Origin: Raillietiella orientalis
Lineage: Eukaryota
Direction of reading: 5' to 3'
Assembly (NCBI GenBank): GCA_036172245.1
Contig: JAYWIR010000011.1
Location: 124,001 to 188,000, forward strand
DNA: 64,000 nt
Shown: one piece after another, positions 1 through 64,000 of the stretch
Layout: every line of letters starts with the position of its first letter
How positions within the stretch are numbered: position 1 is the stretch's first letter
Translations under genes and position numbers: made by a program
Notes under the pieces: model-generated
Databases searched by the model: none
Seen by the model: the letters and a program-made list of their open reading frames with translations, nothing else
What the model was told of the DNA's origin: nothing

Positions 1-359
1 TTCGCTCTCCCTGCAGAGCGTCGTTTCGCAACCTCCTCGCGCAGTTTGCATCCCAAGGCGAATCCCGCGTGACGAAACGGCAACTGCGGCGCTCCAAACG
101 GTGTGTGTCATCCGGGTCGGCCGTCGAAACAGTTCCGGGATCGGCGAACGAATCCAGACCTCGATGGTGATACTCCCGTGCATCGGGTACTCGCGTCCGC
201 CCCAGCAACACCTGGCCATGCTCCCCATCTCTTCCGAACCCCGGTTGCCGTTCTCGGAGATCCCTGCGCGGAAGTTCGAAACTATCTCGCAACGCGCGCG
301 GGGAAAAGCTGCGCAGGCGTGAACGGGGGGACTGCTTGCTGACCACCCGTGTATTCTAG

Positions 360-3300
360 ATCGTTTCATCGTACTTCATGCTCAACCTGTTCCAAGAATT
401 CGTGAAGGTCGTGTACTTGGACACGTTGCTGCAGCACCTGGGCATCTCCTTCAGCCTGAGGACCGTCTTCACCCTGAACATCGTGGCCACTTACGCCATC
501 CTCGTGACTTCTCCCGCAGGTGAGCAGCATCCCTCCCCCTCCTCTCATCCTCCCCTTCCCCCTCCCCGCCACGTCGAAGACTGCGTTCTTTGCGAGGTCC
601 CCAGCACTGTTCCTGTATTTCCGAGCCAGCCACGTCTACCAGATCTTGGTGTACGCCGTGTGCATGGGATGCATGATGGCGTATTGCTGCGTGACCGGCG
701 TGTACATCTCGACGCTCCTGCTGCGGAAGGACCAGGTGCTGCTGGACTTCACCGAGGGAGTCATGGCGATCGTGCTCGGTTACGACGGTGCCGAGAGCGT
801 GCCCATGAAGCTGCTGCATGCTGTACAGTCGCAGATGCACTGCTGTGGAGCACAGTTGAGTTCCCGTTACCTGTTCCCGCTGCTTCCCGCCGTCCACCGC
901 TGCCGCCGGGAGCGCGTCGCACCGCGACTCTCCTCGCCTCCCGCGTCTCGTGCGGGGGCACCGTCCGGCTGTACAGCTGTGGACGGTCACGCGCTCGGCG
1001 GCGGCTCGGGTGAAGAATGGGACCCGTCGACAGGGCCGCAGCGCCCCGTCCTTCGCCGCTTCGAAAGGGCGTCGCCTTTCGTTCCATACCGAAAGCGACG
1101 ACAGTTGACGCGGAGCTCCCGTGGGGGTCTCCTTGGAGGCAGCTTCGCTGCTGGGCGTTTGCCTCCAGAGGAAGGTTCCGCGCTCCCCTTTTCGCCCGTT
1201 TCCCGCGGGCGCGGCGGCCGGCTGCGCTCATGGCTTGCTTGACTGCGCACGCGAGATTGCCGCCGCTCTCCGTCAGGGAAAAGGGAGACGCGCACTCCCC
1301 ACCCCGTGCTGCCACCTTGCCTCCAGAAATCTCCGGAACGAAGAATGTTACGCGTCCGCGGAGAGAGTCCTTCCGGCGCCTTGGGGGTGCAGACCCCAGC
1401 GAAAACAGGGAGGAGATGCGAGGGTGAGATTTGACGAGGGGGCGGGTCTCTCCGGGACCAGGATGAACCGGACACGCTCTGGAGGAGTGGCTTTCCCGAG
1501 CAGGAAGTACCAGCCCGCACCAGCAAGCATTCCGGCAGGTGGAGGCAGCAACCGATCACCGACCGCGCGGGGCGAGCCGTCCTGACTGCTGCTGCTGCTG
1601 CTGCTGGTCCAGCACCGGGAAGAACGCGCCAAAGCGTGGCTCTTCGTGCGCCGCGGGTCACCACCGATCTCGTGGCGCCCTCTCCTTTGTCTGGTTGGAT
1701 CCTGCGCGCACGTCCGACTACCTCAGCTCGCACTGCTTTGACGCTCCCGCGGATCCCACGGGGAGGTGATCACGAGGCCGGCGAGATCCGCGGTGCAGCT
1801 CGCCCGCGACCGGAACGGATGGACGTTCGTCCACCCTGCCCTTCGGGGGGAATCGCGAGACTGGCGCGGGGCCTCCGGCCCGTCTTCTCGCCGTTCGCGA
1901 TGTGTAGGAGGCGCTCAGCGGCCGCTCATCAGGCAGCCCACGAGGAACTCCCTCCTTTCTGGGAGGGTGCGCAATTCCTCGCTTCGAATTCCTCCCTTCG
2001 GTGACCGCATTGCAGCTCACCGCCTTCTCGCCGGGCATTTTGGTCACGTCTCTCCTCCGCCAGAGTCGGGGGCCGGCGCGCAGTTCTGCCTCCTTTCCCG
2101 AATCTCGCTTCGTGTTGCTCCCCCTCCTTTCTTCGCGACCCAGTTGCCAGGCTGCGGACTTGTGCGACAGTGCCTCTCCCCCATAATTGGAAGCGCCCCG
2201 TGTTCTGCATCATATGAATAGGTAATAATGGATGGTCGCGTGTTTCACAATTTGCCTTGTGCGCGCTGTTTGCTATCTGCACCGATGTGTACATTCCGAT
2301 TTTCGTGAACTTCCACGGTATCGGCGGAGTAATGGAGACGCCTTTCATCTGTCCCGAGCATCCACGGTTGGCGGGAGGCTTCGAGGACCGGTGGCTCGGC
2401 CCCTGCTTTGTCGAATATCCGGGGGAGGGGATGGCGGGGAGTTGAATCGCCGGAGTGAGCTTCAGAGATCGGAGGCTGTCCCGCCATCTATCAAGAGACG
2501 CTGCAACGAAACGCCAAGTGCGGAGCCGTTGCCTGGCAGACGTGCCGTTCCGAGGATTGTGAGGAAGGAGCACTTTCCACACTTGGACCCTTCTTCCCTT
2601 CCCCGGGTTTTTTTTCTTTTCTTTTCGAAGGGAAGGGGGTCAGATAGGAGTTATGGTGCGTACGATTACTCGTACACCCTACATACTTGAGTACGTTGCG
2701 TGTTGTCATGCGTAGTGTGCGAGCTTTACCGGAGCTCGGAGCTAGCGTGTAGGCCTTTTGGTCACAGTGGAACGAGGGTGTCCCGTTGGGGAAAATGTGC
2801 TGTGGATAGCAATTTCTATGCACAGTGGATGCCAATTTCTATAGATTACAAAAAGGGAAAACTTTTTTTTTTTTTTTTTTTGGGTGGGGGGGGGACGTTG
2901 TTTGGATGTCATAACTTTACTCATCCAAGCCATCAAGTGACCGCAAGTCTTATCTTGAGAAGTTTAACATCAGTTCCGAAAACTTGTCCATGACTGCACA
3001 AATGCTGCAGGCTGCATCGCAGGTCCCCCCATCTCCGTTTTAGGCGATGGGGACTAGTGGTACATGCGGGTAGGCAGTGAGCTGCTCGTTTACGTGGAGA
3101 GCATCAGTAAATTCGTAGACAAGAAGAGAGCGGATGCATGGCGCACCGGGTGTGTACCGAAGTGGTCTCTTTTACAAAACGAAGCCTTTGAAGCTGTTTC
3201 GTGAACGGGGAGGCGAAGACAAAAGCCAGCAAGAGCAGGCGGGTCACATCCGGGCCAGTGTCCTGAACGTGGAATTCGAAAGTAAAATAAAGGGAGGTGA

Positions 3301-5898
3301 AGGAAGAGCAGAAGTGAGGCAGGCACCACCGGCCCTGGCGCTTCGAGTGGTGGCCGTTTCTCGGAAAGAAGTGGCACTCTTAAAGGAAATCGACGGTGAA
3401 CGCGACGGTTTGTCGTGGAAATGGGGAAGCAGCTTAGGTGGTCACGAGACACGGTTTGCGAGGCGTTCTTGCGCGTGTTCGTGGTAGGTAGGAGGACCCG
3501 AAGAAGTGCGAGTTCTAGGAAATGCGGTGTAGATCTGTGTGTTTAAGAAAGCTGACGAGCGTTTTCGCAAGACTGGTGGTCAAGTGGAGGACGCGACCAC
3601 CGCCTTTGTCGAGTGGATTCAAGCGCCAGTGTCCCTTGCATGAAATTCGTATTTCTGGAGAGGAAAGCGCAGCGTGTGCGGTGGGGCACAGGGAAGCCCC
3701 GGATGCACTAAACATCCAGTACTCGCGCCTTCCCACCGCAAGTCCACGTCCCGTTGACTTCAGGATGCGTGTCGAGTTTGCTGTAAGGTCGTGCAGCACG
3801 ACCCTTCTGCACGCGGAATGCCGCCGCGCCGCACCGCGTGCATCCGTCGACGGTGTGCCGAAGGCGTTATCTCGGATTTTGGGCAAACCCATCCCGAGGT
3901 CGAATTGCGGCGGTTGCGGAAACGAGTTCGCGTGCATTCCGGCAACCTCAGCCCTGCCTTCTTTGTGGGAAGCAGCTCGTCACTACAGGTGAGCTTTCAG
4001 CATCCTCTTCCTGATCAGGTCGTTCTGCACGTGCAGGACAATTCATTTTTCTTTTCTTTTTCCTGGTTTCCGTAGCAGTTATCTGGATTATCAACACAAT
4101 AAGCGGATCGATTCCCTCAGGCGTGTATCTGTCAATGTCTTGGCTCCCAAAAGCTGCTGCAGAAGTTTGGCATTCGCTTTGAATTGCTCGCAAGACCCTG
4201 GCCGGGTATTCAAGGAGGTAAAAGCACTTGCAAAGCTCGGTTTGCACTTTCCAGAATTTTTCCGCCGCAAAATCGCATCAGCCATCATTCTGTGCATACA
4301 GTGTAATGAAGTGCATACATAGTATTTCAAATAAATCATTGCATTGCAGCATTCCTTTATTGCCCATGTCTTATCGAAAGTATTTTTTTTTTTTTTTTAT
4401 TTTTTTTTTGCAAAAGACAGCATGCGCGCACAAGGCCACACCAGCTGCTTTTATGGTGCAACGAAGTGCTTTTTCATAGTACTGATAAAATGATGTTGAT
4501 GCTGCATCTTGACTGGAGAGCATCCTCGTGGGCATTCGTGCCAGATGATCTCGCACGCGCTGCGCGTGCACGAAACACGGATCCTGTGCCCCGTGTGCGC
4601 GACTCTTCGGAGAAAGGTCCGCTGACGGTAAGAGCGAAGACCTCCGGGAAGCTGCTCCGATCGTGCGGCGTCAGCCTGGCGTGGGTGGATTCGCACACAG
4701 AGCGCCCATTCTGTGTAGGTCTCGGCCGGACGCTTCCCGCAAGTGACCGAACCCCCTCGATGATGCTCGTGCGGTTCCGCTTCCGCCGGGTCGACCCCTC
4801 CTCCTCCGCCGTCGAGCGAACCGCCTCCGCGTGCTGCGCGGCACGCCAGATCACGGATCCGTGCGCACAACCCGTGAGAAGGATGCGACCCGCACGCGTC
4901 GCGCAGCCGCCATCTTGCGCCGCGGCTACGAAGCGCGCCCGAGACACCGCACCTACGCGCGCGCGCGCACGTCACCCGCCTTCGACGCCCGTTTCGCGGC
5001 CGACCCCGCATGATGGGCGCACGGGAAGGCTGCTGCGGCACTTCGGGCCGGAAGTCCACTTGTGGCGGAGTCTGCACGAAATCTTACACGCGCCGCGTCA
5101 CAACCAATGCTACGAGGCAGAAGCAACACGTGGGACGTGTTGGCTGCTGAAACGTCTCCGTGTGTCTCCCTAGCAACCTGAGGTCTAACCTTCTGCTTTC
5201 AAAAGTGACGACAGATTTTCGAGCCCAGTGCCCTCGCTCGCGAAGAGTGCAAGGAGTCGAGAATGCCGCGAGGAACTCCTGCGATGGAACCGACGCGTTC
5301 CCCGTCTCCTTTCCACAATGCTCCCTGATCCCGTTTTCTCCGAGAAGGCCGTTAGAATTCCGCCGGTTGCGCGCCGGCGGCGGAGGGGGCAGAGGTCGAA
5401 ACCCGGTTCTCTCCGAGAGCGCTCGAAAACATCGCTCCTTTCCCCTCACTCAAGGGATGCTCCTACACGCTCCTGAGGACGTATTCGAACATTTCTGGAA
5501 ATCTCTTGGCTCTCTTTCTGCTGGCATTCCTTCAGCTGGTAACCGTCGTCACGATTGCTGTCCATCTGCAGTATCTTCCTCATCCGCCCGTGGCTGCTAA
5601 GGACGACGATGCCGGTGAACCGGTAAATGCATCCCTTTCCCGTTTGATCCGAATTCAGCGGGAATGCGTAGCCCAGTCTCGACGTCAGGGGTCGGGAGTC
5701 TGTCGGCAGATTTTTCCAAGACCTGGAAAAGGACGACATGTTCCGATTTTCCATCGGGGACGATCTGGAGCTGCTGAAGAAAGCCGAGTCTGGTTCTTGA
5801 AAGCCTCGACTTGCTTGTTGGCCTCCTCGTGTCCACAGGCTCCCGGGGTGCGTCGTTCAAATAAAACTCCCCGGCTCTCGGAAGGAAGGATCAGGTGA
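360..5898 (+). CDS. Divergent tetraspanin, 5'-partial; exons 360-519, 605-854, 4076-4217, 5455-5898 (3' end uncertain)
   Basis: AG/GT-bounded exons join in frame (phases 1, 2, 0). They give hydrophobic TM segments, then QSQMHCCGAHSYLDY (CCG motif), LAPKSCC (PxSCC), a further Cys, and GC before a TM4-like LLALFLLAFLQLVTVVTIAVHL. This is the six-Cys tetraspanin EC2 signature. The TM1/start exon lies upstream of the window. Confidence 0.8.
1586..1606 (+). repeat. (CTG)7 microsatellite
   Basis: Read directly from the sequence. Confidence 0.9.
3100..3750 (+). mobile_element. Decayed pogo/Tigger-like DNA transposase remnant in the tetraspanin intron
   Basis: SSGFKRQCPLHEIRISGEESAA (about 3610-3675) resembles the CENP-B-type HTH end motif of Tigger transposases (GW..RFK.R..L.....GE.ASA). 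Frames are broken and no TIRs were identified. Confidence 0.35.
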
Positions 5899-7371
5899 CT
5901 TTGGAGAGTCCTTCTTCCGCCTGGAGGGCAGTTGGGCGCGCACGCAGTTCTGCCGGCTCTTCAGCTCCCTCCCCCCGTTTTGCTGCCCGGTGTTGTGCCC
6001 TGTCCGTCCCCGACCGAAATCTGGCCCAGCGCTAGCTCAACCCCTTGCTCTCCTCGCGAAAGCTTCCTCTCAATGGAGCTTCCTCTTCCGCTTCAGTTTG
6101 CGGGTGGCTCCGAGACCTCAGGAGTTCGAGCGCAGGGCGCCGTCACGCACACGGAGGAACACTCCCGGACGGGACGCGCGCTTGGAAGCCCGCGCGTCCC
6201 GTCGCGAGGAACGCTCTCCCTCCGAGTTCCAGCCCCGGTTCTCCTCTGCTAGTCGCCTCATCAGGAGCTCCGGATCGCAGCATCCGGCGGTTGCTCTTGG
6301 CTGGAAGCCCGAATCAGATGGGGAGCTTCCCAAGTTCGCCGTTCAGGGCCGCAGCCGGTAAGGAAAGGTTGCGGATCGATTTTCAGTCCTCCGAAGCTGG
6401 CGCGCGCCCTTTGGCGAGGCTGCCGTCCGAAACGAACCCGAGTTGCCTTGACCGCTAGCGGGTCTAAAGGACCGGAAAACGGCTTCTACCCTCGAGGACT
6501 GGAGGCGGCGAGTCCCCTGACAGGGTCGACCTTGTCGACTTCGCCTGCTTGACGGTGAACCCAATCAATGTGGGGGAGGGGTACTTTGAAGCAGTTCGCG
6601 TGGAGCACGGCGGCGCTTCCTCTTGCCTCCGAGGCGGCAGCGGCAGCTCCTCGCCGCCTTTCGTGGGAGAACCGAGGTGCTCCGAAGAAAGAGATCGGGG
6701 TGGAGGCGCCGTGGGCCTTGGGCGGAGGGAGAAAGGAAAGCGCTTCCGCGTCTCTGCCGCCTGCTGGATCCCCTTCCGGCACGCCGTTCACCCGGGATGC
6801 GGGTTGCGCGGACGACGCCTGTAGGCGTGTTGGAGCGCAGCTGCAAAGTCGCGGGGTCTGGGGGGCTCCCCTGACGGAACGAGGGCGCTTGGCGGAGGAG
6901 CGTGGCACTCGCGTCGTCCGCTGCCAAAAAGTGTTTTTCCTTCATCTCGCGTCGTCCCGCGTGCGTGGGCCACGGGACCGCACCTTCCCTGGGCAGCTGC
7001 GCGTAGGCTTTGGTAGACAGGGAACGAGGTCTCGCTCGCAGGTCAGCGAAACGAATGCAGGCGGAATCCTCTGACGCCCCCACGGACCTCTTTCCAAATG
7101 CGGGTGGGCGTGGCACTGCTCGGGGAGGGAGGGGGAGGGGAGGCGAGCTTCACGAGTCAGCCAGATACGGAACGCGAGATCCGCGGGCGGCGGCTTGCGA
7201 GCAGATGGCCTCAGGAAAGCGTGGCTTCCCTGGTCACCCGTTCTTTGGTAAACCGCGACGGGCCCGAACATAACTGCGACACCAGGTGCCGTTGTCCTCC
7301 TCCTTGCGCTTCCGGTCGTTCTCCCCTCCGGAGAGATCTCTTTCCGTGCCGAGAACGCGTTGCAGACCGAC

Positions 7372-7525
7372 GTCACTGCAGGAGCGTCCTCATACTGCTC
7401 CCGACGAATGATGGCGTCCTCGATGGTCGCACGCTGAGATCTGGGGAGTAGGTTAACCCCAGCCACCCACACACCCTCCAGTGTTCCTGCGAGGGGAGGT
7501 TTCCTCTGGACGGCAGATGGTGGAG
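7372..7525 (-). repeat. Interspersed repeat copy, inverted relative to 10447-10592
   Basis: The reverse complement shares CTCCCCAGATCTCAGCGTGCGACCA, CCACCATC.GCCGTCC and GAGGACGCTCCTG with 10447-10592. Confidence 0.75.
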
Positions 7526-9849
7526 TCAGTCTGACCGCGGGCCGAGCAAGAGATCCCGAGCTGAAGGTGGGCTGAAGATTCTGTTGCGATGCCTGTGAGG
7601 TTGTGACCTCCCAGGTAGCTCAGGGCACGATCGCGTGTTCCAGCGATGCTGGGAGCGTCACGTCGTGTAAGGGAAGGGAAGTGTCGTGTCGACTACGTTG
7701 CATTTCGCTTCGTCCCGAAGTCAGACTCAGCTCGTGACCGAGCGTGGCCTTACTCCCAGAATCAGCTGGCGCTCCCTGGGCCTACCGGTCATCCCCTAGC
7801 AGAAGCGAGCCGAGAAAATGCGCAAGGCCATGCTGCCAGGCCCGTTCGCAAACCAAGTTGCATCTTCGCGTCTTCCTGACAGGCAGAGGCCCGACCAAGT
7901 GGTGCATTTTGAGGGTGCGTCTGTTCGCTCCGAGTGGGCCCAACGCTCCGGTCGTCGCTCGCAACGGCCGCTCTCGTTCCTTTGGCGTGGGGAGGGAAAC
8001 CCCCTCTCCCCTTCCCTCTCCCGAAGCAACCCAAAGGACCTCTCGGGCGATACCAGCTGCTCTCCGGCGCGAACACGGAAGACACCAAGCTCAGTGGCAG
8101 GCGCTCTCCTGGCAGAGCCATCTCGTGGACGGCACGCGAACAACGAGGAATGCGTGCGAGGCGTGTGCTGTGCCTTCAAGCCGACGGTCGGTAGGCGCTC
8201 GCTAGCTGCCAGACGATTTGAAGAGGCAGGACCGTTCCGGTCGATCTCGTTGGCAAATGCCCAACGGACCAGTGGCGTCTGCGTTCCTCGGCAAACAGTC
8301 CCCTCCGTTGTGTTCGGGTCGTGCGCTCCAGACAGTGCTATTCGTGGAAGAGGAACCAGGAGATGCGCTTCCACGGTTCGGCCGCGCCGGCAGCGGGAGG
8401 AGCCCTGGGGCTGCTCACGTAGAAACACCCAACGATCTCATCTGCCTTGCCACCTGTTTTTGTTCTGTTTTTCTGCAGAACACGTCGTGACGTGTGGATC
8501 ACCAGCATCTTCGCATCCTCTCTTCTTTGCAACGCCTCCTTCGTTGCTGGGAGCCACGCAATAAGGTTCGGCGAAGACGTTGCTGCTTCCGTCCAGGTTC
8601 ACCGCGGTCTTCCTCATCAGCCTGGCTGTCCGTCGGCACGGTCGAATGCGGCCTCCCCTTTCCGTTCCGGCGGCGGCGGACAGCTGGCACGGAAAGTGTC
8701 CCCGGTCCGATCGACTAATCGGCTGCAGCGGACTACGTCCGCGGAATGACTGCCCACCTTCAGCTCGGAATCTCTTGCTCGGCCCGCGGTCACTGCAGAT
8801 CGCTCTCTCCTTCCCTCCAAGTCTAACCGCGGATCGTGGAGCTCCTGAAGGACTGCACCGTCATGAGGGATCCCCATGAGCCTCGCGAAACGACCGCAGA
8901 CCCACGTCCTCTAGCGCTCGCGCTCCCGACTCGGACAGCGGGACAACTTCTCTCCCTCTGGAGGCGCCTCTTAAAGGAGGGAGAGATAAGCCCGGCAGAA
9001 CGGGAGGAGCGGCGATCGGCGAAACGACCGTGACGGGGGTTTCCCTGCGAGGTCACTGCTGGCCTTTTTCTGGACGGTGGACACTGTTGCTCAGAGAGTG
9101 CTTCCCGCGAGATAACCACACCGTGACATGAGAAACGCAGCCGGAAAGCGTAGTAGGGATTGCCTGCGTTTCTGGACGACGATGATTCCTGTGCTCTTCC
9201 AGCATCCACTTGCCACTTGGACGTGGGAAAATGGTCTCGAGGCTGCCTGCACGGAGGACAACCGAGCTCCCTGTCTGCGGGATGCAGAGACAGGGAGACT
9301 CGCTGCAGAGCAACTCTCCAGGACAACCTCGTTTATGGGCCAGGATCTTCTCAGGGAACCTCGTTTGTGGGCCGCTTTTCGGGCAAAGAATAGGTCTTCA
9401 TAGGGCGCAAAGCCGTTTGCTGGGCTTGGCGGCCTTCGGGTCCCCGCGTTTCCACGTCGAGCTTGATCGAGGACAACGCGGGAATAACGCGCTTCGAGCA
9501 CCAGACGTTCCCGCCAGAGGTTGCCGTCGCTGTAGGGCGCCTCTCGGGATACACCGTGAGGGATAGGCGCACGTCCCTCGCTGCGAAGGCGAACTGAGCT
9601 TGAGGCTTTTCCCTTGCGGAGCCAATGTGCCGCAGTGACGCGACGCACTCCCGGGCGCTTCGTGTTCCACGGATGCGTGCAAGTGGGGCGCCGAGTTGGG
9701 CTCGGAGGCACGCCAAGCCGTGGTGCTCGAAAAGCTGTGGCATGTGTGCTTGCCTGGAGTTTGGAGCGGGGGTGTTCCGGACGTGCTTTGAGGGCGGCTC
9801 TGCGCAAAATTGGCACGCGAGGGAGGGGGGGGGGAGCCAAGAATCCTGA

Positions 9850-10290
9850 AGCGCATCGGCACGTACCCAGTGCACCTAGGTGGTCGTCGGGACGAATCCA
9901 CAAAAGGCGAAAAGCACGTGCGCTCCGATCACCTTGAAGGACAAATCGGGCCACCAGTTCGCCACCTGAGGCCGCTGCAAAATGGAACCCTGCTGTTGCA
10001 CTGGGGCCTCGCGTGCAGCGCCAGCGGATACCATTGGACCCAGGGGAGGAGGTGAGCCCAAACTGCGGCAGGTGCGTCGAGAGAGAGTCCCTCTCGCACC
10101 TGCTCAGGGGGATTGTGTCACCCTCCGCTCCATGTGGGAACGCTTTGCAGCGTCCATGCGGATCCCCGAAGGCAACCCCAGAGACGTTTTAAGGCGCCTC
10201 TTCTTGCGCGACGCCCTCACGCCGGCCGCATCCCTAGCAGCACTTTCTCGTCCCTACGTGGGGTCCTGGCTGCATGGAGCTACTCCAGGG
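9850..10290 (+). mobile_element. Degenerate Tx1/L1-like ORF2 C-terminal (zinc-finger) fragment
   Basis: Across frameshifts it reads LLLHWGL, CGRCVERESLSHLL, DCVTLRSMWERF, RDALTPAASLAA and LRGVLAAWS, which align with the element at 38140-38430. Confidence 0.7.
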
Positions 10291-10446
10291 GTGGTCAGAA
10301 CGAGAGGAACGCCATCTAGTCGTGCGACCGGCCTCAGGCCGGCTACACGTCGTGAAGCAGCCTTTCTGCTGCGTTCGCTGCATCTCTCGTGGGGAACAAC
10401 GAAACGTGAATGCGCGTAGAGAGTCCAACCCTCCTGAACAGCAACG

Positions 10447-10592
10447 CCACCATCAGCCGTCCGGGGAAGCTCCCCTCTGCGGGGATACTGGAGGAGGGGG
10501 TAACCTGCTCCCCAGATCTCAGCGTGCGACCACCGAGGGCGCCATGCGTCCGTTACTTCATCGTTGGAAGCAGGAAGAGGACGCTCCTGAAG
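10447..10592 (+). repeat. Interspersed repeat copy, partner of 7372-7525
   Basis: Same shared blocks as listed for 7372-7525. Confidence 0.75.
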
Positions 10593-11353
10593 AGAATGGG
10601 AGGTGACTGCCGGATCTCCGGGGTCACCCAGCCCACTGTGCAGTGGGAAAGCGCCCATTTCCTAGCGAACGGAGGCTGCATTGGTCGGGAAGGATGCCGG
10701 TGGCCACGAAGAATTCGGGCGTCGCCTGCGATGCCTGCGCCACATCACTCGATTCCCGCGTTCCTCTCAATCCGGAGTCACCGTGCGCGTGTTTCCAAGA
10801 CGCTTCGCCGCCGCGAACCAGGCTTTTTCTCCCTCCCGTGAGGGACTCCATCCGGGGACGAGGCCGAAGAGCGCTCGGTCGCGAGCCTCGGGAAGGGCTG
10901 CCTTCGGAGGAAGTCTCGCGGCAGGAACGACCGAGAGTCGACCTCGTTTCGGTTCCCTCGCCAACAGGGCGGAGCGCCTTGCTGAGGAAGGGGAAACCGA
11001 GAAGTCGGACCTCACGTGGATTCCGAGGGAGCAACGCGAAGGCGCGCGGGATGGAGGTGCTTGGAAACGCTGCTCGTCCGGAGGACGCTTGGGTGCCGGC
11101 GAAAGCGTCCACGGTCGCGCGGCGTCCGTTCTGCTCAACCGCCGGAACAAGCGCGGGCATGAAGAGGAGCAGCCGGCAGCTTGTTTCCCGCCACCGCGCG
11201 CCGGCTGCTGGCGAAGCACGAATAGCAGCCAGGGGTGGGAAAGACGTGTCACCCACGTCAGGTGCGAGCATCGGCGGCGGCGGCGGGGATGCCCACTGAC
11301 AGGCAACCACCGAAGAGTCGAACTGGGGGTCCCGGGAGGCCGACCTTTATTGC

Positions 11354-14300
11354 CTACTCTTCTTCGCGGTGTTTTCCCAGTTTCTCTTGGAGCTTGTCGA
11401 AGGCCGTCTTGATGAGCATCTCCTGCTCGTCCTCGATGTGATCGACGCCTACGACCTCGGGGATGTAGAACTTGAGCATGTTCTCGACACCGCTCTTCAA
11501 GGTCACGACGGAACTGGGGCAGTTGGTGCATGAGCCCTGCATTTTCAGCTTCACGATGCCATCTTTGAAACCCTGAGGCGAGAAAGAGGAGGAGTTGAAC
11601 GCTGGGTCGCGGTGGGGGGAGCCGCTTGTCCACGGCGAGAAGTCAGTGCCGCTCCCTCCGATTTTGCGAGCAAAATAAAAGGACGACCCTGGAAGCGTGA
11701 CAGGGAGGGTGGGAAGAACTCCTTCGGGAAGAAATCCCTCCACCGGGAGCGTCCGGCGCGAACGCCGGGATGTGGCAACTGGGATGAACAAAAGCTTCCA
11801 GGAGCCGGCGAAGTCGCCCACGAGTCTCCAAAGGCGCGTCCTCAAGAAAGCGATGGAGAGGGAATGGAGGAGGGGAAGGAAGGGGGGTGCGATTTCCGGG
11901 ATTCCATGCGACACTGCACGCGAAATCCCTCGTCCGTCCACGACCCTCATCTCGCCCTTCCGACCCACGTGCACATGCGAGCCGTTACCATGTACACGAT
12001 GTCTCCGCCATCTTCTTGGACGGTGGGCCGGATCCGGGTATCCAACAGCTCCTTGATCAGGGCGATGGTTTCGGCGTCCTCTTCAGATTCCTCGATGATA
12101 TCTGGGGAGAGATAGAGAGGACAAACAAAGAGCGCCCCCACGGCCAAGAGCGAAAGTCTGGCCGGCCGCACGACCGCTCGGGTCACCCTGGAAGTGGACG
12201 CCACGCGAGCTCCGTCGGATGGATGCCCTCTCTCTGGTGGCCACGGATGGCGAGGGGGCTGTTCCCGAAAAGCGGAATGGGTCAGGGGGTGGGGGATGAG
12301 CACACAGCGACGGCCTCCTGGGACCACTGGCGAACGGAGGTGGCCACATCCAAGGCACGGGCCAGAACGGGTCCCCGGACGAGAAGGCAGCGGCGGTGGC
12401 GCTCCGCGATCGGCCGGTGAAACTCGGCCACTCGGCGGGCCGTCGTGTGGTGGAGGAACCAACGCCGGGAGAAGAGCCTTCCGGGAACCCCAGGACTCCA
12501 CTAGCAGGATGTTTATGGGCATCCATAGAGAGAGGGAGAGGGGCGCGACTTCCCGGACAGAGAGTTCGGCCATTCTGTACCCCAGGCCGGGAAGCGACCT
12601 GACCCCACGAAGCTGAGGTTCTCTCCCCCCTGGGAGGTTTTACTCGACAATCTCCTCCCGTCCTAACTCCATTCGTGGGGCACTTCCACTGCTGCGCCTG
12701 GCCGCGGTCCCCAAAGCAAAACGCCACAACCGGAAACGGTGAAGGCCTCGCAGCAAGGGACGTCTTCCTCCCCCTCGGAACAAAGGCGACGCGGCTTCTC
12801 CGTCGGAGTCGCTCGGCAGGGGCGGTTCCGGACTTCGATCACTCCGGGTTCCCAAAGCGGAGGACCACCTGGTGCCGTCGGAGAGCGCGGCCCGGCTCAT
12901 CTCCCAGGAAGTACGCGCAGGAAGAGAAGGAGGTCGCAGGATCCGCTTTCCCCGGCGCTTTCCGGAAACCGGAAACGGACGGGCGAATCGGTCTTCTCCG
13001 CGCCGCTCGAGGCACCGCCCACTCGGACGCGCGAGCGAGCGGACCCCCTGCAGGAACCTACAGGCGAGAGGCGAGACACAACTCGAGCCGTGGCCTTCCG
13101 TTTCCAGTGAGCTGGCGGCAAAAGACACCCAGCTTCCCTAGGCTTCTCATTGACAGAGAACAGATGAAGGGGAGGTCAGCCGGGGTGCTCCAGCGGCGAA
13201 CGGAAACTGAGACCCCCTTCCCCCCCTGAGGGGGACGAGCTCGCCTCTTCCTTCCTCAACCAGAGCTGCCCTCACCCCGGGGAAAGACCTGAGTGCGGCT
13301 CTAGGCACCCGAGGGCATTCGTGACACTCAGCTTCGACGCGATCCGCGTCACGAGCCCATCCCCCTCCCTCCTCCTTTCCTCCAGGAATTGGACGCCGGA
13401 AGCGAAGTCTGATTTCACGCCGTCACGAGACAAGAAAACGGAGAGGGATGCTGGAAGGAGCCCCCGATGGACGGAGCCGATCCGGAACGCGAATCTCCGG
13501 GCGAACGCGGGCGCGTGGTCAGTGAGTCCGAACGCAGCACCACCGCGGTCGGAGGCCAGCCGACCGCGCGATCGACGTGCCCCTCCATCCTGCCCGTCCG
13601 ATGCTCCGATCCTCGAGTTGGCGCACGGCCTCAAACGAGATGTCGGCAGCTTGAAGATGCGCGCACGGGAAAGGCAGCTGCTGCGACGATGGGATGAGAG
13701 TGCTCCCCGAGAACTGGACTTTCGGACCGCCCTACGGACGTAGCGTCCAGTAGATGTCCGTATGATGCAGGTAAAAAGATCTCAGGTATAAAGCGCCATA
13801 TCGCAGTTGATACACAAGGTTTGCCACATGCAATTTATGTAACATTCGCTGGAGCACTACCGCTTATATGCTTCGATGAGTGGTATTACTCGGTAGAAAG
13901 AGGGCCACCGAGATCCCCGAACGAGAACGAACCTTCCAGAAAGCACACAGCTGTCTGGCGCTTGCATGGAGCAAATCCGCAGCCGGCGTGCGCGCCACGC
14001 ATTCAGCTGGCGAAGGACGCGTGTGCGGGTGGCGATCTCTAGAGAACGCCTCCTCCTCCTCACACGACGACGGGGAGGACACCCCCCCCCCCCCCCATTT
14101 CAAATCCACGAGAAGCAGGGCGTCGCACGGCAATTCGGCCCGCTCCTCCCTGGTATTTGTTACTGGACGCGCGTCTCGTACGCTTCGCCGCGTTCCACTC
14201 CGTTGCTACCGTGGTCTCTTGCGTTGCCACCTTTGCAGAGCGCTCGGCCCCGCCTCCGCACGCGTCTCGGAACCCACCCCATCATCAACCCACGAGAGGA

Positions 14301-16980
14301 AAAGTTCAGAGCCATCATCCGGAGCAGTTCTGGGCGCCCACGCCCTCCGCTGTTAAGAGGGCCCACCGAGTGGACGCACAACCGCGGCGAAATTACCTTC
14401 TCTCTGCTTGATGAGCTCCGTTTTCACCACAGGGGCGTTCGTGGCGAAGAAGTCCATCAAGACTGCGAATACCTGGGGCTTTAGGACTTTCCAGTCCACG
14501 TCTTCGTCTATCTGATGCACACCATTACTTATTTGGAAGCGCCATCCGTGAGAGGGAACGGTCCCGCTTCCGGTTGTTCCCACCTCGTCAGTCTGTTCGG
14601 CTGCGCTTACCCTGGTCACCGTGATGAAATCCGGCCCGAAGAAGACGGACTTGATGCCTTCGATCCGGATCAACAGCTTCGCTAAGGGTGAGCAGTAGGT
14701 CGATGCCACGTCTGGAAAATCCATCGTACCGGATTCCAAGACCTAAGTCCGAAGAAAGCACGTCAGCAACGCATGCGGGGACCAGGGGGCCTCTCAGCAT
14801 GGCAAGCGCTCGACACCTTCAGCTTTAGTGGCTCTGCCTCTCCTTCACGCACGACCTCGAGGGCGGAAGGATTCGTCCCAGGAGAAAAGAAAGACGAAAA
14901 GAAAGAAAGCACTCAAAAAGTGGAATCATTCTTCACGCTGGGATGGAGAACATCCAACACAACAACCCACCGATCAATCGATCATAAACCATCAGTCGCA
15001 TTCTAACCGCATTGGCGACACGGCCAATTACCGAACAGAGGTTTGTTCGGAATACGGACGTGAAGATGCCTGAAGGCTTCTCGTGGGAACCACAACCAGG
15101 TATTTGCGTTCGCCAATGATCCGATGCTGTGGAAGCTTAGCGAAGTACAAATTGCAAGCGTCGTTGAGGCCAAATAAATGAAAAACACGCACACACATAC
15201 ACATACACAAATCTTTGGGGGAAACGCGCGACTCCCAACTCACTCGGAGTCAAGAATTTTTTACCTCTTGTAAGATTAATTGTACGTATAGAGCGTGACC
15301 CCCAGGACGTTGATGTTGAGAGCCACTGCGTGGGAGGCAATGAGAACACCGGCCAAGACTTTCCTAAAAGCCCAGCTGGAGCAAATGTTAGGCTGGTCGT
15401 CAGGACCTGGGAAGACTCCAGGTGATGGGAACTCCATGAGTCTCGAATGAGCGAATCGGTCAATTCATGGGTCATTCCCAAGTAACAGTCGCACAGTGAG
15501 TGTGAAATGTAAGACTCGACACGCGTCAAAACACAGCAACAGTAAATCAATAAGCCCACTGGCTAAAGTAGTATCAACTAAAGCAGGTTTCAAGGTGGGT
15601 CAGTGGGTACGTGCATGCTTGCTTTTGTGATAACGCAACGCTTATTAATGATAGTAATGAATGGTCAATCAAGGGTGATCGACTTTCAAAGTCCGAGCTC
15701 AGAACACGGACGTGTCATGCGAAGACCCCCAGGAAAGCAGAAGTACGCCGAGGGAACTGGAAGTAGCTGACCCGACATTTTGATGTATCACTACTGACCG
15801 GCACCAAACAATCGTCTCATTACTCTTCGCAAAGGTCGCGCTTTCAGACGCGTAACCCAGGGTCGCGGCATTGCCAATCCGACGCGACGACTGTGTGACA
15901 CAAATACGTTGACAAGGAGAATCATCTGGGGCAGTCGCTGGGAGACGGAAGCACCGATTTCTTTCCATTCCCGAAGTCTTGTCGAAAAGCACCCACACGG
16001 GGGCTTGAAAACACGGTGAAACGTGGAACTCCCGGTGATGGACACCGTCCGCGAATGCGGGAAAAAAACAGATCCGGGATGCCTGGCAGGTTGCCTCAAG
16101 CAATGCAGATCTCTGAACGGGAAAGCAGCGTTCGAGGGGGGCACCTGAAGAAAGCATGCGAAGGATGCCACGGACGACACCCGAGGTAACGACAGATGCA
16201 GCATCCCAGAAGAGAGTTCCAACGTTTGAGGGTTCGTTCGGTACACCGGTTCGGTTTCCACGATAGTGCCGCAGGGCATTTCGCTCGGACACCTACTGCA
16301 AAAGGAGCCTTCCGTGCATTCTCGCTTTGCTTCTGGCAGCAGACCACGGAAAACGCGCGCGCCCACCCTCGAGTGATATAGGAAAAAGCGGCATTCCAGA
16401 TGGGAGAGGCCCTATGGTAAGTAACGGTGCTCGCGTAACGCGGATGGGTACATTCATTCCCAGGACTAATGGGGCACAAGTAGGCCGACGCAATACAGTA
16501 ATCGTAAACGTCTGGTGGGAAAGAACTGCACTTGCTTGTCGCCTGGGACAACATTTTCGAAATGCCATTTGCACGAAAAAAAAAAAAAAAAAGGCAAACA
16601 TTTCTCCGAGCGACGCTTTTTCCTGACGACACCATCACGGACCGATTCTTCCGGTTTCCCCTTAAGGTTTTACAAGTTCCGAACCGGTTATTTCACTTCA
16701 GTCAAGCTGACGGATGACCTTCGGCCTCCAAGGAAAGAATAATTGCTCATACCTGTCTTCCAGGATGAAATTTCAGACTATTGGGATTTGGAGTGTCTTG
16801 TGTCTGAATGAACAAATTTCTGCAGAATGGTTTGAATAACAATTCGGAATTGAGCAAGTTATTTGGAGAGCTGTGTGCATAATATTTCCCTTTATGCTGA
16901 AAACAACGGGGAAAATTTTTGGACAACACTGCAATTGCCTGAGAGGGCAAACATCGTTTTAATAATGTACGACTATTCAT
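11354..16980 (-). CDS. NFU1: Mitochondrial iron-sulfur cluster scaffold NFU1; exons 16980-16753, 14742-14611, 14511-14397, 12101-11989, 11572-11354 (807 nt, 268 aa)
   Basis: GT-AG exons join in frame. They give a basic transit-peptide-like N-terminus, then [61 protein letters not shown] and the CxxC motif in [16 protein letters not shown]. There is an in-frame stop upstream of the ATG, and AATAAA at 11351-11346. Confidence 0.96.
13761..13844 (+). mobile_element. 84-bp fragment of a bacterial IS5-family (IS1031-group) transposase, Wolbachia-like, in NFU1 intron 3
   Basis: Translates without stops to [28 protein letters not shown], the conserved IS5/IS1031 transposase block. It is AT-richer than the flanking intron. 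Confidence 0.85.
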
Positions 16981-18939
16981 TGTACATTGCTTTTTGGTGT
17001 TGCATTCATTTACATCCTGATACTATACCTGAAAAGAAACCAGAGGCAATTTATGGATTGGGGCTGTAAAATACAGTTTATAAATACAGAACATTCAGAA
17101 CTGATTGCTATGTCAGCATATAAAGTACACTGGGAATCCTTTGAATTCCAAAGTACTTCAGAGTAATATAATTAATGGATGCAGTACAAGTTTCCCAACA
17201 CCAGAATCATCGGCGGCCAGCAAACATCATCATTAACAAAGTGACAATGACAAAGAACTACTGTTTATTTAAACGGGGAGCTCTTCAACAAAACTGGATA
17301 CAACATAAAAAATCAGGCTACATTTTAAACAAGGTCTCAAAATCAGGATCTCCTGAATTCCAGGTAACCTACATCACAAATACCTAAATAAATTAAAACA
17401 CACAAAAACGGAACTTCGGGGTTCATATTTGAAACTACTCCAAGGAAAATTTATGAACAGGGCTTCAGATTTTGTTTGCTTAATATCAGGCAGGGGAAAT
17501 CATCAAAAATTAACATAAACATGGGCCATGTACTCTGATTTATGAAAACGTTTATTTTTGCCCACAAACTGGTGCTGTAAGAAGAATCCACGTAAATACA
17601 AGTTGCAGCATAAAGTTTCATCACTATGCTTGAAACGTTTGCTATGTTAAGGCTTTGGATAATACAATAATAATCTTAATTACCTTTCAGAACACTGTGG
17701 AATTACATAAAACATCCATCTCCCTTTTACATTTAGTTTTCCTGTCAATTAAATATCTTGCTTTTAATTCTTTATTTGTAAAGAGAAATCAACAGACAAG
17801 GGGCAAAACTTTGGAGAACGCTGCATCATGGAATGGAACAGAATTTCTGGTGTTTACAACTAATGCAAGGTTTAAGCAGACCATAGTAAACATGCAGATT
17901 CAAAAACATGTGCAGGGCTTACATCAACAACTGTACTGTGAAACCCAATTGTTCTCAGTAAAAGGAACTGAGATTATCCAACAAATGAAACTTACTGCAA
18001 ATGCATGGTCATGATTAAGAATACTTCATACCACAAATTAACTCAGATCAAGAGGAAGCTATAAGCTATTCCAAAAAGACCACGCGTGCACATAAAAAAA
18101 CAACTGTCAAGTGAATTACTCATCCAGTAAAGTAGACTGTGGTATACATTTCTAAGTTCAGTTTGGTTTTGAGCCCATCAGGCAAAATTTCAAAGCCCTG
18201 TTGATGACTGTGCTGTACACAAAAGTAGTAAACAAATTGCAACCTTAGTAACAGTTAAAATAGATCTAATTATTCTAGTCTGATTAATCATTTGTGATAA
18301 AAGTAGGCTGGAACACTAGCAAACAAAACATACTGTCTAAACTAAAACTATTTAACCAAAGCAAATACAAAATATATGTGTGTATAATTACTCTACCACA
18401 GTTCTAAGCGTTCTTTTTCTTAAATTTTAATTGTACAAATGCCTATTTAGTTTGTACAGTATTCCCTCCAATTAAACAACTGCCACACACCTTGCAAGGA
18501 ATATGAGAAGTGAAATTGAAAGTTTACAAGTGAACCTGAGCTAGAACACAAATCAGATGACATATGCACAACAAAATAAAAGGAGCAATCTACTTGGAGT
18601 CACATATTCCCTATGAACAATTTTTGAATTTTTTACTTGAAAAATGCAAAGTAACAGCAGTATGTGCACATTTCAGAAGTTGCTTCATTTGGTAATTTAA
18701 AATCAGTACATAAGTATTTATGAATTTTATTGAAAATATCTTCTCGTTTCAATTAAATTTCAAATATTGGCAACCAATGGCAGGAAACACAACTTCTCCA
18801 AAATTTTCATCAACAGAATAAACAATACATTAAAAGCATATTTAGAAGTATTTTCACATATTTTAAAGATATTAGGAAACAGTAGTTGGCATATAACACA
18901 ATATAAGTCCTTTATGGCCTATTTATATCATTCTCATTC

Positions 18940-20203
18940 TCATATTGAATATTTATTTTTCATTCCACTTTGTTTAGAATTTTGTTCACTGTGTACTTGA
19001 TACGAAATAGTTGTTTTACTAGACAATCCCAAAATTTGCTTCAGATCACATCTGAAAAGCAAGTGCTAATTGGTACTTCGATACTTCAGTGACACACTTA
19101 CCCTATCCTGATGGTGGCTTCATAATTCCCAGCATCAGCATTCCAAAGTTGGATTTTATCGAACCTTGGCCTTACTCCAACTATGGCGCCACAGATTTGA
19201 TCATTGAATTCAAAATTTTCTCCAATCATGCACATTAGCTGAAAAAAAATAATACATGAAAACTGATACATGAATTACCATGAAGATTGCAGTTTTCAAA
19301 ATTTGTATAACCCTTACCACTTCTAACCACAAAAAATCTAAATCAAAACTTGAATTTCTTTGATTTTTAGGGAAACTTATCAACCATCGTCCTCCTTTCG
19401 CATTTCTTGGGTCTTCCCACATTGGCTTGATGCGATCCTTAAAAAAAGAATAGTCTGATCCTGCTTGCAGTTTACTTGCTGATATGGCATAATGATACAA
19501 TCTGGAAAAAGCAGTTTGAATGATGTACATGATATTTAAATATGCAATACAATTTTCTGTTTTCAATTAGATACAAGGGATTCAAGCTCTTTAGCCCCAA
19601 GTTATTGAAACGAAAAATAAATGCATTCTGTTTGAAATGAACACATCTCCTCAATTTAAGTGTCAATATAATAAGGAAAGAAAATGCCATTTAAAGGATC
19701 AAAATTAATTCATGATCAGTAAGTAACCATTACAAAGAAACACAGTAATTTTCCATTTATAATAAATTACTTTCAAATGGGTACAATATGTTTCAAAAAT
19801 GAATGTTTCAACACACTTTGTATTAAAAAACTTGGTCATACTTTTCTAATTTTCAACAGACATTACATTTGGGAGGGCAAGCTAAAATTCATAAACTCAT
19901 TGGTTTTTAAATTAAAAGATGCACTTAACAATACTAATGTTCATTGAATTTTTAATGTATGACTGATAAAATAGTGATTCCTACAAAATACTTTCAAGTA
20001 CTGCTAAAATACATCGGTAATGATTACCCCCAAAAATCTTCTACTGTGTCGACTGTTAACACTTCCTTTTGATCACTTTCCCAATTTTCTTGGGAGTGGG
20101 CTGTGGATATATACCACAATGTCCAAGGATGTTGCAATGGATGTTTCATAACTTTTTCTGGATCAACAGCATTTTCTTTGGCATGCTCGTCTGTTTCTGA
20201 CAT
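18940..20203 (-). CDS. eIF4E: Translation initiation factor eIF4E, class I; exons 20203-20028, 19501-19318, 19238-19102, 19051-18940 (609 nt, 202 aa)
   Basis: In-frame spliced protein contains KHPLQHPWTLW, NWES, TVEDFWG, DYSFFKDRIKPMWED, GGRW, FLWLE, IGENF, ICGAIVGVR, DKIQLW and YQVH. All eight conserved Trp positions are present and the introns are GT-AG. Confidence 0.96.
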
Positions 20204-20684
20204 GCTGACTACCTACATATGAAAAACATCTCTTAATTTCAATGTTAACTTTTCCAAGCAACAACGGCACTTAAAAACACCACTCTCAAAAGTTACGCAA
20301 CTATCACGCACGCACACGTCTAAATTTCATTATTTGGTGGGACGAAAACGTCATGTACGTTATCAATAACTCGAGTGAAACCCATGATTCTTTTAAAAAA
20401 TAAACTCCATAACATACGTATGAGAAAAATCCACGCGACCAATAACGCACGAGAAAGAAAATAGAACGTAACAAAATGCAATAATTACCAAAAACCCGAG
20501 TTAATAAACAGTACTGATACGCGCAAGCGCATCGCACCGCCTAACCACAACATGAAGTCCGGTGCCAAGTGCAGCAGTAATTCCACATAATTTAGATGCA
20601 GGTTCTTTGACGAGAATTAGAATTACTATCTAGGAACATTTATCAACGACGACCCTCTAAATATGAATGCATTACATGCATTAC

Positions 20685-20790
20685 CTCAATAAGCACGTCA
20701 TTTCTTTCTAAGCTGTTTTATCAGCTTCGGGATTTCCAATTCTTTTAACACTTCACTATCCCGGAGATCCCATAAAAGAAACTGGTAGCG
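20685..20790 (-). promoter_or_regulatory. Probable non-coding first exon and TSS region upstream of eIF4E
   Basis: Donor GAG|GTAATG at 20685/20684. The ATG-containing exon has an acceptor TTTTTCATATGTAG| ending at 20213. CpG density rises sharply from about 20300, and an Inr-like CCAGTT lies near 20785. Confidence 0.5.
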
Positions 20791-23700
20791 GGCATTCCTT
20801 TGGCAGCCATATCCCAGTTCACCCTGGTTTGTTTGTTTTTTTTTTTTGCCTTTTGTCCTCTATCGCTGTTCATGCGTATTCATAAGGGCAAGTAGCGTCT
20901 GGTATAATCAGCTTTCCTTAGTCTCGAAGTGCTTGATTTTCATTCTACAGGTAACATGCGAAATCCCCGGGATGTGCACTGGAAGTACGGGATACCCCCG
21001 TGATGGATGATGGAGATGCAATAAAGAGCCATTTGAGTGCCTTTCGCTATCCTGCGGATGCTGCTTATCAACGCTAACAAAGTCATGAGAGAACGGAACT
21101 TTGACGTTCCTTACTACTGCCAAAAGACTAGAAATTCAAGTCTCAGAGTCAGCAAATTTCTGTGCAATCCCTAAAACATAAAGTAAACTAGTATTGTTTG
21201 AAAGTTGGAAAATTCATTCACTTTCAAAAATGAATGAAATTTCCAAACTTCCATTATTTTAAAAAAATCACTTTTCCAGATCCTCCTCTCTATATGATTA
21301 CGAATGGTAGCCTGCATTCCATCTCCTCCGAGTAAGCAGAGAGCAGGACTGCTTGCAGTGCCACCTTCGGTATAACAACTTGGGCTTAGCCGTAGACTAA
21401 AATTCACAATGACTTATGCATGCCATAAGCGTATAGAACACTGTATCAGCATTTTATTTGATATAGATGCGTCGTAATCTATAATGTGGTAAGAGCTTTA
21501 TCAATATTATAAACCTTGATTTTGCGAAAAGATATGTGTATTGTTGAACAAGACAAATAAGAATATTCAATATTATTTAAGTTGTGTATGTGAATTTAGA
21601 TAAAACTTGATTTAGCCGCTCCGTGATATATTAACATGCATTGTGTAAGACAAGTGCCAGTGATTGAAGGGCACGATACTGTTTTGACAGCATGAGCTTG
21701 TCTTCCAAGGTCTTGAAAGAAAAGACCAAAAAGCGTGCTGTCTGCAAGAGACGAGTCCGATACATACGTTCAGGCGGAAGACTGAAATGGCTGGAAAATG
21801 GCCGCTTCGAATTATCTAAAACAGGGCATTTCGTTGCAGCGCCACCAACACGCGTTTGCAGAGAAAGAAAGGCCCGAATTTTTTACTTGGAGGTCGGAAA
21901 GAGGGCTTCTTGAGCGAGAGAATACCTGAGGAAGACCAGGCCACTCATGCTATGTGGGGAGTTGATTGCAAGGTACTAAAGAGTGGTTCTCGGAAAAGGA
22001 GTAGGCATATGATTTGAAAGTTCTTGCGCATGAGCGAACGCTGGGTTCCAGCCTGAGTCGCTGAGGTGTCTTCTTTAGAATTAGGTGCTACGAAACGATC
22101 AGTAGGAGGACCCGGAAAAGGTTGCTGAACATCTAGCAGATTTGCGAGCCACATGAACGAAAGGAAGCGGAACAAACGTGCTGGGGAGGAATGATGGCTG
22201 AGGCAAGTGGGGAAAGGTAGTTCTTTGGAGTGAAGGAAACGCTACAGGTAGGGGGTTAACGAGCATGCAATCGGGAGTGGAACGGACCGGTTTGATTTGT
22301 ACAAGTGAAAGATGGTCGGAGGAGAACAGCGCAGTGACCACTGGACACCTCCAAGCCACCAGAAGTTTAGCATTGGGCGGGGAAGTAGCCGGCCGGGAAG
22401 AAGGAAGGATGGGAGCCGGATTAAGCCCCAGGCAGGCCCTCCTCGACAGGAGGGAAGAAATTCGTGGCCGGATTGGCTGGCACCAGCGCAGCGTGAAATC
22501 AGAGCAGGGTCGGTTGCCACCTGCAATACCGGCGAAGGGAGAGAATTTCGTTCCGCGTGAGCTCCGGAAGTGCCGCCATCATGCAGGACCAGGAGCAAAA
22601 GCGGTCGTCTCGCCCCTCGGTGCTCTCCCAGCAACGAATGGGCGGGATCGGAGGGCGGCGAAGGACGGGCAAGAAAATTCGTGCCAGCCCAAAGCGGTAG
22701 GGGAGACCAGGGATGGAAACAAAAGTGGGTCGGATCGCGGTCGTCCCCGTAGGAGAAGTGGGGAAGCGTGGCGGCACCTGGATCCGGACGGAAGAGGGCG
22801 CTTCGGGTCCCTCACGGGCAAAGGCGGCGGATGCGGGATGGAAGGGAGGGACGGGGAAGCGATCTCCGGGTGAAAGAGCGGAGAGGACTCTCCGCCAGCC
22901 CGTGGAGTGGGGGTAGAGCCCAGGCGGAGGCACGGCAGGTCAGCCGTTCGCATGCCTCCCGACCTCGAGCGCGCGACGCGTTGGGAATCCTGGAGGAGGC
23001 TTCCCGGAACTGGTGGAGGGAGAGTTTGGCGGGATGCACCTTCGGGTCTCGGAAGCGCGCTAGACACCCGCAGGGGTCCCCGCGGGAAAGTGACTCCCCT
23101 GAGCCGCTTTCGGGAGCGGCCGCCCTTTCGCCTGTCCTGGTACATTCTGGGAAAGATGGCGCGTCGCTTCGCAGGACTTCTAGTCTCCGGAGCAAGAGCA
23201 GCAGATGCCCCCTCCCCTTGACCATCCCCGGTTCCCTTGAACGCAACGGCTTTCAGAGGAGACAAACAAAGGAACCACCTGGAAAACCGGGAGAGGTCGG
23301 TTCAACGACGAGAGGGAAGTCGTAGGGTCGAAGACCCCACTGGAGACAGGATGGTAGTAAGGGAAGGGAAAGAAGGCCGATCGATCAGGGCTTCAGGAGA
23401 ACGTGGGAGGCCCCTCGTGAGAGGGCGGGGTCGCCGGACCGATCCCTCCGAAGAGCCACTTCCTCACGCCCCCGTCTGGTGAGCCTGCCGGAAGAAGAGG
23501 GTCGGGCCCAGGGCGTTGGGGAGCCGCCTTTTCGTCCGGGATTCATGCTCCACCGCCCTTGGGCGTCTCTGGCAAGAGTCCCCGTGCTTCGTTCCCCCCC
23601 GCACAGCTGACGCAATGACGCTCCACCCTGTATGGTGACACTGATGGGTCTCCAGTCCCACGAGAAGTCGTCCGTGGGGAGCTCCGGTGCAGCCTCCGTC

Positions 23701-24807
23701 CGCCGGGATGGACGACCTTGGAGGGCGTCAGGCAAGGCCTCCCGTGGAATATTCGCCACCTCACCCTCCCCCTGACGTTGCTCAGTGGGCAGTGAGCCAC
23801 TTCCAGCCCATCCGTCGGTTCCCCGTCGCCCGTGGCACGCATTTGCAAGCGAAACGCCGGAAGGGCCTGCCCTGACTTTTCCCCGGGGCAGATGAAGCCA
23901 GCCGTGTCCCCCTCTTCGGTGACCCGGGCCACGGGTGGACGCTGACGTGAGTCGGCGGATGGGGGAGGCGCTAGGGGAGGAGCTCCCGCCTCCTTCCACC
24001 CGAGCAGTCCGCGTGCGCCGAGTCTTCCCGGCCAACGCGGTCATCGCCCGTGGCACGCACGGGCGGGTCTGCGCCCACGCCATGCCTACGTTTACATCCC
24101 ACAGGTCCACCTCGAGTCTGTGCCTATGTCCGCGCCCACAATCTCCACCTCCTGTCGACTTGCGCGTCGGCATCTGGGCCCATAGAGGCATCAGGGCCAT
24201 GCCCTTAGCAGCGCGCGCGCGCCGAAACGCTATTGCGAGACTCCTGGCAGGTGGGGCCTTCGGGACGGACGTGCGCTCGATCACCTGGGTTCGCCCGCAG
24301 CCTGGACGAGTCCTCGCTGGTTGCTGGGAGCATCTGAGGTTGTGGGGCTTCCCGCAAAGAAGGACGATCCGTTGCCTGGCAACGGAGGGAGACGCGAGAA
24401 CCTTCCGGGAAGTGGACGGAGGGGAAGTTCGTCTCCTCCCTGCAGAAGGAGGAGTCCGTGCGCGGGCGGCGGCGAGACGGCCTCCTCCGCCTGCGGGGTG
24501 CTGGCGGTGCCCAGAGCCGTCCTCCTGCTTGCAGCATGGGGTTCAGGGAAGATGCTCTCGCGAGCTGCTTCCGGAGAAACGCCTGAGGCGCCCTCCGCCC
24601 CTGAGGTCCAGACGGCGACCGCGATTACGGAAGAGGCAGAATAGGACGCGCCCTCCCACGGTCAAGAAGAGGAGAGCCCCTGAATGCGCTTCTAACGCTT
24701 GCGGTTTGCTCCCTGCTCCTCTTCCCTCGACTCCCTGAGTAGATGGCGGCGCTCTCCTCCCAGGAGGAACAAGCAGGACTCTCAGAGGGAGCTGAAAATT
24801 CTGGTTT

Positions 24808-25000
24808 GCCTCCTCCCCCCTCCCTGCTTTTGTTTCCCTCCTCCCTTCCTCCTGCCTTCTTCCTCCTCTCTTCCTCCCTTCCTTTTCCCCTTTTCCTCTT
24901 CCTTCCCTCCTTCCTCCTCTCTTCCACCACCCCTGCACCTCCTCCATTCTTCTCCCCCCCACCCGCTCTTCTTCCCTTCCTCCTCCTCTCCTCTTCCCCT
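24808..25000 (+). repeat. Pyrimidine-rich (CCT/CTT) low-complexity tract
   Basis: Almost entirely C/T on the + strand. Confidence 0.85.
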
Positions 25001-26416
25001 TTGTGGCAGCCATCGCCACTGAGATCTCCACCCATTCTCCCCCCCCCGCCCTGCGCAGCTCAAAATCCAATCCATGTGTCTCTCCGCAGTTTTTCTCCGA
25101 CACCTGGAAAAGGCAGGCGGTGCCGCGTGCCAAAGTGGCCCCGCGCAGGATCCAGTCGGGAGACTCGCTCGCCGCCCCCTCACTCCGGATGATGGAGGAC
25201 CAAGTTTTCAGGATCAAAGATGGTGCCATGCTCGGTTGCCACGGAGAGGAACGGGAGGGAGTGGCGCCAGGCGCTCCTCTCCAGCCAGCCCTCGCGAGAC
25301 GCGCGCGTTCCGGGAGGAGGGAGCACCCCTTCTTCCTCCCTTCATCTCTCCCGCCGCGGGCTCGCGTAGGCGCACACTGTCGGGGCGCAGCTTCCTTCCT
25401 CTCCTCCCTCCTCCCTCCACTTCCTTTGTCATTGTTTCCGCACCTTCGTGCTTGCTCTGGGCAGGGAAGGAGCGCTCCGAGGAGTTGCCCTTGGTGACGG
25501 CACACCATTGCTTCCATAGCGCGTCATGTTGAGTGGCGCGCGAATGAAGAAGCAAAAAAGTGGCGCCGCAAACGGCACGGGGAGGCCCTGCACCTTTGCG
25601 AGCGGAGGCGCCGCCGTCCCCATGGCGAGGGACCCACAAGGGCCGGAGAGAATCCTTCCTCGGTTTCTGCGGCGCGTAGCTCCTGGGGGATGCGCAGCGG
25701 CTCGTGGGCAGCAAAACTCGTGCCTCCACAGTGAGCAAGGAGGACGCCGTTAGCTCGTCCTTCCCCCCTTCTTCCCCTACTCATCCCTCTACCCGCCGCC
25801 GGCAGGGAACAGGAACGATCGGGAGCTCCGGGGGCTCTGCGTCTCACAAGCCGAGTTTCTCGCGTGCCGAACTCCTACGGCGCAGCGTCCCCGTCCCGCC
25901 GGCCGGCCCTTCCAGCTGGCAAGGCATTCGGAAGGGAAGTCCGACTCCGGTTGTGTTGGAAACGTCTGGTTGACCCTTCTCCCCAGAGCTTCCCCGGCTG
26001 CCCTTCAGGTCACGCTCTTCCGAGCAGAGCAGGACCCACGTTTCCTCCCTCCTGCCCGCTCCGGGTTCCTTCCCGGAGCCCGTGGGAACGGCAGCAATCT
26101 CTTCCTCCCGAATGCCTCCCCTGCGTGGGGAGTCTTCGTTCCAGAGGGCGCGCCTCCCTGGCAAGGTAGCCCCGTCGCAGAGACTCTCCCCCGGCCACCA
26201 GGGCAAGGCAGCCCCCGTTCGCGAACCTCGCGCGCTTTGGTGAGCGGGCATCGGGGTCAGCGGCAGTGCATACGCGGTGGGGGGCTCCCCATCTCGTAAT
26301 CTGCGGCGCCGGCAGGATTTTAAGGATCGAGGGTGAGGGTGAGGATGGGGTGGGGGGTTCTGAGAGCTGGAGTTTTGAGAACGGGAAAAGGCGGAGGAAG
26401 AAGAAGGGACAGGAGT

Positions 26417-27030
26417 GCCCACGTTGGCGGGCCGCGTGGATACTGTCTCCAATAGTCGCGGATTCGAATTCCGCTCGGGGCGGACAAGCAGCGACGCCAA
26501 GAACGGAAGGGTGTGTCGTGTGCGTTTCGAGTCCTCCCGCGAGATGACTCTGGTTGGCCTCCATTCGGGTGCGGCAGTGCTGGTGGAATCCGCACGCCCC
26601 CGTCCACTGGCCGGGATCGGAAGTTGACCTTACGGGCTCCACCAAGGAATACAGGAGCCGATTCCCTTCGCGGTTCCCCTCCCCCTCCCGGGAAGGGGGT
26701 TGCCTCTTTGGGATGTAAGGAACTCCCTGCTCCCTTAGGGCAGCGCCCTTCAGAGGAAGAATCCGGGAGCGGTTCCCATGCGGATTCCCTCCGAAGAAAT
26801 TCGAGGTGCGGATCCTTTCCGGGTTCCCTTCGGAGAAGAAACGAGGAGCGACCTCTCCGGGGACCCTCCAGAGAGGATAAGGAAGAGGTTCCCTTCGGAT
26901 TTCCCTTCCCAAGCGTGAGAGGAAGGGACTCCTTTCCGTAGAGCCGTTTCTGGATTCACAGGGTGGCACCCCTGACTTGAAGAGTGAACACGCACCCTCG
27001 GGTGGCGTGGACAGTGTTACAAAGCTCCGT
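26417..27030 (+). repeat. About 600-bp interspersed repeat, copy 1; candidate tRNA-derived SINE
   Basis: Colinear similarity with 33926-34532 (for example TTTCGAGT.C.CCCGCGAGATGAC.CTGGTTG, CTCCGGGGAC, TGAAGAGT...CGCACC.TCGGGTG). The head has a T-arm-like GCGGA-TTCGAAT-TCCGC. Confidence 0.65.
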
Positions 27031-28792
27031 GATCCCCCCCCCCCCCATCAGTAGGCGAACGAACGGTCCTTCAGCACCGTTGCGAACCGGGAAAGAGAAA
27101 AAAAGACTGGAAGGAAAGCAGCGGGGAAAGAAGAAGAAAAGGCATCCAGCGATCTGTTGAACTGGATCTGGTTTCACAGCTTCCGGTTTCGTGAATCGAG
27201 TCATTCGATCCGGTGCTGCTATTCGGAGGAGAGCAGCAACGGTTTGGTGGCAACCTTGTTTTTCGTTTGCAGCGTGGCGGCAATGGGAAGCCCTGTCGGT
27301 GCGTGACGCAACAATGGGGGCGCATTCGTTGGTCGATCGCCGCTCCCCGCGTGTCGCCGCTCACGGACGCGCCAGCGCGCCGTTGCCCGGGTGACGCAAG
27401 TCCCGCGCGGAAGCTGAGAACTTCCGGCCAGCCCGTTTACCGAAAGAGTTGCCAGCTTCTCCGGATAATTAATTCTTTCTTCTCGGTGTCGCCTCTCCGT
27501 TAACGCGCTTGCTTGCAAGGATCGCGAAATGGAATGCGGCGTACTTCGCTCGGAAATCATTAGGGTGCAGTGACTGTGAAATCAGATCTTTTATTTCTCA
27601 GTTACGGCAGCAGAGGTGTACATGGAAAAATGCGGGTTTTTTTTTTTCTTCTTTCCTTCTTTCAGAGTATGCTTTTAGCTCTGTAGGATGACGTGTGGGT
27701 CTTCAGTAAGGTTTTGCCTCAAGTGGAGAATGAGCTTTTTTCTTTTTAGATTCTTCTGTTGGAATATTAAGCTGGAATATTTATATTTTATGAATGAGTT
27801 TTGCAGCTATCTTTTCTTGTAATTGTTTGAAATTGTATGCACTGCTTAGGGAATAACAGGACCCAACTTGGCTGACAGAGAGAAGAAATTTCCCCTCCTC
27901 AGAAAGATTTTTTTTCTATTAAAATACTAATCATCGCTTATGGGATGGCAGGATGCCATGTTTTCGCTGGAAAGGGTGCCGAACAGCATGCGAATGCATT
28001 TGTCTTTGCAACAGCTTCCATCCGCAAAGGACGTAACCCATTAGTCTCCAGTGGATGCTGCTTTTCGTGATAATGACTTCTCTGATAATGTTTTAATGAT
28101 TGGACCCTCGTGTGGATGATATCGATTCTATTACTACAGCATTTTAAAGTACATGAAAGTGTATACAAGCGCTTCCATGGATAGCGCGGCTCCCGTGTTG
28201 ACGCGGGCAAATGGGTTTCCTAGAGAAAATGCTTGGATGTCAGCGGCTGCAAAACATAAAGCGAGGGGGAGCTGAGTGACGGAAAGATGCGGTCCGTGTG
28301 AACCATAAGTTGGAGCAGTTTTTCTGTCCTCCTTTAAAATATGAGAGTCGAAGAGATCGTTAAAGGAGGGGAATTCATGATTTTCTGAGGCAGTGGCTCA
28401 ATCTCGCGAAGCGCAATCAGGAGATGAAAAATGCGACTCGAGCAGGGAGTGAAGCAGAGGAATGACTTGATCGAAAGAGAGGGGCGAGCTGCTCTCGAAT
28501 GGGAGCCCTAGGACGAGAGGAACGAAAGCAGCCGAAGGATTCGTTTCTATCGGGGAGAAGACGAGGCAGAGCACCGTCTGCCGAGTCGACGGCTCGTTGA
28601 CGGATCTTGCGGGAGGAAGTGTTTCGCAATTTTATTTTTATTTTTTTTTTTCCAGGGTGTTGCGGAATGCAGCAAGCAAGATGAACTTCACGGAAAGGAA
28701 ACTTTTTTTTTCCTGTGCCGCGCGGATCGGACAAGCGTCATCTCCTTTTCGGAAATTTCACGATCCTTCCTTCTTCCTTGTTGGATTCTCTC

Positions 28793-29792
28793 GCGTCGCC
28801 TGCATCCTGGAAACCTCCTCGTTGGTTCCAGTGGCTGGAAGATCTCCCCCAGGGTGCTCGCCAGTCTTCCCGTACGCGAAGCTGGGATGAGGTGAGCATC
28901 AGAGAAAACAAGACAGCGTGCTCCTTGTTCTCTGCTTCAGGGGGTGTTGCCGACGCAGAACCGAAAGGCCTTCTTCGTGAAATCCGCTTCCTTAGCTTCG
29001 TCGGCCTCTTCCTGGTGCAAGTGGACGTTTGCGTCAACTCCGCAGTTTGTCTGCTACTGACCGTCGTTGTTCTCTGGGCTTTTTTGTTGAGGTGTCTGCA
29101 ACCCTATCCCCGAAATCGTCGCGAACGCATTCCAGAAGAAATTTCACGGTCTCGTAGTGTATTCGTTGCATTGTACATGAATTCTGCAAAAGAAAAAAAA
29201 AAAAAAAAACGAGAGAGCGGGAGAGAGAGAGAAACGATCCTTTCTGGAACCCTGAATCTGACCTCACAAAACACGACAACAGCATTGCCTTAAGAACCAA
29301 CCTCTACGGATGGTGCTGCATGAGAACACCGGAAATGGTTGTTTCCTATGGCGGAGCAGCCACGTCAGTTACTGCCGGAGATGGGGGTTTCAGTTGGTGT
29401 CCCTGCGACCCAGACGGTGGAAAACGGAAAAGAGCGACACAGCGGCCAGCAGTGGAACGGTGAAACTCAGCGGATCGGCGGACGCAAATCGATGTGGAAT
29501 CAATTATGGTCCACTGTGAAAAGAAAAAGAAAAAGAAAAAAAAACCCACGGATTCTGGCCTTGTGAAACATCTCGCTGTTGAAAGCCTCTGGAAACGGGC
29601 GATGATGCGGAGGTTTGAAGTCTTCCTGCCATCCCCCCTGAAGCAGAGAACAGGGGGCACGCTGTCTTGTTTTCTCTGATGCTCACCTCATCCCAGCTTC
29701 GCGTACGGGAAGCCTGGCGAGTACCCTGGGGGAGATCGAGCGAATTCCAGTCACTCGAACCAACGATCAGGTTTCCAGGATGCAGGCGATGC
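28793..29792. repeat. Inverted repeat pair (28793-28944 and 29634-29792) around a ~690-bp spacer
   Basis: The arms share the near-identical block CCCGTACGCGAAGCTGGGATGAGGTGAGCATCAGAGAAAACAAGACAGCGTG and GCCTGCATCCTGGAAACC in opposite orientation. Confidence 0.9.
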
Positions 29793-32700
29793 AGGAAAGG
29801 AGGGGGGAAAAGGATGTCTTACTGAAGAGGGCAAACCTCGTGACAGCCGCGGGTGTGAGCGAACTCGGCTGGTGACCTGCAACGAAGACGCCAGAAGAGA
29901 CGCACCTGCTTTTGCTTATGAATGCCTCCTCGGCCAGGAACGGCCTGGTAGCTGGGCAGTTTTTCGCGCGAAGCTGCAGAGGATGAGAATCAAAGGAAGC
30001 TCATCCTCCTCCTCGTATGGAGCGACGGCATGTGGGAAAACAAAGCGGCGAATGTCGAAGTGGAGAGAGAAAATCACCGTTAGCACTGCGGTCCTTACTG
30101 CCGTGAATGCGCCTATCTTTCATCAGTAGTATTTGAGCAACCAATAAGAGTAAACAGAGCAACTAGCAGTTTCCTTGCTGGCCTCATCCATTCACAAAGG
30201 AAAAGGTGCGGCAGGCCTCCGCATAACGCGGGGATTCCGCGTTATACGAGCCCCACGAGTCAAGGGAAATAGGAATCGTATTCATAAAAGATATGAAATG
30301 TATGCTAAACGTCGTCTTCATTATTCCACTTTAAAAAAAAAAAAAGGAAGAAATTGAGCGTTTATTTCTTGTTTAACTTAAAGTACAAAAAAAGCTTCGT
30401 CAGTTTTGTTGATATATAATCGGCTCGAGCAACTTTGCATTCATTCTCGTTGTCCTTAAACTCCTTGAACCACGCGTTCGTGTCCTTATGGAAGACAGCT
30501 GAAGCGACACTCCCCGAATGGGAATTCGTCCACAGAGTCGCACGGAGCCGATCCAGCGCGCCACACGAGGACTGTCGCCACTTCTTTCGGCCGCGCCATA
30601 CGGGGCGATCTGCTGCAGACACGCATATATGTTTTCCGAGAAATGGCCGACACGTGCGACGGAGGCAGGAAAACACGAGAGCTGCGGTAGCATCAACCGG
30701 AAGCGGGAGGAACCCTTCCGAAAGTGGGAAAGAGAGCCGCGTGTCCGTTCCTCTCGGGCGCATTCGGGCGCGCCTTGAGGACGCGACCGCCACCGGGCAA
30801 TCTGCCTGTCCTCTCGCCAGCATCACACAACCTTTGCGCTTTCATCTTCCCAAATGCTAAGAAGCTGCTGCGCGCTTGCCGCGCTGATTTCTTGCTGCTG
30901 CCGTCGCCGAACCGAAGACCATTTTCCCCACCTGTTGGTGCCGCTGTTGCACCGACCCGTATTTTCCTGCCGGCGCCACTTTGCCGGTACGGAGCCTCGC
31001 CCGTCCGCTTGCCGGCAAACTGGCGAGTCGGCTGTCTGCTTCTTCTCCCTCCCTCAAGACCAGGTCGCGCCAAGAGGTATTATCCCGCAAGAACGCAAAT
31101 TCGTTTTCGCAGGAAGCGCCCCGGCGAGGGCGGGTGAAGGACCGATGCAGCGGGCGCGTTGCGCCATCGCCGGAACCGGGGACCTCTCCAGTCGTTCCAA
31201 AAGGCAGGAATCGCCGCTCGCGGGGCGGGGGCGGGGCAAGGAATCACCGCCAACGGTGCGCGGAGCGGATGCGGAATCGCCGCTTCCTCTTCTTGCCCGT
31301 GCCTGTGCAGCCTGGAAAATTAAAATGCGGTCAGGAAGAGGGGAGGACCGCCACCAAACGCGCTGTTCGCATTACGCCTGAAATTCGAGTTCTCCGAAAA
31401 TCGGGAGCGGAATGTTTATGGTGATAACGCCGCGTTCCTCCTTTGGCGCGTTCGGAGGCTGCCGCAAGATTGCCAGCACGATTGCATGGTTTGCTGATGG
31501 TGGTCTCTCTCTCTCTCTCTCTCTTCCTCCGCCATCTCCATCTTTGTTTTCTCCTTCCTCCCTTTTTCGTTTCGCCTTTTAGCGTTCACTACCGGCGTGG
31601 TGGAAACCGACGAGGCTCGCAGCGACACTCGCGGCCGCACCTTGAAACTTCGCTGTGACCTTTCGTAACGCAGCGATCGTTCCTCGTCCTCACAAGGAGG
31701 ATCATCCGGCCGTTTCGTGATCGCCCCGGTTTGTCTCTCACCCAGCACTTTACGGATCGTCATGCCAACGAGCTGACGACCTGCCGAGTCGACAGGACCC
31801 AAAAAAGTGCACGTGAGGTCGTGGCTCGCGCCCGAGTTTCTCCGGCTTTCTCGTAGTTCCGGTGCGGCGCGGTTGCCCGTGGCTTTCCTGGATGCTTGAG
31901 GCGACACACTGGGGACACGACATCCCGTGGTTTGCAGGAAGAGCCAGCTTCCTTATCCAGAAAGCGTTTCAGGACGTTCGGCAGGAACGGAGGGGTGGGG
32001 AAAATTTTCAGACGGATCTCTCCGCTTTCGATCTCGTCCGGCTCGCTCTGCGAAGCCCGGCAACCGACTGCTCCTGACCACGTGATGTGCGCTGCCTTTA
32101 TCTTTCCATCAAGTCCCGCGTTCGATCCCTCTCCGCATCTCTATTTCCTTCGGATGGGCTTCCGTCCTCTGCCACTCCACCTGCTAAACCTGGAGAATGG
32201 AAGGACAAGTGCTGAATTGGTCAAACGGCAGCCACGACCAGCGCTTCCCCTTGTTCGCTTGGTCAGCATCCGGTGCTCTCTCACCTCTCACCGCAGGGCC
32301 TTTCTACCGCAAAATTCTCCCCCCCCCCCTTCTCTCTCCCTCCCCCTCCTTTTCCTCCCATTTGAAACGATGAAGTCGCGGCGGAGCGTCGGCAGCAGCG
32401 GAGTTGCGCCGGAGCCAGAAAGCGCCACGTGTCGGCCAAGTGCTCTTCCGCCTTCGCCCCTGCCTCCCGGATCCCGGAGGCTCTCGCTCGCACGGTGTTC
32501 CACCCCCCACTCCCTTGCCGGCTGGAAACCATGGAAGCCGGGGCGGTGCGTGGTGGATCAGGTGACGGGGGGTCGCAGCGCGGTGCCGCTGCGACCGTGG
32601 TGGCACGCAGATACTGACCGGATCGCTGGACTGCAGTCGCAGCGGTGGCATCTCGTTGAGAGGTCATCGCCAGACTTGGGGTGACTATATGTCTGGGTGG

Positions 32701-33925
32701 TGTCCAACAGATAGCACGGCCACGCCGGCGACCACGAGGCGCCTCATGTTCCTCAGATGTCGTCACAGGAGACCGGGATGTCAGAGCGCCGCGTCGCCTG
32801 CCGTGGATCCCACGCTCCGAAAGATCCAACGCGGAAAGCGCGAACTTTGACCTATTGATCCCTCCTGCAGAGATTGCTTGGTTGGTTGACGGTACTAGCA
32901 CATTCATCCCTTCCCCCCCAATCCTCCTCCTCCCCGTGTCGAACGGTTCTCTGCTATTTTCAAGCGAACGTGTGCGAAATCTGGAGTCCCGGCCCTTTTT
33001 TAGCCCTCCTACAGCACAAGGCCGGGGCGTAGGGCGGAACCCACGCCAGGAATTCTTTGCCCCCCGTGACCGCCCTCCCCGCTTTTTGCAGTGCTTTTCC
33101 CTCAACGGCATCGTGCGGCCTCTCTGCGCGCGAGCGGGGAGGGGGGGCAGGAGACTCCATGTGTGGTGAGGTCGAGGTCTCTGCTCGGATCGGACCAGCG
33201 ACGGCAGGGTCGGTCTGCTTCCCTCCTTCCTGCTGCGCCTCCAGCGGGAAGGAGGTGCAGCCTGGCTGCCTGCACGGATCCGTGGTGTTCGCACCTCGGC
33301 GAAGCGGACCACCTGACCGTGAACAAGCGCCTGGACGAAGGTGCAGCCACAGGCGCCCCTCCCCATCCCATCTGGACCTGGATGCTTAGCGGCAATGAGT
33401 TACCATGTGGACACCACGTGTGGGATCGCAATCAAAGTGTAGCACGCGAACCTGCGTGTCGCGAAGGCCCCGAGAGCGATTTCGCTGAGGCAAACCATCG
33501 GGGTCACCTCGAGTAAGCCTGCGGGTCACGATGCCTGCCTTCCCTTCGTCCCAGCCATGCTCAACAGGTGGTCAGAGGAAGAGGCGCCTTCATGAAGAAA
33601 ATCCCCCTCTCTCCCGTGGGAAGCGCCTCCCCACATTCCGGCACGCGGAATGGGGGAACGCGTGGGGATGCGGGCGTCTCCTGGCCCTCTGGAGCTCCTG
33701 CCGAGGAGTCACGCTGGTCCCCCTGCCTGCAGCCTTCCTCTCCCCCCCCCCCCCCCAGCGATCTCCAGTGCTCCCGGAGATCGATGGAGGCCTCCCGTTC
33801 GACAGGCGGCTTCCTCTCTGCTCGTCTTCCCGGGGGAGGCCGGGAACTTCCCCGGCGAGTCGGTCGCTTGGGCGGCGGGCCATCGGCTCCTGAGACCTTT
33901 CTGCTACCATCCCGAGAGTCCTCAC

Positions 33926-34532
33926 GCCCGTAGCCACGCCACCGAGTCGGCGGCCGTGCGGACTCCTTGCGCAACAGCCGGGTGTAGCGTGTTCGAATCC
34001 CGCCCGGGCAGAAAAAGCGACGGCGAGAACGGGGCGGTGCGTCATGTTGGTTTCGAGTTCCCCCGCGAGATGACACTGGTTGATTTGCAGGCTCCGGGTG
34101 CTGGTGGAATCCGGAGAATCTGGATGCCCCCTTGACTGGCCGGGATTTGGGAGTTGACCCCATACGTGGTCCTTCCAGGACATTGAGGAGCCCTTTCCGG
34201 CTGAGAAGATGGCTCCATTCCTCCCTTCGGGGGGGATCCTCCCTCGAGTACCACGGAGCTGGTTGATGCCCCCTTCGGGGTTCGCTTCTCCAGAGTTCAA
34301 GAAGCGCGTTGATCCCGTCGGGATTCTCTTCAGGGGAGGAAACCAGGAGTGCATCCTTCCCGGGAGGTTAATCCGGAGAAGAAAGGAAGAGCAGACACCC
34401 TCCGGGGACTCCTCCGGAGAGAACAAGGACGAGGGTTCCTTCCGGATGCTTCCTGGATGCGTAGGGTGGTCCCTTTGACCTGAAGAGTCTACCCGCACCA
34501 TCGGGTGACGTGAGCAACCGTCAAGGAGCTTC
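33926..34532 (+). repeat. About 600-bp interspersed repeat, copy 2; candidate tRNA-derived SINE
   Basis: Homologous to 26417-27030. The head reads GCCCG-TAGCC...GAGTCGG...GTTCGAATCCCGC-CCGGGCA. Confidence 0.65.
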
Positions 34533-36233
34533 TCGAGACCCTCGCATGAGGGGTAGACGGGTTCCTCCAGCACTGCCTGAGAACCAGAAAAGGAAAAGAA
34601 AGGATGGAGTGCTCGGGGTCCTCTTCGCGCCTCTCTCCTCCCCTTCCGCCATGACAACGGCGTCTTATCGCTGCTCTTCCGGGTATCCGGACTCCTCCCT
34701 CGCCTGGTTCGCGGAAGATGCGCGGTCAGCTCCGCCCATCTGGACGCACTCTGCCCGTCTCCTCGCCGACGGTTTCGTTGATCCCGGCAGCCAACAAGAA
34801 GGAAGGAGAGAAGAGGGGAGGAGAAAAGGCGCGAGCAGTGCTGCTGCCGCTACGAGCGGATGACCCCCCCTTTCGCCAGCAGCACGCTCCGTTCGGCCCA
34901 TCCATCGCGTCGCGGACTGCTGCCGCTGCTGCGGTCGAGTGACAACCGGCGCGGCGGCCACGGCCGTCGATCGGCGCGTCTCTCTTCCCCACCCCACTCA
35001 CCTGGGACTCCTTCCACGAGTCTCCCTGACTGTTTCAGGGTTGGCACCGACGCAGACCCCGCGACGCTGCCGACCGAGGAGCGCACCAGGATGGCCGCTT
35101 CGTTCCCGGAAGGGCGGTGGCGTCGAGCGCTGCATATTCCAGGGCACCCTGAAGCAGCGGCGGCAGCAGCAGAAAGACCCGCCGGGTGCGGCTTCCGCCG
35201 AGAGCATGGGCACGCCGGGGCGTGGGCGCGCGAGAGAACCGGAGGTCATCGCCAGACCTGTACCCTATGGCGGCGCGGCAAGACGAGCCGAGGAGGCTCG
35301 CTTCGGCCGCTCGTCGCTGCCGTTTCGCGCAGGAGCGCAGCGCGACCGTCGCGAAAGTGGGGGGTCGTGGAAGTGGGGTCGTGGATCGCCGCGCCACGCG
35401 TTCCATGTGAAGAGCCGGGACTCGTGCAGAGGGTCGACAGGAGCTGCGGCCCGAAACCAGAGGGGAGTCCTCCCCCCGCGCACGGGAAGGGGCCAGGGAG
35501 GGGCGTGAGGAGGACGGACTAGTTTCGCGCGGCACGCAGAGCGATTCCCGAGGGCTTGCTGCGGACAGGGGAGGACGGAAAGGGGAAGGAGCGTCCCATC
35601 CTTCTCCCGGCGCATTTCGTGTCTCGTGCTGGACCGTTTCGCCGCCCCTCTCGCTCGCAGAGGTTGGAGATTGCACGGGCGACTCTCCAGGATGGCAGCC
35701 ACGCCTTCCCTCCATTTGGGCGATCCTGGAAGGACCACCTGCCCAGAGGCAACTCGTGCCCACCCTGGACAGGCGGAGGATTCCCTCGGACAGGGCGGTG
35801 GCGGACATCAGACGCGGCGCCTCCCCTCGTTTGAGCCGCTGCCGCCCGTGCGCGGCGGACTCTGAGGCAGCCGCGAGCGGCTCCCTGCATCCCCCCTTCG
35901 CTCCTTCCTTTTTCCCGTTCCTCCAGGCGCCAGGAAAAAGGGGGAGACGGGTGTTGCTCCCCGCGTGGGAGCGACCTCTCGCACGATGGAAGGGGGGAGG
36001 GAGGGGAGAAGTCGTCCCCGCTGCGTGGACGCGGACATCGGCGGAAGTCTTGGGCGCTGCGCCAGCGGACCGGAAGCGAAGAGCGGGAAGTTGGGTGGGT
36101 TCGCCTCCGGGCATGGACTTGGCGTGGAACTCGAGAGACCCGCAGTGTTTCTTGCAAATCAATACGGAAAACGTACAAAGGGAAAACCAAAAGAATTACA
36201 GAGTAGGGCGCCACCCCGGAGCCACCAGGTGAG

Positions 36234-36830
36234 GCCGTTTCTCCCTCCTTCCCGGGAAGGACGGCGTTTATTACATAGAATAATAATAAATTTACATTTT
36301 TTGTGGTAGAACACGTGGTTCTACCACCTACTAAAAAGAAAGCACACTGAGCCCCTGCCCATTTGCACAGACCAGCGACGTCCGCTTCGGCAGCGGAGGG
36401 GACAGAAAAATCAAAAAAGGGCGAAGTTTTCCTGGGAAGGAAGGAAGGGGGGGGGAGGAAGGACGCACTGTTCGCTGGGAGACGTCCTCTATCCTGTCCA
36501 GGATGCCGACAGGCTGTATTCCGATGTTGCCCAGGTGGGGCCATCCTGAGGCGGTCTTTGGGAAGATCCGCTCCAGGTGAATAGCGTCCCTGTCATTTCG
36601 GTCTCTTCTTCCCGTGTTCCAGGCTGGGCACGATTCCAGCAGGGAACTGCTAGGGACGCGGCTGGCGGCAGTGCATCGAGCATGAAGAGGCATCTGAAAA
36701 TGTCCTTGGGACCGATCACCGGGATTCCTAGGGTCGTCGAAAGGCGATCCCAAAATGGTCGAAGGGCGGTACAGCCTAGCAGAATGTGTGGGAGGATCTC
36801 CTGCTTGCAAATCTGCCGCATTTGGCATCC
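36234..36830 (-). mobile_element. Tx1/L1-like non-LTR retrotransposon, 5'-truncated copy A (zinc finger plus 3' UTR)
   Basis: Reads QICKQEILPHILLGCTALRPFWDRL...LDALPPAASLAV, followed by a 3' UTR hairpin at 36303-36327 and AATAAA at 36272-36267. Confidence 0.8.
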
Positions 36831-36831
36831 A

Positions 36832-38795
36832 TGCTCCCCCTTATCCCCCGCTCTTTAGCACCTATTTCGAACTGGTGCTGAGAGCATACAAAGTGACATT
36901 GGCTGCCCTGTTGAGCTCGTGCTCAGGTACGCCGGCCGTGTAGGCGTATGCTGACGATCTTCTGCTCCTGCTGCCCATGTCCGCCCGGCCTCGGCAGTCG
37001 AGGATTTCTTCGACCTGCTCAGCCGTGGAACAGGACTACGGGTGAACAGGACGAAGTCGTCGCTGGTAGCAGTTGGTGCAACATGGGCAGGACGACCTGA
37101 TTGGATCCGCCTGGGGATCCCCACGGAGAGGTACTTGAAGTACGTCGGCGTTCCGTTGGGGGACTTCTACCAGTCAGAAGCCCGGTCAGGTCGTCTCCAG
37201 AAAGTAAAGTCGGCGATCGGCCCGTTCCTGGAAGGCAAGTTTCACTTGCCGGAACGGGCCGCGATGTGGAACGCGTTCGCGGCCCCCCTCCTTCGCCCCC
37301 TGCTTTTTGTTTGCCCCGTACCCCGTGAGATGAAAAAAAGAACAAAGGACCTCCTGCGCATCGCCCTGTGGGGCGGCGGGGGGCCTCGTGTGCCGCTGGA
37401 GGATTTGTGCGCTCCACATCGGGACGGAGGTCTTAGCGTCCTGACGCTGGAGCGCGTGGAAACAGCTGCGGTCGCGTACCCTAGCCATCGCGGCGAAGAT
37501 CTGGAGCACCCCTTGGTGCGTTCCGGCCCGCCTCCTCGCCAGACGTGTGTCCGGGACTGAAGGACTCGCGTCTTTTCTTCTGTGCCCCGGCCGGAAAATA
37601 AGAAGATGCAGCCTTCTCCTGGGACGCATGGCCACCCTGGCAAAGGAGAACGGCTGGATGGCCTGCAGCCCCGCCAACTCGAGAGCATGGCTGGAAGAAA
37701 CAGTTGGAACGTGGGCAAAGTTAAACCAGCCTAGTAGGGAATCCTGGAACCGCCTGCGTCCCGGCATCTACACCCGCTGCACGCTGCGGAACATGATCGA
37801 GTGTCCCGCCAGAAGCACTTGGGTCGCCAGCCTGGCGTGGGGAAGCACTTCGGTCGCCAGCGCCGTGGCCAGGTACCCACTGGCCATGGCGTTGCCCTTC
37901 CTACGAAGGGCGCTTCAAAACAGCCGGAAGCCGAGGTGGCAAGTCACCTGCCGGATAGAGGGCAAGGAGAAGGATTTAAGTGGGTGGACCATGAGGGAAC
38001 TGGCAGACGCCGCGACCCCAAGCGTTGTCCCGCGAGGAATCCAGAGATGGGGCGAGCTGCTTGGCATCCCGGTGGATGACCTAAAGTGGCCCCCGTTGTT
38101 CAGAGACGCATCCACCTTCCCCCTCAAGTGGCAGGAAACGGCGCTGCTGCTGCTGCACTGGGGTCTTCCCTGCGACGCGCGCCCCCCACCACTGGACGTT
38201 GGGGAAGGTGGGACAGAACTGTGCAGTGTGCGGGGAGAAGGAATCCCTCCCCCACCTGTTAGTGGACTGCGCTGCTCTCCGGCCCTTGCGGGAACGTTTT
38301 GCTACGACCCTCCGGATGCCGGTCGGCAGCCCCCCCAGAGACGTTGTACGCCTCCCCTTCGTGCGAGATGCCCTGCCACCAGCCTCAGCCCTGGCAGCGC
38401 TCTGCTGCCTCCGAGGGATTGTGGCAGCGTGGAGCGCAGCCAACAGAGGAAGCAGCGATAGGGACGCCATCCTACACATGGGTCGCTACCTGCGAATCGC
38501 GATCGGCTGGTCCCATCTGGGAGCTATGCAGAGGGACCTCGAGGGCATCCTGGAAAGGATGGACGCTCCCAACAGCGCACTATGATCCCTTCCCGGCCCA
38601 CCCAAGGGTTTCTTTTTTTTTGTTTTCCTTTTTCTTTTTCTTTTTGTTTCCTCCCCCATCCACTCCGCTGCCGAGGAGAGTCAAGCCGGTCTGCGCATCG
38701 GCTTCCCAGCAGGCCCCACGATCTATTGGCCGTAGCGGTGCTTGTACCGCAAATGTACAGAGTTTAGGAATAAATGCCCCGGCGTGACCGGCTGG
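36832..38795 (+). mobile_element. Tx1/L1-like non-LTR retrotransposon, copy B; frameshifted ORF2 from RT domain 4 to the 3' end
   Basis: Contains SPLSPAL/F, AYADDL (about 36944-36961), GLRVNRTKS, LKYVGVPL, DGGL and a CCHC finger CAVCGEKESLPHLLVDC. Stop at 38585, T-rich UTR, AATAAA at 38769-38774. Confidence 0.9.
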
Positions 38796-38799
38796 GAAC

Positions 38800-40035
38800 T
38801 CCCCCTTATCTAATGGTGGAGGTGCTCTTTGCACGGGATTCTCCAGTGCACCACTAGCGTCCCATTCTCGCCCTCTTCGGCAGTGAAGGGGATGGGAGAA
38901 ATAAAAGCGGGAAAGACAAACAAACAAAAAAGGGCGGAAACGTGTTTCTCGGAGAGAGGGGGAGGGGAAATCGAGGACGGGATTGAAGCTCGCTGAGAGG
39001 CGTCCACTACGGTTCAGGATGCCGGCGAGTTTCTCCTGGATGGTTCTCGGATGGGGTCATCTCGTGGGGAGGTCCTCAAGAATATTCTCTTGACCAGTGG
39101 ACGGAGGCCCTTCCTATTCCGGCCCTCTCCTTGCTGCGTTCCAGGCCGCCGAGTTCCCGAAGGGTCGTCACTAGATGATCCCAAAGTGGTCGGTTGACGG
39201 CACAGTCTAGAAGCAGGTGCAGGAGGGTCTCTATTCCCCTGGGACCAGTGGTGGAGGAGCTCTTTGTCCGGGATTCCCCGAAGCGAAACCAGGGCTGCCG
39301 ACTCCTGCCGCTCGATAGGGAGGGTGCCACTGTTCCCGCACGCTGGGGGCCACTTCAGGTGTTTCGGAGAGATGTGAGTAGCTCTCCCCAGCGTATGAGT
39401 CCTGTGGGTGGGACACTCCTGGTTGCAGTGTTCCGTTCGCTTCCGTGTTGTCCAAGCACCCCAGAAGTTTCCGCTTGCGCTCACATCACTCTCCACCTGC
39501 CAGGGTCCTCCTTAATATTCTCTTAAAAGACTTGTGCGTTCCGTGCAAGGATGGTGGACTGGACCTCCTTACACTGGGGAGGATGGAGCACAGCCCTAAC
39601 TCAGAAGACTCGCCCTTACCGCGAAGTTTTGCACAACGCTTTGGTGGGCACCTGAACGCCTGTTCACCAGAAGGGCGACCGGCTGCGAAGGGTTCTCGTC
39701 AATTTTCGTGGCCAACGAGACTAGTCTGAGATAATGTGGCCATCAGATGCGTCGGATGGCTGCCTTGGTGCAGAAGAACATCTCCTGCCTCCCCAAGAAC
39801 TGCACTGCCTGACACGAGTCCAAGTCAGGCAACTGAGCTCCAGGAGTATCTTCAGCGTGGAGAAGGATCTACGGCTCGAGCGAGGCGGATTACTGCTGCC
39901 TCCAGAGAGGTAAGCACGCTCGACAGCCCCTGCGGGAGATCGTGTGCAACCCATGCAAACTGCTGTGGCCTCGTTCATCCCCCTTGCCTCAGTGCTGCCC
40001 TCCCTCAAAAACGCTCGAGGCAGCAATGAACCGGT
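38800..40035 (-). mobile_element. Tx1/L1-like copy C/D: 3' part on the - strand (38800-39500) with an inverted upstream segment (39501-40035, + strand)
   Basis: The minus part reads HLKWPP and ETLLHLLLDCAVNRPLWDHL. The plus part reads LKDLCVPCKDGGLDLLTLGRME, matching LEDLCAPHRDGGLSVLTLERVE of copy B. Confidence 0.8.
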
Positions 40036-40054
40036 TGACACCCTGACACGTTAC

Positions 40055-41000
40055 TTATAAATACGAAAAGGAACCTGCCGGGGACTGGCACGCGGGCCAG
40101 CGGGGTTCGCGTCGGCAGCACAGGTGAAGGGGAGACAAACAAAAAGAAAAGAATAAAACAAATATATATATATAATAAAAAAATGGAGGGGTTCGGGAAG
40201 GGATCACTGTTTGCTGAAGGGCGTCCTTGTAAGGATGCCGGTCAAGTTCCTGTTTCAAGACTCCCAGATGAGGTCATTTTGACGCTGTCCTGAGGAAGGG
40301 GACCACAAAATACAAACCGTCCCTGTCGTCCTGACCTCCTCTGACGTTGCTCCATGCTGCCACAATTCCACGTAGGCAGCAAAGTGATTCTAGGGACGCA
40401 GCCGGCTTGAGGGCGACTCGCAAGAAGAGAGGCTTCAAAACGTCTCGGGCTGCTCCGGGGATCCGCAGGGACGCGAAAGCGTCCCCAAAGGGGCCGGAGG
40501 GCAACACAGTCCTTAGAGGAAGTGCAGGAAGAATTCCCACTCCCCGCACCTAGCACAGTTTGGTCGGGTGCACACACCCGTGTGTAGTGATGCCGGCGGG
40601 AGTTGCACGGGAGGCCCCCATGCACTTGCATCAATGCTGACCCCTGCCACTTAAAGGGGAGGGTGCGGGTGTTCATGAGCACCGTGGTTCACTTCAGGTC
40701 TTCCTCCAGAATACCCAGTAACACACCCTAACGCAAAAGTCCATGAGGTCGAGCAATCGAGTCGGGGTCGCAGCGTCGGTGAGCTGGCCCGTCTTCTACT
40801 CGTCCAGTCCTTTCTCCCTTTTCTCCTTTTCGCTGTAGCCTCCGGCAAAGTGGGAAGTAACCTGACTCATTCAAGACAGAAAAAAAGTTTTAAGCTCGTT
40901 GACAACTCGGCAGCTTGCGGACGCTGCCACCCCGATTGTCTCGCCAAAAGTACTTCCACGCTGTGGCGAGCTGCTCCTGATACCTCCGGAGGAGGTGAAG
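40055..41000 (-). mobile_element. Tx1/L1-like copy E, 5'-truncated
   Basis: Reads TLPFKWQGSALMQVHGGLPCNSR, DCVALRPLWGRF and AASLESLCCLRGIVAAWS, followed by a T-rich 3' UTR. Confidence 0.8.
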
Positions 41001-41011
41001 TGTCCACTAGC

Positions 41012-41730
41012 GTGTTGGGACAGTGGCACCCTCCCCCTTAAGTGGCGAGAGGTGGCGTTGCTGTTGTTGCATTAAGGAATCCCATGCAGAGCACGCCTTT
41101 ATCATTGGACACTTGGGAGTGTGGATGCCAATTGCGACAGTTGAGGAGAGAAAGAGACCTTCCCGCACTTATTATTAGAATGTGTCGCCCTCGAGCCCTT
41201 TGGGATAGGCTCTTGTTGATCCTTAAAATCCCAGTAGGCGAGCCCAAAAACATTTTTCCAACGCCTCTTCATGCGTGACGCCCCACCGCCAGCTGCATCT
41301 CTAGCAGTTTTCTGCCGTGTACGCGGAACCGTGGCAAGCTGGAACGCAAGACAACAGCAGGGATACCATCCGCTGGGAGGGAATCTTCTCGAAGACCTCC
41401 TCCCGATGGTCCCACCTAGGACAAAAAAACACAGAACTTGTCAGCGTCCAGAACAGGATGCAGAGGACGTCTCCAGGCGAACCGTGATCCCTTCCCTGCC
41501 TTCCTCTCCTCAAGGAACTGCCCCTTTCTTTTTCTCTCTTTTTTTTTTTTGTGTGTGTGTGTGGTTTTCCCTTTCCCTTCGCCAATGGAGAGGATGTCAC
41601 CGGTCTGCGTACCGGTTTTTGGCAAGTCCTTTGCTCGTGGTAGAACCAAGTGTTCTACTACGAACTTGTAATATTGACGACTTTTATTACAATTTTTTAT
41701 AATAAATGCCCAGGCAAAACCGGGAGACAA
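41012..41730 (+). mobile_element. Tx1/L1-like copy F, 5'-truncated
   Basis: Reads TLPLKWREVALLLLH, RALWDRL and MRDAPPPAASLAVFCRVRGTVASW. Has 3' UTR hairpins and AATAAA at 41701-41706. Confidence 0.8.
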
Positions 41731-42722
41731 ACCTTTCACATTCTCCTGAATGGGAAAATTCATCTAAGATCGGGAAGGAGCACCGCTTGGGTGAGCCTTC
41801 TGGGGACGCGTTGGAGGGGCGAGAGACGAAGTGGAGGGGGGGCTTCATCCAGTCACATCTTCGGTCAGACTCACAATGTCAGAATTGTGGAACGATGCTC
41901 CTGTCCGAAGGTTTTTCAGGGATTCGAAGTTTGGAGGACTCCTTTTTCACCCCCAACAACGAGGTATCCGTAGGGTAACAGGATTCGGAAGGTCTGTGGT
42001 TTCCGGTAATCCTGAGGAAGCGGTCTTCTCGCTCCTGGTGGAGGTCACGAGGACGTGATTTTCCTCTGAGGCTGAGAGGTTCCCTCGCTTTCTGCGATGC
42101 TTAAACTCTGAAAGACAATTCGTCCGCCATCTCTTCGGGTGGTCCCATACGAGTCTTATGCATCCGCGGCATCTGCCTGAACGTGTTGCAGGAGGGATTC
42201 TTCATCGGTGGTTTTGGAACCAGGAGATGAATTTCTCGGAAGAAACGTTAAATGCTTTTTTCCTAAGCCACCAATGAAACAGCTCTCCAGAACTCTGTCC
42301 ATTTCAAGGAGCATTCTTTCGGATGACCAGAGAAAAACGAACTGGTGGTTCTCGGAACCTCTCAATGATCCGTGGCGCTTTCGGCCAATCTCTTTCTGCC
42401 ACTGATGACAGCCACAAAGGAGGCCGGACTCTTCTTTGTCGGTGATGAGGAACTCAACAGCCTCCAGCACATTCATTCCTTGATCTGCTCAACTGACCCA
42501 CACCGCCGTGTCTTTGGATAAGCAGCTACGTTGTTTCATCGCAACAGAAACGCAGGTCTTGGCCCATGATCAACGGTCGACTCAAGATGATCCCGGCTTC
42601 TAAGGGCGGAGCTCGCAAGGTCAGTGGCAGCTGCGTGACTCTCAGAACATGAGGATGCCATCCATTCCATGTTTTGTATTTGCAAAGCTTTTGAACTAGT
42701 GGAGACATCTAATTTGCACTAT

Positions 42723-42780
42723 TCTGTTCTTATCAGCTTAATATATGATACACCACCTATCTGGTGGCCAATACGTTGAA
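42723..42780 (+). pseudogene. U2: Truncated U2 snRNA fragment (stem IIa/IIb region)
   Basis: TCTGTTCTTATCAGCTTAATATATGATAC matches U2 from just after the branch-point-pairing region. It is followed by a stem-IIb-like CCACC-TATCT-GGTGG and CAATACGTTGAA. No Sm site and no intact 5' end. Confidence 0.8.
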
Positions 42781-45700
42781 CCACATGGCTCCAGCATCCA
42801 GAACCACATCAGATGAAGGTGCTGGAGATCACCGCCGCAGCCACAGGTCTCGTTTGCAGGAACGGACGGCGTTCCGCGGAGGACTTCTGAGAAAACTTCG
42901 TTGCAACACTCTGGTTCGCAAAACCAAAGTCTGGGTATGAAAGAAAGGGGACCAGCAGCTGGGGAAAATAAAAAGCGCATCAATCAAGGTCAGCCTAGAA
43001 TCCCGATCGGTCTCCCCCTTTTCATTAGCGAGATAATTGTGGACAAATTTTCCATCTTTACCAACCTTTAGCACACAACAAGGGCATCATAGACGAATGC
43101 GCTGTGCATCTTTCTAGTATCCATGCATGAGGGTGCTATCTGTGGACAAAAGGCATACATATTTTAGTGTTATGTATCATATTACCAAGCTTCTAGCACA
43201 TATGGGAATACGTTACATCATCGATGAACCGTGAAATTAAATTCCATAAGTGAATGACTGGGTAGGCGCTGGAGCCACGCTATCGCAACTGCGACTGCAT
43301 TCAAACCATGCGTCTGTCGAATGAGCACCTCCACGGACTTACTGGAAGAGTTCAGCTGCGTTTGCCCTGCGAACTCTCTTCCGCGACCAGCCGTGGTGCT
43401 GAGCGCAGCTGCCGTTCCGCTTTGCCACATCTCTGGAAGCAGCGGTGGCAGCGGAAGTGGCTCCCAGGGATGTGCCGCCTCTTCCCGTAGTTTCGGGAAA
43501 GTTCCTTTGGCTCACCGCGCGCGCGCGGTGCCGGAAGGCACAGTTGGCAGAACCCGTGCGCGTGCTGCAGGCCTCGTTTCCGCGGAGATGAGGTCTGCAG
43601 ACCCATCCTCCGACGAAAACTCCTCGAGGGAGCGCACGGATGCGTTGTTTCAGATGAGCCGGTGCACCCTGAATGCTGAACACAAAGCACACGCCCGCCT
43701 CCCACTTCGAGGGACACAGCTTGCGGGGGACCAAAAAAGATTCCACTGAGCTGGCGAGGCCGGAGGACCCAGAGGTGCAGATGGCGGCAGTTCCCGAGGA
43801 TGCTAACCGGGGACTCCGGCAGCACGTTTCGCGGTCGAAAGCGAGGGCGACCCAGAAGAAAGTGACGATCACAGGGGAAGCAAGAGGAACCGACAGCATC
43901 AGCTCACCCGTAGCCATGGCGCTGCAAGGAAAAGAGACGAAAATTCCAGCTGCGGCGCTGAATTGCCTGAAGAGGAACCCCGAAAACCAAGTGGACCATC
44001 CTGGAGCGTCACCCGGATTCGTGGCTGTCGGCGGCCGCGCTATCGCTATTCCTCCATCCCACCCGCAATCCCGAGCTTACCCCTCCACCCAGTCCTCTTG
44101 ATGATCACGTCTGGAAGCTCCTGGTACCTCACTCTAGCGTTCGATGTGCCCCGCGGATGGAGCGGCCATAACTCCTGGGAGCACGTTAAAGATGGACTCA
44201 GTCCTTTCCACCCTGTTGCCTGAAGCTCCTGACTGGAACCTACCTCATCCGAGAAGCGGGGGATGGAGCCCAAGATGTTCATTCCAAAGCCTCTTCTCTG
44301 AGGAACTGCACATCTAAACTCCACCCCTCTGGGAATGGCACAAGACGAGAGGAGGAGGTGTGTAGTAACGTGCCTACCCAGGTTCCAACAGCCTCCGAGG
44401 TGGGGGGGGGAAAAAAAAAGATCACTTTCCGCAGCCATGGAGAGGTTGTCATCCGTAGCACAAATACCCACGCAATCTTAATACACGTGCATGTTGAGGG
44501 GGAGTGGGGGGAGGTGCACACGCATGAGCGGCACGTGTTATATCTTAAAGCTGTCCCAATGTCATCCTGATGTGTACCAACTAACGTGATTGGATAACTG
44601 AACGGCACCTTCGACGTCAGCTCAGGCATAAACCGATCCCTGTTATCCTAGTTGAACCCTCTGTGTACTTCAATATCTCATTCTCTTCCGAAGTGACCCC
44701 AAATCCGCTCTCTAATCACGCTATTCCAACGCCTTCTAATTACAAGGATCCCCTAATTTGGAGGATCAAATTAGCCACCTCGTCTACCCTTCGTAACGTC
44801 AATGCAATGCCTCATACCCCCCAATTGGAATTCTCGATAGCATCAGCGTTATGCACCAATTAGATGATGATGCCAGCGCCGCAATATAAAGCCACCATAT
44901 ACACATCATATGTGACGTAATCATATGGCAAACCTGGTGAGCAATGTGATGCTGATGCTTGCAGCAACTTTCAGCACCTCGAATCTCGCGATTCAGTCCA
45001 TCCAGCTAGGGAACGCCTTCCAAGAGCAGGAGCGAGAGCAGCATCTGCGGTTTGCAATTAGCAGGAAAACAAGGGAACTGGATCCAGAAAACGTACGAGG
45101 GGATTCGACAAAGTGGGGGACGGAGAAAGTGAACACGGCAACGATGGGCCATAGGGATCGAGTAGTTCGGCTGTGCGCGCGGTGGAGGAGCATCTCCTGA
45201 CGTCCGGCTGCTGTCGGCGCCGTCTTCTGCGCTGGGGTCATTTAGCGTGGGGGCAGCCGGACGTCCCGGGATGAAGGAAGAACTCGTTGCGCTCCGTGCT
45301 CCGGAGGAGGCAGAGGAACCCATCTGCCGCCGTTGCGTTTGTCTTCGGTTCGTCCCAGAGTCTTCCCGTCCACGCAGGAAAGAGCTGGAACACGACCGCC
45401 TTCCGCCTGCGAACGGTGGAGAGGTCTGGCAGCTGCGGTGGGGGAGGAGATGGAGCCTGAGGCTGTTTCCTAGGCGACGCCGACGGCGCGTTGTTGCAGA
45501 GGCGAGCCAACTCGGAACGGTCGCGCTTTCCGCCGGGCCAGCGCGAATCTCCTCGCGCTCGTTCGCGCGGCGCTGGAGAGGGAGCGTGGCGTCAGAGGGG
45601 GAGGGGTGCAATGGGGTCAGGGGAGGATGGGGGTGCAGGCAGCGGTTCCCCAAGGCCAGGCGCAGCACGAAGGGGGCTGGCTGGCCGAAATCAGGGATTT

Positions 45701-48700
45701 CGGCTGCGCAGGCACGAAAGACACATCAGCGCGGGACCGGCGGTGCCGAGTGACGGCGGAAAAGGGGAAAGAACGAAACCGGGAACGGAGGTGCGCACGC
45801 CTCGCTCGGCACCTTCTGGGGGAGATGGCGCTTCGGGGGGGGGGGGCTTTCTGGGATGCCGAGGCGCGCTCACACACTCTCACGAGTAATTCGGTTGTGC
45901 GCGCGGATAAGGAGCATCTCCTGACTATCGGCTGCTGCTGTCCCGAAGAGTTCGCCTGCCTTCCCTGATACCCCGCGGCTCGATCTCAGTGGTCTCTGCA
46001 GAAATGCTGCAAAGAGACAGCTCTCCCGGTGAGGGGAAGGGAGGAAAGGAGGCAGCGAGACTTTGGTTCTTGTCCTTCGCTCTCAATTCGTTATTTTGTC
46101 GCTCGCGGGGGTCCGTCCGGAGCGACGGCGCAGGCGCTGGAAGGGAGAGGAAGAGGGAGATCCCCTTCCGCACGATGGGAAGACCCCGCGGGTGGCCGGC
46201 TCACCCTGGACCTCTTCGAGCGGGGCAACGCGGGAGGTCTCTACCAAAAGCTGGCGGTGGGTCGGAGAGAGGAGGACGGCCCAGATGGGCAAGAGCGGCT
46301 ACTCCCGCCGAGGCCACGGCTCCCACCCCCTGTGACCCATCATCACAGCCAATTCAAGCCACCGCCGTCCCCGCTTGCATCCTCCCCCCTGTCGCCCTTT
46401 TTATGACGCATCGCTCTGCCGTCCACGAATCGAACGACGTGCCCAGCCATGTGAGCCCTGCGAGCGCGCGGCAGCGCTCACGTGGCGCCGGACTGGCTGC
46501 CGCCCACGCTCGCTGGTTCACTCGGGGGCGCTGCTCCTTCTGACCCATCCAGGGTTCTCTCTGATGGGATCGCGAGGGTCATCAGGAGGCCGAGGAGGTC
46601 CTTCCCGAAGACAGCCTCTACCTCGCTTTCCAAATGGCGACGCGAGCACGGGGGGAGGGCAAAGGTCGCTCCGCGGCGACGCTGCTCGGCTGGCACCCCT
46701 TTCCAACATCACGCTGCGCAGACGCCAATCTCCAGCCACGCCCTCAGAGTCCTCCTGGAGAGTGCTCCGGGAGCCCTTTCCCTTCCCTGGAATCGCCCGA
46801 CAGTTCCCCTCTCTCGTCAACGACGCAGGTGCAGAGAGCGTGGGTGTGCGTGGCGCGTGGGTGTCTGTCGCTCCCTCCACAAAGGAATTGAGCGATGGGG
46901 TGCTTCGGAGCGGATCGTCCGGGAACACGCAGCACAAGCCTCCCTCATCTGTCCGGTTCGTGTTCCTCTCCCAGGCAGGGATGATGCGACAGGCGGGTGG
47001 GAAGCCCCGCCGAGAGGGCGCTCCGGCGAAGGCTGGTCGGCTGGATGCTCGCCCTCGTATTGGCCGAGGGAACCGAAACACAGGGGACCTGGGCATCGTC
47101 TGCGCCACTGTCGCTCGCACCCCTCGATGGGAAGTAGGAACGGCACTGCCCAGCCAGGCGATCTCCTAAGGCTCCCCCAACAGCCCAGGTGATTGTGAGC
47201 TCTGTGGGGTCTTCGTTTGCTCGAAGGAAGCATCTGCGATCGAGCAGGAGAAACACTTTCGCGGCGCTAGATGGGGCGTTCCGATTCCGAGTTCCGACGC
47301 TAGATGGTACCGCTACGAGAAAGGGTCAGCTCCTCAAGGGGAGGGAGGAAGGTTCGCGCTCGTGACGCAACCGACCGGTTAGGATATTGCAAGCGGGGGG
47401 GGGGGGGGGGAGAAAAAAAAACCATCTCTCACCAGATCCGCAGCAACCGGCGAAGGGAAGATTTACGGGGGGAGCCGCGAAGAAAGCTGGGCGAAACTCG
47501 TTGCCGCACGGCGACCCGCCGATGCTGCTGCGACCTGGCGCTCTCTCGCAGGAAGCGCGGCACTGAGGAGGTTGGCCATGCGTGGAGCAGCGGGAAAACC
47601 GACGCCTTTTCTTTTTTTCGTTGTTTTTTTTTTTTTTTTTTTTTTTCCATTTTGTTTTTACGAGAGACGATCCCGGAGCCAGGCACCCCGAAAAATCCAG
47701 GCCACGCAGTAAACGTTGTTGTAAATTTTATGGGGGGTGGGGGGTGCGGCCGGTAAATCATAGGATACCTTTGGAGGGGACTCCCGCTGTTCGGTGTTTC
47801 ACTAGAGTGAGGTGAGGCTTGGATTTGGGTGCGATTTCGGAATCGAGTGAGGGTGGAGGGAGAAGGGGGAAACTCGAAGGTGGTATTTCCTTGTCCGCGG
47901 GGATGAAAAGGGATGCGGAGGTGTGTTTCGTCCGGATGTTATGGTTACGCGATCGAACAAAGGAACTCCAGTCCGACGAGGAGACCGGGGTTCACCCCTC
48001 CCCTCCCTCCCTCCACATGCCGCAGAGGTGGAGGGCGAGCTCGGGAGAGCGACGTGGACTCCCCGATCGGAATGCGACGGGCCCGGACGGCAGCGGAACG
48101 GAGGTGGACGAATCAGCTTACGGCGTTTTCCCTGCCTATGAAGCTCCGCTTTAACATCTTGCGTGATGTGACCCGGGGGGGGGGGGGACAGCGGAGGCGC
48201 GCAGTCTGCATCGCTTGTTCCCCTGGAAGGAGGGCAGCGGAAGTTCCGACTCGGCCTCGACCGCCTGCCTCCAGGGAAACAGCGCAGGGTTCGTGGGCAG
48301 AGGGGAGGGCCACGTGGATGGATGGAGCGCGCGATTCTGGAGAGCACGGGCTGGAGAAGGAGGGTGAGGGCGGCTGGGGTCAGGATGACCTGCCTTGCCG
48401 CGGAGAGGCGCGCGCGGAGCGACGGCTGCCGACCCTCTGGGGAAAAGCGCAGGCTTTCCGAGGGAGAGATCGAGGAAGGAAGAGGCGACGCGCGTCCTCT
48501 TAGCACAGGAGAAAGAAAAGAAAGAAGAAGGTTTGCCGCGTTTCCGGCCTGTGGTCACGGTGCTGCAGTCGGCGGTAGCTTCCGCGGGGCACCGCGGGAA
48601 CGAGCGGGCTGAACCGAAGGGATGTCGGAGGAGAGAACGCACAGTGTGCGCATCATCAATCTGTGCTTGGCTTGCGAGTTCGCACAGCTTCCCAGCGGTT

Positions 48701-51700
48701 GCAGGAAGCGGACGAGGGTGCCTTCCGCTCCCTTCCTTTCCGTTTCCGCGTTTCTCGGGTCTCCTCCTTCGAGGGCTCGGTCGCCTTTCGCTTGGCCTTC
48801 CGCGGAGGGCTTCGCATGCGTTCGGATGGAACGAACTCTGAACTCTGGAGCCGGAGTGACTCCGCCGCTGCAGCATCACTCCAAGACGTGCGTCGTTCTC
48901 CCCCTTTGTTGTCCGCCATGTTGCCCGGGCCCCCGCGTCATTCCCCGCAGCACGCCTTCGGGGCAGAGCAGCGTGATGGTGGCGGCCTCCGCGTTCTCTT
49001 CCCCGCACGGAGGTCGCAATTTGCCTTCCTCTTGCAGGGAAGCTGAAGACGGCGAGCGAGATGAACACATGGAGAGACTGCATCTTCCCATCTTCGAAAG
49101 AAATGCACGGGCACGCGAAGGGAGAGAGGGAGAGAGAGGGGGGGGGGGGAGGGAGAGCGAGAACGCATGCTGCAAAAAGGCAGGACTGGCAGTGCGGCCC
49201 TCGGAGTGTGGCCGAAAAAGGGAAGATGCGCGTGCCAACAACCCTTTTGTCGTGTTATGCTTTTGTGTGTTGTGTGTGTACGTGTCTCTCTGAAAATGCA
49301 CGCTCATTTCCGCTGGACACTTTCCTTTCATCGCTGGAACGAGGGGTTCCAGGAGTCTCCCTTTAATTTTTTCCATGCTTTTCGTTGTTGCCGTTTAAAG
49401 AAACCTTCGCTGCCTCCGAATCCGCGCGTGTCCTCAAGGCGTGTGCACGTGAGCCTGTGCCTCGGGGGGGAGGGGGGTGCGTCCCAAGTCTTGCCTGTGT
49501 GCATCCAGGTTTCCTCAGCTGCGAATGCACACCCCGCGGGATTCGAGAGGTTCCGGGATCAGGGAGGATCCCGGGTTTCTTCTTGCTTCCGTTTAAGATC
49601 GTTTCGCAGCTTCCAAATGGAAGCGGTGCAGGCGTCGCGCCTCAGCTGTGCGTGTTCGCAGGGCACACAATCGCGCGGCTCTCGCTGCGCATCCCGCGCG
49701 TGCACGCGCCCGCGAGTTCGTGCACGCGCGTTGGATATGAAGATGAACGCAACCGCGTCTCATCCGCTGCAAGCCCGCACACTCCAAGGGATTCGAGGGA
49801 TGCGGTAAGGAGAAGAAGAGGGAAGTGGCACGTGTGTACGCACGTACGTGCAGCCGGGGGGAACTTTGACCCGGAGGACGACGGCTCCAGGATTGCGCGG
49901 GGCAGCGAGGTTTCGGGACGCTCCCGAGGCTGGGATCCCTAGCCTCTTCGTGACAAGAAGCATTTCCAGTTCAGGGAATGCTGCCGCAGAGAACGAGGAG
50001 AAGACGCTCCGGGGGGAGGGGGATGCGGAGATCATCCGGGACCTTCTGGATCAGGAGGCGAGCAGGAGGCCTGCACACCCTGGAGCAGCTGCATTGTGGC
50101 CCAAAAGCGGCGATCCGGAGTAGACGGGAGCAGATCTTTTTCTGGCAGGGAAGGGGGGGGGGAGCATCGGCTCCTGCCTCCTGTGGCGCCGCCCCTGGAT
50201 TTTCCCCGAGGAAATAAAGGAACCTTCCTATTATGCTGGAGCACTGGGTGACGGAACAGCATCCCTGCCTCTTCTCCTTGTGGATCCCACGCACCAGGGT
50301 CCATCCCATTCCAGCTGAAGGGAGAGGCGTGCTCTTGGAATACTTTCCGGTCATTCCGGAAAGGGAAAGTGCTATAACCCAAGAGTCCCTCTAAAGCATC
50401 CCTGTTCCTCCCTCAATCCCAGCCCCCACATTGCAGCAGCTGCCACTACCGACAGCGGCAGGCAAGACAGGAAAGACTCCTGAGGGAACGGCACGGGAGG
50501 CGGCACGGCATTGCTGGAGGTCTCCCCCCTTTCGCGTGGCTGCTGCTCGCCTCGTGCCCGCTGTCTTCCGCGGGCTCTCCGGAAGACTCGCTCTCCGAGC
50601 CGCACCGCCTTCGGAGAGCCGGAAAATCGAGAACGGAGAGGCGAGCCCGTCTCCTCCTCCTCTCCCCAGGACGGCTCACGTCGGCCCGGAGCCGCTGCCT
50701 GGGCTCTTGCGGCCTCTTCAGCTCCATCTGGTGAGCTCTCGTCTGGCCCGGATTCCGCGGCAGCGCCTGCGGGGGGTCGAGGCACTCCTGTGCACGTCCT
50801 CCCCTGCTGACCCAGGTGCGCACGGCAATCGGCCCGGTCCGCGCCGGCGGCAGCGGCGCTCGAGTCGAGTCTGATCTCGGCCTTGCCGCGCTGCTGCTGC
50901 TGCTGACTCACCGAGCGACGCGCAGGTGGCTCTGGGAAGCCGGCGGGCGCGCGCTCCGGGGACTCGTCGGGGGATTTTCCGAGAGCGCGTCGTGGGAAGG
51001 CGCCCGTCTCCGAGGAAGCTCTCCGGCGTTTCCGCCCTCGGGAGCGTCCGCGCTGCCGTCCGGGGAGGCGCAGGGAAGAGGGGAACCCAACCAGCAGGGG
51101 AGCGCGGCAGAGTTGCTGGAGCCTGGAGCGCGGGGAAGAAAGGGGAGGGGGTGGGGCGAACGAGACGCCTCGAGGGAGCGATGTGCGTCCCCGCGGGCGT
51201 CCTCCTGGAGGTTCCAGACCGGGTGGCGGGGGAATGAGAGTGGTCCGCACATCCGTCGCCTCTAAGCGCTCGGAGGGTTCGCGCACGGCCCGGACACGGA
51301 CGCCGTCATGCCGATTATGCAGCCATAGAAACGACCTCGGGAGGAGCTCGGATTAGGCCGCATGCGGGCGTCGCCCCCTCATCTCGGTCCCTTTTGCCCG
51401 GAGGGTCGGAACGAGCGGGATTCTGCTGATCCTCCCTACGTGCGGGCGCATCCGCATCCCACGCGCTGAGAGAGCGGGGAGCGAATGACGCAACAGGGAG
51501 CGGGAGGAGGGGAGGGGACGCCCTGCGCCGGTCCCGCGTGGCAAACGCCGCGCGGTCCCTGAACAGGATCCTGGAGAGAGCCTGAGTCCGGGAGGAGGGG
51601 CGAGGCGCTCTGCGCCGGTCCTGTGGCGGGAGTCGTTCCGGGCGACCGAGTGCGCTCCTGAGAGAGGGGAAGCAAAAGGTCCCCCGTGGCACCTGGACCG

Positions 51701-54594
51701 GAGCTGCCAGATGCGGAGCCGGACTTGGGGGTTTGACCTCGTGAGGGAGGGAGCGCGCGCTTGGCGGAGATTCCGTGCTGTTGCGCCTCGATCCTTCCTC
51801 TGAGGAATCGGGCAAACACAGCGTGCTCGTGCGAGGGGGCCGAATCCGGGAAGGTGGCGCCTCTTCCTCCAGCAGATACCGCACTTTTCGCTGGCGTGCC
51901 TGAAATCCGCGACCACGGCTCCCGACGCTCTTGAGCAGGTCCTTCAGGGGGAGGGTCCTTCCAGGGTCGCGTGGGACGGAGTCCAGCGTCCCTGGCTCGA
52001 CGAGCGCCACCAGACATTCCAGGCGGCCGGAGTGTGAGGTCTCTCGGAGACCGACGGGTATAGCGGGCGAACCGAAAGTCCTTTGCCCTGACAGGTGCCA
52101 CCCCCATGGAGGGGATTTCAGTTGTCGTCAGCGAAGACCCGGAGGGCATTTCGATCCAACGCATGGTCGCTCGTCTCCTTGGGAAACGGGCATCTGCGCT
52201 CTGCTGGCCTCCGAAGACACTCTCACGTCCTTGCGGCGGTGATCCGTCCTCCACAAGCACGAGCGCACGAATGCTTCACGCACGTGCGAAGAGCAGCACA
52301 TGCCCCGGGGCGGTGTCTTCCCCCTTCGCCAGCTGACCCTGGCGCTGCTCAGCGGCACTCGGTCCTGTCTGGCAGCGGGACTCGCCCGTCTTCCGGAAAG
52401 TCCCCCACGAGCCACCGCCTCAGGTGCTGTCGGGTGCCGCGGTCCAGGCATCCTCAGCTTCGTTGTCCGTGGCGTCCGGCGCTCATTCCATCGGCGATGT
52501 TCTCCCGTGCGAGCAGGAAAAAACGGAAAAGAACCGCACCGAGAGCTCAACAGGTGGACGCAAAAAGAGCGGAAGAATGGTGCTCTGCGGATCCCACAGT
52601 TGTTGTGTGCTCTTGCCCCGCAGGGGCGGACCAGGCAAAGAGCGATCGTCCGGAAGCAGCGTGTTCCTCCTGCGCCAACTGGCGTCCTTGCACTCGACAG
52701 TTCCGAGTCCACTTCATTTCCGGGTGCGAGATGAAGGGGGACGTGCGCGCGCGGATCTCTGAAGGCAGGGTCCTTGCGTTCGGAGGAGTCTGGCAGGAGT
52801 AAGAAAAGGGGAGAGCCCTCTGACCGGTTCGAGGCACGCAAGCGCAGCTGAAGGCGGGAAGGAAGGAAGGAAGGAAGGAAGAGGGGGAGGAGGAGGACGA
52901 AAGGGAGGGGAAATGCCACTCAAGCGCGCGAGACCTTCTCCCACTCCCTCGTGCATTGCTCAACGCAGTTTTTTCTTCCTGGGTTCCTCCTTCCCCTCCC
53001 GTGTTCCCATGACGTTCCTCTTCCGAGGGATTCCTTCGCTAGGGGGGAGTCCAGCTGTCTTCATTAGCGACGAGCGCAACCGTTGGAGTAATCGCTGCTC
53101 CCTTTTCCGGGGAGCGCTGGCGCCTTCCAGCGCGGGTCTCTCCCGGAGACGGAGGCGAGCTCGACTTTTTTTCCCGGCGCGCTGCTCGACCTACAGAGCA
53201 CGGCCATCACGATCGGACCGTTCTTTCCGCTCTCCACTCTTGCTGAGACCACCACCGTCGAGTGCTTCCCTCCTGAGAGGGGGAAAAAAAATCCCGGGTC
53301 CATCGGCATAGGAAGGCAGAAAACAACAGCGCCCGCCCCTCCCTTCGAGATGGGGCGGCGGGGTCTTTGGGTGGCATCCGGAGGAACGAGCATCCAGCCT
53401 GGCTGCAACGTCCAGCCGGCGCGATTCATCCCCAGCATCCGTCCGTATCCCTCGCGTTTTGAGTCGAGCGGTGCCCCGAAAGGACGGACGCCCGCTCACC
53501 CAGCCGCAGGGGCGCGCGTCGCCATGGGGGAGGAAGCCCGCGTGATCCGGAAGAGACGGGCGGTGGTGGGGAGCCGCAGCAGCCGGAGCACCGGGCCCGC
53601 TCATGTGGAAGACACGCAACGCTGCTGCTCACCAAGGAGGAAATCCCGCCTTTGCCAACGCGACCGGGTGTCCGCCCACCCACCCTCATCACCGCGCGGG
53701 AGGGGGGTCTTTCGTTCCTCAGCAGGAAGAGCTGCTCCTGTGCATGCCGTAGCTGGGTGCGAATCCCTCCCTTCCCCCCCCCCCCCTCCGAATCACCATC
53801 ATCTTTCGTTCGGTGCGAATCTGTCGCAGGGCCGTACGCAGCCGCGACGTACGGTATCTTCGCGTACAACCATTGCACACATGTACTAGCGTTGCTTTTA
53901 AATATGGAGTGTTTTCTTGTGTTCTAAAAATAATCGCAAAAGTGTTTGCCAGTGCGAGCGTTTTTTTTTTCCTTCTTCTTCTTATTCTTCTACCCTTTTG
54001 CGAAGCTCTTTCACTTATCACGAGAAAGTCACCACGGGAACGCACTGACTGAGGAGGAGAACGGATCCAGCCGTTGCCAATCCATCCCGGGGAGGAAGAG
54101 GAGAAAATCGAAGGGAAGCGTTTACTGCCAACGCATTAGCGTTCAATGAAACGATCCACTGAAACGAAATTCACAGTGGTGTTTTCACTTTAATTTACGT
54201 TCGCTCCGATTTATGTATCTTTTCGACCTTGTTATCGATGGCGATTTCTTTCTTTCTTTTTCCCTTCTCCTCCCGCGTTGCCAAGGAACGCGGGATGATG
54301 CCGAGGCCTACGTACGAAAAAATAAAGCGCAGCTAATGAACCGAACGCTTCTTTCTGGATGGGGCATTTCGTAATTCAATGAAAGTAAGGTAAAAAAAAA
54401 AAAAAAAAAAAAAAAAATGGAATGTTTTTTCTTTTCTTTTTTTCTCTCTTGCTTGCTTTCGATTCCTGCATTGTTTCTTATCTGTACATATTTATCTGTA
54501 TTCTCCGGGTATCTGCATGGTTGGAGTGCGCAAGTCACGCACTTGAGTTGTCCGGAAAAAGAAAGACGCACACGGAAAAAGAGAGATCCATTTC

Positions 54595-54595
<1 letters not shown>

Positions 54596-54625
<30 letters not shown>
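54596..54625 (+). repeat. (CAG)10 microsatellite
   Basis: Read directly from the sequence. Confidence 0.9.
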
Positions 54626-54626
<1 letters not shown>

Positions 54627-55552
54627 TCCTCGGGTGCGCATTTTCGTCCATCGGTGGTAAAAATCGGAGACCCCCGGGTCGCAGCTGACCGATGCGTCTG
54701 GGGGCGCACCTCGGAGGCGGAGAGCTCCTGCAGCTGACCATCCACCGTCGGCAGCAACCGCCTGGCCATCGCTTGGTCTTGGCTTTCCGCTACACCTCGC
54801 CGGGACCCATTACGAAATTACTATCCGTAATGAAGACCGCGACCTGAGCGGTCGCTAATGGCAACGCCTGCGATCGGCGGCTGGAGATTTCCGCGGGTCT
54901 CGGCCCCGCGCAGCGAGTGCGATATAATTCAGTAATGACGGGCCGGCCTGGGCCGCGTTTTGCTACTCGCTCCGGAGGCGGCCCCCCTCCGCGTCCGGAA
55001 TGGTGGCGCGGATGGCGGCGGCGGCGGACATCCTCGGGCCTTTCGAGGAACCGGTCCCGGAAGCGGCTTCCCGGAAATCTTCTCCTCCCGAAAAGTGGGG
55101 GTGTCGTCGTTCGCGGGAAACGAAAAAACACGCGGACTGCCAAGCAGCCTGCCAATGGGAACAAAACACACACACACACACACGAAAAAAAAAAAAAAAA
55201 AAAAAAAAGAGAGAAGGGTTACGTCACTGCTGCGTTTGGGGAGTAACGGCAACGGGGGGAGGGCGACCTCTCTCCTGCATCCTTCCGTCTTCTGCAGCGC
55301 CCGACGATGGCCGACGACACGGCGAAGATTGCCGCGTTGCTGTGGGGCGTGCGAGTCGAACGCCAGGGGCGGGGTGGAAACTTCCCCCGCGCCGGGGTGA
55401 GCGTGGTGATGGAGCCGAAGATAAAGCAGGTCGTCGTCGGGGGGGGGGGAGCGGCCGCCCGCAGCACCCGGAGCGTGCCGCGCGAGCACGGGGAAATTCC
55501 TCCGCCCGGCGCGCACGGCTTTGCAAGGCAAATACGAAAGGCTGCGAAGGGC

Positions 55553-55750
55553 GGGGAGGAGGAGGAGGAGGAGGAGGGGGGGGGAGTGGGCCGAGAGCGG
55601 GTGCGGGAGGGGGAGAGGAGGAGGAGGAGGCGGGGGACTCGTGCGGGAGAGTGAAGTTCGGCGGAGCGGAGGAAATCCAACACTCCGGCGGCGGCGGCGG
55701 CGGCATCACTCGATCGCGCTGCGACCGCGAGTGCTGTGGCGGCGGCGGTG
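55553..55750 (+). repeat. (GGA)n/(GGC)n simple repeats upstream of the integrin start codon
   Basis: Read directly from the sequence; lies in a CpG-rich stretch that is probably the promoter or 5' UTR. Confidence 0.8.
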
Positions 55751-55985
55751 GTGTGCGGTGGTGTGTCGCGTCTTCCGGCAGCAGCGTGCGTGCGAAAAAG
55801 CGAAAGAGGAAAAAAACAAAAACAAAAAAAACAAAAAAAAAAACAAAAAAGGAAAAGAAGGGCGATGACGACGGTGGATGAGATGAAATAAGCAGCGACA
55901 AAGAAGGCACCCAAAAAGGAGATGAGTGTGGGCTTTGTGCAGACGGGCAGTTTTTCGCTTTGAAGTCGTCCTATGCAGCAGTGGC

Positions 55986-56170
55986 ATGGCGGTGGTGGTT
56001 GCTGCTGGCCGTTTGCTCTGCTGCTGGCTCTGGCTGTCACGTGGTGGCGCTGCCGAAGCATTCAACTTGGAGCCCCGCATCCCCGTCGTGAAGGAGGGCG
56101 CGCCCGAATCCTACTTTGGCTTTTCCGTAGCTCTTCACCAAACCCTGCACGGCACCTCCGTCCTCAGCTG
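55986..56170 (+). CDS. Integrin alpha subunit (alphaPS1/mew-like), first coding exon; no later exons recognised in the window
   Basis: Signal peptide MAVVVAAGRLLCCWLWLSRGGAAEA, then mature N-terminus FNLEPRIPVVKEG and the first FG-GAP motif SYFGFSVALH. Phase-2 donor TG|GTGAGA at 56170/56171. Confidence 0.9.
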
Positions 56171-57332
56171 GTGAGACTCCCGGGGGGGCCGGGCGGGCGG
56201 GCGGGAGGTGACGGAGAAGACCAGCAGGCCAGCCCGGGTCGGTTTCGCCCTCCCTCCCGTCTCGATTTCCACGTGCACGTGTTGCGTGGCGGAGGCAGCA
56301 GCTTCCACCGGACCTGTTTTCCGTCTCGTGGGAAACGAAAATTTCTTGTCGCTTAATTGGATGTTAATCACCACAGAGGCTGATGGCAAATTAATTACTT
56401 TTTGCGTGCGCACGCCGGGCCGCTGCGAGCCGCGCGTTACGGGCGGAATTCGCGCGCGAAATGCGCGCTCTTCCCCCCCCCCCCTCTTCTCCCCCTCCCC
56501 CCCCCTGCCCCCGCCCGGGTTCGCCGTGACTTTCGAGTGTCCGCGTGTCCGTGTTTGTGTTCGCACGCCGGTGGGGATCCAGCCGTGATTCCAGTGTGTA
56601 AACACGGGAGGGCATTTTCTGCTTGAGTTCCGTTTGGGGGGGGGGGGGAGAAAGAACGAATCCGCTCGGCGCGCTTCGCGGCGCAGGGAGCCTTCTTCTT
56701 CCCTCCTTTCCTTTCCATCCAGCTTCCAGTGCCAATTGAAAAAAAAAAAAAAAAAAAAAAAGTGTCGGGGCCGTGGGCCACGTTCGATCGGAGGAAGCAG
56801 CGCGTCGACATTCTGAGTCACTCGGAGAAAATGGGGGCACCCCAGCGGCCTCCCTCCCCAAACGGCGTCCATGGAGCCGTTTTTGCCGGGGCAGAAGGAA
56901 TGGAAGCAGAATGCCGGGATGCGATCCCGGCACGTGGTCAGAGCTCCAACCGGGAACACACCTTCTTCTTGTTTGCGGCCCGTCTGCGATCCCACCTTTC
57001 CCCCCTTTTTTCCCTTCTTTTTTCTTTTACGAAAAGGCTGCGTGCTTGCGTGTGCGGTCTGCATCTGTGACCCCGAGGGAGGTGCTCCGTGCTTGGGTCA
57101 TCACGAAATGTGCTGCTGCACACACACTCGGTGCACGTTTGGATGGGGCGGCTCCTGGAGCATCGTTTCCCCGTCACTAGAAGTGTTCTTTTCTTCCGGC
57201 CTTCTACCAGCTCATTCTATTTGCTCGTCCGCCCGCAGGAAGACCGCTCCGCCAGGAAGTTCGCGACCTGCTGTTCCTTCGGGGGGGTGTTTCCAGGGGC
57301 AGTAATGTGGATCGAAAAGCCCATCTCTTTCC

Positions 57333-57369
<37 letters not shown>

Positions 57370-58303
57370 AAAGGCAAGGAAGAAGAAAATTATCAGATCT
57401 GCCTTTTGTCAAGTTTTTATTTGGTTGGCTTTTAACGAGCGTTCTCGTAGAGTTTTTTTTGGTTGTTGTTCGGCACGCCGCTTGCTCTACACGGAAGGGT
57501 GCACCGATCGGTCCCCCCCCCCCCCGACGTGCAACAACTCGCACAAAAGCGCAGTTGGGTGTTTTCCGAAGCTGCTGGAAAGTAGGGATGGGGGGGATGC
57601 ACCAGAATGACGAATACGTAATTATCGCAGATCGTCACACGGATGTAGAATTGTGTGTCCTTCGAAACGGTTGTCGCTTATTTCGAATGGGACATCCTTT
57701 CTGTCTTACGGCTTATTTTACCCTTAGAATATTTCCAAGACCGTGGAAAGTTGGCACCCCTTTTTTCTCTCTCTCTCTCTCTCTCTTTTATTGCACATTT
57801 GGCCGACTGCAAGCGCAGGTATAGGAAACGGATGTGTCCACTCTCATCCCCTGATTGAGATTTTCAACGAAATTTGCAACGCATCGTTTTACGTATGTTT
57901 TTTTTTTTTTTTTTTTTCCCCTCTTTCGATCTTTTCGGTTGTATTGCATGGTCCGTGCGTACCTGTAGAGCTAGGATAAAAGAAGCTCTTCCTCCTCAGC
58001 CAAAAGAGAGTAAAAAAAAAAAAAAAATTAATATTTTGTTGTTATTGGCGTTCTTTGCCTTGGGAAAGCCTTCATTGTTCTTCTGTTTACTGCCATAATC
58101 ATTTTGGCATGCACCGTACATCAACAAGTGCAGCACATTTTATCAGCTCGTGTTTTTTTGCTGAGCGGCTGTGCCTGGCCTTCATCCGTGGCACGAACAT
58201 CCTCTCATCGCGATGTTCTCGTGGTGTTCCCTGTACGTTTTTCTCGTCTGGAATGCACACTGGAAATGTGGGGGGCGAGCATCGTGCAAGAAAGCTGTGA
58301 TCT

Positions 58304-58658
58304 GGTGTTCCCGATCCTCAATGCACGTGCTCGATGAGCATCTGGTACCTCTGCTGTTCGTTGACGTGTCTTACGTGCATCCCACGAAGTAAATTATTCT
58401 ATCTGCAGGGAATAGTGTCGCGGATGGCACTTTGTCACTATGTGTGGCATTCCATTCGTTCTGATTTGTTTCTTTTTATTTTTTTGTCCGGTGTTCCCGA
58501 TCCTCAATGCACGTGCTCGATGAGCATCTGGTACCTCTGCTGTTCGTTGACGTGTCTTACGTGCATCCCACGAAGTAAATTATTCTATCTGCAGGGAATA
58601 GTGTCGCGGATGGCACTTTGTCACTATGTGTGGCATTCCATTCGTTCTGATTTGTTTC
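58304..58658 (+). repeat. Tandem duplication of an identical 169-bp unit (58304-58472 and 58490-58658), period 186
   Basis: Both copies read GGTGTTCCCGATCCTCAATG...CTGATTTGTTTC with no differences seen. Confidence 0.95.
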
Positions 58659-59099
58659 CTTTTTTTTGTTTTTCCTTGATGAAGTTTGAAATATCCTAAA
58701 TTATGTGTCGGAACCATATGGTTGATTTTCACATTTTCTGCGTGTGTGTGTGTGTGTGTGTGTTGTTTCCTGCAGAGGATGTGGATATGTGAATTTATTC
58801 TGCCCTTCTCTGAGCAAACATGCCCGGATTGGTTTTCGTGAAAACAGCAGCTCGGAGACGAGTACATGGATTTGCCGGTAATCTATCATTTATATCACTG
58901 CTACTGTGGGGGGAGGCTGTGAGTGCACACCACCTATATAACACTCACATATGCAGCATTTCCTGATAAGGGGAGCACAGCTCGCGGTTCCGTTGCTGCT
59001 TGGGGACGGGCGAAACGTTAGCAACATGTCGCGGGGCGTTGCCAAGTCACCGAACAAGAAACGTATTTTCCCGAGATGGTACACACACACGAGTGCTAT

Positions 59100-59163
59100 A
59101 CAATTGCTTGGGCGGCAACTGTACCATGATTAATCATGGCGTAGTCGCCGCCCAAGCAATTGT
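59100..59163. repeat. 64-bp near-perfect palindrome
   Basis: Arms ACAATTGCTTGGGCGGCAACTGTACCATGATT and AATCATGGCGTAGTCGCCGCCCAAGCAATTGT; 28 of 32 positions are Watson-Crick complementary. Confidence 0.9.
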
Positions 59164-62100
59164 TCAAGGGTTCAAGTCGCCGTAATCTGTTTTTTAGTCA
59201 TGCCTACGATTGCTGTCCTAATCATAGTAAGCAGTACATCCTACGATTAAGTCGTGTGGATGGAGATGGCCCCAAAATACATACCAACACCCCCGCTAAA
59301 GACGGGTATTTATTTAAATGTGCCCCGGCCGGTGAACACGGTGATGGCGCCTCGACGGTTTCTGCCTTGAATTATCCGTGCGAACCTTTCCAACTCGTGG
59401 ACGGGGAAGGTTATTAATGTATTGCAATCGCAGTACATAAAATAGGCAGGTGGGTGCCGACTTCGTACATGCTTGGTGACTGCGGAGCAATAAATGCTGT
59501 TAAATAAGCTCGGGGACGTACTCGTGTGAAAGGCACACACAGTCCGAACTGCATTTGGTATGCGCAAAAAAAGGAAGAAAAAAAAAAAAAAAAAAAAAAA
59601 AGGAGAGAGAGGGAGAGAGGGAGGGAGGTATGAATCACTGCAGAATTGCGAAAATAGTAAATAGTCCAGGAAGCAATTAGGTTCCATCCGAGATTAAATT
59701 AAAGCAATTCGCTTTCATGCTGCAGCATATAAATCATATGCAGCGATTGGAAGAGGAAAGAAAGAAAGAAAGAAAGAAAAGAAGAAGGGAAAAAAGGCGA
59801 AAATGAAGGATGCCCGCTCGGAGTGTGAGGTTGAAAGAATGTCGCACCGTCGCCGAAGACTGAAAGGGGGGAAAAGCTCGGAGATTTGCACGGGCAAAGT
59901 GAAAATCCGACCGCGAACACGGGGGGTGAGCGCGTGCCTCGATGGCCGCAGGTGAGTCGTGAGGCGCCTGCGAAAGACGTCCGTCCGACGTTCCGCCCTC
60001 GGAGCAGGTCGCTCGAAGAGGTCTGCCAGCGGGGGGTCTCGGGCCACTCGGCGGGTGCGGCGGCGCTCCGGCGGGCGTGGCGGTTGACGCCCGATGGCGC
60101 CCGCTCGCAAGTTTTTGCTCGCAACCGCGAAGAGGACTTTGGCGCCACCGGCCAGAGCAGCAAGGAGGAAGTCCACGGGGTGGGCCGACCCCCGCCGACC
60201 TGTGGCTGGGCCAAGACTGGGTCGTGCTCTGCCGGCGATGGGGGGCCGGGGAGCGGGAGGGGTGGGCGGGTAGGGGAGTTCTGCGGCGATCGCACCGTGC
60301 CGAACGTGGGCGAGGATGGCGAAGAAGCGACGGGGAAAACGCGCGCTTCCTCTCCGATTCGCAGATTGCTGATTCTGTAGGCCGAGGCTTTAAGACTGCG
60401 TGGCTCGAATGGAGAGCTTCTTCCACGAGGTGGGCTTCCGCGAGCGACGAGGCTCGCTTGTCCCAAGAACTTTCGAGAAGCTGCCCTGCTGCTGCAGGAA
60501 TTTCCAGGAGAGAGTCGCAAGAGAGAAGAGAGGCAGAAGTGGGCGTAGGGCGAGTTTGCTCGGAAATGCTTATTGCATTCCAAATCAATTGGGTCGGTGT
60601 AGGTGCAATCTGCCGAGATCTTTCATTGGAATGGTGCCCACGAAGTGTCTCCCCTACGTGTGTATCCGCTGGAATGCGAGCCACAAGGTGCACGGGGAGT
60701 CTTTCACACACCGTCGCGAGGACCTATCGTTGGTGACGCCCCACGTGATTTTCCCGGTCGGATCGAACCCGTCTCTTGGACGTTATCGGAGATGGTCGGC
60801 GGGGTGCTCCTCCCCCGAAGGCCCTGAGATGATCTCACGACTCTCCGGCAGGAACCTATTTTTTCGTGTTTCGCCCCCTCCTTCGCCGGAGGCACTCTTT
60901 GTGGGGTGGGAGGCCTCGGCGCGCGCGAGGAGCCACGGTGCGCACCAGACCTCCAAAGTCCTGACCCCCGGTTGCATGTTCCTGCGGGGCCACGCAGTTC
61001 TCGGACCCTGGACTCGAGAAGAACCGTTGGCGCGTGGGGCCGCTTGCAAGCGCATCGGCTTGGGAGCGACATGGGGGTTCCGTCCCTTTCCGCAAACTAC
61101 CCGGAGGACGACATTCGCTGACCACACCACCCACCCGGGTGGGTAGGCGTTCTCCTGCGTGAAGCACATTTTGCACGCGCGCGCGCTACACCGCCCCCCC
61201 TCGCTCCCCCCTTTCCGAAGCCTTTTTGCATTTCGGCACCCGCGAGCGGATTTCCTGTTTTGCAGGCCCCTCGCTCCATTCTTGGAGCCACAAATGCTCC
61301 TCGCGCGCGTTCTATTAATAGCCGTGCGCGCAACAATGAGCACCTGCGGCAGTGCGGCCAGGTGTGCGGTGGGCCGCCGCCGCCGCCTCGCCTTTTGATT
61401 TTGGGCCTCGCGAATCTCATGTGTGTGTGTGTTTGTGTACACACACTGCGGGCGCTCCTGTGCTTTGCGAAAATATTGGGCTTACACATATATATATATC
61501 CCTCCCCCCCCTTCCCAAAAGAAGCACACACGCACTACCAAAGGAGGGAAAAGCTCGCGTCTCTCCTCCCCCCCCCCCCGCCTCCCCCTTTTCAAGATGA
61601 ATTCGGACGCTATTTCTGTCGGGGAGGAAAACTTTTCTGGCGGCAAAAGAAGAAGATTGCAGCCTCACCGCTGCATCTGGGAGCGTGGCTCGCCTCCACG
61701 GAGGAGTGAACCCCCGGTCGAGGGGAGCTCGGCAGGCACTCTCTCTGCAGGTTCCGAAGGGTCCAGTCGCATCGTGGCAGCAGACCTCCGTCGTCATCGT
61801 CATCGTCATTTTTTTTCCCCTTCTTCTTCGTCGCCTCCGGCTCGCGCTTATTTTTTCCGGCCTTTGTGTGTGTGTGTGTGTTTTAATTCCTCGATCCTCT
61901 CCTGCCTACTTCGCCTCGTTGAGGAAGGAGAGGGAGTAATTTCCACGGGTGGACCCCCGCTGCTCGTTCCTTGAAATCTCTATCATTTTGCGGCGATCAG
62001 AATCGGGATCGGATGTTATCTCTCTGCGTGTTTGTGTTCTGAGACGCGTTTTTCTTTTTTTTTTCTTCGTCTTTTTTTTTTTTTTTTTATTAACGCTGTA

Positions 62101-62699
62101 AACAGGGATGTTCTCGCCACGCCAGCGAATGCGTCCGTCTGGCAGACACTTGAAATGGGAGATTCCCGCCGCCACGTTTCCACGGCGGTACGAACGCTCC
62201 CACGGGGAGCCGCGTTCAAAGAACGGGGGCGACCGTGGGTGCATTCCTCGCTCTCTTCCCGGCAAACCTTGGTCTCCGGCCACCGGCCATTTCGGCGGCC
62301 GCACCTCCTCGTTCCCGCGTTTCCCGGTGTCGGCCCGCGGCGCCACCTGATGGCGAAAATAGGTTCCTCTCTCCCTCGTCCTCCCCCTCCCGTTCCCGAA
62401 CCAAGTCGCCCCGTCGCTCCCGCGTGCGCATCGCGTGAAATTCGTTGCTCACGTTCAAGTCGACGTCGCCTTTCCCCGAGGGTCACGGGCGCGGTGCGTT
62501 ACGCACGATCGAAACGGACGTGGCCATTCCGAACGTTCCGAGAGCGGAGGTGCCACATAGATGGGCTGCTGAAGGCACGCACGCGCACGAACGTGTAACC
62601 ACCACCACCGCCACATTCTGCCCAGGGTGCTGTTGTTGTTGTGCGCGCCTTTTAGGCAACGGTTTGAACAGGTGCCCTTCTTGAATCGCGCGTTTCCGG

Positions 62700-63180
62700 A
62701 CATCGTGGGGCCTCGTAGGGGGCAGTTGGGATGCCTGCGTTCCCCTGAGGTAGTGGCTTCCTGCGTAATCGTTTCTCTTAATGGGCAGTGGCTACAAACG
62801 AATCCTCAAGCGTCTTCGGGATGAGAGGGCCCAGCCCACTCGTTCATCCCTGGGCACTTCCCGTCCAAAGATCCGGGACGTCGGTCTGTTAACAAGAGAT
62901 GTCGAGCGTCTCCTCGAAAGCGTGAATGGGTCAGCGGCAGGGAATCCTCGTCGTCCTGCTGTCTTTTCCTGTCGCTCGCGGAATTTCCTTCAAGCCCTAC
63001 CCGTCATGGATTTTCCGATCAGTGCAATCCAGATCCTTGGGATCGTCAGGGATCACTTGAAGTAATGAGGGAGCAAATAGGTTGATTGCCACGCAGCGCT
63101 TGTTTGCCGATGGGTCGCAGGAAGGTGCAGGCTAATGCCTTGGTAAACTCGGGTTAATCATTTGATGGCAACCCACGTGG
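62700..63180 (-). mobile_element. Possible highly decayed Gypsy-type integrase C-terminal remnant
   Basis: FRGD...RRPGSLDGKCPGMNEWAGP resembles the GPY/F module. The reading frames are broken. Confidence 0.3.
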
Positions 63181-64000
63181 TGAATCGGGGGCGAATCCGC
63201 AAACACGAAATCCCGCACACTGGCAGGCAGCATCCATCCGCGGCAGGATCATCCTCGTGATGCTGCGACGACCGGAAAGCGGAAGTGTTTTATTCCCCAA
63301 CGCTAACGTGCTTGTATTTTTTTTCTTTTCTTTTCTTGCCCCAAGTGCTACTCTTGTAAGAAAACTGCTTGTCCGGTACGAGTGCCGGTCGGAAAAATCC
63401 TATCGAAGGTGTCGAAGGTTCTCGTGGACACCGCCCGTTGCTTTCCTTCTTCTGCCGATGGGAGCAGATGCCGCGGTCAGCGCGCGCGTGTGGGAGAGCT
63501 TACGGACCCCTGGAACCGCGTCTTCGGCAAGTGCCTGCCGGTGCTTCTTATCTCGGGGCCCGCCGGCTTCCCGAGAAGACGTGCTTCACATCGGTCCGTG
63601 AGCTGCACGACGGCGCAACCCATATACCGTACGCAGTATATACAGTATGCGTTCGCGGCTGCCAAGTTTCCGGTTGTCGCCGCATCTTTCAGCGGCGGAT
63701 GAGAGATCAAAAGACAGCCGTTGCCTTCGGTCGGAAGATGGTGAGGGCGTTGGATGGATGGATGCCTCGCTGACGCGGAACCGCGGCGGTCCCGGAGCTC
63801 CGGGTCTGCCTGCCGGTGCTCCTGTCCGTCGTCGGAATGTTCCATTCTGTCTCCGTTTGTGCCGGAGAATCGCCTTGCGAAAGCACCGAAGAACATGACT
63901 TCGGGAGGGGGGAACGAACAAAGCAACATCCAGATGAAGAGATGGCAGTTTGCGAAACCTCTTTGGTTTCCATAGCGCCTTCCTGTTCGGAGGTCTTCCG

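Follow-up and report, generated by a model that had tools for sequence, protein, structure and literature searches.

Two unlinked Wolbachia gene fragments in an intron of a host NFU1 gene: a probable nuclear transfer joined in as filler DNA

How does a short piece of bacterial coding DNA come to lie in an intron of a host nuclear gene, from which genome was it drawn, and did it enter by transposition? These questions are raised by a patch of 138 bp (13761-13898), a single composite of two pieces, which lies in an intron of NFU1 within the window, that is, the whole 64-kb stretch of DNA that was analysed. The patch differs from its surroundings in base composition. Its GC content is 0.413, and that of the 84-bp piece 1 is 0.381, against 0.646 for the remaining intron, in which the lowest value of any 138-bp window is 0.587. 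The host gene was mapped by tblastn with three NFU1 proteins in combination with splice-site reading, and the features needed to place the patch are as follows.

16753..16821, minus strand: first mapped NFU1 exon, 3' part, 23 aa (tblastn, splice sites)
14611..14742, minus strand: NFU1 exon, Nfu_N domain, VLESGTMDF...ITVTR (Pfam, tblastn, splice sites)
14397..14511, minus strand: NFU1 exon, 38 aa (Pfam, tblastn, splice sites)
12102..14396, minus strand: host NFU1 intron with the patch, GT...AG, phase 1 (tblastn exon map and splice-site reading)
11989..12101, minus strand: NFU1 exon, start of the NifU domain (Pfam, tblastn, splice sites)
11357..11572, minus strand: last coding exon of NFU1, NifU domain, CxxC (Pfam, tblastn, splice sites)

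The mapped NFU1 exons have GT-AG borders throughout and a continuous reading frame, and the patch, which is antisense to the gene, lies 498 nt from the donor site of its intron. A Pfam search of 144 ORFs from the 7-21 kb region recovered exons of NFU1 (Nfu_N, NifU) and of eIF4E, all on the minus strand. Outside this region, 150 of the 160 ORFs of at least 140 aa were searched, the omitted ten all lying beyond 60.7 kb, and no Pfam family was found in these 150; thus, the GC-rich stretches look non-coding. No Rfam match was obtained in the 64 kb. Both eIF4E and NFU1 are 'metazoan-like' in PDB comparisons. The eIF4E exon retrieved no protein at an E-value of 1e-10 or better, and in the Atlas it led to generic eIF4E clusters only. 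Host NFU1 most resembles the insect proteins; its exons share about 74% identity with NFU1 of the bee and about 75% with that of vertebrates. In an NFU1 tree of 39 rows, comprising the host and 38 named proteins chosen from 120 listed (unnamed matches were left out), the host sits on a long branch of 1.47 in an unresolved protostome polytomy. In the assembly, host nuclear DNA directly adjoins the patch to its left and right, and the presence of NFU1 exons on either side of it excludes a contaminant contig as well as a simple chimera of two molecules.

The first of the two pieces contains the recognizable part of an insertion sequence.

13761..13844, plus strand: piece 1, 84 bp (28 aa) from the interior of an IS5-family (ISWpi1-like) transposase gene of Wolbachia

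On the plus strand, 13761-13844 translates into 28 residues with no stop codon, and these correspond to about residues 126-153 of the 263-aa Wolbachia transposase P0006. The 28-aa peptide is matched by Pfam DDE_Tnp_1 (PF01609; 23.6 bits, the cut-off being 23, at E 5e-5) and by NCBIfam IS5_3 (NF033580; E 4e-5), the score of the latter being far under the model's whole-protein cut-off, as expected because piece 1 spans 28 aa only. When region 14-56 of the enclosing ORF was compared with proteins, 388 of 408 candidates matched at E ≤0.001. The exact 28-mer is present in five of the nine transposase relatives that were fetched, namely P0006, P0008 and P0010, which are named Wolbachia IS5-family transposases with 28/28 identity to the peptide, and P0007 and P0011, which are unnamed proteins. 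A protein of Spiroplasma ixodetis (P0022) is identical at 27 of the 28 positions.

At the DNA level, the edges of the IS5 homology fall at exactly 13761 and 13844 in every good alignment, and the best E-value, 1.4e-35, was reached in a DNA search against a 1.5-Mb Wolbachia genome. Of 60 genomes of the genus Wolbachia searched, 32 match piece 1 at E ≤1e-10, with 82/84 identical positions in G031 and 81/84 in G013 and G043; in G013, dozens of IS copies are spread over the two strands, and many of them are 81/84 to piece 1. Among Logan contigs, the identity is 83/84 in runs X3, X8 and X10 and 82/84 in X1, and each of these four runs contains one contig that covers exactly 13761-13844 and continues into normal IS sequence on both sides. 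The best match in a locus comparison set, made of 80 loci around relatives of P0006 plus the Spiroplasma ixodetis plasmid locus, is 78/84, found in eight IS copies of the Cantharis cryptica Wolbachia. In the same set, piece 1 matches wStri at 76/84, a Legionellaceae MAG at 81% and Dehalococcoidia MAGs at no more than 78%, and in a plasmid collection (69 records matched) its best match is a Spiroplasma ixodetis plasmid at 88.0%. Overall, DNA identity is 96-98.8% to Wolbachia versus 88% to Spiroplasma plasmids and at most 81% to the other bacteria fetched. An exact 56-mer of piece 1 did not occur in the genome contigs collection.

Piece 1 is Wolbachia IS5 transposase DNA, with a resemblance far beyond chance. 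These findings bear out the original prediction in several respects: it had described a stop-free frame of 28 residues in an AT-richer patch at 13761-13844, which agrees with the exact translation and with a GC content of 0.381 versus 0.646; it had recognized a block of an IS5-family transposase, had expected high identity to Wolbachia in a bacterial search, and had located the fragment within an NFU1 intron, which the exons at 14511-14397 and 12101-11989 indeed flank. According to PMC2515875, ISWpi1 is an IS5-related element that is widespread and near-identical across Wolbachia strains, and its transposase consists of two overlapping ORFs. Piece 1 was compared with unnamed 'IS5 family transposase' copies of Wolbachia genomes, and it is here called ISWpi1-like.

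The IS did not transpose into the intron, because piece 1 comes from within the transposase gene and no other part of the IS is present in the 64 kb. Comparison with genomes that carry full copies revealed no other IS parts in the window, where neither terminal inverted repeats nor a target-site duplication was seen, and, instead of a complete transposase gene with its DDE triad, 28 of about 263 residues are present. The borders of the insertion were drawn from the homology limits, that is, the start of piece 1 and the end of piece 2, and on these limits an empty allele would be expected to read ...GATGTCCG/AGAGGGCC..., to within a few bases. The 64-kb window was searched against three Wolbachia genomes, and the intron alone against G031 and G013 at E ≤1. 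Besides pieces 1 and 2, the former search gave four matches: two of them, 13761-13856 and 13761-13805, are piece 1 again in an extended and a shortened alignment; in the third, 16759-16814 (79%), an NFU1 exon is aligned with its bacterial Nfu homologue; and 57806-57835 is a 30-nt match with an E-value of 0.007, which was taken as chance. The latter search found pieces 1 and 2 and nothing further, and no other Wolbachia-like DNA was found in the 64 kb with three to five Wolbachia genomes searched.

The 54 bases that follow piece 1 derive from a different Wolbachia gene.

13845..13891, plus strand: piece 2, part of an MFS_1 transporter gene that is single-copy in Wolbachia, 17 aa, in frame with piece 1 (DNA match to genus genomes)
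13892..13898, plus strand: continuation of piece 2, GGTAGAA, after a 7-bp deletion in the MFS gene (7/7 at the expected offset)

When 13700-13960 was compared with three Wolbachia genomes, one extra match appeared in each, at 13840-13895 and with 84-85% identity, and the donor locus is a 405-aa Wolbachia ORF with a Pfam MFS_1 match (E 4e-35). The segment 13845-13910 is matched at E ≤1 by 47 of the 60 genus genomes. Piece 2 is 94% identical over 47 nt in G037 and G013; in G031, identity is 100% over 13855-13891 (37/37) and 48/52 (92%) over 13840-13891. Of 301 genomes sampled from the order to which Wolbachia belongs, 17 match the 138 bp; six matches outside the genus set comprise the IS part only, at no more than 80%, and none of them contains piece 2. 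The origin of piece 2 is therefore, on this DNA comparison, the MFS transporter gene of Wolbachia. After ...TATTACTC, the donors continue with AATACTC or AATACTT and then GGTAGAA, and the window continues with GGTAGAA immediately; from this difference it follows that a 7-bp unit between two TACTC repeats was lost and that the gene runs to 13898. The first 12 bases of piece 2 agree at 10 of 12 positions with the MFS form of wStri and wCon, versus 7-8 of 12 with the continuation of the IS. They differ from each donor seen by at least two bases, and from G031 by four. Near the start of piece 2 are two private changes, TTT to TTC and ACA to GCA, both of which are AT-to-GC and are found in no donor. 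As a possible template for these deviations, an 11-nt inverted match that pairs 13185-13195 with 13847-13857 was examined and set aside, about one such match being expected by chance in 2.7 kb.

The original prediction had also held that the fragment was not inserted by transposition, a view that the internal position of piece 1 and the missing IS parts sustain, and had suspected further captured pieces on both sides. On the right, at 13845-13900, this proved correct for 13845-13898, the MFS fragment. On the left, at 13741-13760, the suspicion found no support: the stretch 13740-13759 occurs once in the window with up to three mismatches allowed, and is absent from the 60 genus genomes with up to two.

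The two pieces meet at a junction that can be read to the base.

13840..13844, plus strand: TAACA junction microhomology, present in both donor genes where piece 1 ends and piece 2 begins (alignments)

At this point, the IS donor reads ...TATGTAACAACGG and the MFS gene of G031, G045 and G042 reads ...TATTTTAACATTTG; in the window, piece 1 ends in ...TATGTAACA and piece 2 starts with TAACATT..., TAACA being common to the two. The left junction of the patch is without visible microhomology. In G031, the source loci of the IS (C1:1315430-1315513) and of the MFS gene (C1:897286-897357) lie on the same strand about 418 kb apart, and in runs X1, X3, X8 and X10 the two pieces are found on different contigs. 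The composite IS-MFS junction is absent from the 60 genus genomes, and an exact 32-mer across it does not occur in JGI metagenome contigs; three pattern matches (in 3 of the 60 genus genomes) turned out to be plain IS variants with three mismatches. The contigs of the four runs cover 13761-13891 only, with neither host flank nor composite junction, and are neutral on the insertion; the 17 public runs listed contain at most 0.06 of the sampled words of the window. The patch is a mosaic of two unlinked Wolbachia segments, as filler DNA can be. G031 is the closest genome for piece 1 and piece 2 alike, which points to a single Wolbachia donor lineage. The pieces are joined head to tail and in one reading frame, and a 114-aa open frame (13698-14042) exists because they are joined in phase, a one-in-three coincidence. 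Microhomology at a junction and a short deletion between repeats are typical marks of end joining or slippage.

We consider it probable that 13761-13898 is a 138-bp nuclear Wolbachia transfer (nuwt) in which two unlinked fragments were captured by end joining. Judged by sequence comparison, the patch would qualify as a nuwt, since its identity to Wolbachia is above that to other bacteria. In such a scenario, Wolbachia may have lysed in a germ-line cell, and its DNA would have been broken into small pieces, some reaching the nucleus. Fragments could then have served as filler DNA at a double-strand break in a chromosome, inserted by ligation or copying through classical or microhomology-mediated end joining, with TAACA presumably used at the internal junction. 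A slippage deletion of 7 bp in the MFS part would have occurred at or after insertion, and a few AT-to-GC substitutions would have followed. The open frame across the pieces would be inherited from two coding fragments through a chance in-phase join, and the patch is likely to have no function. The insertion appears fairly young, and the original description of the transfer as recent is plausible.

Other histories of the patch have to be weighed against this one. It is unlikely that the patch is what remains of a large Wolbachia insertion with an IS copy and the MFS gene, which was later reduced by deletions, including one at TAACA. Large, decaying nuwts are described in PMC4299567 and PMC4046930, the IS and MFS pieces have the same relative orientation as in G031, and the internal 7-bp deletion indicates that deletion did act on the patch; with genomes such as G013, in which the IS is present in dozens of copies, some donor strain could have had an IS near the MFS gene. 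However, a distance of about 418 kb separates the two loci in G031, the closest genome, and neither the intron nor the 64 kb as a whole shows any other Wolbachia-like remnant. Such a history would also need two independent deletions that spared exactly two short coding scraps and left clean host flanks. A different donor is extremely unlikely, whether it be another intracellular bacterium (Spiroplasma, Cardinium, Rickettsia, chlamydia) or, for the transposase piece, a eukaryotic element of the PIF/Harbinger type. This IS group is common to symbionts, the Spiroplasma ixodetis relatives reach 27/28 in protein and 88% in DNA, and further relatives occur in chlamydial, Legionellaceae and Dehalococcoidia genomes; yet the DNA identity of 96-98.8% to Wolbachia exceeds that to all others compared (≤88%), piece 2 matched the Wolbachia genus set only, with 301 genomes of the order sampled, and G031 is the best genome for both pieces. 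The Pfam match, which is to the bacterial DDE_Tnp_1 family, speaks against a PIF/Harbinger origin.

It could also be argued that the patch is an artefact of assembly or library preparation, in which Wolbachia reads were built into a host contig through chimeras or gap filling, given that the junctions between host and insert rest on the assembly, that Wolbachia-infected specimens yield many bacterial reads and that the IS is multicopy. This is very unlikely, as three false junctions within 138 bp would be needed inside a colinear and correctly spliced NFU1. In addition, the left junction has no k-mer overlap that could mislead a gap filler, and the two private substitutions together with the 7-bp deletion suit a diverged nuclear copy better than reads of a live symbiont.

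If a nuclear transfer is accepted, the patch represents a small, clean and well-delimited piece of endosymbiont DNA in an animal chromosome, with its donor loci identified and its internal junction precise to the base. Scraps of this kind reveal that a lineage is or was infected by Wolbachia, and they indicate that bacterial DNA gets to the germ-line nucleus in the form of short fragments. Contamination screens, Wolbachia PCR and IS-based typing can also be misled by them. The patch alone alters no current view, the event being of an ordinary and known kind; its value would be higher if the host were outside the known range of Wolbachia, or if polymorphism of the insert allowed it to be dated. 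Arthropods and some nematodes carry Wolbachia. It is conceivable, though quite unlikely, that the host belongs to a lineage not known for Wolbachia and that the 138-bp scrap is a fossil of a past or hidden infection. If this were true, the two private AT-to-GC substitutions would record the speed at which AT-rich foreign DNA is eroded by a GC-biased process. The branch of the host NFU1 is very long and lies apart from all insect orders sampled, and the non-coding DNA has a GC content of about 65%.

Several known systems can be compared with this locus. Nuclear insertions of mitochondrial and plastid DNA (NUMTs and NUPTs) are captured as filler at repaired breaks; they are short and sometimes mosaic, with 0-5 bp of microhomology and no target-site duplication. 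The patch resembles them in being composed of short, mosaic foreign fragments, and differs in that its source is an endosymbiont instead of an organelle. Wolbachia DNA in host chromosomes, pieces bearing IS elements included, is well documented (PMC10083226), and nuwts are known from Brugia malayi (PMC3849323), Drosophila ananassae (PMC4299567) and Dictyocaulus viviparus (PMC4046930). Like these arthropod and nematode nuwts, the patch is AT-rich, probably non-functional Wolbachia DNA of high identity in a host chromosome; unlike them, it is tiny (138 bp), it combines two unlinked loci, it lies in an unusually GC-rich locus, and it is known from a genome assembly. With ISWpi1, as described in PMC2515875, it shares a piece that is 96-98.8% identical to multicopy IS5 elements of Wolbachia, but this piece consists of 84 internal bases only, with no inverted repeats and no complete transposase. 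A further parallel is 'Sequence X' on chromosome 7 of Aphantopus hyperantus, in which an ISWpi4 region lies between Wolbachia sequence that, as the authors propose, was brought along when the IS transposed (PMC10083226). Unlike in 'Sequence X', the IS piece here is an internal scrap without ends, for which transposition is excluded; like 'Sequence X', the patch unites a Wolbachia IS with other Wolbachia DNA in a host chromosome and is AT-richer than the flanks in which it is set (PMC10083226).

The Wolbachia-derived patch in the NFU1 intron joins a piece of an IS5-family transposase gene to a piece of a major facilitator superfamily (MFS) transporter gene, and both pieces carry bases bearing on what may have happened to them after insertion. 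At 13847 and 13854, the transporter piece has bases that are absent from every Wolbachia donor seen, each in the AT-to-GC direction; the sole mismatch of the transposase piece to the closest IS contigs (C versus T at 13802) has the same direction, and this C is also present in other IS variants. Together, the three positions fit a host bias toward GC acting on the patch once inserted, although they are too few for a test. In the Wolbachia genome closest to both pieces (G031), the single IS copy (contig C1, 1315430-1315513, L094) reads CTA (Leu), whereas the window and other copies read CCA (Pro), a distribution which suggests that the window may preserve the more typical coding state. The deviant start of the transporter piece also takes part in an 11-nt exact inverted match with host DNA 650 bp away (GTGCTCCAGCG at 13185-13195 and CGCTGGAGCAC at 13847-13857); by chance, about one such match is expected in the 2.7 kb searched.

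Further features of the window are as follows.

14083-14097: C run of about 15 nt, in the same NFU1 intron as the patch, 190 bp from it
16759-16814: NFU1 exon matching a Wolbachia genome (G002, contig C1, 156273-156328) at 79%
19101-20212, minus strand: eIF4E gene, at least three exons, covering Pfam IF4E positions 1-38, 35-95 and 95-141
58304-58675: 186-bp unit repeated in tandem (2.0 copies, 97% alike)

The exon match at 16759-16814 is most simply read as conservation rather than transfer, NFU1 being of mitochondrial type and its Wolbachia counterpart an alphaproteobacterial Nfu gene.

Base composition is very uneven, GC being 0.31 at 18-20 kb, the AT-richest part of the window and the location of the eIF4E gene, versus 0.62-0.67 across most of the remaining sequence. 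A scan of 150 long ORFs from the GC-rich parts (the first 150 of the 160 ORFs of at least 140 aa outside 7-21 kb, the last ten all lying beyond 60.7 kb) found no Pfam family, transposon domains included. The GC-rich stretches thus have the look of non-coding DNA in which the open frames are spurious.

Elsewhere, the transposase block seen in the patch is internally duplicated in three database proteins (P0002, P0003 and P0004). P0004 and a further database protein, P0005, come from a 640-kb contig in an assembly of the spider Trichonephila inaurata madagascariensis; this contig is either contamination from a symbiont or a further case of nuclear transfer. Among the loci compared (L002-L081), many Dehalococcoidia MAGs contain, in numerous copies, an IS5 element with a transposase 60-76% identical to that of Wolbachia, and the range of this IS5 group therefore extends far past arthropod symbionts.
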